Position numbers and translations under genes: made by a program
Shown here: in pieces, positions 1 to 64,000 of the stretch
How positions within the stretch are numbered: position 1 is the first letter of the stretch
Layout of the letters: every line of letters begins with the position of its first letter
Source: a phage
Sequence record: PZ445437.1
Length of the DNA stretch: 64,000 bases
Reading direction: 5' to 3' (one strand)
The notes under the pieces: generated by a model
The model's input: the letters and a program-made list of their open reading frames with translations, nothing else
Databases searched by the model: none
What the model was told of the DNA's origin: nothing

Positions 1-241
1 CATCGTCAATCATCCAGATTCGTTGACCTGCATACATATCAGTAATTGCTTTACGAGTACCGGCAATTCCGTTTACATCATCAGGAATAGTTACAATTTT
101 AGCTCTAGACCCGTAAGCGTCATAATAAGCTTTTTCTTCGTGTTCACGCACTACAATATGGGGTTCATAATCAGTCGGAAACATATCAAGGGCAGAAACT
201 GCCCCGACACGCTGATAACTTGGAATTACGAATTGAATCAT
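1..241 (-). CDS. Glycosyltransferase, GT-A-like N-terminus (5' part only; gene runs off window start)
   Basis: ATG at 241..239 overlaps gene 42 stop (ATGA). N-term MIQFVIPSYQR... resembles GT2 'VIPxYN' motif; does not resemble T4 beta-gt N-terminus. Confidence 0.45.
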   Translation of the reverse strand, partial: MIQFVIPSYQRVGAVSALDMFPTDYEPHIVVREHEEKAYYDAYGSRAKIVTIPDDVNGIAGTRKAITDMYAGQRIWMIDD

Positions 242-978
242 TTCCACTCACCTTTATAGTCTTTTTTCACAATATGAGTTTCGCCAGTATTCCACCAATG
301 ATCAACCAAGTAAAAATGACGAGAATATACATGAAGACTTCCGACATTCCATATAATAGAACCTGCTTTATACTGACGAGTTGAATCGCCTGCATTCAAA
401 TCAGATACTAATTTATCTAATACGTATTTTTGCCATGCATAATCATTACGGAATCCGAAGACCACGTCATTTGAGCGCATGCTTACTACTGCATTGACTT
501 TCTTATCACGAATCAGGTACTGCACTGTATTAGTACACATGAAATCTGACATACCATCTTTATTGTAGTCAAATTGCATGGATGGACGAGTATAAATCAT
601 GATACCACGTCGAGAATCAGGATTTTGACCAAGTTCAGCTAAACACATATCATACTGGGCATAGTTATCTTCTGACCAAATAGCCCAACCATAATTCGAG
701 TTAATTTCGCCTTTAGAAGATGCTACTTGTTGCCAAATCTTTGGTGTTTCACCTGGAATATCTTTAACAAACAGACTTTGAGACTTGTACCATTCAAGTT
801 CACGCTGAATGTATTCATCATTAAGAGCGCCAAAAATAAACGGTTCATCTGCTACAAATGATGCGCCAATAATTTCAATAGTTTTAACACCGGTTTTATC
901 AACTACGAAATCTTTTTCTTTTAATGCAAGCCCCAAATGAAGACGGATTTCTTCAACTGTCATAGAGTCACTAATCAT
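238..978 (-). CDS. 42: dCMP hydroxymethylase
   Basis: 246 aa, same length and sequence as I recall for T4 gp42; position next to imm/43. Confidence 0.95.
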   Translation of the reverse strand: MISDSMTVEEIRLHLGLALKEKDFVVDKTGVKTIEIIGASFVADEPFIFGALNDEYIQRELEWYKSQSLFVKDIPGETPKIWQQVASSKGEINSNYGWAIWSEDNYAQYDMCLAELGQNPDSRRGIMIYTRPSMQFDYNKDGMSDFMCTNTVQYLIRDKKVNAVVSMRSNDVVFGFRNDYAWQKYVLDKLVSDLNAGDSTRQYKAGSIIWNVGSLHVYSRHFYLVDHWWNTGETHIVKKDYKGEWK

Positions 979-985
979 TTAAACC

Positions 986-1135
986 TCAATTGATACATTC
1001 ATATTTAACTTGTAACAGTAATAAACCCCAACCTAAAATAATAGTTGGAATCATAAGAGGAACCGTTACACTATAGTATATACTTATTATAATCATCAAG
1101 ATTAAAAGCAACACTGCTATAATTTTGCTTTTCAT
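986..1135 (-). CDS. Small hydrophobic peptide (49 aa)
   Basis: Hand-translated: ATG overlaps imm stop (ATGA), ends just before gene 42 RBS; MKSKIIAVLLLILMIII...; below ORF-track size cutoff. Confidence 0.35.
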   Translation of the reverse strand: MKSKIIAVLLLILMIIISIYYSVTVPLMIPTIILGWGLLLLQVKYECIN

Positions 1136-1383
1136 TCCTTCTCTCTGATGATAATTACCTGATTTGGTTGTGCAGACTTTTTAGTTTCACCCGCAATTGA
1201 CCAAATAAATGTAATAAACCAACCAATAATTGACCAGTTAAACAGTAAAGATGTGAAAAAGATTCCTACTGTCGATTTTGACCCACGCATCAAGGCGATA
1301 AACCATGGAAGCATGTATATAATAATAGCCAACACACCTGAAACTAAAACCATAAAAATTGAACCTGCTACTAAAGTTTCCAT
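1132..1383 (-). CDS. imm: Superinfection immunity membrane protein
   Basis: 83 aa, two hydrophobic segments, T4 Imm length and position between 42 and 43. Confidence 0.9.
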   Translation of the reverse strand: METLVAGSIFMVLVSGVLAIIIYMLPWFIALMRGSKSTVGIFFTSLLFNWSIIGWFITFIWSIAGETKKSAQPNQVIIIREKE

Positions 1384-1390
1384 GTTTTCC

Positions 1391-1771
1391 TCACTTAGTC
1401 AAATTTTTTACACATGAATTATAAGAATTCACTACATACTCCATCGGAGCATTTTTACCAGTACGCCATTGGTAATTATTAGCCCAATTAGCCCAAATTT
1501 CGGCGCAGTAGTTTTCAATTTTTTCTTCGCGTGTAATTACATCCGAATTACGATATGCTTGAGCAGATTCATCTGGACGAATAGCTTCGTCAAAATTCGC
1601 CTGCATTTGTTCTACTGTTTGCTTTGGAGCTTCTTTATAACACTTGACATTAGGATTATAAAACTTGCTTGAACAGTTTACAATTTTTCCTACATCAGAC
1701 TGATTTACTACCGGTCCTTGAGCCACACAACCAGTAAGACCTAATGCAATAACCAAAATAGCGATTTTCAT
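1391..1771 (-). CDS. Predicted lipoprotein (126 aa)
   Basis: N-terminal signal peptide with lipobox LTGC; multiple Cys; imm.1 position. Confidence 0.6.
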   Translation of the reverse strand: MKIAILVIALGLTGCVAQGPVVNQSDVGKIVNCSSKFYNPNVKCYKEAPKQTVEQMQANFDEAIRPDESAQAYRNSDVITREEKIENYCAEIWANWANNYQWRTGKNAPMEYVVNSYNSCVKNLTK

Positions 1772-1783
1772 AATAATTTCCTC

Positions 1784-2035
1784 TTAAAACTTAACAAATA
1801 ACTTTAAAGCATCTTCAGTTTTAATTCCTTTTCTTACACCCATAACAGAAATTGGCTGTGACTGAAATTTTCCTTTACCATTATAAATTTCTAATCCAGT
1901 AACCATTCCATTTTGTTCTATAATACCGTAAGTGTTACCTTCATTTTCAAATTCTTTAACTTTAAAGAGTTTATTAGCTTTTTCTGCGTTAACAACTTTT
2001 AAATTTTGAATAAAATTAGTTTGAATATTTTTCAT
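1784..2035 (-). CDS. Hypothetical protein (83 aa)
   Basis: ATG preceded by GGAGG RBS and early promoter. Confidence 0.5.
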   Translation of the reverse strand: MKNIQTNFIQNLKVVNAEKANKLFKVKEFENEGNTYGIIEQNGMVTGLEIYNGKGKFQSQPISVMGVRKGIKTEDALKLFVKF

Positions 2036-2063
2036 TTTGTGTTCCTCCGTAGTTGATAGTTGT

Positions 2064-2092
2064 ATAGTACCATGGAAGAACAGTCTTGTAAA
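2064..2092 (-). promoter_or_regulatory. T4 early-class promoter (-35 TTTACA, 17-nt spacer, -10 TACTAT)
   Basis: Minus-strand GTTTACA..17 nt..TACTAT; one of a dispersed family of near-identical elements. Confidence 0.5.
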
Positions 2093-2180
2093 CAGTTTTG
2101 TGAAATTTTTTTAGGGAATTCTAAAGGTCCAGAATCATCTGTTTTTCATAAGTATAGATTTATATTACTTGTATGAAAAA

Positions 2181-2196
2181 GGGACCCGGAGGTCCC
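2181..2196 (-). terminator. Intrinsic terminator after gene 43
   Basis: GGGACC-UCCG-GGUCCC hairpin followed by U-run on minus strand, 14 nt after gene 43 stop. Confidence 0.6.
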
Positions 2197-2209
2197 TAGA
2201 TTTATTCTA

Positions 2210-4906
2210 TCAGCCAAACAGGAAGTCTAACGAAGCTTTTTCTTCATAGTCCATACCAGCCGATTCACACATGCCTGCAAGCGGTTTAACAAACGATTTT
2301 TGGAACAAAGTTGAGTAGTCAATCCAAGACAGTACGTCAGAACGAATTTCTTTTGGAAGTTCTGTGCCCGACGGCCAAGCAATGCACTTTTCACCAAATG
2401 GATTTCCTTCACGCAATGGAAGAACCATTACTTTATTTCCATCCAAAATTGGAGCTACACCTAAACCGCTAACAGCTCGACGATAAGTTAGCACCCCACG
2501 AATATGGAACGGGCATTTAAATCCTGGCCAACCTTTATCATCATATTTCGCTATATCGTTCGCAGTTTTTACTTCAGCAATAACTTTATAGTCAAGTTGA
2601 CGATATTCTTTCTCGAAGTTCTTGTAATATTCTTGGACAGACTCTTCACCTTCCTGAAGAATACGACGAATACTTTCTTCGAGAGCTTCTTGGACCGCTT
2701 TAGGCGTTGAACTCTGCTGAGTTTCCATACCCATGATTTTTAGATGCGGTTCAGCAAATCGCTTATCTTCCATATCATAAACGTTCAGAGCATAACGCTT
2801 TTTCGCTTTCCAAAATCCACCGACGCCCTTTGAACCAAGTGGAGGGCAAGAAATAGCTTCACGGTCCATATGCATCAGATGCTCGCGGTTATTCATATAA
2901 TCACATAACTCACGATATGCAACATCAATCATAGGTTCCATCTTTTTCTTACCGAACTGATTCATGAATTCAACTAAATCGTTCTGCTCTTTGAATCGGT
3001 CAAGACCAACTTTTTCAATAACTTTATCTACACAAACATATACCGAATCAGTATCACCTGCTGCAATGAAATCTTCGCCATTAGTTCCGCATACTTTATT
3101 CAGATATTCATTAATTTTACGAGCAATCCACTGAATACCAACTTGGCCGAAAATTGTGATAGCAGTAGCATTTCGCAAATCATAGTAACGGAAATGAATA
3201 TTACCAAGAGCACCATAAAGACTGTTAATAAGAATTTTACGGTTCAGCTGATTTGTGTTAGCAAGTGTAGCTGCTTTTTCACATTCTTCAATCAAACTAT
3301 TGAGAACAGATTCAGTATAATTCGATAGTTCATTTAAGAAATCATCACTGAACTTAACATATCGTTCAACTTCTGGTTTAGTTGAACAAGACCCTGCGCC
3401 TTTCATAATAATCTTTTTAATAGCTTCGGCATTCATTTCTTCAGCGAACATTTTCTTTTTCCAATCTTTACGCTGGAAAAATACTTTAGCGATTTCCTTT
3501 GGAATGATACCTTCTTGATGCTTATCATACATCCATCCATTCGGAGAACAAGAATATTCATCACTTGGTTTAGGAGCTGTTCCTGCGATATATTCATGAA
3601 TTGGATGAACTTTAAACTGACCACGAATAGTCTCAGGACTAATGTTAACCTGACGAATAATGCTCGGATACAGAGACGTCAAGTCAAAACTCATAATATA
3701 TCGACGAGCAATTGGTTTAGGTTCAAACACAAATGCACCCGGAAAACTCTGTTTAACATGCGAACCTTGTTGAGGAATAACCTTATGTTCACCTTTCAAT
3801 GAGTTAAAAATAATGGCATCCCAGGTTTTAATAGGACTCATTACACCGGAAAAAGGCATTTTAGCGTAATAAGACATACTTAAAACTAGATCGATAAACC
3901 CGCGAATTTTATCAATTGCTTGAACTGATTCTACGTCAATGATGTTATAACTAATGTATCGTTGATGATTAGTCTCACGAAGTTTATTAATAGGACCGTC
4001 GTATGGTAATTTACCTTTTTTGGTTTCATGTTGAGCAACTGATTCCAAAGAGAATGACGGCAAATTAGTAAAAGCAAATTTCTTGTACAAATCTAAATAA
4101 TCAAGAATAGATACACCATCAATAGAATAAATTTCTTTGCTGCCGTACATATTTTGAATTAGTTTAGATTTTACTCGACCGATTGGAGAGAAGCGTTTCA
4201 TACTACGTTCACCGAGAACCATTTTAACGCGATTCATGATATACGGAACGTCAAATCCCTCAATATTCCAACCAGTAAAAATAGCAGGTCGTTTCTGTTC
4301 CCAGAGATTGATATATTCCATGAGCATATCACGCTCATTATCGAATGGCATATAAATTACTCGGTCAAGAATTTCTTGAGGAACTTCATCACCACCTTCA
4401 CAGTCAAGCTTAGCAGCTAACTTTGCATCCCATTTTGATACTGAACCATACATTGAATTCAAAAGGTCGAAAACATAAAAACGATCATCAATTGAATCGT
4501 AATGAGTGATAGCATCAATTTCATATTCAGCTTTCATTGGGTCAGGAAATTTATCACCAGTAACCTCAATGTCACAGTTAGCTACACGAACAAATTTTCG
4601 GTCATAAACAATTTCTGAACCGTATGTATCACTGATATAAGCGAGTTTAAAATCGTTCATACCGAGAGCTTCGAGACCGATGTCTTCCATTCGTTTCATC
4701 CAATCTCGAGCATCTTTCATTGATGGAAATTTTTGAGGAGCGCAGTTTTTACCATAGATGTCTTTGTACTTTGACTCTTCCTTACAATGCCTAAACATAG
4801 TTGGAAGATATTCTACTTCACGAGTACGTTCCTTTCCATTTTCATCAATATAACGTTCAACAATATTATTTCCGACTGTTTCAATAGAGATATAAAATTC
4901 TTTCAT
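2210..4906 (-). CDS. 43: DNA polymerase (family B, with 3'-5' exonuclease)
   Basis: 898 aa, identical length to T4 gp43; exo and pol motifs (e.g. YGGA.., DTDS). Confidence 0.97.
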   Translation of the reverse strand: MKEFYISIETVGNNIVERYIDENGKERTREVEYLPTMFRHCKEESKYKDIYGKNCAPQKFPSMKDARDWMKRMEDIGLEALGMNDFKLAYISDTYGSEIVYDRKFVRVANCDIEVTGDKFPDPMKAEYEIDAITHYDSIDDRFYVFDLLNSMYGSVSKWDAKLAAKLDCEGGDEVPQEILDRVIYMPFDNERDMLMEYINLWEQKRPAIFTGWNIEGFDVPYIMNRVKMVLGERSMKRFSPIGRVKSKLIQNMYGSKEIYSIDGVSILDYLDLYKKFAFTNLPSFSLESVAQHETKKGKLPYDGPINKLRETNHQRYISYNIIDVESVQAIDKIRGFIDLVLSMSYYAKMPFSGVMSPIKTWDAIIFNSLKGEHKVIPQQGSHVKQSFPGAFVFEPKPIARRYIMSFDLTSLYPSIIRQVNISPETIRGQFKVHPIHEYIAGTAPKPSDEYSCSPNGWMYDKHQEGIIPKEIAKVFFQRKDWKKKMFAEEMNAEAIKKIIMKGAGSCSTKPEVERYVKFSDDFLNELSNYTESVLNSLIEECEKAATLANTNQLNRKILINSLYGALGNIHFRYYDLRNATAITIFGQVGIQWIARKINEYLNKVCGTNGEDFIAAGDTDSVYVCVDKVIEKVGLDRFKEQNDLVEFMNQFGKKKMEPMIDVAYRELCDYMNNREHLMHMDREAISCPPLGSKGVGGFWKAKKRYALNVYDMEDKRFAEPHLKIMGMETQQSSTPKAVQEALEESIRRILQEGEESVQEYYKNFEKEYRQLDYKVIAEVKTANDIAKYDDKGWPGFKCPFHIRGVLTYRRAVSGLGVAPILDGNKVMVLPLREGNPFGEKCIAWPSGTELPKEIRSDVLSWIDYSTLFQKSFVKPLAGMCESAGMDYEEKASLDFLFG

Positions 4907-4924
4907 AGATATTCCTTAGTTTAT

Positions 4925-4943
4925 AGCCCGAGTTATTAGGCTC
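4925..4943 (-). promoter_or_regulatory. gp43 translational operator hairpin
   Basis: Minus strand reads GAGCCTAATAACTCGGGCTATAAACTAAGGAATATCTATG, matching the known T4 gene 43 autoregulatory operator upstream of the RBS. Confidence 0.6.
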
Positions 4944-4966
4944 TTGATATATTATACTCCAAATAA

Positions 4967-4980
4967 GGGGCCGAAGCCCC
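4967..4980 (-). terminator. Intrinsic terminator (GGGGC-UUCG-GCCCC)
   Basis: UUCG-tetraloop hairpin followed by U-rich tract, between regA and gene 43 operator. Confidence 0.5.
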
Positions 4981-5234
4981 TTTGCTTTAAATTTCTATTG
5001 TACGACGCGATATAACGGACTTGCCATCTGTATTTGTGGTTTTGATAATCGCATGAAATGCGCGTTGGCGTGGGTAAACTAATCGTTGGAATTCTTTTTG
5101 GAATTCTATTTGTTTATCTTCCGGGAGGTCAAAAACCAGTTGGGTAGAAGACAGACCATATGTTTGTTTTTAGATTTTCGAATATTAGAAAAGCTTCGGT
5201 AAACTGAATCTCTGATTGTGTCATATAATTTACC

Positions 5235-5603
5235 TTAATTACCAATCGTATATTTAGGAACGAGTTTCCATTCATGTTTTTGTTTAAAAGAAATAACTCG
5301 GAAGTTATTAGTTAAATCTTTCATAAAAGTTCTTTGACCAGGAACGATTTCAATCAGTCCCCAATCTTCTAATAGCCATGCAATCGAATCACGACGAACT
5401 TCATCTTCTTCTGTCATTTCAACTTGACGGCCATCCATACGAAGCATTTCTTTAAAATGAACGATATAGTATAGTCCTTTTTTCTGAAGAATATGACAGG
5501 ACTGATACAGAACTTTATCTTTATTATTAGCAATTCCCATACGAGTCAAAGTTTCTTTTACTTTCAGAAAATCTTCAGGTTTTTTAAGAGTAATTTCAAT
5601 CAT
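5235..5603 (-). CDS. regA: Translational repressor RegA
   Basis: 122 aa, T4 RegA length and position downstream of 62. Confidence 0.9.
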   Translation of the reverse strand: MIEITLKKPEDFLKVKETLTRMGIANNKDKVLYQSCHILQKKGLYYIVHFKEMLRMDGRQVEMTEEDEVRRDSIAWLLEDWGLIEIVPGQRTFMKDLTNNFRVISFKQKHEWKLVPKYTIGN

Positions 5604-5604
5604 T

Positions 5605-6168
5605 TTACCATTCCAATGCTAGTTTTTTGAGTTGTTTCTGTTCTTTTACGTTCTTAGTCACTTCTTTCAAAAAATCATCCGTGACTAATCCTTTAAGTTC
5701 TTTTAATACTAAAGGTAGTTTTCCATTTTTAGTAAGAATTGATTTATAGTTAATTGCATCATTTGTATTAACTTGATACCGCTTAGCAAGTAACTTAATA
5801 ATCAATACTTCGGTGGAATCTTCAACTAGTTTTGCCCATTTACCATATCTTTTACCACGAGGAACTGCAGCCATTAGATAATTAAAATGAGCTTCATCAC
5901 TTAAGCCTGATCCAATTAAATTCATAGCATATACAGCTGGCATGCACTCTGGAAATTGTGATAATGCATTTTCAACCATGAATTTTGAATAATCTTTTTG
6001 AGCAATAGAGCATTTAGTTTTATTATTAATAGCTCCAATTATTTCAAAAAATTCATTTTCAGCTTTTTCTTTAAAAGAATCAGCAGCAGATTGGACAGCT
6101 GTCCAATCTTTTGAATACCAAGCAACTTGATGCTCGTTTAATTGAATATCATCTTCAAATAAGCTCAT
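5605..6168 (-). CDS. 62: Clamp loader small subunit
   Basis: 187 aa, T4 gp62 length; translationally coupled to 44. Confidence 0.9.
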
Positions 6169-6169
6169 A

Positions 6170-7129
6170 TCACTTCCACTGCATTTCGCATGCTAATTGA
6201 ATGAAAAGATAAGCTAGATGCAATTCAGTATTAGCTGCAATACCATGATACTGATTATTTTCGCCGACAATTTCGTACATACGAATAATACTCTGTGGAG
6301 TTACACGTGAATAGATTTCTTCGGCAAGTTTACCTACGAACCACGAATAATCGGCTGCATATTTTGGTGCTAAAGCTCTGAGTTGTTTAACATCTTTATT
6401 TTTGAGAGACTCAAGAACATCATCAATAGCACCACGATCATTAGTAACCAGTGATAAAATACCAGCATCCAAAACACCTTTAGATGAATAACTATCGAGC
6501 TCGCCAATAGTTTTACGAAAATCAGGAAAATTCTTTTTAACCAAAGCTGCTACAACTTTCATATCAGCTATAGCAATACCTTCATGTTTACAGATTTCGG
6601 TCAACCGACGAATCATCTGCTTCATCATTTCAATTTTATCTTCATCGGTCGGTTGACCGAATGTGATAACTCGGCAGCGTGACTGAAGCGGTTTAATAAT
6701 ACCATCAATATTGTTAGCAGTAATAATAATACTACAGTTTGAGCTGTAAGCTTCCATAAAGGAACGAAGATGTCGCTGAGATTCTGCTAAACCTGAACGG
6801 TCAAATTCATCAATAACGATTACTTTTTGACGACCATCAAATGAAGCGGCGCTGGCAAAATTAGTCAAAGGACCACGAACGAAATCAATTTTACAATCTG
6901 ACCCATTCACAAACATCATATCAGCATTTACATCATGACACAATGCTTTTGCTACAGTTGTTTTACCTGTTCCTGGAGAAGGAGAATGAAGAATAATATG
7001 TGGAATCTTACCTTTACTTGTAATAGATTTAAAGGTTTCTTTATCAAAGGCGGGAAGAATACATTCATCGATAGTAGATGGACGATATTTCTGTTCAAGA
7101 ATGTGTTCTTTTTCATTTACGGTAATCAT
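6170..7129 (-). CDS. 44: Clamp loader ATPase subunit
   Basis: AAA+ Walker A GTGKT and SRC motif; ATG at 7129 gives 319 aa as in T4 (ORF-track start 7144 is an upstream TTG). Confidence 0.9.
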
Positions 7130-7163
7130 AATTTCCTCATTCAAGTTTTAGTGTAAATTATAA

Positions 7164-7177
7164 AGGGCCGAAGCCCT
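7164..7177 (-). terminator. Intrinsic terminator-like hairpin after gene 45
   Basis: AGGGC-UUCG-GCCCU hairpin 3 nt after gene 45 stop. Confidence 0.45.
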
Positions 7178-7180
7178 CTA

Positions 7181-7867
7181 TTAAAAATCGTGGGTAGAAT
7201 CAGCTTCAAGAGCTACTACATAATTCGCATGTTCACCTTCAAATTTAGCAGCGCCTTGTTTACCTTTTGCCCAGAGCAGAAGTTTATAATTTCCTGGTTG
7301 CATTTTCATATTTGCCATATTGATAATGAAATTAAATGTGTTTTCACCATCATAATCACCAAGAGTCAAAGAATATTTAACACGGGTCAGAGCAGAATCT
7401 TCTACTTTATTAAAACCGTTAATTACGATTTTACCTTCTTTTACTGTGATAGCAATTGTATCAATTTGCAGACCACGAGATACACGCAACAGTTGTTGAA
7501 GGTCTTCAGCTTTAATTTCAGTAACAACAGATGCTACCGGGAATGGAATTGGTTTATTAGGAGCAACTACTGTGCTCGGATCGGCTGCTGGCCAAAAAAT
7601 TGTTGAGCGGGCATCAGCAATTTTAATATTTCCATCTTCTGACTGGGAAATTTCTGCATCATCATTAACTAGAGACAGAATGCCGAGAAAACCGTTCAAA
7701 TCGTAAATTGCTACATCAAAATCAATAACGTCAGAAATATTTGCTTCCGCGTAAGTTGTACCATTAACTGCGCGAGTCATAATAAATTGACCGGATTTAA
7801 GCATAATGCCAGAGTTAATAGTAGCGAAATTTTTAAGCAGAGCAGTAGTATCTTTAGACAGTTTCAT
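7181..7867 (-). CDS. 45: Sliding clamp
   Basis: 228 aa, T4 gp45 length and position. Confidence 0.93.
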   Translation of the reverse strand: MKLSKDTTALLKNFATINSGIMLKSGQFIMTRAVNGTTYAEANISDVIDFDVAIYDLNGFLGILSLVNDDAEISQSEDGNIKIADARSTIFWPAADPSTVVAPNKPIPFPVASVVTEIKAEDLQQLLRVSRGLQIDTIAITVKEGKIVINGFNKVEDSALTRVKYSLTLGDYDGENTFNFIINMANMKMQPGNYKLLLWAKGKQGAAKFEGEHANYVVALEADSTHDF

Positions 7868-7922
7868 GTAATTTCCTTCAATTCAAATGGGATTTAATTT
7901 TATAACTAATTAAATAAAGCAA

Positions 7923-8312
7923 TTAACGATTAAAATCAGCTGCGATTGTTTCGGCAACAATTTGAGCAGCAACAATCAGACGTTCATCTGCATTACCGCA
8001 ATAATCATCTTCAAGGCGTTCACCGCATGAAGTCATAATAAATTTAGCACCGGCGTTTAGGGATTCTGTAGTATGTTTGCGCATTAGTTCAATCCATTTA
8101 TTACTTACTTCACGATCGATAGCTTCATAATACGCATGACGAGCAGGTGCAGATTTAATTTTGTTCTGAATAACTTCCATCGCGTTATCAGAAAGAGACA
8201 AAACCCACGCTCGACGAATTTTATTTTGGTTTTGTGGATTTGATTCAGAACGCACATGTTTTGGCTGAATATCTTTTACATCAACAGTATAATTCACAGT
8301 AATTTTAGTCAT
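7923..8312 (-). CDS. rpbA: RNA polymerase-binding protein RpbA
   Basis: 129 aa, T4 RpbA length and position between 45 and 46. Confidence 0.7.
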
Positions 8313-8321
8313 AATACACCT

Positions 8322-8510
8322 TTAGTCATAATAATCAGTAACAGTCCAAGCTTCATTTCTATTGGACATTATTTTTGTATATTCTGCTTTAAATGCATTC
8401 TTAAGCATAGATTCAGTAACTATATGCTCTTCATTAGAAAAATTATTTCTCAGAATATATCGTTTTATTTCAGGAATAGTTAATAGATGCTGTCCAGTTG
8501 AATATTCCAT
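8322..8510 (-). CDS. Hypothetical protein (62 aa), 45.2-like
   Basis: Small ORF in conserved position. Confidence 0.4.
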   Translation of the reverse strand: MEYSTGQHLLTIPEIKRYILRNNFSNEEHIVTESMLKNAFKAEYTKIMSNRNEAWTVTDYYD

Positions 8511-8565
8511 GTTTTTCCTCCATAGAGATTATACTCTAATAAATTAAAGCATAATCTCTTATAAA

Positions 8566-10248
8566 TTAAACCATTACAGTAAATCGACCAACTTTCTTCA
8601 TTTGAAGATGCTGACCGTATGCTTGCGGGTCATGGTCTCTATGCGAAATAACAAAAACGTTAGTATTTTTTAAACTATCTAAAATAGTTGAAATAGCTTT
8701 TACACCTTCAACGTCGGTCGCTGAATCAAAAACTTCGTCAAGAATTAACGTGTTTATTTTAACACCTGAAACTTTTTCAGCAATATCACGCCAAGTAAAT
8801 AAAAGAGCAATATCAATTCGTGCTTTTTCACCTTGACTGAATGAAGCATAACTAAAATCTTCGCGACCACGGGATTTAATTGTCTCATTAAATTCTTCAT
8901 CTAATGTAAACACATAATCCGCTTCCATTATTTTAAGATAATGGTTAATCTGCTTATTAAATAATGGAATGTACTTTTTAATAATAGCACCTTTAATACC
9001 AGAATCTTTGAGCATATCAGTCAAAATTCCTCGGTGGTATTTTTCCATTACTAAATTAGTTTTTGTCTTAACAATTTTATCAAGTTCTTCTTGAAGCAGT
9101 GCTATTTCATCAGCATGGTCAATAAACTCAGAAGATGCTTTTTCTATAGCCGCTTTAACTTTTTTAGCTTTATCTACCGTTGTGATTAGAGATTGTTTTT
9201 TATTGCGAATATCATTTGCCAACGACTGCTGGGTTTTAATATTATCTCGGTATTCATCAACAAGAACTTTTAAATTATCACGATGCGTTGAAAGCTGTTC
9301 AAACGAATGCGTGCATTCAGAAACTTTATCTTTAATTTTAGAAACAACTTTATCACCGGAACTCAATTGTGACAAACAGGTTGGACATAATCCACCTTCG
9401 TGATACATATTAATGACTTTATTATACGAGTCAATTTTTGATTTAATTAAAACTGCTTCTTGACCGATTTTATTAAATGCATCAGTCGGGTCTTCATCCA
9501 AAACAATATTAACTAATCTTTCGTTAGCTTCTTCTATTTCCGATTTTAGCGTTCTAGCTTCTTTTGCCAAATCATCATACATATTTTGCAGACGAGTAAG
9601 GTTGTCACCTGTTAATTTTTTCTGGCGTTCAACGTTATCATTATATATTTTAATTTGTTGGATAATACTATCTTTTTTAACATCAAGCACTTGGTTCTGC
9701 GAATTTAATTCACGTATTAGTGCTTTATTAAGCTTATCCATTTCAGCTAATGTTCCTACCTCAAGCAGGTCTTCCACAAGCTTTCTTCGCGCAGGGGTCG
9801 ACAAACCCATGAAAGGGGTATACCCTGCTGTACCAAGGACAACAATCTGCTTGAAACTGGCATATGACATTCCGATAAGCTGTTCAAATTCTGCTTGGAA
9901 ATCTTTACTGCTGGCAGATTCATTAAGACGTGTACCGTTAACGGTGATTTCAAAAACGTTCGGTTTTTGTCCTCTTTTGATATAGTACTTTTTCTCATCA
10001 TATTCCATCCACAGTTCAACTAAAAGTTCTTTCTTATTTGTGCTGTTTATTAATTGACCTTTCTTTACATCACGGAATGGCTTGCCAAAAAGCCCAAATG
10101 TGATGGCTTCTAACATAGTAGACTTACCACCGCCATTTCGTCCAGTAATAAGAGTTTTTTGAACCTTATCTAATTGAATGTCAATAGGATTTCCACCTAC
10201 TGACATTATATTTTGATACCTAACTCGGTTTAGTTTAAAATTCTTCAC
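8566..10248 (-). CDS. 46: Recombination endonuclease subunit, Rad50/SbcC-like ATPase
   Basis: 560 aa (T4 gp46 length); Walker A GRNGGGKST, coiled-coil, CPTC zinc hook, signature/Walker B at C-terminus. Confidence 0.93.
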   Translation of the reverse strand: MKNFKLNRVRYQNIMSVGGNPIDIQLDKVQKTLITGRNGGGKSTMLEAITFGLFGKPFRDVKKGQLINSTNKKELLVELWMEYDEKKYYIKRGQKPNVFEITVNGTRLNESASSKDFQAEFEQLIGMSYASFKQIVVLGTAGYTPFMGLSTPARRKLVEDLLEVGTLAEMDKLNKALIRELNSQNQVLDVKKDSIIQQIKIYNDNVERQKKLTGDNLTRLQNMYDDLAKEARTLKSEIEEANERLVNIVLDEDPTDAFNKIGQEAVLIKSKIDSYNKVINMYHEGGLCPTCLSQLSSGDKVVSKIKDKVSECTHSFEQLSTHRDNLKVLVDEYRDNIKTQQSLANDIRNKKQSLITTVDKAKKVKAAIEKASSEFIDHADEIALLQEELDKIVKTKTNLVMEKYHRGILTDMLKDSGIKGAIIKKYIPLFNKQINHYLKIMEADYVFTLDEEFNETIKSRGREDFSYASFSQGEKARIDIALLFTWRDIAEKVSGVKINTLILDEVFDSATDVEGVKAISTILDSLKNTNVFVISHRDHDPQAYGQHLQMKKVGRFTVMV

Positions 10249-10508
10249 AAAAGATTCCTTTTAATGTATCTTTTAGACCATTCTATCATATCATCATAAT
10301 CTAAAAAGTATTCATCAAATTCAGCCATGCAAACAACACCTTGTGCTGCTTTTGATGTGATATAAATTATTCCAACATATCTAGAATCTTCTTCGGTGTA
10401 ATCAATATTTGCTATGAATTCATCATTAATGTCAAATGTCGAAAACTTCACAGTATGCATCCTTAATACAAGATACAGCCATATCTTGTAATGATTTAGG
10501 TGTGTCAT
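10245..10508 (-). CDS. Hypothetical protein (46.1 position; start uncertain)
   Basis: ORF overlapping the next ORF by 77 nt; internal Met at 10460 may be the true start. Confidence 0.35.
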   Translation of the reverse strand: MTHLNHYKIWLYLVLRMHTVKFSTFDINDEFIANIDYTEEDSRYVGIIYITSKAAQGVVCMAEFDEYFLDYDDMIEWSKRYIKRNLL

Positions 10509-10695
10509 TATCTAAAATGTTGAAGTTAAAAGATACAGCCCAGTCAGTGCAGACTGTAACCTTTTTAATACAATTATCTTCAACCTCTAGCGGTTCAAAC
10601 CAATATTCAATAATTTCTTTATGCCCAATATCATCTTTTACTTCGCATTCAAAATGCTGACTCATCATAACATTTTTAAATTCATCAAAAGTCAT
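10432..10695 (-). CDS. Hypothetical protein (87 aa, 46.2 position)
   Basis: ORF translationally coupled to gene 47 stop. Confidence 0.45.
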   Translation of the reverse strand: MTFDEFKNVMMSQHFECEVKDDIGHKEIIEYWFEPLEVEDNCIKKVTVCTDWAVSFNFNILDNDTPKSLQDMAVSCIKDAYCEVFDI

Positions 10696-11711
10696 TGTGT
10701 TGCCTCTACATATAGCTGGTTTGCATATTGAATAAGTGCTTCACGGTCAGAATCAGTGATGTCTGGAATTGCATTAATGTATTCTTCCATCAACGTCTGA
10801 AGAGATTGAACTTCAACTTCTTCACTGTCATCTGACTCGACAGAGTTATCAATTTTTGACACAACTCGTAATGAATGCACAACTTTTTCTAGTTCAGATT
10901 CGAACTTCGTTAGATTTTTGTCTACTTCAGTTACTATAACACGTACTGATAGATTTGTAAAATCTTTATAGTCAATTTTTCCTTTAAATGGATAATGAAT
11001 TCTACGATGCCAGGTAGTGTTGTTTGGAATAAATTCCATTCGTTCTGTTTCTGTATCAAACATCCAGAACCCACGAGGGTCATTCTCGTCACCTGCAGTT
11101 AGTGTCCATGGTGTCCCAATATATCTGACGTTAGCAGCCTCAGAGATAGTATGGAAGTGACCAGACCACACTTCTTTATAAGTCTTAAGGAAATCAGGTT
11201 CAAGACCATGAGATTTCATTCCTTTATAAAAATAAAATCCGTTCAGTTCCCAGTGACCAACGCAAAAAGAAGCAGATGAAGTTTTGATGTGTTCAAGAAT
11301 TTCACCAGTATTTTCTTCACACATCCAAGGAATTAAATCAATTAAACATCCGTCAAAATCTACTGTAGTAGGCTTATCATATACTTTAACATTAGGATAT
11401 TTAGCCAAAAGCTCAGTAGAGGCATTTGGATGCATTACATTTTTATAGTGGAGATCGTGATTTCCTACAATAGTGTGTAATGTAATTCCAGCATCATCAA
11501 GCGTTTGAACTATTTCACGGGCAAACTCCATAGTTTTATGTGTGATCGCTTTTCTCACATCAAAAATATCACCATATTGAATCCAGGTAGTAATTCCATT
11601 TTTCTTAGAATATTCTATTGCTTGTTTAATTCCATCAATTTGAATACCGCGAATCCACTCATCATCAGCTTTAACGCCTAAATGCCAATCACCCAAGTTT
11701 AGTATTTTCAT
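10692..11711 (-). CDS. 47: Recombination endonuclease subunit, Mre11/SbcD-like phosphoesterase
   Basis: 339 aa (T4 gp47 length); calcineurin-like motifs GDWH, GNHD. Confidence 0.93.
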   Translation of the reverse strand: MKILNLGDWHLGVKADDEWIRGIQIDGIKQAIEYSKKNGITTWIQYGDIFDVRKAITHKTMEFAREIVQTLDDAGITLHTIVGNHDLHYKNVMHPNASTELLAKYPNVKVYDKPTTVDFDGCLIDLIPWMCEENTGEILEHIKTSSASFCVGHWELNGFYFYKGMKSHGLEPDFLKTYKEVWSGHFHTISEAANVRYIGTPWTLTAGDENDPRGFWMFDTETERMEFIPNNTTWHRRIHYPFKGKIDYKDFTNLSVRVIVTEVDKNLTKFESELEKVVHSLRVVSKIDNSVESDDSEEVEVQSLQTLMEEYINAIPDITDSDREALIQYANQLYVEATQ

Positions 11712-12312
11712 GGTGTCTTTTCCATCCTAATTTAGCTGCTTTTGAAACTAGTTCTTTAATTTTTCCTTTTGTCCATTCAGGACCAGGAGGTTCATGACAT
11801 AACATTTGCTTAACTCCGTTATTATACCATTTTTTACCTTTATTATGTGATGAAGCTTTAAATTTATTTGACCTTCCTTTTACATAACCTTCTGGAATAT
11901 AAGGCAAAAAGGCAGATTTTCCTGTTAATGGATCATGTGAATGTATATTTCCTTTACAATTATGAGAACCATATAATGGATGATTTTGTCCTTTATTATC
12001 TCTTCCAAATGAACCTTTTGGAGCAGCATATGACATATTAAAGAATAATGGATTTTTAACTGCATCATGCAATCGTTGATAATATAACTCGCATTTAATA
12101 GCTTCTTCACGCGTATCAAATTCAGCTAAAATGCATGAATCAAATAAGTGAGGATTATCTGAAAGCTCTTTATTATAAATTTTCTTATACTTTTTAGATA
12201 AAACTGAACCATGATATCCAGCTAAATGCCTATCTAAAGACGTAGATCCAATATAAAAAGGAGGAAGTTTATCTCCACTATATATTGTTAAATAAGTTAT
12301 ATATTTTTTCAT
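11689..12312 (-). mobile_element. Freestanding GIY-YIG (Seg-type) homing endonuclease gene, 207 aa
   Basis: N-terminal YITYL..(x10)..FYIGS GIY-YIG motif; NUMOD-like GxNHPLYG repeat; 3' end overlaps gene 47 start by 23 nt. Confidence 0.65.
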
Positions 12313-12449
12313 ATATCAAGAACCGTCATTGAAATGCAAAATAAAATTATTGAAATAAATCCATCTGGAGTGCTAAAGAACCCAATCCAACATGCTCTAG
12401 TGAATAGATAAAATGCAAGAAAAAGTATCACATATCCAAGAAATATCAT
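12309..12449 (-). CDS. Small hydrophobic peptide (46 aa)
   Basis: Hand-translated MIFLGYVILFLAFYLF...; its TGA overlaps the ATG of the GIY-YIG gene (ATGA). Confidence 0.3.
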   Translation of the reverse strand: MIFLGYVILFLAFYLFTRACWIGFFSTPDGFISIILFCISMTVLDI

Positions 12450-12472
12450 TATATCAAACTCCGTATAAAGCT

Positions 12473-12490
12473 AAAGGGCCGAAGCCCTTT
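12473..12490 (-). terminator. Intrinsic terminator after a-gt
   Basis: AAAGGGC-UUCG-GCCCUUU hairpin overlapping the a-gt stop codon. Confidence 0.5.
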
Positions 12491-13691
12491 ATTTTGTAAT
12501 AATGTCAAACTGTTCTTTAAAGCAGAAGCTTGAATCTTGATGCTGATACAAAAATTCATATGCTTTTTCTCGCTCACGGTCATAAAGAGCTCGGTCAGAT
12601 GACAGTTCTTTAATACGTTCAAATGTTGATTCCATATCATTTTCATCAAACCAAATGATACCGCTATCATGCGAGGTCAAAGGAGTATTATCAACACGGA
12701 ATTTTAAATTTTCGCCAGTAGATTTCCAAAATACCGGAATTGTTCCACATGCACCAAGCTCGAGATGAGTATATTCTAAAGAACGTTGTAGATATTTTTT
12801 ATCCAACTTACTCAACTGATAACCAAAACCGGATTTACTCATACGCTCAAGCATTTCGCTATTTACATAACGATCGAGAATTTGCGTTGGCAAATTAGGA
12901 GCAATTTTAATTTGGTCTACTTGATGAAGACGATAATACTCGTATTGAATTCCTTTTTCTTTAATAGGAATGAACGCTGGAGAACGTTCCAGACCTTCCA
13001 TAATAGTACTTAGTCCTGCAGGTTTAAGATGTTTTTCATGAAAATCAAACATCTGATAAAAACCTTTCCATGTAGTCGTACGACCAATCCAACGGTTGAT
13101 ATTCATGTTAATTTCAGAAACATCTTTCCAGTAGGTTGACCGAACCTTCGCAATATCCATAGGAGGCTGAAAGTTATATACTGTCGGTGCTTCTTCAATA
13201 TCATCAAACAGAGAAACAGTTTCTGGATACCATTCTTTCATCAGAACTTTATTAAAATCACCATTATCAGAATGGCTAAAAATAACATCAGCTCGACGAA
13301 CAGTTTCTTCTAATCCCAAATTTCGACGCAAAGAAAGAGAAGAATGGTCATGCTGATAAACTACAACACGAACCGAAGGTTTAATGTTATCAATAATTTT
13401 TTTATAGTTATTAATAGTGTCTTCTTCAACCGAAGTAGCAGGAACTGAATTGATAATTAGAATATCACAATCATTTACCAGCTTAAGTGTTTTATCATAT
13501 TCTTTTGCCAATAAAACCGGAATTGAAAATGATTTATAATCATGCGCGCAATTACGAGTAAATGATTTATCTTTAGCATAAACCAAAGTCACTTCATGAC
13601 CATTTTTAATAAACCAATCACGTTGCTCGAGTGAGAATTTTGTTACACCACAACCTTCAAGACCTCGAGCCATAAAAATACATACTTTCAT
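12489..13691 (-). CDS. a-gt: DNA alpha-glucosyltransferase
   Basis: 400 aa, T4 alpha-gt length; N-term MKVCIFMARGLEGCGVTKFS matches T4 alpha-gt as recalled. Confidence 0.9.
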   Translation of the reverse strand: MKVCIFMARGLEGCGVTKFSLEQRDWFIKNGHEVTLVYAKDKSFTRNCAHDYKSFSIPVLLAKEYDKTLKLVNDCDILIINSVPATSVEEDTINNYKKIIDNIKPSVRVVVYQHDHSSLSLRRNLGLEETVRRADVIFSHSDNGDFNKVLMKEWYPETVSLFDDIEEAPTVYNFQPPMDIAKVRSTYWKDVSEINMNINRWIGRTTTWKGFYQMFDFHEKHLKPAGLSTIMEGLERSPAFIPIKEKGIQYEYYRLHQVDQIKIAPNLPTQILDRYVNSEMLERMSKSGFGYQLSKLDKKYLQRSLEYTHLELGACGTIPVFWKSTGENLKFRVDNTPLTSHDSGIIWFDENDMESTFERIKELSSDRALYDREREKAYEFLYQHQDSSFCFKEQFDIITK

Positions 13692-13715
13692 TTAATATCC
13701 TCTTTGTTTTGGTTT

Positions 13716-13740
13716 ATTTTACCAAAAATTTATAAAGCAA
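13716..13740 (-). promoter_or_regulatory. Middle (MotA-dependent) promoter upstream of a-gt
   Basis: Minus strand TTGCTTTA (MotA box) then 11 nt then TAAAAT (-10), followed by GAGGA RBS and ATG. Confidence 0.4.
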
Positions 13741-13742
13741 TA

Positions 13743-13760
13743 TAGGAGCCGAAGCTCCTA
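13743..13760 (-). terminator. Intrinsic terminator (UAGGAGC-UUCG-GCUCCUA)
   Basis: UUCG-tetraloop hairpin plus U-rich tract upstream of the a-gt promoter. Confidence 0.5.
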
Positions 13761-13934
13761 TCCGCATAATACGCCATACAGAGGCTCGTTAGAACTTTTA
13801 AATTTTATGCGCTTATATTTTATAGTTCCTTCTGCTTTAGCTTTATCATGAGACTCTTTAAAGCGTCTCATCATTTCCTCTTTAGAGGAACGAATTTTAT
13901 TATAATCTATTTCAGAAGTCTGGGTGTTCATCTT

Positions 13935-14141
13935 TCATAGTTGCCACCATTTTTTGACTTGATAGGAATCAACCCACACTTTCATATTAGGGTCTGCTCT
14001 TACAATAGGAGGATTAACTTCTTTAATTGAACTATCATGGTATTCTTTTTCAGAAATTTTCACACAAAGATGACCATTCAAAGATTCAGTAAATCCTGCA
14101 TTAATTTTAAGACGCTTGAATTTTACGTGTGTAAGCATCAA
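13935..14141 (-). CDS. Hypothetical protein (68 aa)
   Basis: ORF on early strand; overlaps next ORF. Confidence 0.35.
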   Translation of the reverse strand: MMLTHVKFKRLKINAGFTESLNGHLCVKISEKEYHDSSIKEVNPPIVRADPNMKVWVDSYQVKKWWQL

Positions 14142-14424
14142 TCATATCCTCAATTTGCGATCTAGTAGTCTTCCAAAGAATACTGATGAGTTCATCGTTA
14201 TATGGCTGTTTTAGAATATCCCGACTTTTCTTGATAGCATATTCGTATTGAGCAAAATTATTGTTTTCAGCTGCGATCTGAGCGTGCTTATAAAGACGAT
14301 TCAGTTCGCGTTTGTTTTTAGACAATAACTTATTTGCTTTTCTTTCTGCTTCAAGACGGTTCTTTTCTTCAATAGAAGAAATAAGCTTTTCCACTTCATC
14401 ATTAATTTCGGGTTTATCAGTCAT
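14107..14424 (-). CDS. Hypothetical protein (105 aa)
   Basis: ORF, coupled to neighbours. Confidence 0.45.
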   Translation of the reverse strand: MTDKPEINDEVEKLISSIEEKNRLEAERKANKLLSKNKRELNRLYKHAQIAAENNNFAQYEYAIKKSRDILKQPYNDELISILWKTTRSQIEDMIDAYTRKIQAS

Positions 14425-14425
14425 A

Positions 14426-14644
14426 TTATTTCTCTAATATAAAATAAAAATCATCATCTGTTAAATGATACCGATAGTTTAATTCTACACCATTAGATTT
14501 AAAAGCGGTATCATACGGATTTTCTGGATCAATATCAATGTCAAGAGCTAAAACTTCCCTGAGATACATTTTAAGTAAATAGGGAATAGCTTCAACTTCA
14601 GGTATTTCTTCCAAGAATCCGGAGAGGTTAATCGTTAGCCTCAT
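14426..14644 (-). CDS. Hypothetical protein (72 aa)
   Basis: ORF immediately downstream of gene 55. Confidence 0.45.
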
Positions 14645-15185
14645 ATAAAAAATCCAAACTAGGAGAATCGTCTACAACACTTTTCTTTTCAGCCCCCGGT
14701 GTTCTATAGGTTGATTCTTCGTAATGCGTCATTTTATCGTAGATGTCTTGAATAAAAGTTTCATCTACTAACGCAACCATATCGTCGTCACGACTGTCAT
14801 AGACATTGTGAACGAAGTAACTATATTTCTTTGCAACTTCCTTACGTTCTTTTTTAATACGCTGGACGAATGCATTAAAACAAGCTTGAGTTATATACGC
14901 ATGTGGGTTTTTATATTTCGTTTCATCAAAATTATGAAGCCCCTTAATAGAAGCTTCTATACCATCTGCAATCATTTCTTGTTTCCAAGACTGGGTGTAT
15001 CCTGAAAAGTTGAAACGTTTAGATAAGCCTTCTGCAATAAGCATAATGGCTAATCCAATAGTATCATTTTGACGAACTACTTTATTTGGGTCTTTATTAT
15101 TTGCTAATTCTGTTTTCCAATCAATAATAGCTTGTAAAAGCTCTTTATTGTTTACGTAATTATATTTAGGCTTAGTTTCTGACAT
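14628..15185 (-). CDS. 55: Late-transcription sigma factor
   Basis: ATG at 15185 gives 185 aa (T4 gp55 length); N-term [20 protein letters not shown]. Confidence 0.9.
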
Positions 15186-15263
15186 TTTCACCTCTTAGCT
15201 CAATTCATAGATCTATTATATCATAATATTTGAAGATCTATCTTAAAGCATAGAGGATATCAG

Positions 15264-15533
15264 TTATCTAAGTAAACAGTATGCTTGGAATACTTTTTCC
15301 ATCATCTTTTTAAATTCATGAATATCTATATAATGACTAGTTAAATCAGCATGATATAAAAAGTCTAAAAACTTTTCATGTGTACTAACATATTCACTTT
15401 CATTTAATTCAGAAACATGGCTTTCCCAATATCCAACACCAGTTTTATTTGGGAAAAATGAAATTTTCATGTATTGGTCAACATAGAAAATGCCATAATT
15501 TTCAATAGTAATAGAAATATTAATAAATTTCAT
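15264..15533 (-). CDS. Hypothetical protein (89 aa)
   Basis: ORF in 55.x position. Confidence 0.45.
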   Translation of the reverse strand: MKFINISITIENYGIFYVDQYMKISFFPNKTGVGYWESHVSELNESEYVSTHEKFLDFLYHADLTSHYIDIHEFKKMMEKVFQAYCLLR

Positions 15534-15745
15534 ACATTCATCAACTTAGCCGCTTCAAGAGCTGCATCTAGTGAATCAAATTGGTCAACATATTCAATCA
15601 ATTCGCCATAATTGGCATATAACCACCATTGGCTAAATTCATACTCAAGGATGAATCCATTTCCTTCAATTTGAGTTAAACCATTGCCGTTTGTATTTAC
15701 TTCATATCCGGCAAGACGCAAATCGTTAATAAGAGCTTCGTTCAT
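15530..15745 (-). CDS. Hypothetical protein (71 aa)
   Basis: ORF coupled to neighbours. Confidence 0.45.
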   Translation of the reverse strand: MNEALINDLRLAGYEVNTNGNGLTQIEGNGFILEYEFSQWWLYANYGELIEYVDQFDSLDAALEAAKLMNV

Positions 15746-15747
15746 AA

Positions 15748-16074
15748 TTATACCTTAGTAATTTTCAGGTCTGCAAATTTTTTCTTGCGTTGATTTTTCA
15801 TGCGACGAATAGTTTTATCGGAAATTTCATGCTTTTGATAAGCTTTAGATTCTACACCAAAAGCTTTAACATCAAATTCTGACAAGATATATTGAACCAA
15901 CAATTCACGGACAGTATTGCGTCCAATCTTCTGATCATTCTGTTTCATCGTCTGATGAAGCTCTTTTTCCCATTTATCCAAAATTTGAGGAGTTACAATA
16001 TCGCCTTTTTCTAGCAAAGAAACTACTTTATCATATGCGTAAGAATTAATGACGTTTTTAATTTGAATAGTCAT
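15748..16074 (-). CDS. Hypothetical protein (108 aa)
   Basis: ORF with basic C-terminus. Confidence 0.45.
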   Translation of the reverse strand: MTIQIKNVINSYAYDKVVSLLEKGDIVTPQILDKWEKELHQTMKQNDQKIGRNTVRELLVQYILSEFDVKAFGVESKAYQKHEISDKTIRRMKNQRKKKFADLKITKV

Positions 16075-16112
16075 ACATTATCCTCAATTACGTTAAAATT
16101 TTATTATCCAAA

Positions 16113-16128
16113 AAGGGCCGAAGCCCTT
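16113..16128 (-). terminator. Intrinsic terminator (AAGGGC-UUCG-GCCCUU)
   Basis: Hairpin overlapping the stop of the 16127..16327 ORF, followed by U-run. Confidence 0.5.
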
Positions 16129-16327
16129 AGCTAAACTTTTTGGCACCCTTCCAGCCTTCATACATCATTGCGGCTGATATTAATATTGCTCCTGAGCAAC
16201 TTGAATATTTGTGATTCCAAAACCAGTTTAGAAAAACTTCATCATCAATACCTTGGGCTATCATATTTTCAAAGAACTGACGACGAGATTCGGCAATTCG
16301 TTGTGATAATTTAGATTCAGGATTCAT
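16127..16327 (-). CDS. Hypothetical protein (66 aa)
   Basis: ORF followed by terminator. Confidence 0.4.
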   Translation of the reverse strand: MNPESKLSQRIAESRRQFFENMIAQGIDDEVFLNWFWNHKYSSCSGAILISAAMMYEGWKGAKKFS

Positions 16328-16543
16328 TTAAATTTTCCAGTTACCGTTTTCATCAATAAATTTAATCCAGTCATTTACTGACCACTTAGTTGTATCACCT
16401 TTTGGAGTAACATTTAAAGTGTATAACCCCTGCTTAAAAAGCATTCGTTTGATATTCATAATTTCCTCAGCTGTAACGATAACACTCGTTTGATTTACGT
16501 TTAGCAACTCGTTGAGAAGTATTATAATCAAAATCATCGTCAA
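16328..16543 (-). CDS. Hypothetical protein (start uncertain)
   Basis: ORF; probable start at internal Met near 16459. Confidence 0.35.
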   Translation of the reverse strand: MTMILIIILLNELLNVNQTSVIVTAEEIMNIKRMLFKQGLYTLNVTPKGDTTKWSVNDWIKFIDENGNWKI

Positions 16544-16799
16544 TGTAAACTGATTTTTTCAACTTTCTTACTTCACCACGTAATTGGCGATTTAGCTCAT
16601 CTTTAACTTCTGAATCAATACCTTTCATTCTACGCCATTTATCTGAGCGAAAAATGTTTTCAACCATATCTTTATGACTTACCCCATCAGGAGCTTTACG
16701 CTTTCCGAAATAGTCATAATCACGCACTTTTAAGTCTTTACGACGATACGTTTTACCCATGGAGTTTAATTTCCTTAGCAACTGAACTAAATGCAGCAC
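16467..16799 (-). CDS. Hypothetical basic protein (start uncertain)
   Basis: ORF; probable start at internal Met near 16760. Confidence 0.4.
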   Translation of the reverse strand: MLHLVQLLRKLNSMGKTYRRKDLKVRDYDYFGKRKAPDGVSHKDMVENIFRSDKWRRMKGIDSEVKDELNRQLRGEVRKLKKSVYIDDDFDYNTSQRVAKRKSNECYRYS

Positions 16800-16935
16800 G
16801 ATCGCAAATCATGCGTTTATGTAACTTGAGTATAATATAGCAAACTTCAAAACTATTTACATGAGTAACACGAACAGCATTACCATTAATGAGATAATAC
16901 TGTCCCTTTTTAATTTCTTTATCAACCATAACCAT
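16753..16935 (-). CDS. Hypothetical protein (60 aa)
   Basis: ORF downstream of early promoter. Confidence 0.35.
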   Translation of the reverse strand: MVMVDKEIKKGQYYLINGNAVRVTHVNSFEVCYIILKLHKRMICDRAAFSSVAKEIKLHG

Positions 16936-16965
16936 ATCAATTCCTCAAAGGTAATTCATATGTTA

Positions 16966-16994
16966 ATAATACCACGGTTTGAACTTGTTGTAAA
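16966..16994 (-). promoter_or_regulatory. T4 early-class promoter
   Basis: Minus strand GTTTAC..17 nt..TATTAT. Confidence 0.4.
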
Positions 16995-17076
16995 CAACTT
17001 TGTGAAAAATATTTCAGGGAATGATAAGAAAGGAACGATAGCTTAGAATGGTAATATACAGAATGTAAGAAAGAAA

Positions 17077-17089
17077 GGCCCAGAGGGCC
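17077..17089 (-). terminator. Intrinsic terminator after nrdH
   Basis: GGCCC-UCU-GGGCC hairpin followed by UUUCUUUCUU. Confidence 0.45.
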
Positions 17090-17093
17090 CATC

Positions 17094-17417
17094 TTAGTCT
17101 TCTATGATATCTCTATTATATCCAAGTGAAATGAGAGTTTCTTTGAAGTGTTTAATGTTCTTTTGTCTGGAATCATTAATGAAAATGACTGGATAACGAA
17201 TGTTAAGAGATGTGAATCCAGCGCGTTTAGCAAGAGATACAATCAGTTGACGATCATACTCAATCTTACCATTATTAGTAAGAACTTTATAAAAAGTAAA
17301 AGGAACATTGAGCTCCTTTAGAAGTTTTGTAACTGATTGACATCCAGGACAACAACCTACTTCATCTGGAATTCCATAGACTTCAATCTTATTCTTTAAG
17401 TTCGAGTTTTGTTCCAC
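17094..17417 (-). CDS. nrdH: Glutaredoxin-like protein NrdH
   Basis: C-terminal ~100 aa KIEVYGIPDEVGCCPGCQ... is a thioredoxin fold with CPGC; no in-frame ATG after upstream stop, proposed GTG start at 17417 with AAGGA RBS. Confidence 0.55.
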   Translation of the reverse strand: MEQNSNLKNKIEVYGIPDEVGCCPGCQSVTKLLKELNVPFTFYKVLTNNGKIEYDRQLIVSLAKRAGFTSLNIRYPVIFINDSRQKNIKHFKETLISLGYNRDIIED

Positions 17418-17700
17418 GAGAAATAATTCCTTGGTAAGCCCAATAAGGAGGATTAACAGAATCCTCACCAGAGTTTTCTTCAGGAAAATAAACCTGGATA
17501 ACGAAGCCGGATTCATCAAAGGTAAAATAAACCGTAGGCAGTTCACCTAACAAATCGGCACGAGCGTTGATTTCTTCGAGGTCTTGTTCACGTCCAGCCC
17601 AGAAGCTTGGGTTCAGACTACATTCATAGAAATAATAGTCATTACCGAACATATCAAAACCATTCCAACTCTCTACTACATACCGCTCAAAACTAATCAT
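17389..17700 (-). CDS. Hypothetical protein (103 aa)
   Basis: ORF; acidic. Confidence 0.45.
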   Translation of the reverse strand: MISFERYVVESWNGFDMFGNDYYFYECSLNPSFWAGREQDLEEINARADLLGELPTVYFTFDESGFVIQVYFPEENSGEDSVNPPYWAYQGIISRGTKLELKE

Positions 17701-17702
17701 AA

Positions 17703-17918
17703 TTAATCCTTTTTATCAAGAACCGCATTCAGCTTGTTAGTAATTTTATCCAGACGCTCATTGAACTCACTAGAAGATAAGCCCTTTTCTGGAGAAATTA
17801 AACTAATCACGAAAAATATAGCAATAAAAGGAATAAGGAAAATAGCTCCAACTGCCATAAACAGAAAGAATGTTACAGTTGTAAGAAAATCAGCTAAACC
17901 TTTACGAAATTTATACAT
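17703..17918 (-). CDS. Hypothetical membrane protein (71 aa)
   Basis: One TM segment. Confidence 0.45.
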   Translation of the reverse strand: MYKFRKGLADFLTTVTFFLFMAVGAIFLIPFIAIFFVISLISPEKGLSSSEFNERLDKITNKLNAVLDKKD

Positions 17919-18033
17919 ATTTTACCCTTAATTGATTAACCAAGCATTGATAAGCACTAAACTATATTGCGAATAAAATTCTGGACCAAAATGAAAAATC
18001 ATATCATTTATAGTATCCATAATGTAATTCAAT

Positions 18034-18504
18034 TTAATCATGTGTCCACACCCCATCGGTATTTGACCAAAGTCGCTGATTATCTGATCCTCGCCACAGC
18101 TTTTTAGTCGGAAGATTTTTCTCATACTTCCCATCAATAATAACATCAACATATTTAAGCATTTCTAGTTGTTTAATATCTTCAAACTTATATCCTGTCC
18201 ACAACCAAATGCTTTTATTGGGATAAAGATTTTTAATAGTTTGAACCACAGAGTGAATCACGTCTCTGTTATCAGGATAAAGAGGGTCACCTCCGGTTAT
18301 AGTCAATCCTTCTATATAATCATTATTCAAACATTCAATTAATTGTTCTAGTGTTTCACCAGTGAATGGAACACCATTTCTAGCATTCCATGTTGATTTA
18401 TTATAACACCCTTCGCATTTATGCAAACAACCTGTAACGAAAAGAACTGTCCTGCATCCAGGACCATTAACAAAGCAGCACGGGTATATTCTGTCATAAT
18501 TCAT
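18034..18504 (-). CDS. nrdG: Anaerobic ribonucleotide reductase activating protein (radical SAM)
   Basis: 156 aa (T4 NrdG length); CxxxCxxC cluster motif. Confidence 0.9.
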   Translation of the reverse strand: MNYDRIYPCCFVNGPGCRTVLFVTGCLHKCEGCYNKSTWNARNGVPFTGETLEQLIECLNNDYIEGLTITGGDPLYPDNRDVIHSVVQTIKNLYPNKSIWLWTGYKFEDIKQLEMLKYVDVIIDGKYEKNLPTKKLWRGSDNQRLWSNTDGVWTHD

Positions 18505-19333
18505 TTATATATTTCCAATTATAGCCTTCAACACTTTTACGTTCGCCATTTAAACATTTTAAAATATTTCCTTTGCTAGAAATATTAAAATATTTTGCTG
18601 CGTCTGGTATATAATTAAATGTTTTTAAAAGAACACCATCTTTATATGCGCCAAATAAATTAAGAGTATATTTTTCTCGAAGACGCTGATGTTTCCTTTT
18701 CATAACCTCAGGATTTGCATACGCCAACTTCAATGAATTTCTGTGTTTTTCTTTTACTTCAGGTTTTTGCATTGCTAACTTAGTTAGCCTGGAAATTTTA
18801 TTTCTAACTTCGTCAGTTTTCATTGCATTTGACAAATTTAATAAAGTTTTATTTCTAACTTCAGGTTTTTGCATTGCTAGCTTAGTTAGTTCTCTATGTC
18901 TTTTTCTAAAATCGTCATCCTTCCATATATTTTTCGATAATTTTGACATAGAGCGGTGAAATAATTCCTTTTCACTGGAATACAATTTAAAAATTTCATC
19001 CAATTCATCCGCATTAAATCTATCGGTATTCGAGTTTATCATTCTATGAAAGGCATAACACATTTTACTATTGCTTGTTTTAGCTAAATAGTAATGAGCT
19101 AACGCATGGTCATAATATGACAAATTAACAATATTCCATTTATCTGTTTTATATTCAGGAAATATAGATTTGGGAAGCACGTGATGTGCTTCCGTTTTTC
19201 CTTTTATTTTAGGATTATTATAATTTTTTGTTATCAAATCAACATATGACAATAGTAAATCATTATTTTCTTCAAATATTAAAGATAATTTATCATTCAC
19301 AAAATCGCAAGGATAAAATCTATCATAATTCAT
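18494..19333 (-). mobile_element. Freestanding HNH homing endonuclease gene (279 aa, Mob-like)
   Basis: HNH motif EAHHVLPKS..N..YDHALAHYY; tandem NUMOD-like repeats (TKLAMQKPEV x2); ATG overlaps nrdD stop; first 13 codons resemble nrdG. Confidence 0.8.
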
Positions 19334-21147
19334 TGGTGTTTAACCCTATGCATGATTTCTTTATTTTTACCGAGATTAAATCCGCGTTCGTTCGGATTTC
19401 CCAAATAACCACATGTTCTTCTTATTGTGTTCATCTTTTTAGGATCAGTTTCTCCACAAATAGAACAAACAAATCCGTTTTCAGTAGGAGTCATTTCATG
19501 GGTACTTCCACATGTAAAACATTTATCTACTGGCATATTAACACCAAAATAATCTAAATGTTGTGCAGCATAATCCCATACGGCCTCAAGACCCTTTAAG
19601 TTATTTTTCATATCAGGAAGTTCAACATAAGAAATGTGACCACCTGTCGCAATGAAATGATATGGCGCTTCACGAGAAATCTTTTCAAACGGAGTAATAT
19701 TTTCTTCTACTGAAACGTGGAAACTGTTAGTGTACCAGCCTTTATCGGTAACATCTTTTACACTTCCATATTTTTCTGTATCAAGTTTACAGAAGCGATA
19801 ACAAAGGTTTTCAGCAGGAGTAGAATACAAACTAAAAGCAAACCCAGTTCTTTCAGTCCACTGTTTAAGACGAGCATTCATTTTAGTTAAAATTTCTCGT
19901 CCAATATCACGACCTACAAGAATATTCAATTCGTGAATACCAATGTATCCTAGAGACACTGAACTTCTGCCATTTTTAAATAACTCAATTATATCGTCAT
20001 CAGGTTTAAGACGAACCCCGAATGCACCTTCTTGGTAAAGAATAGGAGCAACAGTTGCTTTAACTCCTTTTAAGGAACTAATTCTACACATCAAAGCTTC
20101 AAAACACAAATCCATTCGCTCATTGAACAATTCGATAAATTTCTGTTCATTGAACTGTGTTCCAATATAAGAATCTAATGCGATACGAGGAAGATTCAGT
20201 GTTACAACACCAAGATTATTACGTCCATCAAGAATTTCATTACCAGTCGAATCTTTCCATACGCTCAAGAAACTACGGCAACCCATCGGAGAAACAGGAA
20301 CAGATGAACCAGTGATAGCTTTATTGTTCTTAGCTGAAATAATATCAGGATACATCCTTTTGCTTGCGCACTCTAGAGCAAGCTGTTTAATATCATAGTT
20401 CGGATCGTCTTTATAAAGATTAACACCTTCTTCAACAAACATAACAAGCTTAGGGAAAATAGGAGTTATCCCATCACGACCAAGACCTTTAATACGATTT
20501 TTCAGAATTGCTTTCTGAATCATTCGTTCAGTCCAGTCAGTTCCCGTACCAAATGTAATTGTTACAAAAGGCGTTTGTCCGTTTGAACTAAAGAGAGTAT
20601 TTACTTCATATTCATAAGCTTGGAATGCATCGTATACATCTTTTTCTGTTTTAGATTGAGCATAATTCAGTGCATCGGCGATTTGCCATTTTTCTGCATC
20701 CTCAATATGTTTTGCATAGGTGCGTTTAACATAAGGAGAAAGTACTTTATCTACATTAGCAAAAGTCGTTCCGCCGTATTGATGGGAAGCAACCTGTGCA
20801 GTAATTTGTGCCATAATTGCAGTAGCAACTCCAATTGATTTAGGAGTTTCAATCTGCGCATTACCAAGCTTAAATCCGTTCTCAAGCATTCCTTTTAAAT
20901 CTACTAAACAGCAATTAGTAAAAGGCAATGATATACTGTAATCTAAATCATGAAAATGAATTAATCCAACATTATGGGCATTTACAATATGACTTGGAAG
21001 AATACGACAAGCGATATGTTTAGAAACAATACCGGCCATTAAATCTCTTTTTGTTGGAAAGACGCGAGAATCTTTGTTGGCGTTTTCTGTATTTAATTCT
21101 TTATCTTTATTTGAAATAAAATTTAAAACATCTTTTTCTAAAGACAT
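19330..21147 (-). CDS. nrdD: Anaerobic ribonucleoside-triphosphate reductase (glycyl radical enzyme), uninterrupted
   Basis: 605-aa continuous ORF (T4 NrdD spliced length); C-terminal glycyl radical region and Cys-rich zinc site. Confidence 0.95.
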   Translation of the reverse strand: MSLEKDVLNFISNKDKELNTENANKDSRVFPTKRDLMAGIVSKHIACRILPSHIVNAHNVGLIHFHDLDYSISLPFTNCCLVDLKGMLENGFKLGNAQIETPKSIGVATAIMAQITAQVASHQYGGTTFANVDKVLSPYVKRTYAKHIEDAEKWQIADALNYAQSKTEKDVYDAFQAYEYEVNTLFSSNGQTPFVTITFGTGTDWTERMIQKAILKNRIKGLGRDGITPIFPKLVMFVEEGVNLYKDDPNYDIKQLALECASKRMYPDIISAKNNKAITGSSVPVSPMGCRSFLSVWKDSTGNEILDGRNNLGVVTLNLPRIALDSYIGTQFNEQKFIELFNERMDLCFEALMCRISSLKGVKATVAPILYQEGAFGVRLKPDDDIIELFKNGRSSVSLGYIGIHELNILVGRDIGREILTKMNARLKQWTERTGFAFSLYSTPAENLCYRFCKLDTEKYGSVKDVTDKGWYTNSFHVSVEENITPFEKISREAPYHFIATGGHISYVELPDMKNNLKGLEAVWDYAAQHLDYFGVNMPVDKCFTCGSTHEMTPTENGFVCSICGETDPKKMNTIRRTCGYLGNPNERGFNLGKNKEIMHRVKHQ

Positions 21148-21959
21148 AATTCTAATTTATCCTTTTGAAATTCTTCGTCTAAATATGGGTTCCAACCCAT
21201 TTTAAACCTTTTGATGAAATTATCAATTCTAAATTTCGGTAAGTTTAAATCCGCAAAAATAGATGATTTACTTTTAAAATCTGGACTTAAATAATCATAT
21301 AAAATTTCTGCGTATTTTAACCATAATATACAAGTACCAGATTTAATTGCTCTCGGAGTTTTCCAAGGTTTTACACCATACATCGGATTTCCGCTTCCTT
21401 TATGCCTGATAGAAGATGAAATTCCAATTTTAATTTTAGCTTCCTTTGTATGCGAAAATCCACGATGTGGATTTTCTTTCCAGTATTTTTTAGAAGCTTC
21501 TGATATTTTCTTTCTGGCTAAATTAGTATGATGCTTTCCATAAAATCCATGATTTTTGCCTTTATTACGATTTCTTTTAATCATGGTTATTGATTGCTTT
21601 TCTCTAGTTTCTTTAGAAGGAGAAATACCATATGTCGTAAATTTGCCATCAGCATATGCTAAATTAAAATACTCTTTATTCCATACATCTTTTTCTATAT
21701 TCTTTTGAAATTCAGCTTCAATGCTAGTTATTTGTTCATCTCCGACTAATTGAAAATATAATATTTCAACTTTCGGCGTTTCTTTCAATAAGGCTTTTTG
21801 AAATTCGGAAGATGACGAAGACGAATAATAAAATTTACCATTTTTATCAATAATATTCGTTCCATCAAAAGTGCAATTGGTTTTACTTCCAATGTAATAA
21901 TATGGTGGGGTTTTAGCATTAATTCTATTAATAAATGATAGTTTATATACTACATTCAT
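21138..21959 (-). mobile_element. Freestanding GIY-YIG (Seg-type) homing endonuclease gene, 273 aa
   Basis: VYKLSF..(x9)..YYIGS GIY-YIG motif; GKNHGFYGKHH and GSGNPMYG NUMOD-like repeats; paralogous to 11689..12312; ATGA overlap with gene 49 stop. Confidence 0.6.
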
Positions 21960-22429
21960 TTTAAACTCTTTCTAAGCTGCTTCTTAAATGAAGCTATTAA
22001 TTGTGTTTTAGTGTCAGATTCATTATATTCAAATCCTCTTTGAAGCATCTCAGCCATCATTTCCTCTTTTCCTAAACGAGAAAATTCCTTTGATTTATCT
22101 CCAACGAAGTTAGGGTGAATATTATTTTGGGTGTAATCGGATTTTAAATAAGTAAGTAAATTTTCTAACCATTCAAGATAATCAACTCCTTGTCCCTTTA
22201 AGCCAGAACGATTAAATTTATGCTTCATTTGACCTTCTGCGGCATTGCAGAGATTACAAAGCAATCCACGTACCTTTCCTGCTTTTGGTCCATTTAATTC
22301 ATGGTCATGGTCGAGGTGATTAGCTTGAACATCAGGATTTAGTTCTCGTTGGCAAATTAAGCATTTACCATTTTGTGCATCATAAAATTTCTGTTTTTCT
22401 TCTTTATATAATTTGCCAGTCAATAACAT
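21956..22429 (-). CDS. 49: Endonuclease VII (Holliday junction resolvase)
   Basis: 157 aa (T4 endo VII length); zinc/His box CLIC...HLDHDHELNG. Confidence 0.9.
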   Translation of the reverse strand: MLLTGKLYKEEKQKFYDAQNGKCLICQRELNPDVQANHLDHDHELNGPKAGKVRGLLCNLCNAAEGQMKHKFNRSGLKGQGVDYLEWLENLLTYLKSDYTQNNIHPNFVGDKSKEFSRLGKEEMMAEMLQRGFEYNESDTKTQLIASFKKQLRKSLK

Positions 22430-22471
22430 AATAAAACCCTTACCTTAAATAGATAAGGGTATTTATTATTT

Positions 22472-22957
22472 TCAAGTATTGTAAAACATTTGATTCAATC
22501 GCTTATATTGCCGAATCTTTTGGTCAGAAAAAGAAATTTGGGTTTCAAGCCATTCAATATATTCTGCCGCAGCTTGCATCAAATTTCCTTCATAGCCATC
22601 GTTATTTTCTTGTGCAGCTAATTTAGCTAATGCGTATGGAATACGTTCACCTTGAAAATCGGCTTTAGGCTTCTGAACAACTTGATTAGTTCTCTCTACA
22701 ACTTCTTCAATTTCGCCATTTTCTACTGATTCAGTATTCCACAAGCACCAATACGTAATTGGCTTATCGTAGATGTTAATAATCTTTCCGTCGGAAAGTT
22801 CAATTTCAACAATTCCAGTATCAGGTTCTATATCATCTTCACATTCTTTTGCAAGTTCACGAACTTTAAAGACAGTACCTGCGCTAAGTTCCGGCCAGTA
22901 ATTACATAGCCCTGTATCAGCACGATTAATTCTAAACCACTTATCTACTGTAATCAT
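22472..22957 (-). CDS. pin: Protease inhibitor Pin-like protein
   Basis: ATG at 22957 gives 161 aa (T4 Pin length); position upstream of 49. Confidence 0.6.
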   Translation of the reverse strand: MITVDKWFRINRADTGLCNYWPELSAGTVFKVRELAKECEDDIEPDTGIVEIELSDGKIINIYDKPITYWCLWNTESVENGEIEEVVERTNQVVQKPKADFQGERIPYALAKLAAQENNDGYEGNLMQAAAEYIEWLETQISFSDQKIRQYKRLNQMFYNT

Positions 22958-23079
22958 GTCCCATCTCCATATCAATTAAGTCATTTATCGTTGGTTCATT
23001 ATATACTGTTTCTTCATCAGTGTAAACCGGTTCTTCCGGCTCTGGTTCTACAGTTTCCCATCTAGACGCCCACCAAGGT

Positions 23080-23289
23080 TTAACCCCGAAGCTTATTAAG
23101 TTCTTCATAATCAATCCAGGATTCTAATCCTGATGGCAAATCAGATTCAATTTCCCAAAGAAGTTCTTCAATTTTATGAAGACGATCTAGTTCTTTAGCA
23201 GGAATAGTAACCATTGACGGAGCTCTTGCTACATTAATATCGTAAATCATATTTACCCCAGTTTGACCATACAATCGCCATATTTCCAC
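23080..23289 (-). CDS. Hypothetical protein (69 aa)
   Basis: ORF. Confidence 0.35.
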   Translation of the reverse strand: MEIWRLYGQTGVNMIYDINVARAPSMVTIPAKELDRLHKIEELLWEIESDLPSGLESWIDYEELNKLRG

Positions 23290-23468
23290 TTAGAAATAGA
23301 CTTTTCACCATTAGAATAATAAACTTCAAGTTTAGCACGATTATTTTTAATTTGAATAACCTTTGCTGTCATCAAAGTTCCATACCCATAATAAACTGCA
23401 ACTTCATCACCTACATATACCGCGCTTCCGCGGTAATCGTGAATATAGTCAGTTCCTTCGAGCATCAT
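23253..23468 (-). CDS. Hypothetical protein (71 aa)
   Basis: ORF coupled to nrdC stop. Confidence 0.4.
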   Translation of the reverse strand: MMLEGTDYIHDYRGSAVYVGDEVAVYYGYGTLMTAKVIQIKNNRAKLEVYYSNGEKSISKWKYGDCMVKLG

Positions 23469-23728
23469 TTAAAATATTCTCGCAGTTGGTCAAATCCACC
23501 AATATGACTTCCATCAGGAGCAAATACCTGGGGCATTGTCAAGCCGATTTGAGTATCACGACCTAGTTTAGTTAGAAGCTCAGCGATTTTCTCATCATCA
23601 AAAACACCTTTTTCCGGCATAATGTTGATAAATTCAAACGGCTGTTTCTTCACGGTCAAAAGACGTTTTGCATTATCACAATACACGCATTTATGAATGT
23701 TGCTATCATAACCATATACTTTAAACAT
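23465..23728 (-). CDS. nrdC: Thioredoxin/glutaredoxin NrdC
   Basis: 87 aa (T4 NrdC length); CVYC active site. Confidence 0.85.
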   Translation of the reverse strand: MFKVYGYDSNIHKCVYCDNAKRLLTVKKQPFEFINIMPEKGVFDDEKIAELLTKLGRDTQIGLTMPQVFAPDGSHIGGFDQLREYFK

Positions 23729-23729
23729 A

Positions 23730-23987
23730 TTATTCCTTAATTCCTAGTACTTGTTTAAAAGTCTCGTCGTAATCAAGACTTTGGCCCGTTTGTTCTTTAT
23801 GTTTGTATATAATATCACTTACTTCTAATAGCATATTTTTATATGAACGAGTTAAAGCAGATTTAAGCACGCTGTATTTATCAGGAAATTTACCATGTTC
23901 ATTATAATAAGCTATTGCTAATTCACGGACTGCCTTTTCAGCAGTCTCCATATATTCTTTACGCTTGGCCATTTTCTTCTCTCTCAA
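23730..23987 (-). CDS. Hypothetical protein (85 aa)
   Basis: ORF. Confidence 0.4.
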
Positions 23988-24276
23988 ATCGGTGTTTGCA
24001 ATGACGGCATTTATAACGAAGAATACTAGTCTGCCAATGAACTAATTGTACCTGTTCAGTACCACATTTTGGGCAGTTCGGAACATTCTTAGAAGCCCTT
24101 TCGCGACGTTCAACCATAACCATAATGGCATCCAAAGCAGGAGGTTTAAAGTCTAAATCGTCACAACCATGAATCTTTCCACGCATTTCCAGATCGTCTT
24201 CTTCACCAGTCATAATAATTTTAATTAGACTAGAATTACTTGAAGCTGCAATGTCTTCTAATAGACGCTTTTTCAT
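23959..24276 (-). CDS. Zinc-ribbon protein (105 aa)
   Basis: CPKC...CRHC four-Cys motif. Confidence 0.45.
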
Positions 24277-25202
24277 TTCAATACCTCAATAGCATTACGT
24301 AAACCATTTGCTTTTGCATTAAGAGCTTTTAACAGTTTGGTGTGTTCGGCAATCTGGGCTTCAACTTCAATCAAACGAGCATTGAGATATTCACGTTCTT
24401 CGCTCAGGTTATCAACCTTTTCTACTTTAGGTTCTTTTACAACTTGCTTATATGTATTAGGGTTCTTCAGTTTAATTAGAATGCGTGAACTGTACAGCAT
24501 TGAACCATTATCTTCGGTTTCGTCATACATTTCCACTACGTCCATCATCTCCACCATCGTGCAGAGTTTATAAGACAACGAACGAATAATTTTGTTGTGC
24601 TTATTAATTTCTCTAGCTGTCATGGTGCCGAGATTACGTGAGTAATAATAAGGAACCTGGATATTAATTAATACTGATAAACCACCTGGCTTGTGTGTTA
24701 CTTCATCAGCAATAACCCAATCCTTAACATGAACTGTATTTGTACGGTCATCGCCCGCGGTAAATAGTTTACGAGCATGCTTAAAAAGCATATTCACTTG
24801 GGTATTGAATTGACAAGCGAATTTATCAGCAAATTTAGTTTCGGGAATGGTAGATAACCAATCAGCTAAATGGGTCTTTTTAACATCGTTAACAATAGTA
24901 AATTCAACCAAATCGGTTATAGATGTCTCAGATTTAATGAAGCTCGGCTTCATAAAGTTTTTAATGTTATCACTAGCTACAGTAGAAGATAACAGACGAG
25001 AACGTTTAAACCATTGAAGCAAATTGCCTAACGAATGAGAATAAGCGTTTTGAGTATCTTTACAGATATGATTTTCCTGACCAACATATTGAAGGAAATC
25101 ACGAAGAATATTATTGATTACTGCTCTGTGCCCGATCTGATAATTACGGTGTTTAGTAATAAGACTGTCAAAATAATCAATATAATGTTTACGAGTTTTC
25201 AT
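24273..25202 (-). CDS. Hypothetical protein (309 aa)
   Basis: Long ORF, C-terminal coiled coil. Confidence 0.5.
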   Translation of the reverse strand: MKTRKHYIDYFDSLITKHRNYQIGHRAVINNILRDFLQYVGQENHICKDTQNAYSHSLGNLLQWFKRSRLLSSTVASDNIKNFMKPSFIKSETSITDLVEFTIVNDVKKTHLADWLSTIPETKFADKFACQFNTQVNMLFKHARKLFTAGDDRTNTVHVKDWVIADEVTHKPGGLSVLINIQVPYYYSRNLGTMTAREINKHNKIIRSLSYKLCTMVEMMDVVEMYDETEDNGSMLYSSRILIKLKNPNTYKQVVKEPKVEKVDNLSEEREYLNARLIEVEAQIAEHTKLLKALNAKANGLRNAIEVLK

Positions 25203-25257
25203 ATTCTTCTCACTTGGTTAATGGTTTATACTCCGAGCCATCCTTGGTATAAAGCGG

Positions 25258-25785
25258 TTATGCGAGTACCGTCTTTAACCGTTCTTCAAACTTCCGAAGA
25301 GTATTCTGGCGTTCAGCTCTTTGCTTTTTGTAAGTTTCAATACGCTCTGAAATGAGAGTGTATCGTTCATTTACTGATTCTTTCATAAAATCAGGAATTT
25401 CACGAGAAGCTTTAATCTCATCAAATTTATCAATAACAGCTTGCTCTTCAGCAATTAAGTTATCATACATCAAAATATCTTTCTTGATGAACTCAATATC
25501 TTCTTGAGTTACACGAGATAATTTAGATGCTTTATCCTTTTTGTACTGTTCGTTAGTATCACGAGACCAGTGTAATGTACGATTTTTATTCGTATTCTTG
25601 TAAATTTCTACAATACCAATCTCATCGATAATAACGATCCAATTCCAACGAGATTTGTAAATTTGTCCTCCGTCAACCGTGATTTCACCTCCGATTGAGA
25701 TGTCATTAAAGAACTTGCTTTGTGCTTCTGATTTAAATTTACCATCGTTGTAATTTACCAGGTTGAAAATATCTTTAGCGTTCAT
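25258..25785 (-). CDS. Hypothetical protein (175 aa)
   Basis: ORF with GGAGG RBS and early promoter. Confidence 0.5.
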   Translation of the reverse strand: MNAKDIFNLVNYNDGKFKSEAQSKFFNDISIGGEITVDGGQIYKSRWNWIVIIDEIGIVEIYKNTNKNRTLHWSRDTNEQYKKDKASKLSRVTQEDIEFIKKDILMYDNLIAEEQAVIDKFDEIKASREIPDFMKESVNERYTLISERIETYKKQRAERQNTLRKFEERLKTVLA

Positions 25786-25813
25786 TTTGTGTTCCTCCGT
25801 AGTTGATAGTTGT

Positions 25814-25842
25814 ATAGTACCACAAAGGAACAGTCTTGTAAA
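25814..25842 (-). promoter_or_regulatory. T4 early-class promoter
   Basis: Minus strand GTTTACA..17 nt..TACTAT; block 25781-25822 is identical to 2031-2072. Confidence 0.5.
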
Positions 25843-25845
25843 CCA

Positions 25846-26160
25846 CTAAAAGAAACTTCTTTCACAATTTTTTCCACTGAACCACGCGCTCACCGCTTTC
25901 TTAGTCTCAGGAGCAGTGTTATCCATAAACCATTCAAAGGCAGCCTTTTTATGATTCTGGAGGGCTTCTCGGGCTTTAATCTGCTCACGGTCTATTAACA
26001 CTAACATATGAGCCTTTCTTGTCACCATGGGCTTCTTATGATTTTTTGAATACTCCCAATCATTTGTCCATCGCATCGTTGTTGCGAACTGAAATACTGC
26101 TTCTTTAATTTTAGTTTCGTAAATTTCACGAGCCTTTGAGTATAACATCACTACCTCCAT
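25846..26160 (-). CDS. Hypothetical protein (104 aa)
   Basis: ORF. Confidence 0.45.
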   Translation of the reverse strand: MEVVMLYSKAREIYETKIKEAVFQFATTMRWTNDWEYSKNHKKPMVTRKAHMLVLIDREQIKAREALQNHKKAAFEWFMDNTAPETKKAVSAWFSGKNCERSFF

Positions 26161-26249
26161 TTACCAGTTTAATTCTAGTCATCTTTTTGATGGCAGTCCA
26201 TATAATCTATTTCTGAACTGCCTTTTTGTCATAGAAGGCCTCTTATGAA

Positions 26250-27218
26250 TTATTTCAGAAGAGTAACCTCAGCAATTTCTTCCCAACCATTTTTGTCGGT
26301 CATAATAAAGTCAGCAAGATAAAGAGCAGTACGCAGTGAAACATTGCGTAAACGATTAACATTGACTTTCATCCATGATAATGCTTTATAAGTTTCTTCA
26401 TCAGAAAGACCGCGCTTTTGCATCATATCAGTCGAAAGAATAACATCTTCAACCCTGACCATAATTTCTTCATTAGTGTGAACACCCAAATCCAAATAAA
26501 CTGAGCGGGACACTAATGCTTGTAAATGTGGAGCAAGTTTAGTACCACGGTCTAATTCGCGGTCAATGTCAACGTTTGTGATAAAAACAATCGTTCCTTT
26601 AAATTCAAACTCACGCTCAATGCCTTTTTCTTCTAAGTAAGAAGATGCAGTGCTCCAGCAGACTTTACGGGTCTCTCCAGTGTCCAGAGCAGCTTTCAGA
26701 AGATTAAGAATGTCCATATCAGAGAAAACATCCACATCATCAATCAAAAGGACAGAATTCTCTTCACGATTATTCCAAAGCTGTTCATAAAGACCGATAC
26801 CAGAGATTTTACCGTTAATGCTTTTATATTCAATGTATCCAATATCATTTGCTTTATTTAAAGCTTTATCTAAAGAATACGTTTTACCAATACCCGCCGC
26901 ACCAGAGATAATTAATGAACGAATATTTCCATTAATAATACCATTCGTCATCATTCCCATAACATTAAATCTTTTATTAATGCGGGTTTTCATATCTTCA
27001 TATGATTCTTTAACTTCTTCAACTTTTACACCATCATATGAAATGTCTGATTTATAAACCCAAACACCGCGACGTTTACCGTCAATTTCAACAAAAACTT
27101 TACCATCTCCTTGTGCATCTACCGGAGCATTATCTGGGAACCATTCGCCTAAGAGCTCAAAAGTTCCAGAGATTTCTTTACCGAAGTAGATACCCTTATT
27201 GATAGTTACAGTTTTCAT
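26250..27218 (-). CDS. AAA/P-loop ATPase (322 aa)
   Basis: Walker A GAAGIGKT, Walker B LLIDDVD. Confidence 0.6.
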   Translation of the reverse strand: MKTVTINKGIYFGKEISGTFELLGEWFPDNAPVDAQGDGKVFVEIDGKRRGVWVYKSDISYDGVKVEEVKESYEDMKTRINKRFNVMGMMTNGIINGNIRSLIISGAAGIGKTYSLDKALNKANDIGYIEYKSINGKISGIGLYEQLWNNREENSVLLIDDVDVFSDMDILNLLKAALDTGETRKVCWSTASSYLEEKGIEREFEFKGTIVFITNVDIDRELDRGTKLAPHLQALVSRSVYLDLGVHTNEEIMVRVEDVILSTDMMQKRGLSDEETYKALSWMKVNVNRLRNVSLRTALYLADFIMTDKNGWEEIAEVTLLK

Positions 27219-27275
27219 TTTATTCTCCTTTGATTTGATAGGACTACTATAACATAGTCCTATCAGTTTGTATAC

Positions 27276-27476
27276 TTATTTTGACATTTCTTCGATGTCA
27301 CGACGATACCCGTCACGAACTTCACGAAGAGCTTCAAGGCCACACATAGGCTCGATACCTGTAATGTGAACTTGATTAATCTGATACTCTACATCTTCTA
27401 ACTGAGCGAAAACATAACGACGTTCAGCTGCACAACCAGATTTAGCTTTACCGAAACGTTTATTCAAAGTAGTCAT
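27276..27476 (-). CDS. Hypothetical protein (66 aa)
   Basis: ORF downstream of early promoter. Confidence 0.4.
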   Translation of the reverse strand: MTTLNKRFGKAKSGCAAERRYVFAQLEDVEYQINQVHITGIEPMCGLEALREVRDGYRRDIEEMSK

Positions 27477-27514
27477 TTTGTATCTCCAATTTACTCATTT
27501 GTTTTGATAGGTCT

Positions 27515-27543
27515 ATAGTATCAACAACTACAGACCATGTAAA
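27515..27543 (-). promoter_or_regulatory. T4 early-class promoter
   Basis: Minus strand GTTTACA..17 nt..TACTAT. Confidence 0.45.
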
Positions 27544-27574
27544 CCGTTTTGTGAAAAATTTTTGAAATAAAAAA

Positions 27575-27592
27575 GGGAGCCCGAAGGCTCCC
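27575..27592 (-). terminator. Intrinsic terminator (GGGAGCC-UUCG-GGCUCCC)
   Basis: Strong hairpin plus U6 run 3 nt after the stop of 27595..28608. Confidence 0.6.
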
Positions 27593-27594
27593 TA

Positions 27595-28608
27595 TCATTT
27601 ATAATAACTTCGGTGGTTTTCAAGATAGACCTTCTCAAGGAAGTCATCCCAGAAACTCATGTCTACTGTTTTAGGCATACCGTTCTTAGAAGCTTCAGTA
27701 GATGCTGCTTCTACTTGATCGACCACATCTTCCAAAAACTCTTGAACTGTTTTAAATGGATGTTTACCCAACTTCACGTCGAGAATAAATGGAGCATCTT
27801 GAAGTGGATAGACTAAGTCACCAGTTTTGTAAATTTCCAATAGTTGGAGTCCACCACGACAAGCATGACTCAAAGCTTTCCAGTCAATACCTTCATTGGC
27901 TTCAGCCTTACGAGCACGTTCACCGTATTCAGCATCTAATTTGTTCAGTGACTGCTTAAGCTCAATAAGAGAAAGCGTTGTCTGATATTTACGACCCAAC
28001 ACTGTGTAAAACGTCTGTGGGCCTGTTTTCTCATGATTATGGAACACCCATTCACAGAATTCGTTTTCTGGAAGACGATGCTTAATATCTTCAACTTTAG
28101 TACGACGCTGCTTAATGGAACCGTCTTCTTGGTAATCAACCCATTGCTCAGGGATTTGATTAACTACTTTCAATACATCGCGTAATGCAGCCAAACGAGA
28201 ACCCTTGACACCGTATTTAGAAGCTTGCTTGCGGACATATCCTAAATAGGATTTCATGTTAGTCGTATAAAAACGAGAACGGTTGTCTTGAATAAACTTC
28301 CACACATCAGGCAAATCAGATTTAACCACTAGTTCAGGTGGAGTGTGAAGCATATCCAATGCTACAGTTTCACCATCTGCTGCTAATTTAAAGAAATATT
28401 TAAGACTGTATAGTTCATGGTCAATATCATCTTTAGTGTTTTTAGATGATGTGTTGTTAGTGTTTTTACTCATGTGCTCTTTGACATTTCCGATAAGAAT
28501 ATCACGAGCAGGAGGAACAAAAATTTCTTTAAAATCTACATCAGATTCTGGGGTAGAAGTTCCATAAAGATGACTACCAAAATAGCTTTTCATTACTGTT
28601 TTCATCAT
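27595..28608 (-). CDS. Predicted nucleotidyltransferase-fold protein (337 aa)
   Basis: N-terminal GS..(x10)..DVD motif (YFGSHLYGTSTPESDVDF) typical of pol-beta-type nucleotidyltransferases. Confidence 0.55.
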   Translation of the reverse strand: MMKTVMKSYFGSHLYGTSTPESDVDFKEIFVPPARDILIGNVKEHMSKNTNNTSSKNTKDDIDHELYSLKYFFKLAADGETVALDMLHTPPELVVKSDLPDVWKFIQDNRSRFYTTNMKSYLGYVRKQASKYGVKGSRLAALRDVLKVVNQIPEQWVDYQEDGSIKQRRTKVEDIKHRLPENEFCEWVFHNHEKTGPQTFYTVLGRKYQTTLSLIELKQSLNKLDAEYGERARKAEANEGIDWKALSHACRGGLQLLEIYKTGDLVYPLQDAPFILDVKLGKHPFKTVQEFLEDVVDQVEAASTEASKNGMPKTVDMSFWDDFLEKVYLENHRSYYK

Positions 28609-28778
28609 TCAGCCTTATATTCAATAACAGGACATACTTTAGCTTTACGAGCTTTTAAAAATTCAACGATAATCGATTTCTTGGGTTGAATAGGAGGTAA
28701 ACCTTTATACGCCCTATCAATATTTTCTATGTGTAAAGCATAATCCTTTTTTCCATTTATAATCTTTATATTTTTCAT
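28605..28778 (-). CDS. Small hypothetical protein (start uncertain)
   Basis: C-terminal 57 aa of track ORF 28605..28904; stop overlaps ATG of the NTase gene (ATGA). Confidence 0.3.
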   Translation of the reverse strand: MKNIKIINGKKDYALHIENIDRAYKGLPPIQPKKSIIVEFLKARKAKVCPVIEYKAE

Positions 28779-29067
28779 GCAAATGTGCAGGAATAACAAA
28801 TGAACCGATAATAAGTAAAACAACCAAAAGCGCAAGTATAAATGCTGATGGAAGAAGAGTCCATAAACTACCGAAAATAAGCCAACGTTGTAGGCTTTCT
28901 GCACAAATAATTGTTAGCCCTACGAGTATAGCACATCCAAAAATAGAAACGAAAAATGTAGGAATGGCAATAGACCAAAAATATGCGCATAGTGTCTTAG
29001 GTCGTTGCCATTCATCGTTAAACAATTTGAATAATTTATAGTGCCAAGCGTTTTCATTAATAATCAT
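28717..29067 (-). CDS. Integral membrane protein (116 aa)
   Basis: Three predicted TM segments. Confidence 0.45.
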   Translation of the reverse strand: MIINENAWHYKLFKLFNDEWQRPKTLCAYFWSIAIPTFFVSIFGCAILVGLTIICAESLQRWLIFGSLWTLLPSAFILALLVVLLIIGSFVIPAHLHEKYKDYKWKKGLCFTHRKY

Positions 29068-29069
29068 AA

Positions 29070-29360
29070 TTATCCTTTCATTGAAGGCGTAACAGTTGTT
29101 AAATACTTAATCATAGCTTCAGCTTCTGATTTTGATAATGAAATTTCTCCATTGTTTTGACGAATAGAAATAAAATCCGGATGACGGTCACCACCAGCTT
29201 TTAAAACACACATATAAGTATCAACTTCATCACACATATTATAACGTTTCTTAAGAAGTTCTACAAGTTCTTCACTAGTAACTTCATCCATGTCGACGAA
29301 AAAATCACCATTAATGATGACGTAGATATTTCCTTCTTGATTGAGTGCTTCAATTTTCAT
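29070..29360 (-). CDS. Hypothetical protein (96 aa)
   Basis: ATG at 29360 with GAGGAG RBS, downstream of promoter; track ORF start 29405 lies upstream of the promoter -10. Confidence 0.45.
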
Positions 29361-29388
29361 GATGTTCTCCTCTTTATCTGATAGTTGT

Positions 29389-29417
29389 ATAGTACCACAG
29401 CTCAAACGGAAAGTAAA
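29389..29417 (-). promoter_or_regulatory. T4 early-class promoter
   Basis: Minus strand TTTACT..17 nt..TACTAT. Confidence 0.45.
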
Positions 29418-29434
29418 CCGGTAAAATGAAAAAA

Positions 29435-29450
29435 GTCTCCCGAAGGAGAC
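29435..29450 (-). terminator. Intrinsic terminator (GUCUCC-UUCG-GGAGAC)
   Basis: Hairpin plus U-run after the stop of 29456..29842. Confidence 0.55.
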
Positions 29451-29455
29451 TAATG

Positions 29456-29842
29456 TTATTCGAGGGAAAGAAGATACTTACTCTGATAAAACATTCCAGT
29501 AATATCATCTATCGTGCTTTGGATGGCTGGAGGCATTTCTTTATAAATGCTGTTAGATTGGTCTAGTATGCGATCAATCATTTTAATTGTGTCGGTAGGA
29601 AGTTTACTGGCATCTGGAATTGAAGGTGTGTATTTTCTACCAGAATACCCCAAATATTGCTCACCAAATTTATCAATCAAATCTGGCAACTCGGAGAAAA
29701 TAAAATCGTATGCTTTGTGTCTAGCATAATTTTTAGTTTCAAAATGTGCAGAATGAAAATAAGCTTGTGCAGCCATTAATAAACCTAAGTATTCATCTGC
29801 CTTTGAAGGTTTTCCACTTTGTGAAAAGTCGCTGAATTTCAT
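29456..29842 (-). CDS. Hypothetical protein (128 aa)
   Basis: ORF, coupled to rI stop. Confidence 0.45.
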
Positions 29843-30132
29843 TCAGTCTCCAATTTAATGTTCATAATTCTAGCGTATGATTGTGCCATCTCCGCGCCTC
29901 GTTCTATACATTCAAAATCAGAAGAGCACGGGTCATTTTTATAGGTCGTTCTCATAAAACTATAGAATTGTTCAGACGATTCTATAGTTTTATTTTCAAA
30001 AAGCATATAAACGTGCCTAATACCAGATTCCATAAATTTATCAAAATGAGGATCGACATTCGCTTCAATCGATGGAGATAAAACAAATGACAATCCTAGC
30101 ATGGCAAAAAGTGCCGTTGCTTTTAAGGCCAT
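29839..30132 (-). CDS. rI: Lysis inhibition regulator rI
   Basis: 97 aa (T4 RI length); N-terminal signal-anchor, position upstream of tk. Confidence 0.85.
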   Translation of the reverse strand: MALKATALFAMLGLSFVLSPSIEANVDPHFDKFMESGIRHVYMLFENKTIESSEQFYSFMRTTYKNDPCSSDFECIERGAEMAQSYARIMNIKLETE

Positions 30133-30144
30133 AAAGGCCTCCTA

Positions 30145-30357
30145 TCATTTTTGTCCTGTATTTACTTTATGCCGATGCACGGCCTTAACTTTATCAAGGT
30201 ATTTTTCAAAATTTCGCAATCTAGTATAGTCTGCCGGAGATTGGTTGAGTGATACTTCTCGACGCAAAGCTGAAATGATATTTCCAACTTCCCTACGAAT
30301 TTCATCTAATTGAAGCACAGTAAGATTGCGAAGTTGCTTTTCAGTTAATTGTAGCAT
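30145..30357 (-). CDS. Hypothetical protein (70 aa)
   Basis: ORF between rI and tk. Confidence 0.4.
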
Positions 30358-30399
30358 ATATACCCCTTTAGTTAGATAAACCTATTTATAACTTTTACA

Positions 30400-30981
30400 C
30401 TAACCGAGCTTTTTAGTTAATTCATTCCAATGTTTTCTGCACAAAGAAACATAAATTTCATCACCAATACAGATTTGATTACCTTCTTTAACTGGTGTTC
30501 CATCTTCCATTAATCGAGCTGTCATAATCGCTTTTTTGCCGCAATGACAAACTGCCTTTAGTTCAATAAGTTTATCTGCAATCGCTAAAAGTTCTTTAGA
30601 ACCTTCAAACAATTTTCCAGCGAAATCAGTCCTTAATCCATAAGCCATAACAGGAACATTATATGTATCAACAATTCGACTTAATTGATGCACCTGTTCA
30701 GTTTTTAAAAACTGAGCTTCATCTACAAATACGCAATGAATATCTTTTTGTGCTTCAGCCCATTTATAGAACTCGAAAATATCCATATCATCTGTAATAA
30801 TATTCGCTTCCTGTTTAATTCCAATGCGAGAAACAACTTCACAGACAGAATCGCGAGTATCAATAGCAGGCTTAAGAACTAATACACTCATTCCACGTTC
30901 TTTATAATTATGTGCAGCAGTCAAAAGAGAAGCAGATTTTCCAGCATTCATTGCTGCATAAGTAAAAATTAAACTCGCCAT
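30400..30981 (-). CDS. tk: Thymidine kinase
   Basis: 193 aa (T4 Tk length); P-loop AMNAGKS and C-terminal zinc ribbon. Confidence 0.95.
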   Translation of the reverse strand: MASLIFTYAAMNAGKSASLLTAAHNYKERGMSVLVLKPAIDTRDSVCEVVSRIGIKQEANIITDDMDIFEFYKWAEAQKDIHCVFVDEAQFLKTEQVHQLSRIVDTYNVPVMAYGLRTDFAGKLFEGSKELLAIADKLIELKAVCHCGKKAIMTARLMEDGTPVKEGNQICIGDEIYVSLCRKHWNELTKKLG

Positions 30982-30982
30982 C

Positions 30983-31171
30983 TTAGTCCTTAGTTAAATT
31001 TTCTAAATATGTTTCTAAATCATTTTCAGCTTTATCGATAGATTTTACTAATTCGTAATATGTTTCGGCATCTCCATATTCAGAAGATATTTCAAAAGAC
31101 AAATCCTTTTCTAAACTAATAATTTCACCAACTAAAAATAATATTTCGTTCTTTTGTTCGCGAGTAATCAT
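30983..31171 (-). CDS. Hypothetical protein (62 aa)
   Basis: ORF; paralogous to the next ORF. Confidence 0.4.
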   Translation of the reverse strand: MITREQKNEILFLVGEIISLEKDLSFEISSEYGDAETYYELVKSIDKAENDLETYLENLTKD

Positions 31172-31353
31172 AAGGAATTTATATAATTAATAAGTTCTTG
31201 TTCTTTATTATCGAATTCTTTAGAAAGTTCTTCGTACTCGTTTGCACTAAAAGGACCGCATTCATTACAAACTTTTTCCAATTCGCTATTTTTATCCATA
31301 ACTTCGTGGATAAGAGAAAAGAGTTTGTCTTTTTGTTCTTTGCTTAGGCTCAT
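31168..31353 (-). CDS. Hypothetical protein (61 aa), tandem paralogue
   Basis: Shares ..EQK..LF.L..E... pattern with 30983..31171. Confidence 0.4.
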   Translation of the reverse strand: MSLSKEQKDKLFSLIHEVMDKNSELEKVCNECGPFSANEYEELSKEFDNKEQELINYINSL

Positions 31354-31523
31354 ATATTAATTTCCAGAAGTTTTAAAATAATTCGCTTTTGCTTAAATAT
31401 TTCCATAGTTAAATGATCAGTATCTTTTTGACCAATTCCAATGGCAAAACCTTTATTAGCAGCGAGTTCAATTAAATTATCAAGTTCACGTAACACTTCG
31501 TACTGTAACTCAGAACTATTCAT
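31350..31523 (-). CDS. Hypothetical protein (57 aa)
   Basis: Hand-translated MNSSELQYEVLRELDNLIEL...; ATGA/TGA overlaps with both neighbours. Confidence 0.4.
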   Translation of the reverse strand: MNSSELQYEVLRELDNLIELAANKGFAIGIGQKDTDHLTMEIFKQKRIILKLLEINI

Positions 31524-31732
31524 TTCGGTTTACCTTCTTTAACGAAATCTGGATAAGGATAAAATCCCGAATAAAATCCTTCACCTTTATGATTGACGCA
31601 TCCTTTATTAGAACAATAGCACCAATAATCGAAATCACAAGCCATTTCATCGTTGCATAAAGCAAAAACAACCGGCCACTTACACTTTTCACAATGGGCA
31701 TTTTTAAGAATACTAGTTTGGCTCATAACCAT
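31520..31732 (-). CDS. Cys-rich small protein (70 aa)
   Basis: 10 Cys in 70 aa (CEKCKW...CNDEMACDFDYWCYCSNKGC), likely zinc-binding. Confidence 0.45.
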   Translation of the reverse strand: MVMSQTSILKNAHCEKCKWPVVFALCNDEMACDFDYWCYCSNKGCVNHKGEGFYSGFYPYPDFVKEGKPK

Positions 31733-31950
31733 GTCACCTTTAAGCAGTATTCTTCTACATGCTGTTTACGACCTTTCTTATCAATAAAGGTATATTCAAC
31801 GAATGTTCCAATGTAGTCTTTATCTACATCATGTGGACTATTAATTGGACATTTAGTACGGCAAATGCGTTCCCATTGACGAATAATTACTGCCTTATTC
31901 TTTGGGTCATACGGATGTGGATAATGTATATTCATAATAACGGTTCCCAA
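31723..31950 (-). CDS. Hypothetical protein (75 aa)
   Basis: ORF. Confidence 0.4.
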   Translation of the reverse strand: MGTVIMNIHYPHPYDPKNKAVIIRQWERICRTKCPINSPHDVDKDYIGTFVEYTFIDKKGRKQHVEEYCLKVTWL

Positions 31951-32399
31951 TCAACAATCACAATTTCTAATTTAGAGGAATATGTATCTAAAATCCCCTC
32001 AATAATATCCCAGTTCCCTTTACCTATGCCTGCACCAATCCTAGGCATATAGATTGTAGGTTTAATCAGTTTATTTTCACCAAACTCATTTAATTCTAAC
32101 ATACAATTCATTAAAGCGGAATACTCAAAATTTGGCCCCGGTTGAAATTGAGTATAAAGATTGAAGCAGTAAGCTTTATGAGTCCTAAAGTATTTTTCAT
32201 AGACTGAGTAAGAACCGAGTTTAGTTACATCGCCCCATTCTGTCTGTAATTTATCAGCTTCCAAAATTTTAGGGAAAGCTTTGGTTAATTGACCCGCTAC
32301 GCCTGAACCCATAGTATGAAAACAATTGCATCCATGCGCAATATTTTTACCTTCAGCGAAAAGGGCGACAATATCGCCCTTGATATATTTTACAATCAT
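31932..32399 (-). CDS. Macro-domain-like protein (155 aa)
   Basis: Motif HGCNCFHTMGSGVAG resembles the macro-domain N..x5..G[GS]GV ADP-ribose-binding signature. Confidence 0.45.
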   Translation of the reverse strand: MIVKYIKGDIVALFAEGKNIAHGCNCFHTMGSGVAGQLTKAFPKILEADKLQTEWGDVTKLGSYSVYEKYFRTHKAYCFNLYTQFQPGPNFEYSALMNCMLELNEFGENKLIKPTIYMPRIGAGIGKGNWDIIEGILDTYSSKLEIVIVDWEPLL

Positions 32400-32743
32400 C
32401 TAGTACTCAATCCTCGATTATAAGAATCTACCAAACAGTCAACCATTGAATGACAAGCGGCTTTATCTTTCTCCTCCGCAACTGAGCATTCTAAGGTATT
32501 CCACTTTTTAGCATATCGTTTTAATAATGTATCGTTTTTGTATCTGCTTGATTTATCTCTTTCTCCGTCTTTATATGCATATATTAATTTCTGTGCAAAT
32601 TCAACTTGGCATGCTTTATTTTTCCCACAATAATCTGCCGCAGTGCGGTTTACATATTCTCTAATTTCAGTATATGATGTATCTGCTGATGCAGAAGCAG
32701 AAAATGAAATTAATCCTATACATAAAACCAAAATTTTAGTCAT
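32396..32743 (-). CDS. Secreted small protein (115 aa)
   Basis: Cleavable signal peptide; 4 Cys. Confidence 0.45.
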   Translation of the reverse strand: MTKILVLCIGLISFSASASADTSYTEIREYVNRTAADYCGKNKACQVEFAQKLIYAYKDGERDKSSRYKNDTLLKRYAKKWNTLECSVAEEKDKAACHSMVDCLVDSYNRGLSTR

Positions 32744-33281
32744 TTACTATTTCCAAAAGTTTATTATTTTTAAGGTAATTAGCCTTTTCTAGGACTTCAG
32801 AAGCATATTTAGAACCTGCTTTAACATTCCATCCCGAATTATAAGAGGATATTGCTTTTCTTATATCGCCCTTATGTATATTTAACCAATAAGAAAGTTC
32901 AATGTACGCCCAGGAAGCTGAATTGGATCGTTTATTCAACATTCTTTTTATTTCAGCATCAGTCATATTATAACCAAGTTCCTTAACTCTCGCTCGCATA
33001 GTAGGCAAATAATTTTGGAACATTCCATAAGCGTGATGCTTTGGTTTAGATTTTAAATTAACTCCGCCAGAGCTTTCTTGCCATAAAATGGCTGCCATTA
33101 TATGACCTAATCCGCTCTTGTGGATATTTTTATGTGTTTTATATTTTCCATCCTTAGAAAATTGTTCCCCGAATTGATACGCGTAACGCATGTTATCGAG
33201 TTGGACATTACTGAAAGTATGCTCGGAGCTATGTGCCATCATTGAAATGGCCAATAGACCAGCGAGTAGTGCTTTTCTCAT
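32736..33281 (-). CDS. Secreted lytic-transglycosylase-like protein (181 aa)
   Basis: Signal peptide; ILWQESSGG motif resembling the SLT catalytic Glu-Ser. Confidence 0.45.
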   Translation of the reverse strand: MRKALLAGLLAISMMAHSSEHTFSNVQLDNMRYAYQFGEQFSKDGKYKTHKNIHKSGLGHIMAAILWQESSGGVNLKSKPKHHAYGMFQNYLPTMRARVKELGYNMTDAEIKRMLNKRSNSASWAYIELSYWLNIHKGDIRKAISSYNSGWNVKAGSKYASEVLEKANYLKNNKLLEIVND

Positions 33282-33288
33282 GCTTACC

Positions 33289-33750
33289 TCATTGAGTTTT
33301 AATTACTGCTTTAGAAGCCTTTCCTGGTAAACGACGACTGTTAATAATTGCCATCCTACATTGAAGTGACGGGTCTTTGAACTTCTCGTTAGGTTTACAA
33401 ACTGTAAATCCAAGCCAAAGATTTCCATCTGTGATTTCTAAACGTCCAGGACGATATTCAACCCCATCAATAAAATCCTCGTCAATGTCAGGACGCGGAG
33501 GCATACTCAGGAATTCATTAACTTCTAAAACATGGTCTTTTATTTTATGGAATAATTCAAAAACATATGTCTCATCAATCTCCCGCTGAATTGCGCGATC
33601 AAGAAGATGCTGAGAATATTTTAGATGAAACGATGAGACCCCTGCTGCTTTTGATGCCTCACGAATCTCATTGTTAATTTGACGAAACTCCGACTCAAAG
33701 TGACGACGAAGCTTATTTCGACGAATAAAAACTTCTGTATTGATAGTCAT
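33289..33750 (-). CDS. regB: Endoribonuclease RegB
   Basis: 153 aa (T4 RegB length), position downstream of early promoter. Confidence 0.9.
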   Translation of the reverse strand: MTINTEVFIRRNKLRRHFESEFRQINNEIREASKAAGVSSFHLKYSQHLLDRAIQREIDETYVFELFHKIKDHVLEVNEFLSMPPRPDIDEDFIDGVEYRPGRLEITDGNLWLGFTVCKPNEKFKDPSLQCRMAIINSRRLPGKASKAVIKTQ

Positions 33751-33777
33751 GTTGTTCTCCTCTTAACTGATAGAAAA

Positions 33778-33806
33778 ATTATACCACAGTCAAGAGGAAA
33801 AGTAAA
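33778..33806 (-). promoter_or_regulatory. T4 early-class promoter for regB
   Basis: Minus strand TTTACT..17 nt..TATAAT then GGAGAA RBS. Confidence 0.5.
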
Positions 33807-33809
33807 CAG

Positions 33810-34130
33810 TTATTCTTTAAATCTAATCAATTTATTCATAGACTTTGAAACTTCTGCACGAACCTCATGTAGATTTTTGAGCTGTTCAAGACGCTGCGTA
33901 TAGTAAGCAATTTCATCTTCTTCGAGACAGTCCTGCGAATCTTCTTTAAGATAACGTGCATAGTCCTGAAAAGCGTTACGGATTACTTCCTGGAAGTCAT
34001 CAAGACTTTGAATTTTCTTAGGAGCAGCAGATACACGACAAGGGGCAGTATAATACTCATAACCAAACCCTGCGCTTAATTGAGCCATTAGTATTTTTCC
34101 TCTGGTTGGAACACTGCACGACAAGCCCAC
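33810..34130 (-). CDS. Hypothetical protein (106 aa)
   Basis: ORF. Confidence 0.4.
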
Positions 34131-34390
34131 ATACTGGCTTCTTTGAGTTTCGTTTTAGCAATAGTTAACTGATCGAGGCTTTCGGCGTAATTCTTCGCGA
34201 GTTCATCATCTTCACAGCTATCAAATGCTTCCCAAAATTCATCGTATAAAGCATCAAAGATAAGTCCTAAACGAACTTCAGCGTCTTTAATAGCATTTAC
34301 TTTACCGATTTTTTCGTCGGTATGTGGCTTATAACCTTTAATATCTTCAATCATATTTGACTTCCTCACCAGTACATAAATCGTATTCAA
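34088..34390 (-). CDS. Hypothetical protein (100 aa)
   Basis: ORF, acidic. Confidence 0.4.
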
Positions 34391-34568
34391 CTAAACGAAT
34401 AGGTTCATGAATGCCATATCCCTGAACAGAAATTTCTGTAGTAGGATAAATTCCATTAATATCACCCATGTTCCATGCTTCGTTAAATTGCTGTTCGCCT
34501 GAATTACTAAACCATTCGGCGAAAGCATTTAGCACATCTTCAGAACCTTCAATAATTATCTTTGCCAT
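34347..34568 (-). CDS. Hypothetical protein (73 aa)
   Basis: ORF. Confidence 0.4.
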   Translation of the reverse strand: MAKIIIEGSEDVLNAFAEWFSNSGEQQFNEAWNMGDINGIYPTTEISVQGYGIHEPIRLVEYDLCTGEEVKYD

Positions 34569-34930
34569 TACAAACTCTCGGTAAAGGTACGAGCGATAAC
34601 GTCGCGCTGCTGTTCCGGAGTCAGAGAGTTAAAGCGAACTGCATAACCGGATACACGGATGGTCAGCTGCGGATATTTTTCCGGATGCTTAACTGCATCT
34701 TCCAGAGTTTCGCGACGCAGAACGTTAACGTTCAGGTGTTGACCACCTTCAATTTTAACTGTAGGCTGTTGCTCAATTTCAATTTCACGGGCATGCAAAC
34801 CGTAGAAAATTTCTGGGTCTACAAAAGAGTCCTCTTTAAAGGTTTTGGAGACAATAATTCGTGCTTGAATACCATCTTCAAAATAAATAGTACCTTTATG
34901 TGTGCCTTCAAGAATTTGATATGCTTTCAT
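34568..34930 (-). CDS. Autonomous glycyl radical cofactor (GrcA/YfiD-like)
   Basis: C-terminal ...[31 protein letters not shown] carries the glycyl-radical RVSGY motif; C-terminal half looks nearly identical to E. coli GrcA as I recall it. Confidence 0.7.
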
Positions 34931-34937
34931 ATAAACC

Positions 34938-35318
34938 TCAATTAGAAAATAAATTTATCCAAGATTGTTCTTTAATTAAAAATGGCTCAGAATCATATGC
35001 CATTAAACTTTGCGTAATTAATCCTTTAAAAGGTCCATCAATAAATTCCATGGTAAAATATGGAATTTTATTCATTAGCCGTGCATTAGGAGCAGTGCAC
35101 AAAACTCTGCATCCTTTGAATACGCCTTTTTGTAATTTGTATTGCTTAGGATAAAATTCACTTAAAATGTTATTTTTTGCCAAAATTTCAAAATGATTCA
35201 CCAATTTATTTTTAATAGTTTTTGGTGAAAAATAAAGATACTCGAAAAGTTGCGCATCTGTCATCATTGCATTCCGATTACGAAAAACTGCGGACGAGTA
35301 ATACCACCAATGCAACAT
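34938..35318 (-). CDS. Hypothetical protein (126 aa)
   Basis: ORF. Confidence 0.4.
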
Positions 35319-35851
35319 TTACTATTACAGCAGTAGTGTACAGTGTCAATATGGACACTATAAATCTTATCCATATCAGGAGATTTGACAGGCTCATCAA
35401 TTATATACAAAATTCGCGAAAGCGATAAACCTCTGAACTTGCTTCCTTTATTACCAATAAAACTGCGCACAGAATCAGTAAATAAACGAAAACGTATATC
35501 ATCATTAGAATAACGCGAAAATTCCTTTTTAATGTTATTTGCAGAAATTTTAGCGTAAGCTGAAGTATTAGAAAGAACAATAACTGTTCCGCCATCATAC
35601 AGCCAATTAGCAGCAAAGTTAGTCACAGCAATTGATTTACCAGATTGACGTCCACCGTCTAGTCGAAGTGTGCAGTACTGTTTAAGTAATTCTTCAAATG
35701 GCGGGATATATTCGTTTTTACAAATTTCTTCTACTCTAGCATCAGAATGGTGTGTAAAAGCATTCATCAGGGATAGATAAGGACCAGTTAAAAATGTTCT
35801 CATTTTCTTCTCTCTAAGTTTGGGCCATTCCATGGCGCATGAATTGTCCAT
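35264..35851 (-). CDS. Hypothetical P-loop protein (195 aa)
   Basis: GGRQSGKS Walker-A-like motif. Confidence 0.4.
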   Translation of the reverse strand: MDNSCAMEWPKLREKKMRTFLTGPYLSLMNAFTHHSDARVEEICKNEYIPPFEELLKQYCTLRLDGGRQSGKSIAVTNFAANWLYDGGTVIVLSNTSAYAKISANNIKKEFSRYSNDDIRFRLFTDSVRSFIGNKGSKFRGLSLSRILYIIDEPVKSPDMDKIYSVHIDTVHYCCNSKCCIGGITRPQFFVIGMQ

Positions 35852-35944
35852 TTCTGTATTTACCCATTACCGCACTTGGGCTCGACCTTATTACAGGTTG
35901 GCGGGAATCCCTCACAGAATCATGAGGTCCAGGTTGTTCCCATA

Positions 35945-36418
35945 TTATTTGAACGATTTAACGTACTGAATAGAACCTTTACTATTCACAAAGGCAATTT
36001 TACCATTTTTGTTATACATGGTAGCAGTACGTTGATAGCCATAAGTTTGTTTACCAGATTGATAACCAACTAATGCAAAATTATCTTCACCCATTTTATT
36101 CTGTTTAGCGCGAATGCGTTCATGGCCATGTGCCATAAGAACCTTAGCATCACCTGTTGCAATGGATCGACGAGTTTTTTCATCTTCAACTGTATTAACA
36201 AAGTCGTCAAATGAATCAAATTTAGCATGAGATTTATTATACAGTTTTCCATCTACTGCATAATTATATCCTTGTACATCCATCTCAACTTCTGTACCAT
36301 CATCCAGTACAGCAGTGATTTTCTGTCCTTTTTTAAATTTCAAAAGATCAGTAAAAGATTCAGCAATAATTTGAGAATTAATAGTTGCTTCAGTAATAAA
36401 TTCTTGATATGTTTTCAT
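35945..36418 (-). CDS. Internal (capsid-injected) protein with capsid-targeting leader
   Basis: N-term MKTYQEFITEA matches the T4 IP capsid-targeting sequence (cleavage after L/I-x-E); ipII/ipIII locus position upstream of e. Confidence 0.65.
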   Translation of the reverse strand: MKTYQEFITEATINSQIIAESFTDLLKFKKGQKITAVLDDGTEVEMDVQGYNYAVDGKLYNKSHAKFDSFDDFVNTVEDEKTRRSIATGDAKVLMAHGHERIRAKQNKMGEDNFALVGYQSGKQTYGYQRTATMYNKNGKIAFVNSKGSIQYVKSFK

Positions 36419-36512
36419 GTGTATCCTTTAAATGTAAATATTTTAATTAATAATTTGGCTCTTCAAGTAACTGTGAATATACTATCACAATTCTAGGAGA
36501 AAGTAAACAACT

Positions 36513-37481
<969 letters not shown>

Positions 37482-37500
<19 letters not shown>

Positions 37501-37970
37501 TCAGTGATAAAGTTATTTAAATTTTGAGTGTATTTCTTTTCATCAAAAATCTTTTGCTGTCTGCGTAGCCGCCATGGCATTTCAATGAACACGCACCATA
37601 TCCCAGATAATATTGCTGCTGTAAAAATATTAACAAGTATGGTTAAAAGAATCCAATCTCCTATTCTGTCCATTGGATTTTTTATAAAAAAGTAAAATAC
37701 GAATGATGTCACAGGAAGACTAATAATATACCACAGAATCATAATTTTATCTGTGAACCAATCAGCGTTCGTTAACTTAGCACGACCATTATGAATACAC
37801 ACGAATTTATCATCTGTTATAATAGATGGCTTAGCTGCTTGATATCCCATTCTAAACTCCCTAATCAACAAATTTTTCATATCTTCGGAACAACCATTCC
37901 AGTCAACTCTATCAACTGAAATGCCATCATCCCCATCATCTAAATCATACCAGCGAGTTTTTAAAATCAT
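37482..37970 (-). CDS. Membrane protein (162 aa)
   Basis: Three TM segments. Confidence 0.45.
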
Positions 37971-38329
37971 TTAATTTTCCTACAATCACTCACAAACTCT
38001 TCCATTGATTCTTTTTCAATATAAGACATATAGCTATTATATTCCTTTAATTGTATTTTGTAATCCTTTTTTCTTTGCCAATTTATTTTAAAATTATCAT
38101 AATGAAAATATAACATTGTACCAAAGAATGAAAATAATGAAATAATTTTAGTATAGCGAAGTTCACTCCAAACTTCTATTATATTTACTGTGCCGTCGAT
38201 GTTTAAAATAAGACAGTCAATTAACAATCCAAAAAGACTACCCGCAAGAGCTGCAGCCAACGCCACAGCAAAAATTAAAAATGACTCAGGAAGCGAATAT
38301 TTGACTTTATTTAGTTTTGGCTTTTGCAT
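37967..38329 (-). CDS. Membrane protein (120 aa)
   Basis: Two to three TM segments. Confidence 0.45.
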   Translation of the reverse strand: MQKPKLNKVKYSLPESFLIFAVALAAALAGSLFGLLIDCLILNIDGTVNIIEVWSELRYTKIISLFSFFGTMLYFHYDNFKINWQRKKDYKIQLKEYNSYMSYIEKESMEEFVSDCRKIK

Positions 38330-38724
38330 CGTGATTCCTTAACAAATTTCATAATTTCATCAAATTCATACGCAGCAAGTTTAAGCTGGTGTTCCTTTTT
38401 AATCTTTTTACACTGTGCTTTCCATTCGCGTACGCGTTTACGATAATGTCTTCCTTGATACCAGTATCCTACCCAATTTACAGGTACTAATAAAAATGGA
38501 ACTACTAATGGAAGAATTAATACTAACAGAAATATTACGCCAGATTCAATATCAGTCATAACGTCTATAATCATTCCAACAATCAATAGAATTACAAATG
38601 ATATAGCTGTCACAGGACCTATTAATACATCAGTAGAAATTAGCTGGCGCTTTAATTCATACTTTAAGGGTTTACTTGGAAGATACATTGATGGCTTTGA
38701 CATATTCTCTACATTCCTTAACAA
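38311..38724 (-). CDS. Membrane protein (137 aa)
   Basis: Two TM segments. Confidence 0.45.
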   Translation of the reverse strand: MLRNVENMSKPSMYLPSKPLKYELKRQLISTDVLIGPVTAISFVILLIVGMIIDVMTDIESGVIFLLVLILPLVVPFLLVPVNWVGYWYQGRHYRKRVREWKAQCKKIKKEHQLKLAAYEFDEIMKFVKESRCKSQN

Positions 38725-39277
38725 ATTTTTCTAGTAATAAATCGCTTTCAAAACTAGGATTTTCCACGAATTTATCAAAAAGATCATCAACAATAGTTAA
38801 GATATTCTTTTTACTAAGAATACGCTTATTTTCATGCTTCGTTTCAGAATCAACTATAAGAGTAAAGAAATATTTCTTGCCCTGAAATTTTACAGTAGTA
38901 TCAATATAGAATAAATTTGACTTTTGTAAATTACGTTTAAACCATGCATCACTTAAACTATAAACGCCAAGATAATCATAATCGTCGTTTAAATAACAGA
39001 CCGTCCATTCAGGAGAAACAAAATCAGTAAATTCAACGTCAAAATCGCATGTTAATAAATGAATTGATTCAATACTGTTAATAAGTATTCCAGGACGTAT
39101 TAAAGACTTTTTACCTTTATAAAATCCAGAAAGACTTTCATCAGTTTCATATGAAGAACCCCAATAATAATTACGTCCTTCTGCCATACGTTTAAGAGCA
39201 TTTAATAATTGGTCTGGAACATCAACCTGTCTTTGGAACTCTTCAAACATTGAATTGAAATCACTTTGCATTTTCAT
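38672..39277 (-). CDS. Hypothetical protein (201 aa)
   Basis: ORF. Confidence 0.45.
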   Translation of the reverse strand: MKMQSDFNSMFEEFQRQVDVPDQLLNALKRMAEGRNYYWGSSYETDESLSGFYKGKKSLIRPGILINSIESIHLLTCDFDVEFTDFVSPEWTVCYLNDDYDYLGVYSLSDAWFKRNLQKSNLFYIDTTVKFQGKKYFFTLIVDSETKHENKRILSKKNILTIVDDLFDKFVENPSFESDLLLEKFVKECREYVKAINVSSK

Positions 39278-39297
39278 TCCTACTTACTCCAAGTAAT

Positions 39298-39313
39298 AGG
39301 GGCCGAAGCCCCT
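39298..39313 (-). terminator. Intrinsic terminator-like hairpin (AGGGGC-UUCG-GCCCCU)
   Basis: Hairpin 5 nt after the stop of 39319..39912. Confidence 0.45.
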
Positions 39314-39318
39314 TATCA

Positions 39319-39912
39319 TTATTTCAGAGAATTAATGTATTCCTGAACATCGGCAGAGGTAGTTTCAACCCCAGAAATATTGCCATTAAAGGTTTCAACT
39401 CGAGCAAGAGTATCTTCAATATCAACCTTAGTCAGTGCTGCAATTTCAACTACATCATCAGCAGTACTAATTCCGAGGGCATTCGCGGCGCGAGTTTCAC
39501 GGATATATTCCAATTTAACTGCAAGTTCTTGGCGAGCATCATCTAACTCAACTACTTTCTTGGCAATTTCAATTCGCATTTCAGCATAACCATCAGCTTT
39601 AGTAGTCAACTGCTCAGCTGTTCGACGATATAGTAAACCGAGTTTAGCATGCATTGTTACATCTTGACCTTCAGAAAGAAGCTTGCGAATTTCACGCTCT
39701 TTTGATTCGGCCTGCTTATTCTTTTCGACAATAAGTTCACGAATACGCTTTTCTTCATTAATAGATTTAACAGAAGCAGTTTTTAGATCTTTAATCTTAT
39801 CAAGTAGTTTTGCTGCCGCAGCAGTATACTGTTCTTCAACAGATAGATTTTTAGCCATAGCAGAACCAAGTTTAGTGCGAATAAACTCAACAATTTTCTT
39901 CAGCATGTTCAT
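39319..39912 (-). CDS. Coiled-coil protein, PspA/IM30-like (197 aa)
   Basis: Long amphipathic helices; composition and heptad pattern reminiscent of phage-shock protein A; weak assignment. Confidence 0.4.
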
Positions 39913-39986
39913 AGCATTTCCTTTAGTTAATTAAGGGTTTTATAATCCGTGGGAGTATTATACTCTACTCCCAAGAGTTTGTAAAC

Positions 39987-40319
39987 TTATTCTTCGTCCA
40001 ATTCATCAATAAATTTATCGATACTACTATTAATAGACTCATCGATGATTAACAAAGCATCATCATCTATAATATTAATATTTTCTAAAGCATCAATATA
40101 AGCTTGATTGACTATAGACCATGCCCTTTGAAAATATGGGGCTTCATCATCAGGACTGAACCAACGTACACCTTCAAAGATACGTTTAGCATAATCCAAC
40201 ACCCATTGTACAGGCATGTTTTGAGAGCGTTCATTAAACTCTTCAAAGTCCTTAGATTCAAAAAGCTCTTCAGGATAATAATTTCTATTACAAAAAGCTT
40301 TACTAAAGTTACGTTTCAT
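39987..40319 (-). CDS. Hypothetical acidic protein (110 aa)
   Basis: ORF. Confidence 0.4.
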   Translation of the reverse strand: MKRNFSKAFCNRNYYPEELFESKDFEEFNERSQNMPVQWVLDYAKRIFEGVRWFSPDDEAPYFQRAWSIVNQAYIDALENINIIDDDALLIIDESINSSIDKFIDELDEE

Positions 40320-40375
40320 AATGTTCTCCTCAAAGTTATAGGCTCATAATATCTCAATCATGAGCCTGTGTAAAC

Positions 40376-40639
40376 TTATTTCATATTATTGAAATATTCT
40401 TCTGCGATTTCGTCGTTATCATGGTAAACTTTAGAAGACAGTTTAACATAACTTTCAGCAGTGAACATGTTAATCACAACCTTTACAGTATACCACTGAC
40501 CATCTTCATTACCCATTACTGCGTAAGTTTCAAACATCGGATGATCAGGACCGATAACTTTAATATCATTCACTGTACGACCAAAATCTTCTGAAACACA
40601 TTTCATAAAGAAGTTGAACAGTTCGCCGTAATTATCCAT
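40376..40639 (-). CDS. Hypothetical protein (87 aa)
   Basis: ATG at 40639 with GGAG RBS; track start 40702 (TTG) lies inside the promoter. Confidence 0.4.
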   Translation of the reverse strand: MDNYGELFNFFMKCVSEDFGRTVNDIKVIGPDHPMFETYAVMGNEDGQWYTVKVVINMFTAESYVKLSSKVYHDNDEIAEEYFNNMK

Positions 40640-40682
40640 TTCATTCTCCAAGTTGTTTTCTGTATCAGTAGTTGATAGTTGT

Positions 40683-40711
40683 ATAGTACCATGGAAGGAC
40701 AAGGATGTAAA
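40683..40711 (-). promoter_or_regulatory. T4 early-class promoter
   Basis: Minus strand TTTACA..17 nt..TACTAT. Confidence 0.45.
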
Positions 40712-40849
40712 CCGTTTTGTGAAAAAATTTTTAAAAAGTTTTGGGGAATTCTAGGGCAGGGAGGGGAAATCAAAGGATAGGATAATATATTATAAAGGGT
40801 AGAAACTAAATGATGTCTAGAGAGGCCTGGAAAGGCCTAGATACCAAAA

Positions 40850-40873
40850 AGCCCCAACCTTTCGGCTAGGGCT
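40850..40873 (-). terminator. Intrinsic terminator (GNRA tetraloop), copy B
   Basis: Minus strand AGCCCUAGCC-GAAA-GGUUGGGGCU + U4, 7 nt after the IP-like gene stop; preceded by a second hairpin GGCCU..AGGCC at 40824-40837. Confidence 0.6.
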
Positions 40874-40880
40874 AAGAATG

Positions 40881-41354
40881 TTATTTGATTTGTTTAGCAG
40901 ACCAAATGCGGTCTTTAATAATTTTTTGGATGTCTTCAACATACTCAAGAGAGTGAGCATGTGGGTTATCTTTGAAACTATAAGCACGAGCTAGCTTTTG
41001 GCCTTCAGTTTTGATTACTAAAAGCTCTTTAAGGATAGCTTCATATTTGGAGATAATTCCTTTAACGATATTTTTCTCTTGCGTGACTTTAGGATCTGCT
41101 TTAGGAGCAGGTTTACCTGAAGCCTTTGCAAAAGCAGCTCCAGTAGCAACTAAACTTTTCCAAGCCATACTAACTGCATTCCCTGTAAATCCTTCGGCTT
41201 TCATATCACGAGCAAATTGGAATCGTGATTCATCGGAAGCATCTTTATAGGAATATTTACCCGCGGCAATGGCTGCTTTTGCGACAGCTTGAATTTCGGT
41301 GCTAGATGCTTCATTTAACACCGCTTCATTTAAAAATTGAGCATATGATTTCAT
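40881..41354 (-). CDS. Internal-protein-like protein with capsid-targeting leader (157 aa)
   Basis: N-term MKSYAQFLNEA follows the IP leader pattern M-K-[ST]-Y-x-[EQ]-F-[IL]-x-E-A; Ala/Lys-rich; own late promoter and flanking terminators. Confidence 0.55.
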   Translation of the reverse strand: MKSYAQFLNEAVLNEASSTEIQAVAKAAIAAGKYSYKDASDESRFQFARDMKAEGFTGNAVSMAWKSLVATGAAFAKASGKPAPKADPKVTQEKNIVKGIISKYEAILKELLVIKTEGQKLARAYSFKDNPHAHSLEYVEDIQKIIKDRIWSAKQIK

Positions 41355-41390
41355 CTTATTTCCTGTTTTAATTTGTGGTTTTAATATACT

Positions 41391-41398
41391 TATTTATA
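41391..41398 (-). promoter_or_regulatory. Late promoter (TATAAATA)
   Basis: Minus strand TATAAATA about 35 nt upstream of AGGAAA RBS and ATG at 41354. Confidence 0.55.
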
Positions 41399-41404
41399 CT
41401 AAAA

Positions 41405-41428
41405 AGCCCCAACCTTTCGGCTGGGGCT
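41405..41428 (-). terminator. Intrinsic terminator (GNRA tetraloop), copy A
   Basis: Minus strand AGCCCCAGCC-GAAA-GGUUGGGGCU + U5; near-identical to copy B. Confidence 0.6.
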
Positions 41429-41430
41429 AA

Positions 41431-41739
41431 GCCTTGCGGCAACCTTGTCGGGGTTCCACCTGCTAAGGCAAGTGTTTGTACGAAACGCCGGGATTCGAAC
41501 CCGGTTATCAAGCAGTTGACGCTACTCAATATTTTTAAAAGGCCATATCTCGACCATATCCGAACGTTCCGTCAAAAACGCTACTCGGCTTACGGCAAAG
41601 ATATTTCCTCGAATCGATAATTCGGTGCGCCGTTTCTGCTGTGATATAAGGGGACATTAACAAAACATAAAGATTTATTAATGCCAGTCCTTAAACAGGG
41701 AACATCAGTCCGACGACTTACCGGTAGCGACCCGGTTTC
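41431..41739 (-). ncRNA. Candidate stable small-RNA region (boundaries unknown)
   Basis: ~310 nt without convincing ORF between the ORF downstream of tRNA-Arg and a strong terminator; contains tRNA-like T-arm CCGGG-TTCGAAT-CCCGG (41488-41504); T4 has RNA C/D near tRNA-Arg. Confidence 0.3.
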
Positions 41740-42090
41740 TTAATATTCTTTTAAAGCATCAATCTGTTCACGGCGTTTACGCCATAAATCAATTGCTTCA
41801 TACACAGATTCAGCATTTCGAATTAGCCGGCATTTATGTAAAGACTTATGATTTTGATATTGTGTAGATAATGGAATTGTATCTAAAAGGTCTTTACGAT
41901 CAAAGTATTCGTAACCATCTAAACCAAATGAACGATTTTTGAGAAATTGCCAATGGCCAAATTCATTTTCAACATAAACATAATCTGCATGCTGATAAAG
42001 TAAATTAATTACACGTTCAGAAATAGCAGTATCATTATGATTAAAATAGAATGTTAAATCATGAACTACTAAATAAACATTACCTTTCAT
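41740..42090 (-). CDS. Hypothetical protein (116 aa)
   Basis: ORF starting 19 nt after tRNA-Arg 3' end. Confidence 0.5.
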   Translation of the reverse strand: MKGNVYLVVHDLTFYFNHNDTAISERVINLLYQHADYVYVENEFGHWQFLKNRSFGLDGYEYFDRKDLLDTIPLSTQYQNHKSLHKCRLIRNAESVYEAIDLWRKRREQIDALKEY

Positions 42091-42108
42091 ATTTTCCTCA
42101 CTTATAAT

Positions 42109-42184
42109 TGGTCGAGGCAGTAGGGATCGAACCTACGACCTAGGACTTAGAAGGTCCTTGCTCTTCCTTCTGAGCTATGCCCCG
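42109..42184 (-). tRNA. tRNA-Arg (anticodon UCU)
   Basis: Hand-folded cloverleaf, 76 nt, CCA encoded, anticodon loop CUUCUAA. Confidence 0.85.
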
Positions 42185-42188
42185 TAAT

Positions 42189-42264
42189 TGGGGTGACCGA
42201 TGGGAGTCGAACCCATGACTACGAGAATCACAATCTCGAGTTCTACCAACTGAACTACGGCCAC
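42189..42264 (-). tRNA. tRNA-His (anticodon GUG)
   Basis: Hand-folded cloverleaf, 76 nt, CCA encoded, anticodon loop UUGUGAU. Confidence 0.8.
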
Positions 42265-42378
42265 ATTAATACCTACTCCAACAATCAAGATGTCTTCACA
42301 CGAAATTAAGAGAAGAGTGATCAGTTCAACCCCTATAATCGCGTCAAGTAGATATTAATGTGACAGTTGTCACAAATT

Positions 42379-42453
42379 TGGCGGACGTGATAGGATTCGA
42401 ACCTATAACCAATCGCTTAACAGGCGATCGCTCTGCCATTGAGCTACACATCC
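42379..42453 (-). tRNA. tRNA-Asn (anticodon GUU)
   Basis: Hand-folded cloverleaf, 75 nt, CCA encoded, anticodon loop CUGUUAA. Confidence 0.8.
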
Positions 42454-42457
42454 AAAT

Positions 42458-42544
42458 TGGTGGGGAGTGATGGAGTCGAACCACCCGAGTCGCAATGACA
42501 ATGGATTTACAGTCCACACCGCTACCTCTACGGGATAACTCCCC
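42458..42544 (-). tRNA. tRNA-Tyr (anticodon GUA), class II
   Basis: 87 nt with long variable arm, anticodon loop CUGUAAA, CCA encoded. Confidence 0.8.
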
Positions 42545-42553
42545 AAATTAATT

Positions 42554-42628
42554 TGGTGGCCCTGGGTGGAATTGAACCACCATCTGGCGATTATGAGTCG
42601 CTTGCTTGAACCTTCCAGCTACAGGGCC
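42554..42628 (-). tRNA. tRNA with CAU anticodon (Ile2/lysidine type or Met)
   Basis: 75 nt cloverleaf, anticodon loop CUCAUAA; T4 tRNA-Ile occupies this position after Thr. Confidence 0.8.
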
Positions 42629-42629
42629 T

Positions 42630-42705
42630 TGGTGCTGATTGACGGAATCGAACCGCCGACCTTCTCATTACAAGTGAGTTGCTCTACCTACTGAGCTAAA
42701 TCAGC
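42630..42705 (-). tRNA. tRNA-Thr (anticodon UGU)
   Basis: 76 nt cloverleaf, anticodon loop CUUGUAA. Confidence 0.85.
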
Positions 42706-42710
42706 AAAAC

Positions 42711-42800
42711 TGGCGGAGGCGATAGGATTTGAACCTATGAGTCGCCGGAGCGACTGCCGGTTTTCAAGACCGGTGCATTAAACCACTCTGCCACGCCTCC
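42711..42800 (-). tRNA. tRNA-Ser (anticodon UGA), class II
   Basis: 90 nt with long variable arm, anticodon loop CUUGAAA. Confidence 0.85.
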
Positions 42801-42806
42801 AAATAT

Positions 42807-43457
42807 TTATATATTGTTAATTTGATTTAGAATTCTTTTTGCTTGAGTATGACTTACGCCAATATGCTTAGCATATTTAGATAATTCACCACGCTTAGAA
42901 AAATCATATAATTTAGAAATTTCTATTCTTCTTTTTCTTTCATCCACAGAAACTTTTGCTTCGTTTGCTTTTGCTATTTTACGTTTAGCTTCTTGAGAAT
43001 GAGTTTTACCAGCAAAGCCATTCTTCATTAATCCATTTGAAGACCATCCTTTTAATTTTCCGTTAGAATGTGCCTTTTTAACACCCAATGAAATTAATTC
43101 GCGTTGCTGGTCTGTCATAGGATAATTATTTATATGATCCCATCCACCTTCACCGCCAAGTTTTAAATTATACACATCTGGTCTATTTAAAAACTCTTCT
43201 GTAACAATATTTTTCTCGGCTTCAAGCATAGATTCTTTATCATCAAAATACTCTAATATTTCTTTAGAAAAATTTTCTATACCATACTTATCTTGGGCTC
43301 TTTTTAATAATTTACCAGAACCCATATATCCATCATCTAAATTTTCGGTAGAATGCACACCAATATAAATTTTATTATTAATTTTATTTGTTATTTTATA
43401 AAGATAAAAATGCATATCAGTCCCTAATAAAGAACTGAGCGTCTCACGACGAGTCAT
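42807..43457 (-). mobile_element. segB: GIY-YIG homing endonuclease SegB-like, inside tRNA cluster
   Basis: FYLYKITNKINNKIYIGVH...DDGYMGSG GIY-YIG motif; located between tRNA-Gly and tRNA-Ser as segB is in T4; probable true start at internal Met (43415). Confidence 0.8.
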
Positions 43458-43461
43458 AAAT

Positions 43462-43535
<74 letters not shown>

Positions 43536-43540
43536 AAATT

Positions 43541-43627
43541 TGGTGCGAGAAGTGGGACTCGAACCCACAAGGAAATCATTCCGCAGCATTTTAAGTGCTG
43601 TGCCTTTACCAATTTGACCATTCTCGC
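43541..43627 (-). tRNA. tRNA-Leu (anticodon UAA), class II
   Basis: 87 nt, anticodon loop CUUAAAA, long variable arm. Confidence 0.85.
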
Positions 43628-43628
43628 G

Positions 43629-43701
43629 CTGGGAATAAAGGACTCGAACCTTTGCATCCTGGAATCAAAATCCAGTGCCTTACCAACTTGGCTAATTCCC
43701 A
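43629..43701 (-). tRNA. tRNA-Gln (anticodon UUG)
   Basis: 73 nt, U1-A72 pair, anticodon loop UUUUGAU, CCA not encoded; 1 nt from tRNA-Leu. Confidence 0.85.
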
Positions 43702-43787
43702 ATTATTAACAAAGGCTCTCAAGCAAGAACCCTTGATGATAGAGGGTATTAATCAGTGCGGTATGAGTTAATAATAACAAATAATTC

Positions 43788-44303
43788 TTAAAGCAAATTA
43801 AACATTTTAACAGTCGGCAAAACAATTTCTTTTTCTATATAAGAGTATTTAACACTCTCAACTACGCGCAGAAAATCATAATCATAATATTCAGAAGCAC
43901 TGCCTAAAATATTAATAAGTCCTTCAAGCACTTTATTACCATTCACAAAGAATAAGTCAAATACACGTTCTTCATCTTCTTCAGATTTATTACCAAGGTC
44001 AACTTCTATATCAAAGACCTTTTTAATGAATTCTGGATAAAGCTGGTCTGAGAACAGTCCTTCAACCAAGTATTCATAGATAAAAAGCGATTGCTCGCTG
44101 AACAAGCCATTACCACAATAACGTTCAGCTTTAGTACTAGAATGTCTACTTTTAAACTTCTTTAAAAGATATTGAAATTGTAAGATTTCATGCTCTTCTA
44201 CGCCAAACAGTGTTTTAGTTTTATAGTTGTCACCATCATTTTCCCAGGTAGTGACATCAATTACGTAACCCTGTGGAATTGTAGTACCTAAACAAATATT
44301 CAT
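43788..44303 (-). CDS. Hypothetical protein (171 aa)
   Basis: ORF upstream of tRNA cluster. Confidence 0.45.
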   Translation of the reverse strand: MNICLGTTIPQGYVIDVTTWENDGDNYKTKTLFGVEEHEILQFQYLLKKFKSRHSSTKAERYCGNGLFSEQSLFIYEYLVEGLFSDQLYPEFIKKVFDIEVDLGNKSEEDEERVFDLFFVNGNKVLEGLINILGSASEYYDYDFLRVVESVKYSYIEKEIVLPTVKMFNLL

Positions 44304-44593
44304 TTGCTCACCATATTAATGTAAGTATATTCAATACATTCAAGACCCAAAGGATTCTTGAAAATATCATATTCAAGAGGACCTTTTTCCGTTTCAATAA
44401 AGAAATCAAAATTTACTGTATTAAATTTACGGTCTTCCTTCACTAATTTAACCTGAGAAGATGAACGGTCAATGTAAACCTTTTCAACTTCAAAACATGT
44501 TAAAATGCCATAATCATCAATCAAGGCTTTAGCTGCTTCTTGATCATATTTATATCCATTTTCAATGGATGATACTTTAGCATAAAGAATCAT
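44300..44593 (-). CDS. Hypothetical protein (97 aa)
   Basis: ORF, ATGA-coupled. Confidence 0.45.
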   Translation of the reverse strand: MILYAKVSSIENGYKYDQEAAKALIDDYGILTCFEVEKVYIDRSSSQVKLVKEDRKFNTVNFDFFIETEKGPLEYDIFKNPLGLECIEYTYINMVSK

Positions 44594-44595
44594 TA

Positions 44596-45006
44596 TCAGC
44601 CTCTATCAACGATAGCATGAGTATGGGCATTTACGATTTGCCACCAGTCGAAACGATTGGAACCATAATCTGGTTTATTTTCATTTTCTTTAATGATATC
44701 ACGCAACTTATCTTCTGTTTCAGCATACGCAATTAAATCATCATATCCACCGCAAGGATAATAATTATCACCTGCGAATAAAAGAAAATTTACCTTAGAT
44801 GGATTTACGTAATAATGGTCTTTAGGATATTTAGTTCCTCTCCAATCAGTTACTTCAACATAACGGTAAGAAAATCCATTTTTACTTTCAATCCAACTCC
44901 ACGCTTCAAAAGGAGTATTAAAAACTTTATCAGGTATTAAATTACCTTCAAAATGAGAAGGATTTGCATAATCCCCGGCATAAACATAATATTCGTTAAT
45001 ACTCAT
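44596..45006 (-). CDS. Hypothetical protein (136 aa)
   Basis: ORF. Confidence 0.45.
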   Translation of the reverse strand: MSINEYYVYAGDYANPSHFEGNLIPDKVFNTPFEAWSWIESKNGFSYRYVEVTDWRGTKYPKDHYYVNPSKVNFLLFAGDNYYPCGGYDDLIAYAETEDKLRDIIKENENKPDYGSNRFDWWQIVNAHTHAIVDRG

Positions 45007-45192
45007 TTATTCACCTTTAGAAATTTTATCCATAACGATAGCGATTAAACCAATTAAAAATGCTACTACAAGCGAAAACACATTTTCTGCTGTAGTTAAT
45101 AATCCGCATATAAATCCAACAAACATTGAAAAACTAAAAGCGGAAGCAGAAATTGCAATAGCAACATTTCGAATTAATTCACAACGTTTCAT
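45007..45192 (-). CDS. Small membrane protein (61 aa)
   Basis: Two hydrophobic helices. Confidence 0.45.
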   Translation of the reverse strand: MKRCELIRNVAIAISASAFSFSMFVGFICGLLTTAENVFSLVVAFLIGLIAIVMDKISKGE

Positions 45193-45220
45193 TTTATTCT
45201 CCTCAGTAGTAGATAGGGTA

Positions 45221-45249
45221 ATAGTATCACTACCCTATCTAAAAGTAAA
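45221..45249 (-). promoter_or_regulatory. T4 early-class promoter, -10 inside a 9-bp inverted repeat
   Basis: Minus strand GTTTAC..17 nt..TACTAT; GATAGGGTA..TACCCTATC palindrome spans the -10. Confidence 0.45.
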
Positions 45250-45250
45250 C

Positions 45251-45484
45251 TTATTTTTTACGAAAAATTGATTTATATTTATCAGCCCATTTCTCGATGA
45301 CTTTTGCCGGGCCATAGATAACAAAATAATCACCAAACTCTTCACCACCGAGTTGACCGAAATTATCTAATGCATCACGAAGAACTCCATGAGGCATTTC
45401 GCCCATTTTATCTTTCTTACCAATGTAAATAAACTCAACTTTTACATCAGCAGCTTCAGCAATAAATTCTTGATACGTTTTCAT
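45251..45484 (-). CDS. Internal protein IPI-like (77 aa) with capsid-targeting leader
   Basis: ATG at 45484 with GGAG RBS gives MKTYQEFIAEA... leader identical to the T4 IP leader; ipI position upstream of 57B. Confidence 0.6.
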   Translation of the reverse strand: MKTYQEFIAEAADVKVEFIYIGKKDKMGEMPHGVLRDALDNFGQLGGEEFGDYFVIYGPAKVIEKWADKYKSIFRKK

Positions 45485-45520
45485 TTTATTCTCCAATTTC
45501 ACATTTGTTTTGATAGGGTA

Positions 45521-45549
45521 ATAGTATCACAACTAAAACCCTATGTAAA
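45521..45549 (-). promoter_or_regulatory. T4 early-class promoter (duplicate module of 45221-45249)
   Basis: Minus strand GTTTACA..17 nt..TACTAT; shares GATAGGGTAATAGTATCAC and the RBS block with the module 300 bp away. Confidence 0.45.
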
Positions 45550-45562
45550 CAACTTTGTGAAA

Positions 45563-46259
<697 letters not shown>

Positions 46260-46260
<1 letters not shown>

Positions 46261-46985
46261 TATAGTACCTTTAGTGTATTTTTAATTTTAGAAAAAAGTT
46301 CTTCAAGAGAACCATCGTTTGTAATTACTAAATCGCCATCACGAATTGGCAATCCAGCTTCTGTAATATGTGTATCATTGGATTTTTGACCAGGACGAAC
46401 TACATGAATTACTGTAGCACCCATCGCCCTAGCCGCATCCATTTCATGATCTTGACGGGTATCAGGAACGATATAATAATCATAACCTGAGTTAAATTTA
46501 TCAAGATAATCTAAAGCAAATAATTTTACCCAGTACATGCGGTCGAAGTTATTAACAATCAAATCCGTACCTAGGGCTTGCATCAGACGACGGACTGACC
46601 ATTGATCTTCAATATTATTTATAACGTCAATAATCTTGTTAAATGCTACGGAATTAACTGATTCTTGTCCTTCGTCATCAAAAACAAACACACCTTTAAT
46701 CGGGCTTTTACCATTAAGATAGCAAAATGCTTGTTCCATAATCGTGATTACTTCTAATTTAGTCAGATTTAAATTAGTCTCACGATCATAGTCAATTCCT
46801 TCAAACTCTTTACGAGTTAAGCAAGGATAGTCAGTGTTTGCTGCAAATACTCCCCATGCATAAGCCAATGCATCCTTAATAGGACCAGCAAGTTGGTATT
46901 TAACTGCAGAATAATTGCTCATGATAAAATCAGCAGTAGTATCTTTTCCACTGCGCTTTACACCGCTTAAAAAGATTAGTTTCAT
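46260..46985 (-). CDS. 1: Deoxynucleoside monophosphate kinase
   Basis: ATG at 46985 gives 241 aa (T4 gp1); P-loop GVKRSGKDT. Confidence 0.92.
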
Positions 46986-47034
46986 GTGTTTCTCCTCAAA
47001 TTTAATTAAGATTATAACACACAAAACTGAAGCA

Positions 47035-47565
47035 TTAAACTTCCGCTATAATTTTTCCATCTTTTTCTACTTGAAAATAGGTGTAAGGAATCGTTGCAGT
47101 ACATACTAAAGCCGGGTCTGAATCTTCTGTGTAGCTAAATTCTACTTCAGACAGGTCAGAAACCCAAGGCTTATAAAAATTTATTGACATCACGATTTCA
47201 GTTTTGCTATTATCTAAGATGTAAAGCGTAATGTATTCAGGACCTGTTTTTTGAGCAGTATTTTCACCTGTAAGATAGTTACTAGTTCCTAGCATCCATT
47301 CATACATTCCTATCCACGACTTAAGTTCTTCATCAACTATAAATCTCACAATGAGTGGATCGTATTCAAATGTAACACCTGGTCGTTGTGCTCGGCCAAG
47401 TCCAAACGGCCCAGTCACGGTATCAGTAACAGGTATTCTAATTCCTGGAATAGGAACTGACTGAGCATTTAAAGTAAAAGCAGATGTAGTATTACTATGT
47501 GGTATTGATACTACAAAGTTAGTTGTATTTGCTTGGTTAAAAATTTGTTGCAGAGCTTGCGACAT
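47035..47565 (-). CDS. 3: Tail completion / sheath stabiliser protein
   Basis: ATG at 47565 with GAGGA RBS gives 176 aa (T4 gp3 length). Confidence 0.88.
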   Translation of the reverse strand: MSQALQQIFNQANTTNFVVSIPHSNTTSAFTLNAQSVPIPGIRIPVTDTVTGPFGLGRAQRPGVTFEYDPLIVRFIVDEELKSWIGMYEWMLGTSNYLTGENTAQKTGPEYITLYILDNSKTEIVMSINFYKPWVSDLSEVEFSYTEDSDPALVCTATIPYTYFQVEKDGKIIAEV

Positions 47566-47671
47566 ATATTCCTCATAATGCTTTATAACTGTTGGTGGTA
47601 TAATGGGTCTAAGTCCCTTCCATTCAATTCCATTTAGAACAAACAACAGAAAAGAATGGAAGATAATAGAA

Positions 47672-48496
47672 TTAGATATTTGACCAGACTTTGTTTGCAG
47701 AGAAACGTTTTCCTTTTGAAACGAACTGCTGAAGTGGCATCAACACAACGTTCGCCCAGTCTTTCGGGGCGATTTCAACAAGGCTACCCATAATATTACC
47801 GGGTATATATGCCTTAATCATTTGGTCTGCACCCCTAAATCCTTTCACTTGACTCCAATCAATTTTTAATTTCGTTTTATTAGTAATAGTAGGTGTATTT
47901 GAATATTGCTTTAAAAGCTCTTCTAGAAATTGCTGACGAGCTTTAGGTGGAATATAGTGCAAGTTCAATCCGTACATTAAATTATGCTTACCTAAACCAA
48001 GGTAAATTATCAAAGGAAATTTATCCCAGTAAGGAAGAGTTTCCTTGTGTTTAGCATCATAAGCAAAAGCATATATTCGTCCCGGCTGCGGGCGAACAAC
48101 TTTATGTCCTTTTACTTGCTTAATAGTTTCAGCAAACCACTTTCTGGTTTTATTATTAATTGCTGCACCTTCATTACGAATTTTATCACGCAATGTTTGT
48201 CTGAATGAATTTATCATAAGCAGTTGTCTTTCTTGCTTATTGAGTTTATTCATTGGTTTTGATTCAAGTTTTTGAATCTTTTCAGCTGTTTTAATTCCTG
48301 AAGCATATTTTGACATTGCCGAAGTAAACGTAGAGTATTTGATTCCTCTTTCTTCAGCAAATTGCTTTCCTGTCATTCCTTTTGCTTTGGCCTTTTTATA
48401 TTCAAGACCTATTTGAATCCATTTCTTTTCGTTTAATGATTGCTTAACCTTTGGAACTTGGGGAGTGCTTTCATTAATTATTTGAAAAATAGCCAT
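47672..48496 (-). CDS. 2: DNA end-protector protein
   Basis: 274 aa (T4 gp2 length). Confidence 0.9.
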
Positions 48497-48948
48497 TATG
48501 CCCCCTTAAAGCCAAGAGCTCGTAATCCATCTTCTGTTAGAATTCTAAATTTTATTCCACGCTTTTCAGCTAAAGATTGTGCTGCTTTCCATTTATCAGT
48601 GTTCACAGACCAGGTATAAATTTCATTCATAAATCTTTTCTTCGCTGCGGTTGTTAGATGTGCTGGTTTAACTGGTGGTTGTGTTTCTTTTTTAGGTTTT
48701 ATTTCAATAAAAAATTCTTGTCCAGAAGAATCTTTCATCCAAATATCCATGAAGTATCTACGTTTTTTCCCTTCTGCATTACAAAAATAAGGAATTACTG
48801 CTGTTTCACTACCCCATGCAATAATTTCTGGATTTTTATCTAACCATTCAAAAAAGAATTTTTCCCAATTTGATCTATACGTAATTTTTTTAGGGTCACC
48901 TCTATACTTTGATATATTTTTAGGAACCCATTTTCCAGAATATGCCAT
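48496..48948 (-). CDS. 4: Head completion protein
   Basis: 150 aa (T4 gp4 length); stop overlaps gene 2 start. Confidence 0.9.
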
Positions 48949-48959
48949 TGGATTCTCCT

Positions 48960-48967
48960 TATAAATA
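48960..48967 (+). promoter_or_regulatory. Late promoter (TATAAATA) for gene 53
   Basis: Exact TATAAATA about 28 nt upstream of gene 53 ATG with AGGAGG RBS. Confidence 0.6.
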
Positions 48968-48974
48968 GATAATA

Positions 48975-48982
48975 TATTTATA
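48975..48982 (-). promoter_or_regulatory. Late promoter (TATAAATA) for gene 4, divergent
   Basis: Exact TATAAATA on minus strand about 27 nt upstream of gene 4 ATG. Confidence 0.55.
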
Positions 48983-48995
48983 AACAGGAGGGCCC

Positions 48996-49586
48996 ATGCT
49001 CTTTACATTTTTTGATCCGATTGAATATGCGGCCAAAACGGTGAATAAAAACGCGCCGACTATTCCTATGACAGATATTTTTAGAAACTATAAAGACTAT
49101 TTTAAACGCGCTCTTGTGGGATACCGCTTACGTACTTATTATATTAAAGGTTCACCACGCCCGGAAGAATTAGCAAATACTATATATGGAAATCCACAGT
49201 TGTATTGGGTTTTATTGATGTGTAATGATAATTATGATCCATATTATGGATGGATTACTTCACAAGAAGCTGCTTATCAAGCATCTATACAAAAATACAA
49301 AAATGTAGGTGGAGACCAAATAGTATATCATGTGAATGAGAATGGTGAAAAATTTTATAATTTAATATCATACGATGATAATCCATATGTTTGGTATGAT
49401 AAAGGCGATAAAGCTAGAAAATATCCTCAATATGAAGGAGCACTTGCTGCGGTCGATACGTATGAAGCGGCTGTTCTTGAAAATGAAAAACTTCGTCAAA
49501 TAAAAATAATAGCAAAATCAGACATTAATTCATTTATGAACGACCTTATACGTATAATGGAGAAATCTTATGGAAATGATAAGTAA
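48996..49586 (+). CDS. 53: Baseplate wedge protein
   Basis: 196 aa (T4 gp53 length). Confidence 0.92.
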   Translation: MLFTFFDPIEYAAKTVNKNAPTIPMTDIFRNYKDYFKRALVGYRLRTYYIKGSPRPEELANTIYGNPQLYWVLLMCNDNYDPYYGWITSQEAAYQASIQKYKNVGGDQIVYHVNENGEKFYNLISYDDNPYVWYDKGDKARKYPQYEGALAAVDTYEAAVLENEKLRQIKIIAKSDINSFMNDLIRIMEKSYGNDK

Positions 49587-51297
49587 TAACCTTAATTGGT
49601 TTGTTGGTGTTGTTGAAGATAGAATGGACCCATTAAAATTAGGTCGTGTTCGTGTTCGTGTGGTTGGTCTGCATCCACCACAAAGAGCACAAGGTGATGT
49701 AATGGGTATTCCAACTGAAAAATTACCATGGATGTCAGTTATTCAACCTATAACTTCTGCAGCAATGTCAGGAATTGGAGGTTCTGTTACAGGGCCAGTA
49801 GAAGGAACTAGAGTTTATGGTCATTTTTTAGACAAATGGAAAACTAACGGAATTGTCCTTGGCACGTATGGTGGAATAGTTCGCGAAAAACCGAATAGAC
49901 TTGAAGGATTTTCTGATCCAACTGGGCAATATCCTAGACGTTTAGGAAATGATACGAACGTATTAAACCAAGGCGGAGAAGTAGGATATGATTCGTCTTC
50001 TAACATTATCCAAGATAGTAACTTAGACACCGCAATAAATCCCGATGATAGACCACTATCAGAGATTCCAACCGATGATAATCCAAATATGTCAATGGCT
50101 GAAATGCTTCGCCGTGATGAAGGATTAAGATTAAAAGTTTATTGGGATACTGAAGGATATCCGACAATTGGTATTGGTCATCTTATCATGAAGCAGCCAG
50201 TTCGTGATATGGCTCAAATTAATAAAGTTTTATCAAAACAAGTTGGTCGTGAAATTACTGGAAACCCAGGTTCTATTACAATGGAAGAGGCGACAGCTTT
50301 ATTTGAGCGTGATTTGGCTGATATGCAACGGGACATTAAATCACATTCTAAAGTTGGCCCAGTTTGGCAGGCAGTTAATCGTTCTCGTCAAATGGCGTTA
50401 GAAAATATGGCATTTCAGATGGGTGTTGGCGGTGTAGCTAAATTTAACACAATGTTAACTGCTATGTTAGCCGGAGATTGGGAAAAAGCATATAAAGCTG
50501 GTCGTGATTCATTGTGGTATCAACAAACAAAAGGCCGTGCATCCCGTGTTACCATGATTATTCTTACAGGGAATTTGGAATCATACGGTATTGAAGTGAA
50601 AACACCGGCTAGGTCTTTGTCTGCAATGGCTGCTACTGTAGCTAAATCTTCTGACCCTGCTGATCCTCCTATTCCAAATGACTCGAGAATTTTATTCAAA
50701 GAACCAGTTTCTTCATATAAAGGTGAATATCCTTATGTGCATACAATGGAAACTGAAAGTGGACATATCCAAGAATTTGATGATACCCCTGGGCAAGAAC
50801 GATACAGATTAGTTCATCCAACTGGAACTTATGAAGAAGTATCACCGTCAGGAAGAAGAACAAGAAAAACTGTTGATAATTTGTATGATATAACCAACGC
50901 TGATGGTAATTTTTTGGTAGCCGGTGATAAAAAGACTAACGTCGGTGGTTCAGAAATTTATTATAACATGGATAATCGTCTTCACCAAATAGATGGAAGC
51001 AATACAATATTTGTACGTGGCGATGAAACTAAGACGGTTGAAGGTAATGGAACTATCCTAGTCAAAGGTAATGTTACTATTGTAGTTGAAGGCAATGCTG
51101 ACATTACAGTTAAAGGAGATGCTACCACTTTAGTTGAAGGTAATCAAACTAATACAGTAAATGGAAATCTTTCTTGGAAAGTTGCTGGGACAGTTGATTG
51201 GGACGTTGGCGGTGATTGGACAGAAAAAATGGCATCTATGAGTTCTATTTCATCTGGTCAATACACAATTGATGGATCGAGGATTGACATTGGCTAA
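49570..51297 (+). CDS. 5: Baseplate hub / cell-puncturing device with lysozyme domain
   Basis: 575 aa (T4 gp5); internal lysozyme domain EMLRRDEGLRLKVYWDTEGYPTIGIGHL paralogous to gene e; C-terminal VxGxxxxx beta-helix repeats. Confidence 0.95.
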   Translation: MEMISNNLNWFVGVVEDRMDPLKLGRVRVRVVGLHPPQRAQGDVMGIPTEKLPWMSVIQPITSAAMSGIGGSVTGPVEGTRVYGHFLDKWKTNGIVLGTYGGIVREKPNRLEGFSDPTGQYPRRLGNDTNVLNQGGEVGYDSSSNIIQDSNLDTAINPDDRPLSEIPTDDNPNMSMAEMLRRDEGLRLKVYWDTEGYPTIGIGHLIMKQPVRDMAQINKVLSKQVGREITGNPGSITMEEATALFERDLADMQRDIKSHSKVGPVWQAVNRSRQMALENMAFQMGVGGVAKFNTMLTAMLAGDWEKAYKAGRDSLWYQQTKGRASRVTMIILTGNLESYGIEVKTPARSLSAMAATVAKSSDPADPPIPNDSRILFKEPVSSYKGEYPYVHTMETESGHIQEFDDTPGQERYRLVHPTGTYEEVSPSGRRTRKTVDNLYDITNADGNFLVAGDKKTNVGGSEIYYNMDNRLHQIDGSNTIFVRGDETKTVEGNGTILVKGNVTIVVEGNADITVKGDATTLVEGNQTNTVNGNLSWKVAGTVDWDVGGDWTEKMASMSSISSGQYTIDGSRIDIG

Positions 51298-51331
51298 TAT
51301 ACTTCCAATGAGCGCTGATTTAGGAGAATCC

Positions 51332-51826
51332 ATGGAAGGTTCTTCTATCGACGTCACCTTTACCGCTCAATTAGAAACAGGTGAAACGTTAGTATCTATA
51401 AATATAACTAGTTACGAAGAAACTCCTGGGGTTTTAGTAGAAGAAAATCGCTTATATGGAACATATGAATCTGTGTTTGGATTTGGAAATGACGCGTTGA
51501 AATATCGTTTAGGCGATGAATTTAAAACTTCTGCTTCATGGGAAGAACTTCCTACTGATTCTGATACTCAGTTGTATTTGTGGAAAGCTCCTCAGAATCT
51601 CCAGAAGACATTCACTTACGAAGTAACATTAATATATGACTACCAAGAACAAAGTGAATCTGGAGGTTCTGGTAGTAATTCTAGGTCATCTTCTGATACT
51701 ACTGAACCAACAGATCCTCCTGCTCCAGTAAGAAAAACTCTCGTTAAAAATTATACTAAAACTATAGTTGGAAATTGGAGTCGTTGGGCTAATAAACTGA
51801 GAGAATATGTCTATGCAAGACCATAA
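51332..51826 (+). CDS. Hypothetical protein (5.1 position)
   Basis: ATG at 51332 with GGAG RBS (track ORF begins 51269 inside gene 5). Confidence 0.5.
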   Translation: MEGSSIDVTFTAQLETGETLVSINITSYEETPGVLVEENRLYGTYESVFGFGNDALKYRLGDEFKTSASWEELPTDSDTQLYLWKAPQNLQKTFTYEVTLIYDYQEQSESGGSGSNSRSSSDTTEPTDPPAPVRKTLVKNYTKTIVGNWSRWANKLREYVYARP

Positions 51827-52403
51827 ATATTTTTATTTGTATTCAATAACTAATAAAACAACAGGAAAAATTTATGTAGGCGTCCACAAAACTTCAAATT
51901 TGGATGATGGGTATATGGGTTCTGGCGTTGCCATTAAAAATGCCATTAAAAAATATGGCATAGATAATTTTTATAAGCATATTATAAAATTCTTTGAATC
52001 TGAAAAAGCTATGTATGACGCAGAGGCAGAAATAGTCACAGAGGAATTTGTTAAATCTAAGAAAACTTATAATATGAAACTAGGCGGTATCGGTGGCTTC
52101 CCAAAACATAACACAGCGGGTGCTAAAAATGGATTTTACGGTAAATCTCATTCGCGTGAAACTAGATTGAAAATTAGCATTAAATCGTCTAGAAAAAGAG
52201 GGCCTAGAGGGCCTAGAGGTAAAACTCTGAAGATGTGTGGCGCCAATAACCCAAGGTATGGCAAAATAGCCCCTAATGCTAAATCTGTTATTATCAACGG
52301 CGTTTTATATAAAAGTATTAAAATCGCAGCTAAAGCTCTTAATATAAATTATAGTACCTTAAAGGGGCGAGTTAAAGCGGGGTATTATAAATGTCAGGAT
52401 TAA
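51807..52403 (+). mobile_element. GIY-YIG homing endonuclease, SegC-like (198 aa)
   Basis: YFYLYSITNKTTGKIYVGVH...DDGYMGSG; clear paralogue of the segB-like gene; sits between 5.1 and 5.4. Confidence 0.75.
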
Positions 52404-52684
52404 GTTATGATAAGTGTGTTACTGCTGGCCATGAAGCGTGGCCTCCAACAGTTGTGAATGCTACACAAAGTAAAGTATTCACTGGAGGAATTGCTGTTCT
52501 CGTAGCAGGTGATCCAATTACAGAACATACAGAAATTAAAAAGCCATATGAAACACATGGCGGAGTGACACAACCTAGAACTTCTAAGGTATATGTCACT
52601 GGAAAGAAAGCTGTTCAAATGGCTGATCCAATATCATGCGGTGATACTGTGGCTCAGGCATCATCTAAAGTATTCATTAAATAG
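52391..52684 (+). CDS. 5.4: PAAR-repeat spike tip protein
   Basis: 97 aa (T4 gp5.4 length); PAAR-like fold protein following gene 5. Confidence 0.8.
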
Positions 52685-52692
52685 GATTTAAA

Positions 52693-54675
52693 ATGGCAAA
52701 TACCCCTGTAAATTATCAATTAACAAGAACAGCAAATGCTATTCCCGAGATATTCGTCGGGGGTACGTTTGCTGAAATAAAACAAAACCTCATTGAATGG
52801 CTTAATGGCCAAAATGAATTTTTGGATTATGATTTTGAAGGCTCAAGATTAAACGTTCTGTGTGACCTTTTGGCTTATAATACGCTGTACATTCAGCAGT
52901 TTGGTAATGCTGCTGTGTATGAAAGCTTTATGCGTACTGCTAACTTACGAAGTTCAGTTGTTCAAGCTGCACAAGATAACGGATATTTACCTACTTCAAA
53001 ATCCGCTGCGCAGACCGAAATTATGTTAACATGCACCGACGCATTGAATAGGAATTACATTACTATTCCTCGCGGAACTCGCTTTTTAGCATATGCAAAA
53101 GATACTTCTGTTAATCCATATAACTTCGTTTCTACCGAAGACGTTATTGCTATTCGTGATAAAAATAACCAATATTTTCCACGTTTAAAATTGGCCCAGG
53201 GACGTATAGTAAGAACTGAAATCATTTATGATAAATTAACACCTATTATCATTTATGATAAAAATATTGATAGAAACCAGGTTAAATTATATGTTGATGG
53301 AGCGGAATGGATTAACTGGACGAGAAAGTCAATGGTTCATGCTGGTTCAACATCAACGATTTACTATATGCGTGAAACTATTGATGGAAACACTGAATTC
53401 TATTTTGGCGAAGGTGAAATTTCTGTTAATGCTTCTGAAGGAGCTTTGACCGCTAATTATATCGGAGGTCTTAAACCTACTCAGAACTCTACGATTGTTA
53501 TTGAGTACATCAGTACTAACGGTGCAGATGCGAATGGCGCAGTCGGATTTTCATATGCAGATACATTAACAAATATAACTGTCATCAATATTAATGAAAA
53601 TCCAAACGACGACCCAGATTTTGTCGGAGCAGATGGTGGTGGTGATCCGGAAGATATTGAGCGTATTCGCGAATTGGGTACTATTAAACGCGAAACCCAG
53701 CAACGCTGCGTAACTGCAACTGATTATGATACATTCGTTTCAGAGAGATTTGGTTCTATTATTCAAGCAGTTCAGACTTTCACTGATTCTACTAAACCTG
53801 GGTATGCATTTATTGCTGCTAAACCTAAATCAGGTCTGTATTTAACTACCGTACAGCGCGAAGATATTAAAAATTATCTCAAAGACTATAATTTAGCTCC
53901 TATTACGCCATCAATTATTTCTCCTAATTATCTTTTTATTAAGACTAATTTAAAAGTCACATATGCTTTAAATAAACTGCAAGAATCCGAGCAGTGGCTT
54001 GAAGGTCAAATAATTGATAAAATTGATCGCTATTATACCGAAGATGTAGAAATTTTTAACTCGTCTTTCGCTAAATCTAAGATGTTGACATATGTAGATG
54101 ATGTAGATCATTCTGTCATTGGTTCATCAGCGACTATTCAAATGGTTCGTGAAGTACAAAACTTCTATAAAACGCCTGAAGCGGGTATTAAATACAATAA
54201 TCAAATAAAAGATCGTTCTATGGAATCTAATACGTTTTCATTTAATTCTGGACGAAAGGTTGTAAATCCTGATACTGGTTTAGAAGAAGATGTATTATAT
54301 GACGTTCGTATAGTATCAACAGACCGAGATTCTAAAGGAATTGGTAAAGTTATTATTGGTCCATTTGCTTCTGGCGATGTTACAGAAAATGAAAACATTC
54401 AGCCGTATACAGGCAACGATTTTAACAAATTAGCAAATTCTGATGGACGCGACAAATATTATGTTATCGGTGAAATAAATTATCCAGCTGACATGATTTA
54501 TTGGAATATCGCTAAAATTAATTTAACATCTGAAAAATTTGAAGTTCAGACTATTGAATTATATTCTGACCCAACCGATGATGTTATCTTTACTCGCGAT
54601 GGTTCACTGATTGTATTTGAAAATGACTTACGTCCACAATACTTAACTATCGATTTGGAGCCTATATCACAATGA
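52693..54675 (+). CDS. 6: Baseplate wedge protein
   Basis: 660 aa (T4 gp6 length). Confidence 0.95.
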   Translation: MANTPVNYQLTRTANAIPEIFVGGTFAEIKQNLIEWLNGQNEFLDYDFEGSRLNVLCDLLAYNTLYIQQFGNAAVYESFMRTANLRSSVVQAAQDNGYLPTSKSAAQTEIMLTCTDALNRNYITIPRGTRFLAYAKDTSVNPYNFVSTEDVIAIRDKNNQYFPRLKLAQGRIVRTEIIYDKLTPIIIYDKNIDRNQVKLYVDGAEWINWTRKSMVHAGSTSTIYYMRETIDGNTEFYFGEGEISVNASEGALTANYIGGLKPTQNSTIVIEYISTNGADANGAVGFSYADTLTNITVININENPNDDPDFVGADGGGDPEDIERIRELGTIKRETQQRCVTATDYDTFVSERFGSIIQAVQTFTDSTKPGYAFIAAKPKSGLYLTTVQREDIKNYLKDYNLAPITPSIISPNYLFIKTNLKVTYALNKLQESEQWLEGQIIDKIDRYYTEDVEIFNSSFAKSKMLTYVDDVDHSVIGSSATIQMVREVQNFYKTPEAGIKYNNQIKDRSMESNTFSFNSGRKVVNPDTGLEEDVLYDVRIVSTDRDSKGIGKVIIGPFASGDVTENENIQPYTGNDFNKLANSDGRDKYYVIGEINYPADMIYWNIAKINLTSEKFEVQTIELYSDPTDDVIFTRDGSLIVFENDLRPQYLTIDLEPISQ

Positions 54676-57600
54676 CAGTAAAAGCACCTTCAGTCACTAG
54701 TCTCAGAATTTCCAAGTTATCCGCAAATCAGGTGCAAGTACGCTGGGATGACGTTGGTGCTAATTTCTACTATTTTGTAGAAATCGCTGAGACAAAAACA
54801 AACTCGGGGGAAAAACTCCCGAGTAATCAATATCGTTGGATTAATTTAGGATATACAGCAAATAATAGTTTCTTTTTTGATGATGCTGATCCATTAACAA
54901 CATACATTATTAGAGTAGCCACAGCTGCGCAAGATTTTGAGCAGTCTGACTGGATTTATACAGAAGAGTTTGAAACTTTTGCTACAAATGCTTATACATT
55001 TCAAAACATGATTGAAATGCAATTAGCCAATAAATTCATTCAGGAAAAATTTACTCTTAATAATTCTGATTATGTTAATTTTAATAATGACACTATAATG
55101 GCTGCATTGATGAATGAATCGTTCCAATTCAGCCCATCATATGTTGATGTTTCATCAATAAGTAATTTTATTATTGGTGAAAATGAGTATCATGAAATAC
55201 AAGGTTCTATTCAGCAAGTATGTAAGGATATTAACCGAGTTTATTTGATGGAATCAGAAGGAATTCTATATCTTTTTGAGCGCTATCAACCTGTAGTTAA
55301 AGTATCCAATGATAAAGGACAAACCTGGAAAGCCGTAAAGCTCTTCAATGACCGTGTAGGATATCCTTTATCTAAGACAGTATATTACCAATCTGCGAAC
55401 ACAACATACGTTCTAGGATACGACAAGATTTTCTATGGCCGTAAATCTACTGATGTTAGATGGTCAGCTGATGATGTCAGATTTAGTTCTCAGGATATAA
55501 CATTTGCTAAACTTGGCGACCAGTTATATTTAGGATTTGATGTAGAAATCTTTGGTACTTATGCGACTTTACCAGCGAATGTATATCGTATAGCTGAAGC
55601 CATTACTTGTACGGATGATTATATCTATGTTGTTGCCAGAGATAAAGTTAGATATATAAAAACGAGCAATGCACCTATAGATTCTGATCCATTATCTCCA
55701 ACATATTCGGAAAGGCTATTTGAATCTGATACAATGACTATAACTGGAAATCCTAAAGCAGTATGCTATAAAATGGATTCTATTGGTGATAAAGTTTTTG
55801 CTCTTATTATTGGTGAAGTTGAAACATTAAATGCTAATCCTAGAACATCAAAAATAATTGATTCCGCTGATAAAGGAATATATGTTTTAAATCATGACGA
55901 AAAAACATGGAAAAGAGTTTTTGGTAATACTGAAGAAGAAAGAAGACGTATTCAACCCGGATATGCGAATATGTCAACTGACGGTAAATTAGTTTCTCTG
56001 TCTTCGAGTAATTTTAAATTTTTAAGTGATAATGTTGTTAATGACCCTGAAACTGTGGTGAAATATCAGTTAATCGGTGCTGTTAAATATGAATTTCCTC
56101 GTGAATGGTTAGCTGATAAGCATTATCATATGATGGCATTTATAGCGGATGAAAAATCTGATTGGGAAACTTTTACGCCTCAGCCAATGAAATACTACGC
56201 AGAACCGTTCTTTAACTGGTCTAAAAAATCTAACACACGTTGTTGGATAAACAACTCCGATAGGGTTGTAGTAGTTTATGCTGATTTAAAATACACTAAA
56301 GTTATAGAAAATATTCCGGAAACATCACCAGATAGATTAGTTCATGAATACTGGGATGATGGCGATTGTACTATAGTAATGCCAAATGTTAAATTCACTG
56401 GATTTAAAAAATATGCATCTGGGATGCTTTTCTATAAAGCCTCTGGTGAAATAATTTCTTACTATGATTTTAACTATCGCGTGAGAGATACAGTAGAAAT
56501 TATTTGGAAGCCAACTGAAGTATTTTTAAAAGCGTTTTTACAAAACCAAGAGCATGAGACTCCTTGGTCACCAGAAGAAGAGCGTGGATTAGCTGACCCT
56601 GATTTAAGACCATTAATTGGCACAATGATGCCTGATTCTTATTTGTTGCAGGATTCGAATTTTGAAGCATTTTGCGAAGCATATATTCAGTATCTTTCTG
56701 ATGGATATGGAACTCAATACAATAATTTACGAAATTTAATTCGTAATCAGTATCCTAGAGAAGAGCATGCGTGGGAATATTTGTGGTCAGAGATATATAA
56801 AAGAAACATTTATTTAAATGCTGACAAACGTGATGCTGTTGCAAGATTTTTCGAATCACGTAGCTATGATTTTTATTCTACTAAAGGAATTGAAGCATCA
56901 TACAAATTTCTTTTTAAAGTTCTTTATAATGAAGAGGTTGAAATTGAAATTGAATCTGGGGCTGGTACTGAATATGATATAATCGTTCAATCTGATTCTT
57001 TGACTGAAGACTTAGTAGGACAAACGATTTATACAGCTACAGGAAGATGTAATGTTACTTATATAGAAAGAAGCTATTCTAATGGTAAATTGCAATGGAC
57101 CGTAACTATTCATAATCTTTTGGGACGATTAATTGCTGGCCAAGAAGTTAAAGCAGAAAGACTTCCTAGTTTTGAAGGCGAAATTATTCGTGGGGTTAAA
57201 GGAAAGGATTTGCTTCAAAATAATATAGACTATATTAATAGAAGTCGATCATATTATGTAATGAAAATTAAATCCAATTTACCTTCTTCTCGTTGGAAAT
57301 CTGACGTTATTCGTTTTGTTCATCCAGTAGGATTTGGATTTATAGCAATTACCCTTTTAACGATGTTTATTAATGTTGGTTTAACTCTTAAACACACAGA
57401 GACTATAATTAATAAATACAAAAACTATAAATGGGATTCTGGATTGCCTACTGAATATGCTGATAGAGTAGCTAAATTGACTCCAACTGGTGAAATTGAG
57501 CATGATTCGGTAACAGGCGAAGCAATTTATGAGCCTGGCCCAATGGCTGGTGTAGAATATCCTCTTCCTGATGACTATAATGCTGAAAATAACAATTCAA

Positions 57601-57770
57601 TATTTCAAGGTCAATTGCCGTCTGAACGACGTAAATTAATGAGTCCTCTATTTGACGCATCTGGAACAACATTTGCACAATTTAGAGATTTAGTTAATAA
57701 ACGTCTAAAAGACAATATAGGAAATCCAAGAGACCCTGAAAATCCAACACAGGTTAAAATAGATGAATGA
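54672..57770 (+). CDS. 7: Baseplate wedge initiator
   Basis: 1032 aa (T4 gp7 length). Confidence 0.95.
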   Translation: MTVKAPSVTSLRISKLSANQVQVRWDDVGANFYYFVEIAETKTNSGEKLPSNQYRWINLGYTANNSFFFDDADPLTTYIIRVATAAQDFEQSDWIYTEEFETFATNAYTFQNMIEMQLANKFIQEKFTLNNSDYVNFNNDTIMAALMNESFQFSPSYVDVSSISNFIIGENEYHEIQGSIQQVCKDINRVYLMESEGILYLFERYQPVVKVSNDKGQTWKAVKLFNDRVGYPLSKTVYYQSANTTYVLGYDKIFYGRKSTDVRWSADDVRFSSQDITFAKLGDQLYLGFDVEIFGTYATLPANVYRIAEAITCTDDYIYVVARDKVRYIKTSNAPIDSDPLSPTYSERLFESDTMTITGNPKAVCYKMDSIGDKVFALIIGEVETLNANPRTSKIIDSADKGIYVLNHDEKTWKRVFGNTEEERRRIQPGYANMSTDGKLVSLSSSNFKFLSDNVVNDPETVVKYQLIGAVKYEFPREWLADKHYHMMAFIADEKSDWETFTPQPMKYYAEPFFNWSKKSNTRCWINNSDRVVVVYADLKYTKVIENIPETSPDRLVHEYWDDGDCTIVMPNVKFTGFKKYASGMLFYKASGEIISYYDFNYRVRDTVEIIWKPTEVFLKAFLQNQEHETPWSPEEERGLADPDLRPLIGTMMPDSYLLQDSNFEAFCEAYIQYLSDGYGTQYNNLRNLIRNQYPREEHAWEYLWSEIYKRNIYLNADKRDAVARFFESRSYDFYSTKGIEASYKFLFKVLYNEEVEIEIESGAGTEYDIIVQSDSLTEDLVGQTIYTATGRCNVTYIERSYSNGKLQWTVTIHNLLGRLIAGQEVKAERLPSFEGEIIRGVKGKDLLQNNIDYINRSRSYYVMKIKSNLPSSRWKSDVIRFVHPVGFGFIAITLLTMFINVGLTLKHTETIINKYKNYKWDSGLPTEYADRVAKLTPTGEIEHDSVTGEAIYEPGPMAGVEYPLPDDYNAENNNSIFQGQLPSERRKLMSPLFDASGTTFAQFRDLVNKRLKDNIGNPRDPENPTQVKIDE

Positions 57771-58767
57771 TTCAAGTGTTATCTATCGTGCGATAGTTAC
57801 TTCAAAATTTAGAACAGAAAAAATGTTGAATTTTTATAATTCAATTGGAAGTGGTCCGGATAAAAACACTATCTTTATCACATTTGGAAGATCAGAACCG
57901 TGGTCATCAAATGAAAATGAGGTGGGCTTTGCCCCACCTTATCCAACCGATTCTGTATTAGGCGTAACTGACATGTGGACGCATATGATGGGAACAGTAA
58001 AGGTTCTTCCATCAATGCTTGATGCTGTTATTCCTCGCAGAGATTGGGGAGATACTAGATATCCGGATCCATACACATTTAGAATTAACGATATTGTAGT
58101 GTGTAACTCAGCTCCTTACAATGCTACTGAATCAGGCGCAGGCTGGTTAGTATATCGTTGTTTAGATGTTCCTGATACCGGAATGTGTTCAATAACATCT
58201 TTAACTGATAAGGATGAATGCCTCAAATTAGGTGGAAAATGGACTCCTTCTGCTAGGTCAATGACTCCGCCTGAAGGCCGAGGAGATGCTGAAGGAACAA
58301 TTGAACCTGGGGACGGATATGTTTGGGAATATCTATTTGAGATTCCGCCTGATGTATCTATAAATAGATGCACGAATGAATATATCGTGGTTCCTTGGCC
58401 TGAGGAATTAAAAGAAGACCCGACTAGATGGGGATATGAAGATAATTTCACTTGGCAGCAAGATGATTTTGGATTAATTTACCGTGTTAAGGCAAATACT
58501 ATCCGTTTTAAAGCATATTTAGATTCAGTTTATTTTCCTGAAGCTGCATTGCCAGGAAATAAAGGATTTAGACAAATATCAATAATCACGAATCCTCTTG
58601 AAGCTAAAGCTCATCCAAATGACCCAAACGTTAAAGCTGAAAAGGATTATTATGATCCGGAAGATTTAATGAGGCATTCGGGCGAAATGATTTATATGGA
58701 AAATAGGCCACCTATTATTATGGCAATGGATCAGACAGAAGAAATCAATATTCTGTTTACATTTTAA
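57763..58767 (+). CDS. 8: Baseplate wedge protein
   Basis: 334 aa (T4 gp8 length). Confidence 0.93.
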   Translation: MNDSSVIYRAIVTSKFRTEKMLNFYNSIGSGPDKNTIFITFGRSEPWSSNENEVGFAPPYPTDSVLGVTDMWTHMMGTVKVLPSMLDAVIPRRDWGDTRYPDPYTFRINDIVVCNSAPYNATESGAGWLVYRCLDVPDTGMCSITSLTDKDECLKLGGKWTPSARSMTPPEGRGDAEGTIEPGDGYVWEYLFEIPPDVSINRCTNEYIVVPWPEELKEDPTRWGYEDNFTWQQDDFGLIYRVKANTIRFKAYLDSVYFPEAALPGNKGFRQISIITNPLEAKAHPNDPNVKAEKDYYDPEDLMRHSGEMIYMENRPPIIMAMDQTEEINILFTF

Positions 58768-58772
58768 ATTAA

Positions 58773-58790
58773 GGGAGCCCATGGGCTCCC
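58773..58790 (+). terminator. Intrinsic terminator after gene 8
   Basis: GGGAGCC-CAUG-GGCUCCC hairpin followed by U5CUUU. Confidence 0.6.
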
Positions 58791-58798
58791 TTTTTCTT

Positions 58799-58806
58799 TA
58801 TAAATA
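58799..58806 (+). promoter_or_regulatory. Late promoter (TATAAATA) for genes 9-12
   Basis: Exact TATAAATA immediately after the terminator, about 25 nt upstream of gene 9 ATG. Confidence 0.6.
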
Positions 58807-58830
58807 CTATAAACTCATAAGGAAACCGCT

Positions 58831-59697
58831 ATGTTCATTCAAGAACCAAAGAAATTGATTGATACCGGCGAAATTGGTAACGCTTCTACTGGTGATATCT
58901 TATTCGACGGTGGTAATAAAATTAATAGTGATTTTAACGCAATTTATAATGCGTTTGGCGATCAACGTAAAATGGCAGTAGCAAATGGCACCGGAGCAGA
59001 TGGTCAAATTATCCATGCTACTGGATATTATCAAAAACACTCTATTGCAGAGTATGCAACTCCAGTAAAAGTTGGCACTAGGCATGATATTGATACCTCT
59101 ACCGTAGGTGTTAAAGTTATCATTGAAAGAGGCGAACTCGGCGATTGTGTTGAATTCATTAATTCTAACGGATCAATATCAGTTACTAATCCTTTGACAA
59201 TTCAAGCTATTGATTCAATTAAAGGTGTTTCAGGTAATTTAGTAGTAACTAGCCCATATAGTAAAGTTACTTTACGCTGTATTTCATCTGATAATTCTAC
59301 GTCGGTTTGGAATTATTCTATTGAAAGTATGTTTGGACAAAAGGAATCACCAGCTGAAGGTACATGGAATATTTCTACATCTGGATCAGTTGACATTCCA
59401 TTATTTCATCGCACTGAATACAATATGGCTAAATTACTAGTTACATGCCAATCGATAGATGGAAGAAAAATTAAAACAGCAGAAATAAATATTCTTGTGG
59501 ATACTGTTAATTCAGAGGTCATTTCTTCTGAATATGCTGTCATGCGAGTTGGGAATGAAACCGAAGAAGACGAAATCGCTAATATTGCATTTAGTATTAA
59601 AGAAAATTATGTAACGGCGACTATAAGTTCTTCAACTGTCGGTATGAGAGCAGCAGTTAAAGTTATCGCTACGCAGAAAATCGGGGTGGCTCAATAA
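58831..59697 (+). CDS. 9: Baseplate wedge tail-fibre connector
   Basis: 288 aa (T4 gp9 length). Confidence 0.93.
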   Translation: MFIQEPKKLIDTGEIGNASTGDILFDGGNKINSDFNAIYNAFGDQRKMAVANGTGADGQIIHATGYYQKHSIAEYATPVKVGTRHDIDTSTVGVKVIIERGELGDCVEFINSNGSISVTNPLTIQAIDSIKGVSGNLVVTSPYSKVTLRCISSDNSTSVWNYSIESMFGQKESPAEGTWNISTSGSVDIPLFHRTEYNMAKLLVTCQSIDGRKIKTAEINILVDTVNSEVISSEYAVMRVGNETEEDEIANIAFSIKENYVTATISSSTVGMRAAVKVIATQKIGVAQ

Positions 59698-61505
59698 TGA
59701 AACAAAATATTAATATCGGTAATGTTGTAGATGATGGTACCGGTGACTACCTGCGTAAAGGTGGTATAAAAATAAATGAAAACTTTGATGAGCTTTATTA
59801 TGAACTCGGTGATGGTGATGTTCCATATTCAGCCGGTGCCTGGAAAACTTATAATGCTTCATCAGGACAAACATTAACAGCAGAATGGGGAAAATCATAC
59901 GCTATTAATACATCTTCTGGAAGAGTGACTATAAATCTTCCAAAGGGCACAGTTAATGATTACAACAAGGTAATTAGAGCTAGAGACGTATTTGCTACAT
60001 GGAACGTTAATCCAGTTACACTAGTAGCTGCTTCCGGAGATACGATTAAAGGGTCTGCAGTACCAGTTGAAATTAATGTTCAATTCAGCGATTTAGAACT
60101 AGTGTATTGTGCCCCAGGACGTTGGGAATATGTCAAAAATAAACAAATTGACAAAATTACCAGTTCAGACATTAGTAATGTAGCTCGTAAAGAATTTTTA
60201 GTCGAAGTCCAAGGACAAACAGACTTTTTAGATGTTTTCCGTGGAACCAGTTATAATGTAAATAACATCAGAGTAAAACATCGTGGTAACGAATTGTATT
60301 ACGGCGATGTGTTTAGCGAAAACAGCGATTTTGGCTCTCCGGGCGAAAATGAAGGAGAACTAGTTCCTCTTGATGGATTTAATATTCGATTAAGACAGCC
60401 TTGTAATATTGGTGACACTGTTCAAATTGAAACATTTATGGATGGTGTATCGCAGTGGAGAAGTTCATATACAAGACGTCAAATTAGATTGTTAGATTCA
60501 AAATTAACGTCAAAAACTTCTTTAGAAGGAAGTATTTACGTTACTGATTTATCAACAATGAAATCAATTCCATTTTCTGCTTTTGGATTAATTCCAGGAG
60601 AACCTATTAATCCTAATTCTCTTGAGGTTCGTTTTAACGGGATTTTGCAGGAATTGGCTGGAACAGTTGGAATGCCATTATTTCATTGTGTTGGTGCCGA
60701 TTCAGACGATGAAGTAGAATGCTCTGTTTTAGGTGGAACTTGGGAACAATCTCATACCGATTATTCAGTTGAAACTGATGAAAACGGCATACCGGAAATT
60801 TTACATTTCGATAGAGTATTTGAGCATGGTGACATTATCAATATCACCTGGTTTAATAATGATTTGGGTACATTATTAACGAAAGATGAGATTATTGATG
60901 AAACTGATAATCTCTATGTATCGCAAGGACCAGGGGTAGATATTTCAGGTGATGTAAATTTAACAGACTTCGATAAAATTGGTTGGCCAAATGTAGAAGT
61001 AGTTCAATCTTATCAACGCGAATTTAATGCTGTTTCAAATATCTTTGATACGATTTATCCTATTGGAACTATATATGAAAACGCTGTTAATCCAAACAAC
61101 CCTGTTACATATATGGGATTCGGCTCATGGAAATTATTTGGGCAAGGAAAAGTTTTAGTTGGATGGAATGAAGATATTTCGGATCCGAATTTTGCTCTAA
61201 ATAACAACGATTTAGATTCTGGCGGAAATCCTTCGCATACTGCAGGTGGAACAGGTGGTTCTACTTCTGTTACATTGGAAAATGCTAATCTTCCTGCAAC
61301 TGAAACAGATGAAGAAGTTCTAATAGTTGATGAAAATGGATCAGTCATTGTTGGTGGGTGTCAATACGATCCAGATGAATCCGGTCCAATTTACACTAAA
61401 TACCGTGAAGCTAAAGCATCTACTAACTCTACTCACACTCCGCCAACATCAATAACTAACATTCAACCATATATTACAGTTTATCGTTGGATAAGGATTG
61501 CATAA
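59697..61505 (+). CDS. 10: Baseplate wedge / short tail fibre attachment protein
   Basis: 602 aa (T4 gp10 length); TAATG overlap with gene 9. Confidence 0.93.
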
Positions 61506-62164
61506 TGAGTTTACTTAATAATAAAGCGGGAGTTATTTCCCGCTTAGCCGATTTTCTTGGTTTTAGACCTAAAGCTGGTAATATAGATGTAATGAATCGT
61601 CAATCAGTTGGGTCAGTGACAATTTCTCAATTAGCGAAAGGTTTTTATGAACCAAACGTAGAATCAGCTATTAATGATGTTCATAATTTTTCTATAAAAG
61701 ACGTTGGTACAATTATTACTAATAAAACTGGTGTTTCTCCTGAGGGTGTTTCTCAAACTGATTATTGGGCATTTTCTGGAACTGTAACAGACGATTCTCT
61801 TCCTCCGGGTTCTCCTGTTACAGTATTAGTATTTGGTCTTCCAGTTTCAGCAACAACTGGAATGACGACAATTGAGTTTGTTGCAAAAGTTCGTGTTGCC
61901 CTTCAAGAAGCTATTGCGTCATTTACTGCTATCAACTCATATAAAGACCATCCGACAGATGGTAGTAAATTAGAAGTTACTTATTTAGATAATCAAAAAC
62001 ATGTATTAAGCACATATTCTACATATGGAATAACTATTTCACAGGAAATTATTTCTGAGTCTAAACCTGGCTACGGTACATGGAATTTATTAGGCGCACA
62101 AACTGTAACTTTAGATAATCAGCAGACTCCTACAGTATTTTATCATTTTGAGAGAACAGCATGA
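61505..62164 (+). CDS. 11: Baseplate wedge / short tail fibre attachment protein
   Basis: ATG at 61505 overlapping gene 10 stop gives 219 aa (T4 gp11); N-term [20 protein letters not shown]. Confidence 0.92.
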
Positions 62165-63744
62165 GTAATAATACATATCAACACGTTTCTAATGAATCTC
62201 GTTATGTAAAATTTGATCCTACCGATACGAATTTTCCACCAGAGATTACTGATGTTCAGGCTGCTATAGCAGCCATTTCTCCTGCTGGCGTAAATGGAGT
62301 TCCTGATGCATCGTCAACAACAAAGGGAATTTTATTTCTTGCCACTGAACAGGAAGTTATAGATGGAACTAATAATACCAAAGCAGTTACACCAGCAACG
62401 TTGGCAACAAGATTATCATATCCAAACGCAACTGAAACTGTTTACGGATTAACAAGATATTCAACCAATGATGAAGCCATTGCCGGAGTTAATAATGAAT
62501 CTTCTATAACTCCAGCTAAATTTACTGTTGCTCTTAATAATGCGTTTGAAACACGAGTTTCAACTGAATCCTCGAATGGTGTTATTAAAATTTCATCTCT
62601 ACCGCAAGCATTAGCTGGTGCAGATGATACTACTGCAATGACTCCATTAAAAACACAGCAGTTAGCTATTAAATTAATTGCGCAAATTGCTCCTTCTGAA
62701 ACCACAGCTACTGAATCGGACCAAGGTGTTGTTCAATTAGCAACAGTAGCGCAGGTTCGTCAGGGAACTTTGAGAGAAGGCTATGCAATTTCTCCTTATA
62801 CGTTTATGAATTCATCTGCTACTGAAGAATATAAAGGCGTAATTAAATTAGGAACACAATCAGAAGTTAACTCGAATAATGCTTCTGTTGCGGTTACTGG
62901 CGCAACTCTTAATGGTCGTGGTTCTACAACGTCAATGAGAGGCGTAGTTAGATTAACAACAACGGCCGGTTCACAGAGTGGAGGAGATGCTTCATCAGCC
63001 TTAGCTTGGAATGCTGACGTTATCCACCAAAGAGGCGGTCAAACTATCAATGGAACACTTCGCATTAATAACACGCTTACAATAGCTTCAGGTGGAGCAA
63101 ATATTACCGGAACAGTTAACATGACCGGTGGTTATATTCAAGGTAAGCGTGTCGTAACACAAAATGAAATTGATAGAACTATTCCTGTCGGAGCTATTAT
63201 GATGTGGGCCGCTGATAGTCTTCCTAGTGATGCTTGGCGTTTTTGCCACGGTGGAACTGTTTCAGCGTCAGATTGTCCATTATATGCTTCTAGAATTGGA
63301 ACAAGATATGGCGGAAGCTCATCAAATCCTGGATTGCCTGACATGCGTGGTCTTTTTGTTCGTGGCTCTGGTCGTGGCTCTCACTTAACAAATCCAAATG
63401 TTAATGGTAATGACCAATTTGGTAAACCTAGATTAGGTGTAGGTTGTACTGGTGGATATGTTGGTGAAGTACAGAAACAGCAGATGTCTTATCATAAACA
63501 TGCTGGTGGATTTGGTGAGCATGATGATTCTGGGGCATTCGGTAATACCCGTAGATCAAATTTTGTTGGTACACGTAAAGGACTTGACTGGGATAACCGT
63601 TCATACTTCACCAATGATGGATATGAAATTGACCCGGCATCGCAGCGAAATTCCAAATATACGTTAAATCGCCCTGAATTAATTGGAAATGAAACACGTC
63701 CATGGAACATTTCTTTAAACTACATAATTAAGGTAAAAGAATGA
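62161..63744 (+). CDS. 12: Short tail fibre protein
   Basis: 527 aa (T4 gp12 length). Confidence 0.95.
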
Positions 63745-64000
63745 CAGATATTGTACTGAATGACTTACCATTCGTTGACGGCCCTCCTGCAGAGGGCCAG
63801 AGCCGCATTTCCTGGATTAAAAACGGCGAAGAAATATTAGGAGCTGACACACAGTATGGAAGCGAAGGTTCAATGAATAGACCTACAGTTTCTGTACTAA
63901 GAAATGTTGAAGTTCTTGATAAAAACATTGGAATACTTAAAACATCTTTAGAAACCGCAAATAGTGATATTAAAACAATTCAGGGCATCTTAGATGTATC
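63741..64000 (+). CDS. wac: Fibritin (whisker), 5' part only
   Basis: N-term [40 protein letters not shown] matches T4 fibritin; ATGA overlap with gene 12; runs off window end. Confidence 0.9.
   Translation, partial: MTDIVLNDLPFVDGPPAEGQSRISWIKNGEEILGADTQYGSEGSMNRPTVSVLRNVEVLDKNIGILKTSLETANSDIKTIQGILDV

Follow-up and report, generated by a model that had tools for sequence, protein, structure and literature searches.

An open reading frame directly downstream of gene 42 very probably encodes the N-terminal part of a T2/T6-type beta-glucosyl-HMC-alpha-glucosyltransferase

The open reading frame at the left edge of the phage DNA analysed here (PZ445437.1; a stretch of 64,000 nucleotides, hereafter the window) is, with a very high degree of confidence, the 5' third of the T2/T6-type beta-glucosyl-HMC-alpha-glucosyltransferase gene of Tequatrovirus (ba-gt), whose product would act in a pathway that leads via alpha-gt to gentiobiosyl-hydroxymethylcytosine (gentiobiosyl-hmC). 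In T-even DNA, ba-gt decides between mono-glucosyl and gentiobiosyl hydroxymethylcytosine, and thereby affects the sensitivity to modification-dependent defences. The window is to be classed as T2/T6-type (alpha-gt with ba-gt), the usual state of Tequatrovirus, and not as T4-type (alpha-gt with beta-gt). We regard this as the best explanation of a gene content that was computed here and of chemistry and defence effects that are taken from the literature. The gene itself is already known, being published and annotated in hundreds of genomes, and its presence here is no new biology.

Genomic context and coordinates

The features at the left edge of the window and the partner gene of ba-gt are the following.

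1..241, minus strand: ba-gt, first 80 codons plus one base, running off the left edge (orthologues have 280 aa)
2..7, minus strand: codons D79-D80 of ba-gt, with which the Asp run of the WMIDDD (DXD-type) motif begins, after beta-strand 74-78
238..241, minus strand: ATGA overlap of the ba-gt start codon (241..239) with the gene 42 stop codon TGA (240..238)
254..247, minus strand: AAGGTGAG, resembling a Shine-Dalgarno sequence, located 5 nt before the ba-gt ATG within the 3' end of gene 42
238..978, minus strand: gene 42, dCMP hydroxymethylase, 246 aa, assigned by PF00303 and by annotations in relatives
12489..13691, minus strand: a-gt, DNA alpha-glucosyltransferase, 400 aa, intact, assigned by PDB 1XV5 and PF11440

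Read directly on the minus strand, the junction between gene 42 and ba-gt is ...AAAGGTGAGTGGAAATGATTCAATTC..., and translation of 1..241 yields 80 codons without a single stop, open to the window edge. The translation of the ba-gt fragment starts with MIQFVIPSYQRVGAVSALDMF and ends with RIWMIDD, its complete 80 residues being MIQFVIPSYQRVGAVSALDMFPTDYEPHIVVREHEEKAYYDAYGSRAKIVTIPDDVNGIAGTRKAITDMYAGQRIWMIDD; the third Asp of WMIDDD lies just past the edge, and the window thus ends within this motif. The preliminary description had placed the start at 241, linked to gene 42 by ATGA and with 80 codons in the window, and both coordinates and translation agree with it throughout. As an ATGA overlap is an arrangement typical of translational coupling, ba-gt is probably coupled to gene 42 in this manner, and AAGGTGAG may function as its Shine-Dalgarno sequence. 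The identical 4-nt overlap is annotated in phages CM8, AR1, T2, RB32 and AndreasVesalius. The gene 42 product belongs to the thymidylate-synthase family (PF00303) and is a dCMP hydroxymethylase in the annotations of relatives.

The relatives carry the edge ORF as an 843-bp, 280-codon gene between uvsX and 42, a slot that is visible in the window on its gene 42 side and, in CM8, AR1, T2, T6 and AndreasVesalius, on its uvsX side. It is labelled 'beta-glucosyl-HMC-alpha-glucosyl-transferase', 'beta-alpha-glucosyltransferase' or 'ba-gt' in dozens of records, AndreasVesalius among them. Positions 1-1500 of the window match 551 phage records, nearly all of them Tequatrovirus of Escherichia, Shigella and Yersinia, with best identities of 98-99%; in 501 of these records, the match spans 80% or more of the query. 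In the phage collection, Escherichia phage AndreasVesalius matches the first 25 kb best (98.1% identity, 95% coverage), and no record is identical. The 280-aa protein finds 688 records in the same collection by tblastn, 684 of which cover at least 80% of it. Homologues with at least 95% identity account for 471 of the 688 records, and homologues with 60-80% identity for a further 203, including T4-like phages of Klebsiella, Enterobacter and Salmonella.

The partner gene is complete, as had been claimed: over residues 1-400, the product of 12489..13691 matches T4 DNA alpha-glucosyltransferase (PDB 1XV5) end to end with an E-value of 8e-257, and it scores 783.9 bits against PF11440.

Family assignment and fold

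The CM8 orthologue matches the window with 98.75% identity across 80 aa in a tblastn search (E 1.5e-49), and PHROG 842 ('beta-glucosyl-HMC-alpha-glucosyltransferase') is matched by the fragment with an E-value of 2e-31 and by the full-length orthologue with 6.4e-89. Judging from the fragment's two matches, to CM8 and to PHROG 842, the edge ORF is not a chance ORF. Its 80 residues are identical to those of CM8 and of AR1 at 79 positions, to those of T2 (AP018813) at 78 and to those of T6 (AP018814) at 77. The sole change with respect to CM8 and AR1 is the conservative I50V, which RB32 has as well. Arg11 is found in the window as in T6 and most phages, His11 being the residue of T2, whereas Tyr40 and Asp55 are shared with T2 and replaced by Asn40 and Gly55 in T6. 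The earlier proposal of a T2/T6-type transferase for the second glucose is borne out by the identities to T2 and T6 and by the match to PHROG 842.

In Pfam, PF20691 (TET-associated glycosyltransferase, TAGT) matches the full-length CM8 orthologue with 38.9 bits, above the gathering cut-off of 27.5. The 80-aa fragment reaches 23.0 bits (E 8.8e-5) and stays below this cut-off because the window edge truncates the protein to 80 residues, leaving 86 of the 205 profile positions (2-87). No Pfam GT2 match was obtained for the ba-gt protein, which falls into its own family, PF20691, instead.

As a homologue search with the 80-aa fragment gave just four short fragments, it was repeated with the full-length CM8 orthologue and with an exhaustive phmmer run, which returned 359 cluster representatives at E <= 0.001. 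In a conservation alignment of 84 homologues, reaching down to about 20% identity, R11, D80, D175 and G207 are invariant, and I6, P7, R63, D79, D81, G186, G206 and R212 are conserved in at least 90% of the sequences. All conserved positions that fall within residues 1-80, namely I6, P7, R11, R63, D79 and D80, are present in the fragment; D81, D175, G206/G207 and R212 of the orthologues lie beyond the window edge. By this conservation, the N-terminal 'VIPxY' motif, on which the preliminary description had drawn, is a true family signature.

A solved structure for any member of the ba-gt family was not found by sequence search. The fold is accordingly a prediction, from an AlphaFold2 model for which the alignment of 84 sequences was used with the 280-aa orthologue P0005 as the target. 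The model (pLDDT 94.5, pTM 0.92) consists of a single Rossmann-like alpha/beta/alpha domain that can be superposed on solved GT-A enzymes, and the 80 residues of the window correspond in it to the first four core beta-strands (E3-7, E28-32, E48-52 and E74-78). At the level of this prediction, a GT-A fold of ba-gt is confirmed, so that the 'GT-A-like' call now has the support of an orthologue model beyond that of the motif alone. The enzyme, which has a DXD motif, is probably metal-dependent, and as UDP-alpha-glucose gives rise to a beta product, its mechanism must be inverting. These assignments agree with the literature, where ba-gt is described as a TAGT (PF20691) with a GT-A fold in an AF3 model and grouped beside GT2 (NAR 2026, PMC13216743); that it is a TAGT, has a GT-A fold and occupies a position syntenic with T4 beta-gt has already been published (PMC13216743, PMC13390438).

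Sequence variation in ba-gt

Codon 11 of ba-gt is CAT (His) in T2 (AP018813, L005:5092-5094). Its counterpart in the window, codon 209..211 on the minus strand, is CGT (Arg), as it is in T6, CM8, AR1, RB32 and AdolfPortmann. R11 is invariant in the 84 diverse TAGT homologues, and all other sequences examined have Arg where T2 ba-gt has His11. Among 445 records, 100% identity to the T2 allele over the first 80 nt is limited to seven T2 records and SV76, and the next-closest alleles that were checked, those of RB32 and AdolfPortmann, differ from the T2 allele by exactly the codon-11 nucleotide. Over the full length, the T2 and CM8 proteins are distinguished only by R11H and P251S. R11H is a candidate explanation, suggested by sequence comparison, for the low gentiobiosyl-hmC content of T2 as compared with T6; a paper that explains the low level in T2 was not found in our literature search.

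Both public T6 genomes have a lesion in ba-gt, a different one in each. In MH550421 (L004:4951-4953), codon 10 is a TAG amber codon, and the 'ggt' CDS is annotated from Met20, with 261 aa; in AP018814 (L006:4735-4740), an in-frame 3-nt deletion removes one Asp of WMIDDD, leaving 279 aa. Mutations of the stocks or errors in sequencing could account for these lesions, which matter since T6 is the reference phage for the ba-gt enzyme. In Enterobacter phage vB-EclM_KMB17 (OL849997.1:23843-24722), the ba-gt homologue comes in two pieces: a product of 87 aa has a frameshifted tail (…RIWYCWYTSSYY), and the remainder appears as a second tblastn piece that is annotated as a second 'glucosyl transferase'. 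Here, too, the split may be either natural, yielding a pseudogene, or a sequencing error.

Further open reading frames

Four more ORFs of the window are recorded here.

1784..2035, minus strand: ORF of 83 aa, between imm.1 and gene 43
11689..12312, minus strand: ORF of 207 aa, between gene 47 and a-gt, with a 23-nt overlap with the end of gene 47
18034..18504, minus strand: nrdG-like ORF, downstream of the 279-aa ORF
18494..19333, minus strand: ORF of 279 aa, between nrdD and the nrdG-like gene

The 279-aa ORF shows weak NUMOD/I-HmuI-like matches below the cut-off and an HNH-like 'EAHHVLPKS...DHALAHY', and it begins with 13 residues, MNYDRFYPCDFVN, that are almost identical to the N-terminus of the nrdG-like ORF, MNYDRIYPCCFVN; it looks like the insertion of a homing endonuclease with a duplicated target. 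The 207-aa ORF is probably a homing endonuclease of the seg type, with a GIY-YIG domain match of 21.4 bits, just under the Pfam cut-off of 22.6. The 83-aa ORF has no Pfam match. The annotations of T2, CM8 and AR1 list a comparably sized CDS between imm.1 and gene 43 ('No matched to nr'); those of T4 and T6 list none there.

Discussion

What does this gene content suggest about the DNA of the phage? In the proposed pathway, gp42 would produce 5-hydroxymethyl-dCMP, which takes the place of cytosine in DNA; alpha-gt, a GT-B enzyme, would transfer glucose from host UDP-glucose to hmC in alpha linkage; and ba-gt, a GT-A enzyme, would extend the alpha-glucose by a second, beta-1,6-linked glucose, yielding gentiobiosyl-hmC. 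Assuming that the remaining 200 codons of ba-gt are intact, the phage of PZ445437.1 would carry gentiobiosyl-hmC. The gentiobiosyl share of hmC is 5% in T2 and 72% in T6 (PMC6024577, PMC11078745), yet the two enzymes are about 98% identical, and the extent of di-glucosylation is not given by sequence alone. As residue 11 in the window is the family-invariant Arg in place of the His of T2, we expect that the level is probably high, as in T6 or in phages of the Durham collection, rather than T2-like.

Measurements on close relatives provide a frame for this expectation. In Durham-collection Tequatrovirus that have alpha-gt and TAGT but lack beta-gt, HPLC/MS detected 5-hmdC, alpha-glucosyl-methyl-dC and alpha-gentiobiosyl-methyl-dC (PMC13390438), and the beta-glucosyl form was absent from the alpha-gt plus TAGT phages of this collection (AEM 2026, PMC13390438). 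One of the Durham phages, TB37, has about two-thirds gentiobiosyl (PMC13390438), and we find its DNA to be 98.7% identical to positions 1-1497 of the window. The pairing of alpha-gt with beta-gt, the T4 state, is rare, occurring in 6 of 753 genomes (PMC13216743).

The second glucose has consequences for defence. The glycosylase Brig1 excises alpha-glucosyl-hmC, and T6 DNA, which is mostly gentiobiosyl, is not degraded by it in vitro (PMC11078745). A ba-gt deletion in T6 reportedly leaves alpha-glucosyl-hmC only, to an extent presumed by the authors (Nature 2024, PMC11078745); Brig1 degrades the DNA of this mutant in vitro, and in vivo the mutant phage shows a higher sensitivity to Brig1 (PMC11078745). 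Enzymes of the GmrSD type still target gentiobiosyl-hmC DNA (PMC11078745, PMC13216743).

The window holds 80 of the 280 codons, and the intactness of ba-gt in PZ445437.1 is inferred from relatives. A pseudogene or truncated remnant, in which the 80 N-terminal codons are intact, a break follows past the window edge and the phage is only mono-alpha-glucosylated, would have precedents in the amber codon of T6 MH550421, the lost Asp of T6 AP018814 and the split gene of KMB17 with its 87-aa piece. We nevertheless consider it very unlikely: 684 of the 688 homologue-bearing phage records cover at least 80% of the 280 aa in one place, the closest genomes have an intact 843-bp gene, and the visible 240 nt encode one conservative change with respect to the closest orthologues, I50V, which also occurs in RB32. 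More broadly, a copy with this textbook N-terminus might depart from standard ba-gt past the edge, being recombinant, truncated or altered in specificity, and would then entail unusual hmC sugars, for example mono-alpha-glucosyl alone or a second sugar of another kind. To this we assign only a slight probability, and the visible 240 nt contain no sign of such a departure.

A TAGT-family transferase that uses another sugar, or a target other than alpha-glucosyl-hmC, is conceivable in view of the breadth of the family, which comprises representatives down to about 20% identity among the 359 found here. TAGT also pairs with beta-gt, and in 288 of 753 phage genomes it is found alone (PMC13216743), which means that the members of the family cannot all have the same specificity. 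For the protein in the window, though, such a deviation is extremely unlikely, as it is 96-99% identical to the enzymes of T2, T6 and phages with measured gentiobiosyl DNA, and is accompanied by alpha-gt and gene 42.

Could the gene be that of a T4-type beta-glucosyltransferase instead? In T4, b-gt (351 aa, PF09198) and segA lie between uvsX and gene 42, and it is this position downstream of gene 42, together with the use of 'b-gt' as a label for the T2-type gene in some records, that would speak for such an identity. The ba-gt orthologue has no similarity to T4 b-gt in BLASTP (best E 2.2), and T4 b-gt has no homologue in the whole 64-kb window by tblastn (best E 9.5), which rules out T4 beta-gt as the identity of the edge ORF. 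PF09198 matches T4 b-gt and not the ba-gt protein, which belongs to PF20691; the predicted fold is GT-A and not GT-B, and phages with ba-gt showed no beta-glucosyl-hmC by HPLC/MS (PMC13390438). A diverged GT-B enzyme of family GT63 that places one beta-glucose directly on hmC has, in consequence, next to no probability, and the dissimilarity to T4 beta-gt that had been noted for the N-terminus holds for sequence, family and fold alike.

The T2/T6-type ba-gt remains the reading by which the fragment is best understood in relation to known systems. With the ba-gt (ba-gt/ggt) of T2 and T6 it has in common the slot directly downstream of gene 42, the partners 42 and a-gt and, with T2, the ATGA overlap. 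With T4 b-gt (PF09198, CAZy GT63, GT-B, PDB 1JG7), it shares the syntenic slot, the use of UDP-glucose and hmC DNA as the target (PMC13216743), but the sequences are unrelated and the folds differ, GT-B as opposed to GT-A; moreover, the acceptor of T4 b-gt is bare hmC and its product a mono-beta-glucoside, whereas ba-gt accepts alpha-glucosyl-hmC and produces gentiobiose. To cellular GT-A/GT2 enzymes, such as the PglI-like AvpGT (9JMA), TarS (5TZE), TarP (6H1J) and GalNAc-T1 (8V9Q), its sequence identity is 7-15%, and while the acceptors of these enzymes are lipid-, protein- or polysaccharide-linked glycans, that of ba-gt is a sugar on DNA.

Follow-up and report, generated by a model that had tools for sequence, protein, structure and literature searches.

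The repeated blocks of promoter, ribosome-binding site and start codon that are dispersed through the early region of a T4-like phage are very probably copies of the T-even early expression cassette, exchanged by homologous recombination. The window analysed here, a stretch of 64,000 nucleotides from sequence record PZ445437.1 numbered from its first letter, comes from a Tequatrovirus of the T2/RB27 kind (96-99% identical to RB27, T2, AndreasVesalius and others), is collinear with T4 from about 25 kb (about 25.5) to 92 kb, and carries its early genes on the minus strand. An earlier note on this DNA had proposed that such portable modules could be homologous-recombination substrates that shuffle early genes, and this proposal is supported by a series of alleles and by block mosaics at three loci. 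When the gene content of relatives was compared at the repeats, differences bounded by the elements were found at 43|imm.1, nrdC.11|nrdC.10 and ipI, so that relatives do differ in the way whose absence had been set beforehand as grounds for rejecting the proposal.

The 42-nt block TTCATTTTGTGTTCCTCCGTAGTTGATAGTTGTATAGTACCA occurs exactly twice in the window, at 2031-2072 and 25781-25822, and has no third site there at three or fewer mismatches. On the minus strand it reads TGGTACTAT(-10)ACAACTATCAACTAC-GGAGG-AACACAAA-ATG-AA, opening with TGG-TACTAT. The two copies belong to the following modules:

2031..2093, minus strand: copy 1, with the -35 hexamer GTTTAC at 2093-2088, TGG and the -10 hexamer TACTAT (2069-2064), leader ACAACTATCAACTAC at 2063-2049, Shine-Dalgarno sequence (SD) GGAGG at 2048-2044 and ATG at 2035-2033.
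25781..25843, minus strand: copy 2, the promoter, leader, SD and start of nrdC.8, with the -35 at 25843-25838, the -10 at 25819-25814, GGAGG at 25798-25794 and ATG at 25785-25783; the nrdC.8 gene occupies 25258-25785.

Both have the layout GTTTACA-N17-TACTAT with TGG directly before the -10, followed by GGAGG-N8-ATG, and over the 63 nt that run from the -35 hexamer through the second codon (2031-2093 versus 25781-25843) they agree at 59. In the -35 region GTTTACAAGACTGTTC is identical and is followed by a 6-nt patch that holds 4 mismatches, while the flanks upstream of the 63-nt similarity are unrelated. The exact repeat, the near-identity of the -35 region and the unrelatedness of the genes behind the block had all been claimed in the earlier note, and all three hold: none of 100 dinucleotide-preserving shuffles gave a chance 42-mer match (0 expected), and the protein of the open reading frame behind copy 1 (ORF-A) matches NrdC.8 by BLASTP only at E = 9.3. 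Since ORF-A and NrdC.8 lack similarity, the repeat is not a segmental duplication, and that candidate, together with paralogy of the downstream genes, was rejected.

Promoter activity at 2093 and 25843 would be expected from the sequence and from annotation in relatives. In phage Lutter the equivalent of the copy 1 site carries the annotation 'promoter', and the -10 and -35 signals of nrdC.8, the copy 2 site, are annotated in T4 record U76612. T4 annotation thus covers the nrdC.8 and nrdC.10 promoters in this older record, while promoter features are absent from the T4 genome records NC_000866 and AF158101. The -35 of copy 2 abuts the stop codon of nrdC.9, and the terminator scan found no intrinsic terminator upstream of it; the UP-like A/T-rich tract is AAAAAAATTTCACAAAACT in copy 1 and a weaker AAAAAATTGTGAAAGAAGTTTCTTTTAGTG, formed by the end of the nrdC.9 coding sequence, in copy 2. 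Among the rows sampled from 674 matching records, none showed a rearrangement at the copy 2 promoter itself. In the window, Ozark and 310Ecol104PP the two copies are identical over the 42 nt, and in T2 and RB51 they differ by about 2 bases. The copies are direct repeats 23.75 kb apart that flank genes 43, 62, 44, 45, 46, 47 and 55. Judging from the gene map, an intragenomic crossover between them would delete 23.75 kb including those seven genes and would be lethal, so the pair is better read as the footprint of one or more past events than as a productive pair.

At least 12 T4-type early modules, each with promoter, leader, SD and ATG, lie on the minus strand of the window. They were collected with the family-specific pattern GTTTAC(A/T)-N17-TA(C/T)(T/A)AT (more broadly stated, GTTTAC-N17/18-TAnnnT), because a generic sigma-70 scan, which returned 105, 93 and 86 sites where about 89, 80 and 83 were expected, is uninformative in an AT-rich genome. 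Across 514 records the module family has about 2.5 matching places per genome. The -35 positions, and two further members that have sequence in common with the 42-nt pair, are as follows:

2093, 16995, 25843, 27544, 29418, 33807, 36508, 39986, 40375, 40712, 45250 and 45550, minus strand: -35 positions of the 12 modules.
40639..40735, minus strand: e.8 promoter module, with 30 nt (CTTCCATGGTACTATACAACTATCAACTAC) in common with copy 1 and 24 nt with copy 2.
29360..29451, minus strand: mobD.5 terminator (29451-29434) and early promoter, with TGGTACTATACAACTATCA common to copies 1 and 2.

Most of the 12 have TGn before the -10 and an upstream TTTCACAAA(A/G) tract, and their leaders of 25-40 nt end in a GGAG-type SD followed by ATG. 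A CTATC motif stands 3' of the -10 in 9 of the 12, and copy 1 and the 27544, 29418 and 40712 elements are each preceded by an intrinsic terminator. Among the 66 pairs that the 12 modules form, the longest exact match is that between copies 1 and 2, against a median longest shared word of 9 nt; the mobD.5 promoter has 19 nt in common with copy 1. T4 early promoters have been described as an 'UP/-35/TGn/-10' class (Nolan et al., 2006, PMC1524935; Hinton, 2010, PMC2988021), and the modules agree with it in GTTTAC at -36 to -31, in TGn, -10 and A-rich upstream tract, and in conserved positions beyond the sigma-70 consensus. They differ in that the identity seen here runs on through leader, SD and start codon, which lie outside the definition of a promoter. 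A known structured RNA was rejected as an explanation of the modules, as an Rfam scan of the whole window at gathering thresholds found 10 tRNAs only.

The clearest case of exchange is the interval between gene 43 and imm.1, where copy 1 stands:

2094..2197, minus strand: terminator after gene 43 (stem-loop 2197-2180, then TTTTT) and the UP-like tract AAAAAAATTTCACAAAACT abutting the -35 of copy 1.
1784..2035, minus strand: cargo ORF-A, 83 aa, phrog_18567, function unassigned, driven by copy 1.
1391..1783, minus strand: imm.1, with its own SD and start, GAGGAAATTATT-ATG.

A terminator is annotated at the equivalent place in Lutter, and a Pfam search with the cargo proteins of the window returned no matches. 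At least three alleles of this interval exist among 516 related Tequatrovirus records, as classified by span and coverage in a BLAST search of phages (IMG/VR held 5 imm.1 loci, too few for such a census). Allele A, with ORF-A between the promoter and imm.1, is found in only 30 of the 516, including T2, RB27, RB51 and Ozark. Allele B, which carries an unrelated signal-peptide ORF of 78-85 aa in the same slot, accounts for 39 of 60 sampled rows, AR1, Lutter and PhiZZ23 among them. T4, RB3, RB14, RB32 and others have no ORF there. The arrangement in which the T4 promoter acts directly on imm.1, which is the classical reference layout, is thus one of several alleles at this locus.

The junctions between these alleles fall within the elements. 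Homology to T4 stops at window position 1771, at the start of imm.1, and resumes at 2046, inside the 42-mer; the gap measures 274 nt in the window versus 20 nt in T4, and the extra sequence consists of an nrdC.8-type leader and ORF-A. In all alleles the left junction is the end of the common -10/leader block, GGTACTATACAACTATCAACTA(C), and in alleles A and B the right junction is the SD and start codon of imm.1, GAGGAAATTATT-ATG. The T4 allele and allele B are related by an indel whose ends lie within an 8-nt repeat, ATGAAAAT, found at both start codons. A homologue of ORF-A that is 54% identical occurs in the Dhakavirus IME08 in another hyperplastic region (after rI.-1), and there too it sits directly behind a terminator and early promoter of its own.

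The leader and ORF-A are found behind three different promoter heads across relatives. In T2 the spacer is of nrdC.8 type and the entire stretch from -35 to ATG resembles nrdC.8, in the window and RB51 the spacer is of the T4 P(imm.1) type, and in Ozark and 310Ecol104PP it is of the e.8 type. Lutter joins an nrdC.8-type spacer to the allele-B leader at the imm.1 locus, and in T4 the nrdC.10 promoter and the promoter at the imm.1 locus have the segment from -10 to ATG in common. Judged by their sequences, the promoters are mosaics of each other. The 42-nt identity itself may have originated when ORF-A arrived together with an nrdC.8-type promoter and leader, a configuration still intact in T2, and later crossovers in the common -10/leader block would then have placed ORF-A behind different promoter heads.

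It is also possible, if rather unlikely, that ORF-A was inserted with some other leader and that ectopic gene conversion from the nrdC.8 promoter afterwards equalised the two copies, which would amount to concerted evolution of dispersed promoters and not to co-transfer of a module with its gene. In RB51 one and the same leader position reads G in both copies (AACCGAAAATG in copy 1, AACAGAAAATG in copy 2), where the window, Ozark, 310Ecol104PP and T4 have AACACAAAATG, and this is a weak hint of such ectopic conversion; the movement of spacer types between loci, as with the nrdC.8-type spacer at the imm.1 locus of Lutter, would also fit. However, the shared change is confined to one lineage, and in T2 copy 2 has the G variant but copy 1 does not, so that the variant is polymorphic at copy 2 and identity of the copies is not universal. 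The complete nrdC.8-type module that precedes ORF-A in T2, from -35 to ATG, is moreover most simply explained by arrival as one unit.

A second allele series is found between nrdC.11 and nrdC.10:

27229..27593, minus strand: terminator (27593-27574), early promoter (-35 at 27544) and half-element.

The promoter at 27544, which together with the terminator corresponds to 'early promoter 54.4' of T4 record U76612, drives a 66-aa ORF (27276-27476) that is absent from T4, and nrdC.10 is preceded by GGAGAATAAAATG and by a degenerate half-element at 27235-27266 that consists of a stem-loop and a -10-like sequence. Three alleles were found, whose junctions coincide with the -35 hexamer and with GGAGAATAAAATG, the SD. 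In T4 the promoter stands directly before nrdC.10; in the window and 310Ecol104PP the 66-aa ORF is inserted and the degenerate half-element is left behind; and in T2 a 162-aa ORF lies between two complete terminator-promoter units.

The third locus is ipI, where two elements enclose a gene for an internal protein (IP):

45476..45575, minus strand: upstream member of the second pair, with UP-like tract, promoter, stem-loop around the -10, SD GGAGAATAAAA and the ATG of the IP gene.
45251..45484, minus strand: IP cassette of 77 aa with the leader MKTYQEFIAEA, which replaces T4 ipI.
45186..45250, minus strand: downstream member of the second pair, with early promoter, a 14-bp stem-loop enclosing the -10, SD GGAGAATAAAA and the ATG of a trna.4-like gene.
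45007..45192, minus strand: gene for a trna.4-like membrane protein of 61 aa, behind the downstream member.

The second pair of repeats, which the earlier note had placed near 45181-45249 and 45471-45549 in front of a 61-aa membrane protein gene and an IPI-like gene, was likewise confirmed. The two members have in common GATAGGGTAATAGTATCAC, at 45212-45230 and 45512-45530, and a 16-nt block of RBS and start, TTTCATTTTATTCTCC, at 45187 and 45479, and the SD/start sequence in this pair is again GGAGAATAAAATG. The 77-aa protein matches phrog_8111, 'internal virion protein', at E = 6e-51. Among the sampled records the IP configuration of the window was seen in one only, RB18. The number of IP cassettes at ipI varies from none in bov9_1 to one in T4 and the window, two in ASO78A and three in RB32, and every cassette is bounded by the same element of about 75 nt, made up of promoter, stem-loop, SD and ATG; the GenBank record of RB32 describes its IP genes as 'flanked by 43 bp direct repeat'. 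A pair as closely spaced as this one, on either side of an IP gene, is of the sort by which a cassette is excised or exchanged, and the layout of bov9_1, with one element and no IP gene, is what would be expected of the chromosomal product of mini-circle excision between neighbouring elements.

Analogous promoter/inverted-repeat elements of about 70 bp flank the IP genes of T-even phages, according to the accounts of Repoila et al. (1994) given in PMC2839356 and PMC4122927. As far as those accounts describe it, the second pair is this very element, flanking an IP gene whose product has the conserved 11-aa leader, at a polymorphic locus (ipI) that differs among phages in how many IP genes it contains and in which ones; nothing substantive sets the window apart from them, and it has its IP allele in common with RB18.

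Part of the sequence that the modules have in common reflects function. The -35, TGn and -10 are promoter consensus, and GGAGAATAAAA, which occurs three times in the window and always at an SD (in both members of the second pair and before nrdC.10), equals the published consensus of a strong RegB/S1 site, GGAGRAYARAA. Functional convergence could in principle account for all of the similarity, if strong early promoters and RegB-sensitive ribosome-binding sites must each fit one consensus and no exchange between loci has taken place; the T4 consensus elements (-35, TGn, -10 and UP-like tract), the RegB sites and the CTATC motif after the -10 would agree with this. Convergence alone is nonetheless highly improbable, as the 42-nt identity spans leader positions that are free to differ in other members of a family whose median shared word is 9 nt, one leader stands behind three spacers and one spacer before two leaders, and alternative cargo ORFs start exactly at block boundaries.

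Exchange of cassettes by homologous recombination would work as follows. The cassette consists of an A/T-rich UP-like tract, a -35 of GTTTAC(A/T), a 17-nt spacer ending in TGn, a -10 of TA(C/T)(T/A)AT, a leader of 25-40 nt, a GGAG-type SD and ATG; many cassettes have an intrinsic terminator upstream, and most an inverted repeat that places the -10 in a predicted hairpin loop. From what is known of the family, host sigma-70 RNA polymerase would fire these promoters immediately after infection, the short leader would give strong translation, and the GGAG of the SD would make the mRNA a candidate target of RegB cleavage. The blocks of 20-60 nt that cassettes at different loci have in common serve, as the comparison with relatives shows, as crossover points for phage homologous recombination. 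Because of this, a small accessory ORF can be gained, lost or swapped while its expression signals stay intact.

Breakpoints across the whole collinear region give a more general picture. When the window was set against T4, the 5' zones of genes, which make up 16% of the sequence, contained 25 of the 38 junction edges. Gene starts that bear a promoter are not enriched in breakpoints relative to other starts in this one pairwise comparison (4 of the 25 edges, those in 12 promoter-bearing zones, against 4.8 expected, p = 0.73; a uniform null gives p = 0.027 instead), and since random gene starts give a similar count, a special role of the modules as recombination hot spots is not demonstrated. 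The window also has a deletion of nrdC.4-7 near copy 2, for which an early promoter at the junction was considered and rejected, as the breakpoint shows 10 nt of microhomology, CCAAGGATGG, in a middle-promoter-like sequence. An IP-like insertion is flanked by a 36-nt terminator repeat.

Several of the differences between the window and T4 are indels of homing endonucleases. Co-conversion by such enzymes, with the promoters as bystanders, might be held to explain the differences in gene content in general, given that several differences between the window and T4 are endonuclease genes or an intron (mobB, mobC, I-TevII, mobD, and segB within the rearranged tRNA region), and that a seg-like ORF adjoins nrdC.9 in RB51. 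We regard this as extremely improbable for the loci at issue, because none of the alleles at 43|imm.1, nrdC.11|nrdC.10 or ipI encodes an endonuclease; their cargo proteins have 66-162 aa, and those scanned are PHROGs of unknown function or internal proteins.

The modules also have structure at the RNA level. A significant hairpin with the -10 in its loop is predicted in the read-through RNA of 8 of the 12 modules (z = -2.7 to -4.8). That of copy 1 pairs the spacer with the SD at -13.9 kcal/mol (z = -3.2), that of copy 2 does so over 14 bp at -19.8 kcal/mol (z = -4.5), and those of the second pair have z = -4.2 (the member at 45186-45250) and z = -3.25 (the member at 45476-45575). For copies 1 and 2 and the 33807 module, the SD itself forms the 3' arm and the 5' arm lies upstream of the predicted start site, so that only read-through transcripts could form the predicted SD hairpin. 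Copies 1 and 2 differ at four spacer positions, and at three of these the change is between C and U opposite G, so that pairing would be kept in the predicted structures. Hairpins that sequester the ribosome-binding site are known in the T4 genes e, soc, 49 and I-TevI (Uzan and Miller, 2010, PMC3014915). The predicted ones resemble them in using the SD as 3' arm and in forming only in read-through RNA, and differ in that the T4 genes have late or middle promoters inside early read-through units, whereas here the internal promoter is itself early. It may be, although we consider it doubtful, that the spacer-SD hairpin with the -10 in its loop is selected, such that read-through RNA is silent or processed, the cassette's own promoter alone yields translatable mRNA, and occasional ectopic conversion keeps the copies homologous. 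Were this the case, the cassettes would be self-insulating, which would explain why promoter and ribosome-binding site travel together as a co-adapted unit and why the identity exceeds 40 nt.

The same structures raise the question of active mobility, in which a dedicated structure- or sequence-specific activity would act on the stem-loops to excise and integrate circles as in integrons. Promoter-early stem-loops (PeSLs) were defined in phages RB49 and phi1, where mini-circles were detected whose sequenced junctions lie between the -10 and the SD/ATG, and the authors considered that a helper protein might be involved (Arbiol et al., 2010, PMC2839356). The significant hairpins around the -10 in 8 of the 12 modules would be in keeping with such an activity, yet it is improbable here. 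Some junctions coincide with the -35, others with the end of the leader block, the SD or ATGAAAAT, a spread over several module positions that is predicted by homology-guided crossover and not by cleavage at a single site. Stem sequences are unrelated among modules, no recombinase gene accompanies the cassettes, and T4 recombination is reported to need only short homology of less than 50 bp (Singer, 1982, as cited in PMC2839356).

PeSLs were later extended to the T4/PST pair, with the consensus TTTACW-N17-TAYWAT followed, at the 3' end, by an SD and a start codon (Comeau et al., 2014, PMC4122927), and this consensus fits all 12 modules of the window. The modules agree with PeSLs in the order of A/T-rich tract, early promoter, stem-loop, SD and start codon between small ORFs in hyperplastic regions, in indels and replacements between close relatives that are bounded by the units, and in crossovers between the -10 and the SD/ATG. 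Location at such indels and replacements holds for copy 1, the 27544 element and the second pair, but not for copy 2; a stem-loop is present at copy 1 as both terminator (2197-2180) and hairpin and at copy 2 as the hairpin alone. The PeSLs of RB49 and phi1, by contrast, have near-perfect TTGACA/TATAAT promoters and stems that are G/C-rich terminators, whereas the stems in the window mostly straddle the -10 and lack a U-tract, with separate G/C-rich terminators upstream of some modules only.

Like lambdoid morons and integron cassettes, the cassettes described here appear as self-contained accessory genes with their own expression or recombination signals, inserted between resident genes. Morons differ in GC content and in their origin by illegitimate recombination, and integrons use a dedicated integrase and attC sites; for the cassettes of the window, general homologous recombination at common regulatory sequence would suffice.

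The mechanism by which such elements serve as recombination substrates is already published (Repoila et al., 1994; Arbiol et al., 2010; Comeau et al., 2014), as are the element and the T4/PST case, so that the value of the present analysis lies mainly in annotation and it adds little as discovery. The repeated blocks warrant the label of early promoter cassettes, and the ORFs behind them that of exchangeable cargo. For the family, these loci illustrate how T4-like phages swap small early accessory genes while neighbouring transcription units are left undisturbed, the exchanged genes including injected internal proteins and other likely factors of host takeover or anti-defence.

Among the 12 early-promoter modules, which are named by the position of the -35 element, a CTAT(C) motif is conserved in nine, located downstream from the -10 hexamer at a distance of 4-9 nt, around the expected start site (modules 2093, 25843, 27544, 29418, 33807, 40375, 40712, 45250, and 45550). 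Two other sequences, possible internal promoters, match the sigma-70 consensus (TTTACA-N17-TATAAT) at 11 of 12 positions within coding sequence, and neither is accompanied by a TGn element, a UP-like tract or a nearby SD/ATG:

16550-16521, minus strand, sigma-70 consensus match
23027-22998, minus strand, sigma-70 consensus match

The strong RegB/S1 cleavage consensus, GGAGRAYARAA, has three exact matches in the window, compared with 0.36 expected by chance, and each constitutes the SD of a gene:

27218-27228, minus strand, SD of nrdC.10
45192-45202, minus strand, SD of the trna.4-like gene
45484-45494, minus strand, SD of the internal-protein (IP) gene

The start of the trna.4-like gene also recurs in the Klebsiella T4-like phages KP179, KP1, Roth01, and others, where a 73-nt stretch (45161-45233) that takes in the -10 of its promoter, the leader, the SD, and the gene's first codons is conserved at 93% identity, while its flanks have no match in those phages at megablast level.

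The nrdC.4-nrdC.7 genes, 3.4 kb in T4, are missing from the window, and the deletion junction (25238-25247) holds a 10-nt microhomology, CCAAGGATGG, that is found in both T4 intergenic regions, where it is set in a middle-promoter-like sequence (GCTTTA-N12-TATAAT). No sampled record among 674 matching records contains an unbroken match across this junction. Another five insertions are present in the window but not in T4, with lengths of ~250-600 nt. None is bordered by an early promoter, their edges showing only microhomologies of 6-8 nt, and several of their junctions are located at start/stop codon overlaps:

4987-5234, insertion
11711-12306, insertion
15258-15519, insertion
31354-31722, insertion
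43807-44322, insertion

The tRNA region (42112-43701) is rearranged relative to T4 and contains 10 tRNA genes (Rfam) vs. eight annotated in T4, and T4 mobC is replaced by a segment (18465-19334) carrying several short direct repeats of families D9, D10, and D14 (34-42 nt, 78-88% identical).

Dispersed across 32 kb are three copies of a 26-nt G/C-rich, AAAGGGCCGAAGCCCTTTAT-like stem-loop, which are probably bidirectional terminators:

7156-7181, stem-loop
12467-12492, stem-loop
39291-39316, stem-loop

An intrinsic terminator also forms a 36-nt direct repeat, AAAAAGCCCCAACCTTTCGGCT.GGGGCT, whose copies are 94% identical and spaced 555 bp apart:

40841-40876, terminator repeat
41396-41431, terminator repeat

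These repeats enclose a ~520-bp segment, absent from T4, which carries an IP-like gene; the start of this gene (41323-41354) is similar to the internal-protein leader. Unlike the promoter-bounded cassettes, this segment is flanked by a repeated terminator rather than a repeated promoter.

Follow-up and report, generated by a model that had tools for sequence, protein, structure and literature searches.

A probable free-standing Seg-type homing endonuclease gene in front of gene 47 of a T4-like phage

Intronless homing has its classic model in the T4-type phages, although only a handful of their Seg enzymes have been characterised. Cleavage and non-reciprocal transfer have been demonstrated experimentally for SegE, and SegF and SegG are known to cut inside genes 56 and 32, some distance from their own insertion sites. 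Late-promoter control is typical of some T4 endonuclease genes. Beyond their own spread, the T4 Seg and Mob endonucleases share in the partial exclusion of T2 (PMC2993671).

The locus described here lies in a 64,000-nt stretch of a T4-like phage (Tequatrovirus; record PZ445437.1), the whole of which is referred to below as the window. It contains the following features:

10692..11711, minus strand: gene 47, Mre11/SbcD-like nuclease subunit (339 aa; Pfam Metallophos)
11689..12312, minus strand: 207-aa endonuclease ORF (ATG start; 207 codons plus stop)
11692..12003, minus strand: C-terminal putative DNA-binding region, aa 104-207 (profile alignment with the SegE and SegB C-termini)
11694..11703, minus strand: four base changes from T4 within gene 47 codons 3-6 (sites 11694, 11697, 11702 and 11703)
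11705..12312, minus strand: insertion relative to T4, 601 bp net (pairwise alignment with T4 and five-way alignment)
12013..12312, minus strand: N-terminal catalytic domain, aa 1-100 (predicted beta-beta-alpha-alpha-beta-alpha, GIY-YIG fold)
12309..12449, minus strand: gene 47.1 (46 aa, hydrophobic; PHROG 6693, E 1.5e-31)
12448..12473, minus strand: middle-promoter-like site (motif search: MotA-box-like TAGCTTTA, 12-nt spacer, TATAAT)
12472..12491, minus strand: terminator-like UUCG-tetraloop hairpin after a-gt (GGGC-UUCG-GCCC; same sequence in T4)
12489..13691, minus strand: a-gt (Pfam AGT, E 2e-236)

The endonuclease ORF overlaps its neighbours at both ends. The first 23 nt of gene 47 (11689-11711) double as the last seven codons and the stop of the endonuclease, which therefore ends 20 nt past the gene 47 ATG, and at the other end the TGA of gene 47.1 overlaps the endonuclease ATG (ATGA at 12309-12312). 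This layout had been reported in an earlier note on this DNA, and all of its coordinates and both overlaps are reproduced from the ORFs. The terminator that it placed just past a-gt (12473-12490) corresponds to the hairpin, whose T-run on the gene strand is weak; the hairpin is annotated as a terminator in some GenBank records, such as that of phage GiZh, where the gene of the endonuclease clade is left without annotation.

Database comparisons indicate that the 207-aa ORF is more than a chance reading frame: an identical protein occurs in a 5.8-billion-protein database (E 3e-140, in a cluster of 55 sequences), and about 170 relatives were found. The protein matches PHROG 10820 (E 1e-94) and phrog_314, "homing endonuclease" (E 5e-18). 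The Pfam GIY-YIG family PF01541 scores 21.4 bits (E 3e-4) against a curated cut-off of 22.6, which is a statistical criterion and not a defining biological feature, and it matches 13 of 38 relatives at E values up to 0.01 (best 2.4e-5). By sequence alone the GIY-YIG assignment is marginal, and the predicted fold supports it. The AlphaFold2 model contains strands at residues 4-11, 19-25 and 57-65 and helices at 26-30, 40-52 and 68-81, with pLDDT above 90, so that the three-stranded sheet and flanking helices of the GIY-YIG fold are present in the predicted structure. Its best structural matches are I-TevI, PD-T4-3, UvrC, Eco29kI, T4 EndoII and Slx1. Searches of PDB sequences with the single protein and with the relatives' profile gave no meaningful match, I-TevI included, and a search of NCBIfam with the protein gave none.

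The motifs agree with this fold. The catalytic residues were mapped by sequence position, by aligning the protein in MAFFT with T4 Seg proteins and I-TevI. T-I-Y11 and Y20-I21-G22 line up with the Seg and I-TevI motifs, and each of the 37 relatives whose sequence extends over this part has them. Neither E75 nor N92 varies among the 38 relatives; N92 aligns with I-TevI N90, and E75 aligns with the Seg glutamate and lies at most one residue from I-TevI E75. The counterpart of the catalytic arginine, R27 on the first helix of I-TevI, is less clear, the candidates being R28, K40, K43 and R68. R28 sits on helix 26-30, but its column varies (K in 21, R in 9 and N, Q or E in 8 of the 38 relatives) and the T4 Seg proteins have no aligned basic residue there, while R68, on a different helix, is R in 36 and K in 2. 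The claim of the earlier note that this is a GIY-YIG homing-endonuclease gene is borne out by the predicted fold and the conserved Tyr, Tyr-Ile-Gly, Glu and Asn motifs. The name "HNH endonuclease", carried by RefSeq records and by PHROG 10820, appears to be a misnomer: the Pfam search finds no HNH family, and the structural matches and the aligned motifs are those of GIY-YIG enzymes. An HNH enzyme is refuted on these grounds, as is a spurious ORF by the conservation of the frame under purifying selection, and the probability left to either is negligible.

The C-terminal region (aa 104-207) is modelled with lower confidence (pLDDT 45-91). It contains a NUMOD3-like G-x-N-H-P-L-Y-G stretch and two Seg-type repeats (IPEGYVKGR and KWYNNG...PEWTKGK), and Pfam NUMOD3 is found at this position in 18 of 38 relatives. 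The 207-aa form lacks a C-terminal module of about 45 aa seen in longer relatives, and its DNA binding could thus be weakened.

Against a set of 11 sequences, the relatives' profile finds SegE (E 1.7e-13), SegG (E 6.5e-8) and SegC (E 2.9e-7), with SegB, SegD, SegF and SegA weaker. The relationship with the Seg proteins covers both the catalytic and the C-terminal regions, though it is distant. SegE is the best T4 match, in both regions, at 40.7 bits, and YIG, G-Y-x-G-S, the helix Glu, Y/F-N-M, W-x-N-N-G and P-E/D-G-F/W-x-K-G-R are common to the two. Each is a free-standing gene with a DNA-metabolism gene immediately downstream, but the loci differ, segE being found between hoc/inh and uvsW. 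The distance is shown by a single-sequence phmmer search, which finds SegG only (E 6e-4), and by the family of the 207-aa protein, in which the Seg histidine after YIG is replaced by S-T and five residues are inserted after G-S. For SegE homing is an experimental fact, whereas the 207-aa protein is likened to it from sequence. In its position the gene resembles segF, which overlaps essential gene 56 by 11 nt, as the 207-aa ORF overlaps gene 47 by 23 nt. Like segF and segG, it is polymorphic among T-even phages, and by analogy the same mechanism would be expected, a double-strand break in the allele that lacks the endonuclease gene followed by co-conversion of flanking markers. Unlike the known cuts of SegF and SegG, that of the 207-aa protein is placed at the start of gene 47 by inference only. 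I-TevI, the best structural match to the modelled catalytic domain, is likewise modular, its catalytic domain being joined by a linker to DNA-binding modules, but it is encoded in the td intron whereas the gene described here is free-standing. The similarity of the modules is weak and NUMOD3-like (hhalign of the relatives' alignment against the single I-TevI sequence, probability 11%), and the zinc finger and helix-turn-helix of I-TevI are undetected in the 207-aa protein.

Comparison with T4 defines the insertion precisely. T4 has no endonuclease ORF, and its gene 47.1 abuts gene 47 directly, the 47.1 TGA overlapping the gene 47 ATG; the insertion site is exactly this ATGA junction, and the upstream flank is otherwise identical over 215 nt. 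The insertion is bounded by a 7-nt direct repeat, ATGAAAA (12306-12312 and 11705-11711), so the break could fall anywhere within these seven nucleotides. The insert has taken over the start region of gene 47, which now begins inside the insert's 3' end. Among 520 matching phage records, 68 span the insert (about 13% of matching Tequatrovirus records). Junction-specific 40-mers separate 447 records with an empty T4-type junction (containing GATATATGAAAATTTTAAATTTAGGTGATTGG), 9 with an empty variant junction (containing ATGAAAATACTAAACTTGGGT, as in BCPEco_001), 66 carriers with the variant codons and 1 carrier with T4-type codons, all these counts being of database records, which include RefSeq/GenBank duplicates and related phages. 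They are drawn from an annotated phage collection, and an IMG/VR scan with a gene 47 26-mer (6 loci) was set aside. The carriers include many different RefSeq species exemplars, and FriedrichMiescher of the BASEL phages and NBG2 are among them. T2 and T4 both have the empty junction. The gene is thus a free-standing ORF present in some close relatives and precisely absent from others, and with 447 empty records against 66-68 carriers it is not fixed. The earlier note had named two outcomes that would speak against its proposal, missing catalytic residues and conservation at this position in all relatives, and neither is found: the motifs are conserved and the gene is not fixed. One record, ERS-1, might pass for a decayed copy, and was rejected as such; it is labelled UNVERIFIED, and its abundant homopolymer indels make sequencing errors the probable cause of the frameshifts.

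Gene 47.1 is a resident of the locus and lies outside the element. The earlier note had paired this "micro-ORF" with the endonuclease as coupled to it, but it is T4 gene 47.1 (NP_813808, a predicted membrane protein), which T4 possesses without the endonuclease and whose DNA is 100% identical in T4 and the window. In Dhakavirus the two are separated in both directions, the endonuclease being found without 47.1 and 47.1 without the endonuclease. These comparisons rule out the micro-ORF as a component of the element, and the earlier interpretation as a whole is partly supported.

The four substitutions at the other edge change gene 47 codons 3-6 from ATT TTA AAT TTA in T4 to ATA CTA AAC TTG in the window. 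They are synonymous for gp47 but alter the endonuclease tail, and the next difference from T4 is 69 nt away. They are candidates for target-site immunity changes, which only one carrier record, ERS-1, lacks. Their association with the insert could be explained by tight linkage alone, since all lie within 17 nt of it. Dhakavirus provides an independent replicate in the same four codons: three carriers differ from two non-carriers at synonymous gene 47 positions 9, 12 and 15, and also at 18 with the exception of carrier NC-G, and one of these substitutions makes the endonuclease stop codon. Within the endonuclease, six carriers show 19 segregating sites of which 3 alter the protein, a pattern indicating that the gene is under purifying selection and its function maintained. 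Diversity is 1.2% in the insert, about half that of the flanks (2.3% in gene 47 and 2.6% in a-gt), and carriers diverge from one another 70-130 nt into gene 47, so that the flanks are mosaic.

Full-length relatives, 50-72% identical, stand immediately upstream of gene 47 in five other groups (a Klebsiella phage, Winklervirus, Dhakavirus, Mosigvirus and an Aeromonas Biquartavirus), whatever stands further upstream, and this constant neighbour speaks for gene 47 as the target. Tequatrovirus, the Klebsiella phage and Dhakavirus all retain the tail motif W-K/E-R-x-H/R-E/N-E-N, encoded over the gene 47 start. Between genera, the divergence of the endonuclease roughly tracks that of gp47, a pattern that long vertical association would explain as well as mobility would. 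A sister clade, related in the catalytic domain alone (52-67% identical), lies upstream of gene 39, for example in Klebsiella phage pKp20 and coliphage Bp7. These genes too lie directly upstream of, and overlap, an essential gene, but that gene encodes a topoisomerase, and they have a C-terminal region of their own, made of NUMOD3 repeats and a terminal module.

As for expression, the site at 12448..12473 is a putative middle promoter, inferred only from its motifs; its TATAAT -10 hexamer overlaps the 47.1 ATG, and its sequence is the same in T4. A motif search found no late-promoter motif TATAAATA near the endonuclease ORF. Late-promoter control is thus unsupported, and expression from transcripts of the 47/46 operon is plausible. 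No strong Shine-Dalgarno sequence was found before gene 47 in the window, and Rfam gave no credible RNA family over 10500-14000.

Taken by analogy with the characterised enzymes, the gene probably encodes an active free-standing homing endonuclease of the Seg type with the 5' end of gene 47 as its target. When a carrier infects a cell together with a phage that lacks the endonuclease gene, the latter's genome would, on the model of SegB, SegE, SegF and SegG, be cleaved in or close to the 47.1/47 junction. Such a cut would hit the beginning of gene 47, immediately ahead of the stretch that encodes the conserved GDWH metallophosphoesterase motif. Recombinational repair would then use the carrier genome as template and copy in the endonuclease gene with short flanking sequence. 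The carrier's own DNA would escape cutting, since its site is interrupted by the insertion, and the four synonymous changes in codons 3-6 may add to this protection. The endonuclease message probably belongs to the 47/46 operon, with translation probably coupled to that of 47.1, and a similar coupling to the endonuclease ORF may serve the translation of gp47.

The gene could instead be a domesticated or "stuck" descendant of a homing endonuclease, no longer homing in Tequatrovirus and kept as translation-start context for gene 47 or for some other service to the phage. The ORF does sit between two coupled junctions, the 47.1 ATGA and a stop 20 nt past a gene 47 ATG that no strong Shine-Dalgarno sequence precedes, and purifying selection, the tail motif kept in three groups, a divergence similar to that of gp47 and the short form without the terminal module of longer relatives are all compatible with such a role. 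Only about 13% of Tequatrovirus records carry the gene, however, and precise empty sites are the norm, so the endonuclease is dispensable for gp47 expression. A mere translational leader would have no need of the catalytic residues, which are fully conserved, and both the halved diversity of the insert and its mosaic flanks fit spread by gene conversion. We therefore regard domestication as unlikely, if still deserving of some weight. A nuclease serving competition or defence and not its own spread, which would exclude co-infecting relatives by cutting gene 47 or attack host or satellite DNA, is very unlikely. Its putative target does lie inside an essential gene, and Seg and Mob endonucleases do act in partial T2 exclusion (PMC2993671), but localized marker exclusion is what intronless homing looks like in crosses, so that competition is hardly a separate mechanism. 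Defence-system models gave no significant match, the sole PADLOC hit being "homing endonuclease" (E 0.01).

The association with gene 47 may also have a longer history. Because endonuclease divergence roughly tracks that of gp47, the bond between the endonuclease lineage and gene 47 may predate the split of the T-even-like genera and the Aeromonas Biquartavirus phages, and because the endonuclease lies inside a translationally coupled chain (47.1-endonuclease-47), it may have persisted beyond the usual cycle of invasion, decay and loss. We offer this as speculation that is quite unlikely to hold in full. If it did, mutations that stop endonuclease translation would lower the essential gp47, and such "translational addiction" would be a persistence route for a selfish gene.

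The protein is an uncharacterised member of a familiar class of homing endonucleases, and no general concept is changed by it. A literature search of incomplete coverage found no paper on an endonuclease gene upstream of gene 47, and an earlier description is possible. What emerges is an uncharacterised Seg-related clade whose members stand consistently in front of the gene for a Mre11-like nuclease, and whose wide annotation as "HNH endonuclease" or "hypothetical protein" needs correction. Together with its gene-39 counterpart, it offers a natural experiment on how swapping domains redirects an endonuclease to a new target. By analogy with the characterised Seg enzymes, relatives that co-infect with a carrier would be expected to end up with the carrier's 46/47-a-gt region, which would bear on how mosaicism in these phages is interpreted and on phage cocktails.

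The window phage is T4-like and belongs to the genus Tequatrovirus, and the 1.4-kb region around the 207-codon ORF shares 99.5% identity with Escherichia phage vB_EcoM_NBG2. The genes of this locus are arranged as follows.

12489-13691, minus strand: a-gt
12472-12491, minus strand: UUCG-tetraloop hairpin
12309-12449, minus strand: 46-codon hydrophobic ORF (47.1)
11689-12312, minus strand: 207-codon ORF
10692-11711, minus strand: gene 47
10432-10695, minus strand: 46.2
10245-10508, minus strand: 46.1
8566-10248, minus strand: gene 46

Both overlaps described in the earlier note are exact: the TGA of the 46-codon ORF overlaps the ATG of the 207-codon ORF (ATGA), which itself shares its last 23 nt with gene 47. 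The small ORF had also been paired with the endonuclease as a "coupled micro-ORF", but comparison with T4 and Dhakavirus identifies it instead as a resident gene. In the T4 annotation its counterpart is gene 47.1, which codes for a predicted membrane protein (NP_813808) and whose TGA directly overlaps the gene 47 ATG. The window and T4 do not differ in sequence between the end of a-gt and the end of 47.1. In Dhakavirus, MX01, which lacks the endonuclease, has a homologue of 47.1 directly next to gene 47, while the carrier QL01 has none. Because of the T4 arrangement and this carrier/non-carrier pattern, 47.1 does not belong to the inserted element. Within Dhakavirus the gene is polymorphic, present in MX01 (L024:561-704) and absent from dhabil (L025) and QL01 (L018). 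On the other side of a-gt, T4 carries the HNH gene mobB between a-gt and a-gt.2 (L003:2886-3680); mobB is absent from the window (13692-13931), where a 57-codon a-gt.2-like ORF (13758-13931) is the sole ORF. Also upstream of a-gt, a second UUCG-tetraloop hairpin (GGAGC-UUCG-GCUCC; 13742-13761, minus strand) adjoins a near-consensus middle-promoter-like site (about 13715-13745, minus strand: TTGCTTTA, 12 nt, TAAAAT).

The sequence match of the 207-aa protein to the Pfam GIY-YIG family is by itself marginal (E 3e-4, 21.4 bits, cut-off 22.6), and searches of NCBIfam and of PDB sequences gave no match. Other lines of evidence carry more weight. The protein matches PHROG 10820, named "HNH endonuclease" (E 1e-94), and a general homing-endonuclease PHROG (E 5e-18). 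It has about 170 relatives in which the first ~115 residues are conserved and the C-terminal parts are swapped, many with NUMOD3 repeats as in I-TevI-like enzymes. An AlphaFold2 model built from 38 relatives is confident over residues 1-90 (pLDDT 91-98), with a predicted beta-beta-alpha-alpha-beta-alpha topology, and when it is used as a Foldseek query against the PDB, the I-TevI catalytic domain comes first (probability 1.00 and 0.99), followed by Slx1. Among all T4 GIY-YIG proteins, SegE is the best match of the family profile, over both domains, ahead of SegG, SegC, SegB, and SegD. An alignment that includes the Seg proteins and I-TevI makes Y11 the "GIY" tyrosine, Y20-I21-G22 the "YIG", G32-Y33-x-G35-S36 the counterpart of the Seg "DGYMGSG" signature, and E75 and N92 the counterparts of the catalytic Glu and Asn; each of these is kept in 37-38 of the 38 relatives. 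The mapping is least secure for the catalytic arginine: the candidate, R28, is on the right helix, but only 30 of the 38 have K or R there. The C-terminal half has Seg-type repeats (W-Y-N-N-G … P-E-W-T-K-G-K and I-P-E-G-Y-V-K-G-R) and lacks the ~45-residue terminal module of longer relatives. The "HNH endonuclease" label finds no support in the Pfam or fold evidence; it is carried by many RefSeq records of this GIY-YIG protein, and in phage GiZh the ORF is unannotated (L029:1812-2568).

Compared with T4, the window is 601 bp longer at the 47.1/47 junction. ATGAAAA bounds the insert on both sides, and since these 7 nt open both gene 47 and the insert ORF, the latter relies on the start codon and upstream context that in T4 belong to gene 47; the window's gene 47 start falls within the 3' end of the insert. 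Directly after it, gene 47 codons 3-6 differ at four sites (ATT TTA AAT TTA in T4, ATA CTA AAC TTG in the window), all synonymous for gp47, with 69 nt to the next difference. The flanks match 520 records of the annotated phage collection, only 68 of which extend across the insert. Junction-specific 40-mers, with any seed forced to cover all four variable sites, gave the following counts, which are of records and not of independent lineages.

Tequatrovirus records by junction and gene 47 codons 3-6
Empty junction, T4-type codons: 447
Empty junction, window-type codons: 9
Endonuclease present, T4-type codons: 1 (ERS-1)
Endonuclease present, window-type codons: 66

T4, T2, and RB18 have the empty junction, and the carriers include many different species exemplars. 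The lone exception, ERS-1 (L014, PP337211.1), is flagged UNVERIFIED_ORG and has many homopolymer indels, including in the a-gt hairpin; as these are probably sequencing errors, its apparent frameshifts are no evidence for a decayed gene. Together with the fold and motifs, this patchy distribution bears out the earlier note's claim of a mobile GIY-YIG endonuclease gene.

The same four codons are involved in Dhakavirus, where gene 47 of three carriers differs from that of two non-carriers at nt 9, 12, and 15, and also at nt 18 except in carrier NC-G, again leaving gp47 unchanged. Linkage alone could maintain such an association, as the four sites are within 17 nt of the insert. They also fall in the endonuclease's own last codons, one of them creating its stop in Dhakavirus. 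Judging from the sequences, the pattern is nevertheless likely to be a target/immunity signature where gene 47 begins, immediately ahead of the conserved GDWH phosphoesterase motif. Among six carriers, only 3 of the insert's 19 segregating sites are protein-changing, which indicates purifying selection. Nucleotide diversity is 1.2% in the insert, roughly half the values for gene 47 (2.3%) and a-gt (2.6%). Within 70-130 nt of the insert the carriers already show differing gene 47 haplotypes, which would fit gene conversion onto different backgrounds.

The window holds four further homing-endonuclease-like ORFs, classed by phmmer against T4 proteins.

42810-43490, minus strand: segB-like (E 2e-62)
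51801-52400, plus strand: segC-like (E 2e-88)
21141-21971, minus strand: segG-like (E 5e-28)
18497-19339, minus strand: mob-like HNH ORF (best match mobD, E 1e-18)

The gene 47 operon has a second polymorphic insertion site between 46.1 and 46, where some Tequatroviruses have a different 855-nt ORF (BCPEco_001, L013:4473-5327; PhiZZ23, L030:1-349, annotated "homing endonuclease") that the window lacks. As for expression, no late-promoter motif was found near the 207-codon ORF. A motif search located a MotA-box-like site with TATAAT at 12448-12473, overlapping the 47.1 start and identical in T4. Most simply, the endonuclease ORF would share a transcript with genes 47 and 46 and be translated through coupling, and gp47 synthesis might in turn depend on its translation.

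In five other groups, full-length relatives with 50-72% identity sit directly upstream of gene 47, in most cases with an overlap of 1-23 nt: Klebsiella phage SmallBear, Winklervirus LC53 (with a 121-nt gap), Dhakavirus QL01 and IME540, Mosigvirus AV116, and the Aeromonas Biquartavirus phage L9-6. Their own upstream neighbour varies (47.1, a-gt.2, or gene 55-region genes). Relatives that are alike only in the catalytic domain and have C-termini of the NUMOD3 type form a sister clade directly upstream of the topoisomerase gene 39 instead, overlapping it by 8-14 nt (pKp20, L022:1998-2690; Bp7, L023:2004-2684). Such a joint switch of C-terminus and neighbour is what one would expect of a modular homing endonuclease in which the target is set by the DNA-binding part. 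Across phage groups the endonuclease has diverged about as much as gp47, so the association with gene 47 is old; the rankings are not fully congruent, and the data fit both vertical descent with loss and occasional transfer, without separating them. The literature library that was searched yielded no account of this gene. With it, the known Seg class of free-standing GIY-YIG homing endonuclease genes gains a new, uncharacterised member.

Follow-up and report, generated by a model that had tools for sequence, protein, structure and literature searches.

We sought to understand how a free-standing endonuclease gene can occupy the coding sequence of nrdG, an essential-pathway gene, and leave that gene complete. 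On the minus strand of a 64,000-nt stretch of the T4-like phage record PZ445437.1 (the window), nrdD, an HNH-type endonuclease ORF and nrdG follow one another in this order; a sequence-only reading had placed the endonuclease gene between nrdD and nrdG, had taken its first 13 codons for a copy of nrdG, and had proposed that the insertion duplicated the nrdG 5′ end. The type of gene and its slot (mobC and segH between nrdD and nrdG) have long been known; for the mode of insertion, fusion to a host start together with a spare 5′ end, we found no description in phages in the literature. We consider it likely that the window holds an 829-bp free-standing HNH homing-endonuclease cassette inside nrdG, after nt 40, which acts as a “5′-end replacement” element, for which neither an intron nor an intein would be needed, and which spreads by break repair.

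The endonuclease gene lies inside nrdG

In relatives without the insert, nrdD and nrdG are adjacent and overlap directly by ATGA (the uninterrupted junction occurs in 567 records), the same coupling site that the HNH gene occupies in the window. The position of the insertion follows from a junction query of 110 nt, in which nt 1–70 comprise 30 nt of nrdD and 40 nt of nrdG: in all insert-less rows listed from the 601 records that matched, these 70 nt are identical (100%) and the match breaks off exactly at nrdG nt 40, and all 110 nt are matched in 21/21 Tequatrovirus carriers. It is the start of the HNH ORF, not the present nrdG start of the window, that the insert-less nrdG start matches. Since the junction match ends there, the endonuclease gene sits inside nrdG, after nt 40, rather than between the two genes as originally read. 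The insert amounts to 829 bp relative to phage AugustSocin and falls just ahead of the codons that specify the conserved GPGCR motif, with an inverted repeat (GTCCTG-GATG-CAGGAC, a hairpin) directly at the insertion point, inside nrdG nt 41–57.

Comparison of the window with AugustSocin confines all 15 nrdG differences to nt 9–57, with none in nt 58–471 and none over the last 430 nt of nrdD; the imported flank beside the cassette is at most 17 nt. Beyond nt 57 the nrdG of the window is AugustSocin-like, that of PST is T6/U5-like at nt 90–270, and on this different nrdG background the PST cassette agrees with that of the window at 100% of the 781 nt compared. Later recombination, instead of a cut close by, could have left the imported tracts short; among T-even phages, some free-standing endonucleases cut far away from the genes that encode them.

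The overlaps noted in the sequence-only reading at both ends of the ORF are present: the nrdD stop codon TGA and the endonuclease ATG share ATGA (19330..19333), and the endonuclease stop codon TGA (18494..18496) lies 8–11 nt into nrdG, giving an 11-nt overlap (18494..18504, ending NEL-TGA) in which the nrdG ATG is 8 nt upstream of that stop codon. An in-frame TAA stands three codons upstream of the HNH ORF ATG, so that the shared ATG is the sole conserved start ahead of the HNH motif. An endonuclease borne by a group I intron or an intein is ruled out, as an Rfam search of 17500–22500 at E ≤ 1 returned no intron match and no ribozyme, the ORF has its own stop codon and nrdG is a separate complete ORF. 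A promoter and terminator scan of the region gave sigma-70-like promoter matches no commoner than in shuffles and no TATAAATA late promoter, and RNA folds around both start codons revealed no convincing structure sequestering a ribosome-binding site (z −0.9 and +2.3).

Table 1. Features of the nrdD–nrdG locus and of the endonuclease ORF, in window coordinates.
Feature	Position	Strand	Basis
nrdD, anaerobic ribonucleotide reductase large subunit, 605 aa, intronless	19330..21147	-	Pfam NRDD, 5e-171
HNH-type endonuclease ORF, 279 aa, complete (“PST-type mobC”)	18494..19333	-	PHROG 655, 5e-37
nrdG, radical-SAM activase of NrdD, 156 aa, intact	18034..18504	-	Pfam Fer4_12, 9e-49
Left copy: resident nrdG nt 1–40 (13 codons + 1 nt, MNYDRFYPCDFVN), now the HNH ORF start	19294..19333	-	70/70 junction identity
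Endonuclease body, element-specific, 789 nt	18505..19293	-	missing from insert-less genomes
Right copy: element-borne replacement nrdG nt 1–40 (MNYDRIYPCCFVN), now the working nrdG start	18465..18504	-	allele comparison
nrdG nt 41–57, last variant positions linked to the insert (GGT..ACA vs GGC..GTC)	18448..18464	-	comparison with AugustSocin
HNH core, residues 47–84 (EAHHVLP...WNIVNL...DHALAHYYLA)	19082..19195	-	family alignment
Five tandem 17-aa units, residues 137–221 (M-x-x-P-E-V-R-x-K...L-A)	18671..18925	-	repeat analyses
Putative DNA-binding module, NUMOD1/I-HmuI-NUMOD-like, residues 235–272 (...GYNWKY)	18518..18631	-	PF22083, 2.4e-4; PF07453, 5.8e-3

Features of the endonuclease protein

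Besides the match to PHROG 655 (“homing endonuclease”) listed in Table 1, the protein matches PHROG 12434 (“HNH endonuclease”, 6.6e-15), and it bears the HNH catalytic motif: residues H50, H51, N67, H76, and H80 are invariant in an alignment of nine homologues that includes T4 MobC. The core is predicted to form a strand–strand–helix arrangement (strands 47–51 and 68–72, helix 73–84; pLDDT ~87–91). The Pfam HNH model PF01844 is matched by 2/9 of the aligned family sequences (best E 3e-6); for the window protein itself, no Pfam HNH model matched at E ≤ 1, NCBIfam returned nothing, fold searches with an AlphaFold model (mean pLDDT 65) had no HNH structure among their matches, and a sequence search against solved structures gave no meaningful match. 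T4 MobC, searched against NCBIfam, shows a weak match to the HNH region of IscB.

The tandem repeat reported earlier in the C-terminal half is real, although its NUMOD label finds no support in Pfam, the NUMOD3 model failing to match the 17-aa units. At the DNA level a 42-nt direct repeat (18746–18787 and 18848–18889) is 88% identical with a spacing of 102 nt, and Tandem Repeats Finder reports a period of 51 with 2.7 copies over 18756–18889; a natural 242-aa variant (P0003) lacks exactly two of the 17-aa units. The five units probably form a helical, DNA-contacting linker. Toward the C-terminus, the PF22083 and PF07453 matches of the window protein both fall below the curated cut-offs, and PF22083 is matched by 5/9 family members (best 1.9e-7). 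Phage HNH endonucleases of the I-HmuI type have an N-terminal HNH domain, a helical linker and a C-terminal helix–turn–helix, I-HmuI itself being an intron-encoded nickase. The window protein resembles them in its order of N-terminal HNH core, repeated helical linker and C-terminal I-HmuI_NUMOD-like/NUMOD1 module (the last below cut-off), but its gene is free-standing and it has no significant sequence or fold match to any solved structure.

Homologues at other loci have N-termini unrelated to the 13 nrdG residues, which are therefore not part of the family core. Among them, a 33%-identical homologue (P0007) lies in an unrelated neighborhood without nrdDG, and serves as a negative control for the N-terminus only. 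The protein is under purifying selection (dN/dS 0.08 at dS 0.89, window protein against the Klebsiella-phage copy).

Origin of the two nrdG starts and spread of the cassette

The N-termini of the HNH ORF (MNYDRFYPCDFVN) and of nrdG (MNYDRIYPCCFVN) agree at 11/13 residues, and the two ATG-started copies are identical at 31/41 nt (10/41 differ) with unrelated sequences upstream of the ATGs, in keeping with the ~76% first estimated; a repeat finder recovers the pair as 18465–18505 and 19294–19334 (78%, spacing 829 nt). This shared-start similarity is present at the DNA level in 21/21 Tequatrovirus carriers. The left copy is 37/41 identical to the nrdG of AugustSocin versus 31/41 to the window's own nrdG, and in Klebsiella phage Roth04 the start of mobC is 39/41 identical to the nrdG start of the insert-less Klebsiella phage KP13MC5-5. 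The right copy is 35/41 identical to its counterpart in Roth04, and only 30–31/41 to resident alleles. Thus Klebsiella phages and Escherichia phages have a right copy of one and the same type (MNYDRIYPCC), while their left copies follow the allele native to each genus; in Klebsiella phages, the MNYDRIYPCC allele at ≥95% identity is found only in 11 endonuclease-carrying genomes (best 40 of 115 Klebsiella matches). The left copy is the resident nrdG start and the right copy is imported, traveling with the element. The first 13 codons are indeed nrdG-derived, but they are the resident start left in place (70/70 nt to insert-less junctions) rather than a copy, and the second 5′ end arrived with the element instead of arising by duplication. 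The MNYDRIYPCC allele also adjoins the unrelated GIY-YIG gene segH and occurs in the endonuclease-less phages U5 and ESh24, so that its origin within Tequatrovirus is ambiguous. Relative to the resident codons the replacement copy carries a D10C change (GAT/GAC to TGC); that MNYDRIYPCC is an “immune” allele is speculative.

Full-length copies of the cassette (≥80% coverage, ≥85% identity at the nucleotide level) occur in 31 phage records, a patchy presence against the 567 uninterrupted junctions, with a breakpoint exact to the base. The cassette is 97–100% identical among carriers, the Jiaodavirus copies being 85% identical. Presence in some close relatives and absence from others, at a single locus and with clean junctions, is the pattern of free-standing homing endonuclease genes of T4-like phages, and one cassette on different flanking backgrounds indicates their horizontal spread with co-conversion of flanks; together with the PHROG 655 match and the HH...N...H...H motif, the patchy distribution bears out the original identification of an inserted, free-standing HNH-type homing-endonuclease gene.

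The architecture of the cassette and the assignment of its resident and imported copies are clear from these comparisons, and a route of spread can be proposed on them. The endonuclease frame continues the resident nrdG start in frame, and would thereby inherit the nrdG initiation site and the ATGA coupling to nrdD; this borrowing of the nrdD–nrdG translational coupling is plausible. The 3′ end of the cassette carries the second, allelic nrdG nt 1–40 (MNYDRIYPCC), rebuilding a complete nrdG. We infer that the protein is an active homing endonuclease which would cut or nick insert-less nrdG near nt 40, the break being repaired from a carrier genome during mixed infection: the left 3′ end would keep the recipient's own 40 nt, and gap filling would copy the endonuclease body and the replacement nrdG start, in which the D10C change may lower re-cutting. 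NrdG would then be translated by re-initiation after the endonuclease ORF. On a more tentative reading, the endonuclease would obtain the translational coupling of its host gene and nrdG expression would depend on endonuclease translation, with a retention or “addiction” effect; the two 40-bp repeats would also permit scarless excision, leaving a possibly cut-resistant MNYDRIYPCC allele, which would explain its company with two unrelated endonucleases and its rare endonuclease-less occurrence in U5 and ESh24. That phage HNH endonucleases more generally home, intron-free, into a conserved coding core by fusing to the host start codon and carrying a sequence-shifted spare 5′ end, with these three consequences, is a tentative extension, which we hold to be possible but doubtful.

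Other origins for the paired starts must be weighed against this. Two direct copies of ~40 nt flanking element-specific DNA give a layout superficially similar to a fresh target-site duplication, in which insertion between nrdD and nrdG would have duplicated the resident 5′ end and the copies would have diverged in place. We judge this very unlikely: the copies differ at 10/41 positions though the cassette is 97–100% identical among carriers, the right copy is MNYDRIYPCC in two genera with different residents while the left is the local insert-less allele, and divergence in place would not make one copy track the resident and the other the element. A transposon-style duplication, with identical flanks that are both of resident type, was likewise rejected (31/41 identity; right copy foreign in Klebsiella phages). 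The polarity might instead be reversed, a 40-nt nrdG-like leader plus body having entered a phage that already bore the MNYDRIYPCC nrdG allele, exactly between its nrdD stop codon and the ATG. Endonuclease-less Tequatroviruses with that allele exist (U5, ESh24), and Tequatrovirus, taken alone, does not formally distinguish the two descriptions, but outside it the leader in Klebsiella phages corresponds to the allele resident there (39/41), MNYDRIYPCC at ≥95% is carried by no endonuclease-less Klebsiella phage among the best 40 of 115 matches, and T4-type mobC shows the same resident-leader pattern in Klebsiella phages; moreover, the window backbone is AugustSocin-like on both sides, and AugustSocin has the other allele. 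Reversed polarity is accordingly highly improbable.

A chance or convergent N-terminus has practically nothing left in its favor. Many phage HNH endonucleases begin M-N-Y-x-x-I-Y, and Tyr7 of T4 MobC aligns with a family-invariant tyrosine, such that part of the T4-type similarity could be native; for the window's gene, this explanation is refuted by the 70/70 nt identity to insert-less junctions with its sharp breakpoint, and the repeat of the nrdG start (a 32/41 match anywhere in this 1-kb region has a chance of ~1e-4) and the homologues elsewhere that do not have this N-terminus also speak against it. The remaining alternative concerns function rather than origin, and holds that a formerly mobile gene no longer homes, being kept for the exclusion of competing phages or through the dependence of nrdG expression upon it. 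Strong purifying selection fits any protein-level function, the endonuclease 3′ end is now the only upstream context of nrdG, and no activity has been shown for T4 MobC (PMC2988022). Recent horizontal movement is nevertheless indicated by the patchiness (31 carriers versus 567 uninterrupted junctions), by near-identical cassettes on different nrdG backgrounds and in two genera, and by T4-type mobC being 99–100% identical between Escherichia and Klebsiella phages, and we regard a retained, non-homing gene as unlikely.

mobC, segH, and other endonuclease genes in host coding sequence

T4 mobC is a free-standing HNH gene in the same nrdG/nrdD slot (Miller et al. 2003 annotation; Edgell, Gibb & Belfort 2010, PMC2988022), and its product is listed there with activity “not determined” and target unknown. 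It shares with the window's gene the slot and strand, PHROG 655, an ATGA-overlap start with nrdD, an end of the form ...GYxWKYxxEL-TGA located 11 nt inside nrdG, and fusion to resident nrdG codons together with an nrdG 5′ end of its own. It differs in length (210 aa versus 279 aa) and lacks the five 17-aa repeats, it is fused to 7 nrdG codons (after ~nt 20) where the window's gene has 13 (nt 40), and it comes with a longer imported stretch of nrdG (in Wolf_ER13, at least 113 nt). T4-type mobC begins MNFDRIY in Klebsiella phages Wolf_ER13 and Shark_ER15 (resident codons) versus MNYDRIY in T4, and both Klebsiella phages carry the T4-type nrdG 5′ end. The insertion design is thus common to two phage genera and recurs in T4 mobC, an HNH gene only distantly related to that of the window. 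Despite the “mobC” annotation in PST, we reject orthology of the two: BLASTP aligns only 60 of the 279 residues of the window protein with T4 MobC (NP_049689), at 38% identity; T4 is missing from the 31 records that match the cassette at full length on the nucleotide level, and the T4-type mobC records, 32 at ≥99% identity, form a separate set.

This comparison turns the gap in activity and target for mobC (PMC2988022) into a concrete prediction. As each of the two HNH genes of the slot continues the resident nrdG start in frame and itself supplies an nrdG 5′ end, a cut site would be expected within tens of bases of nrdG nt 20–40, a region that encodes the conserved FVNGPGCR motif.

In T6, RB3, and others, mobC is reportedly replaced by segH, encoding a GIY-YIG homing endonuclease whose activity and homing are said to have been shown experimentally; SegH and Hef reportedly cut carrier DNA too. 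segH occupies the same nrdD–nrdG junction (71–73 records), and in most listed carriers nrdG begins with the MNYDRIYPCC allele, which agrees with the window at up to 75/75 nt. Unlike the window's gene, it belongs to another nuclease family and lies exactly between the genes, its stop codon overlapping the nrdG ATG as ATGA without capture of nrdG codons, and the nrdD next to it has a recoded 3′ end.

HNH mob-type genes are also found elsewhere inside the coding sequence of nucleotide-metabolism and replication genes, with neither intron nor intein and with element-brought sequence preserving host gene function. mobE of Aeromonas phage Aeh1 is reported to split nrdA into two genes. T4 mobA is associated with gene 60/39 (bioRxiv 10.1101/2022.08.31.505936). 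The host genes in those cases come to encode two polypeptides or rely on ribosomal bypassing, whereas nrdG in the window remains one ORF, the insertion being close to its 5′ end, which the element resupplies. Mitochondrial group I introns offer a further parallel, in that an in-frame host fusion gives the endonuclease host expression signals and a foreign partial copy of the host gene is inserted too, producing a duplicated gene end; the window differs in having no ribozyme, a bacteriophage host and translationally overlapped genes. Alongside introns and inteins, the arrangement proposed here would give selfish endonuclease genes a third means of residing inside coding sequence and leaving the host gene undamaged.

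Annotation pipelines label the window-type gene “mobC”, though it is not T4 mobC. The nrdG start is mis-called by some annotations in carriers, for example in ACG-C40 and Wolf_ER13.

The HNH gene at the nrdD–nrdG junction

The window is from a Tequatrovirus (T4-like phage), and over the 1.7 kb around the HNH ORF its identity is 99.6% with Escherichia phage Paracelsus and 98.7% with Yersinia phage PST, in which the counterpart of the 279-aa ORF is annotated ‘mobC: homing endonuclease’. The nrdD of the window is a single 605-aa ORF, whereas those of PST (comparison locus L002, 2831..4701) and T4 (L004, 5536..8386) hold a group I intron with I-TevII; intron and downstream endonuclease cassette thus assort independently among close relatives. 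A ribozyme search of the nrdD–nrdG region found none.

Genes surrounding the HNH ORF, in minus-strand order (window numbering)
Feature	Position	Strand	Place
gene 49	21956..22429	-	first
GIY-YIG-type ORF	21138..21959	-	between gene 49 and nrdD
nrdD	19330..21147	-	after the GIY-YIG-type ORF
279-aa HNH ORF	18494..19333	-	after nrdD
nrdG	18034..18504	-	last

As the sequence-only reading had described, the HNH ORF starts in an ATGA shared with the nrdD stop (19330..19333, nrdD TGA plus ORF ATG) and terminates inside nrdG (TGA at 18494..18496, an 11-nt overlap). The likeness of the two starts also holds: the HNH ORF begins MNYDRFYPCDFVN and nrdG begins MNYDRIYPCCFVN, their DNA agrees at 31/41 nt from the ATG, and there is no relationship between the two stretches upstream of the ATGs. 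A repeat finder independently recovers this pair at a spacing of 829 nt (chance of so good a match anywhere in the 1-kb region, ~1e-4). In insert-less phages (those without an endonuclease gene at this slot), nrdD and nrdG adjoin, overlapping by ATGA, as in AugustSocin; the slot census comprises 31 carriers of the window gene, 32 records with T4-type mobC, ~72 with segH, and 567 with an uninterrupted, empty junction.

Resident and replacement nrdG starts

The nrdG of insert-less phages begins ATGAATTA(C/T)GATAGATTTTATCC(C/T)TG(T/C)GATTTTGTGAATGG, coding MNYDRFYPCDFVNG, which is the start of the window's endonuclease ORF and not that of the window's nrdG. A 110-nt query that joins the 40-nt copy to 30 nt of nrdD on one side and 40 nt specific to the endonuclease on the other matches over its full length in 21/21 Tequatrovirus carriers and at 100% over exactly nt 1–70 in every insert-less match listed (out of 601 matching records), placing the insertion point after nrdG nt 40. 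The same gene occupies the same place in Jiaodavirus (Klebsiella phages) at 85% nucleotide identity. There, the nrdG of the insert-less KP13MC5-5 starts MNFDRIYPSDFVNG, as does the endonuclease of the carrier Roth04 (39/41 nt), while Roth04 nrdG starts MNYDRIYPCCFVNG, like the window nrdG. The right copies (nt 1–40 at the present nrdG start) of window and Roth04 are identical at 35/41 positions, a divergence equal to that of the remaining element, and match the resident alleles at 30–31/41 each. Among the best 40 of 115 Klebsiella records, 11 genomes have the replacement allele at ≥95% identity, and all 11 carry the endonuclease.

The sequence-only reading took the first 13 codons of the ORF as a copy of nrdG, produced when the insertion duplicated the nrdG 5′ end; neither claim is borne out, the left copy being of the resident type and the right of the element's type. 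Duplication of resident sequence at the moment of insertion fails to explain a right copy that tracks the element across genera, and the reverse polarity, with a leader and endonuclease put upstream of a pre-existing nrdG of the replacement type (MNYDRIYPCC), does not fit the left/right copy pattern. On these alignments, the ORF opens with 13 codons of the resident nrdG start, kept in place. Since the right copy follows the element in two genera, the 829-bp insert can be divided into 789 nt specific to the endonuclease and a spare nrdG 5′ end.

Window and AugustSocin show no differences in the last 430 nt of nrdD or in nrdG nt 58–471; all 15 nrdG differences fall within nt 9–57, so that the imported DNA amounts to the insert plus at most 17 nt. 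The PST cassette is 100% identical to that of the window (781 nt compared) on a different nrdG background, one bearing a T6/U5-like patch at nt 90–270. Patchy distribution and presence of the cassette on other backgrounds are what homing or recombination would be expected to leave behind when the co-converted flanks are very short.

Within Tequatrovirus, 80 records have the MNYDRIYPCC 5′ allele, in nearly every case beside an endonuclease gene, either the window type or the unrelated GIY-YIG segH (T6, RB3, ACG-C40, SYGD1), and the segH-linked allele matches the window at up to 75/75 nt. Among the matches listed, only U5 and ESh24 have it without an endonuclease. The change common to both genera is at codon 10, GAT/GAC (Asp) to TGC (Cys), 10–12 nt upstream of the insertion point. 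The allele could be cut-resistant, a co-conversion marker common to successive slot occupants, or an excision remnant formed via the 40-bp repeats.

GTCCTG-GATG-CAGGAC, an inverted repeat of 6 perfectly matched bp with a T-rich run after it, lies exactly at the insertion point (18449..18464, minus strand; nrdG nt 41–56); pairing is weaker in the common allele, GCCCTG-GATG-CAGGGT. In this repeat the window differs by C>T and G>A, two changes that are complementary, and pairing is not kept in U5 and ESh24. Overlapping the nrdG ATG, TATAAATG (18502..18509, minus strand) matches the T4 late-promoter core TATAAATA at 7/8 positions, a match that arises from the endonuclease 3′ end (...AAATATATAAATG); exact TATAAATA was not found in the nrdD–nrdG region.

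The endonuclease and a putative repair route

The protein matches PHROG 655 ‘homing endonuclease’ (residues 1–221, 5e-37) and PHROG 12434 ‘HNH endonuclease’ (6.6e-15), and residues H50, H51, N67, H76, and H80, the HNH pattern, are invariant when the protein is aligned with T4 MobC and seven database homologues; two members of this alignment match Pfam HNH at 3e-6. Its own sole Pfam match is a C-terminal NUMOD1/I-HmuI-NUMOD-like module under the curated cut-off. AlphaFold predicts strand–strand–helix for residues 47–84 with good local confidence; fold searches with the model found no HNH structure. The N-termini of homologues at other loci are unrelated (alignment with the best paralogue, P0005, 37% identity, begins only at residue 29) and an in-frame TAA lies three codons 5′ of the ATG, leaving the captured nrdG start as the only conserved initiation codon before the catalytic motif. 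Comparing the Escherichia-phage copy with that of Klebsiella phages gives a dN/dS of 0.08 (dS 0.89), indicating that the protein is maintained by selection. The internal direct repeat noted earlier is present as 42 nt at 18746–18787 and 18848–18889, within five 17-aa units at the protein level (residues 137–221). A natural variant (P0003, 242 aa) is without exactly two units (34 aa; cf. window 18746..18889), the expected product of recombination between the 42-nt repeats.

We propose that the endonuclease would cut or nick insert-less nrdG near nt 40, where the conserved FVNGPGCR motif is encoded, and that the break would be repaired off a carrier genome during mixed infection. The left 3′ end, ending at the break, would pair with the donor left copy, so retaining the recipient's own 40 nt; gap filling would copy the endonuclease body and replacement nrdG start, and the right end would pair in nrdG past nt 41. 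Such a scheme would account for the short flanks as well as for a left copy that tracks the resident and a right copy that tracks the element. It would also hand the endonuclease the initiation site of nrdG and, with it, the ATGA coupling to nrdD; in carriers, NrdG is probably made by re-initiation, given that the endonuclease ORF stops 8 nt past the nrdG ATG and that a strong Shine–Dalgarno sequence is lacking.

Free-standing mob and seg genes at the nrdD/nrdG slot are textbook for T4. Where mob-type genes have landed in coding sequence, Aeh1 mobE is known to split its host gene nrdA, and mobA with gene 60 to require ribosomal bypassing (bioRxiv 10.1101/2022.08.31.505936). In fungal mitochondria, intron ORFs form fusions with the exon upstream of them, and movement of introns can yield N-terminal duplications of host genes (PMC8393795). 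The literature covered, Sandegren et al. 2005 lying outside it, describes no phage endonuclease fused to a host gene's start codon with a replacement 5′ end. The activity and target of T4 MobC are listed as undetermined (PMC2988022), and the chief value of the finding is a specific, testable target prediction for uncharacterised mobC genes.

T4 mobC and other occupants of the region

The 31 nucleotide matches that cover the window gene in full length (≥80% coverage) include no T4 record; T4 mobC is a different gene (210 aa, 38% identity over 60 residues) of the same PHROG family. It begins MNYDRIY and ends ...GYTWKYKDEL-TGA, with its stop 11 nt inside nrdG. Three of the 32 records with T4-type mobC at ≥99% identity are Klebsiella phages. 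In Wolf_ER13 and Shark_ER15, the gene begins ATGAATTTCGACAGAATCTAT, coding MNFDRIY, the resident Klebsiella-phage nrdG codons, and the nrdG 5′ end is T4-type (at least 113 nt in Wolf_ER13). Both slot HNH genes are thus fused in frame to the resident nrdG start, in these comparisons after ~nt 20 (T4 mobC) and after nt 40 (window gene), each with a replacement nrdG start.

T4-type mobC is 99–100% identical between T4 and Jiaodavirus phages (Wolf_ER13 878..1510; Shark_ER15 878..1510), pointing to very recent cross-genus transfer. In Shark_ER15 the 5′ end of nrdG is mosaic, with nt 18–36 of the MNYDRIYPCC type and T4-type sequence after that; the Wolf_ER13 nrdG annotation (418..972) is 84 nt overlong. 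T4 nrdG (L004, 4447..4917; alignment columns ~1288–1480) is Klebsiella-phage-like, not window/AugustSocin-like, in its 5′ half (~nt 96–290) and Tequatrovirus-like in its 3′ part; the pattern suggests a co-conversion or mosaic tract associated with T4-type mobC.

The window's second endonuclease gene (273 aa, GIY-YIG-type, NUMOD3; PHROG 7504, 2.4e-34) sits at a junction that in AugustSocin and T4 is an ATGA overlap of gene 49 with nrdD. Its start shares an ATGA with gene 49 and its stop lies 10 nt inside nrdD, with no nrdD codons captured beyond ATGA. The first 20 codons of the window nrdD (MSLEKDVLNFISNKDKELNT; 21088..21147, minus strand) are sharply unlike those of AugustSocin/T4 (MTIEKEIEGLIHKTNKDLLN), which suggests that this 5′ end, again, was imported or recoded.

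SegH (276 aa, GIY-YIG; Pu-Krd-SF2 and CE1 1898..2728, T6 674..1504) begins with ATGCATAGG, at 8 nt within an nrdD 3′ end that is recoded (...EMVKRVKHA* vs the normal ...EIMHRVKHQ*), and ends in ATGA with nrdG. The 9-mer ATGCATAGG equals the normal nrdD codons M-H-R. This arrangement may represent a mirror-image capture on the nrdD side. In ACG-C40, a segH-like gene (L008, 1474..2675) is truncated at its N-terminus, annotated ‘SegD’ and beginning past the GIY-YIG motif, and the nrdG annotation begins at an internal TTG with the full window-type 5′ end present upstream: probably a decaying endonuclease gene and an annotation error. Jiaodavirus phages have a native 77-aa ORF between nrdD and nrdG (KP13MC5-5 1085..1318; Roth04 2736..2969), overlapping each by 29 nt and present with or without an endonuclease.
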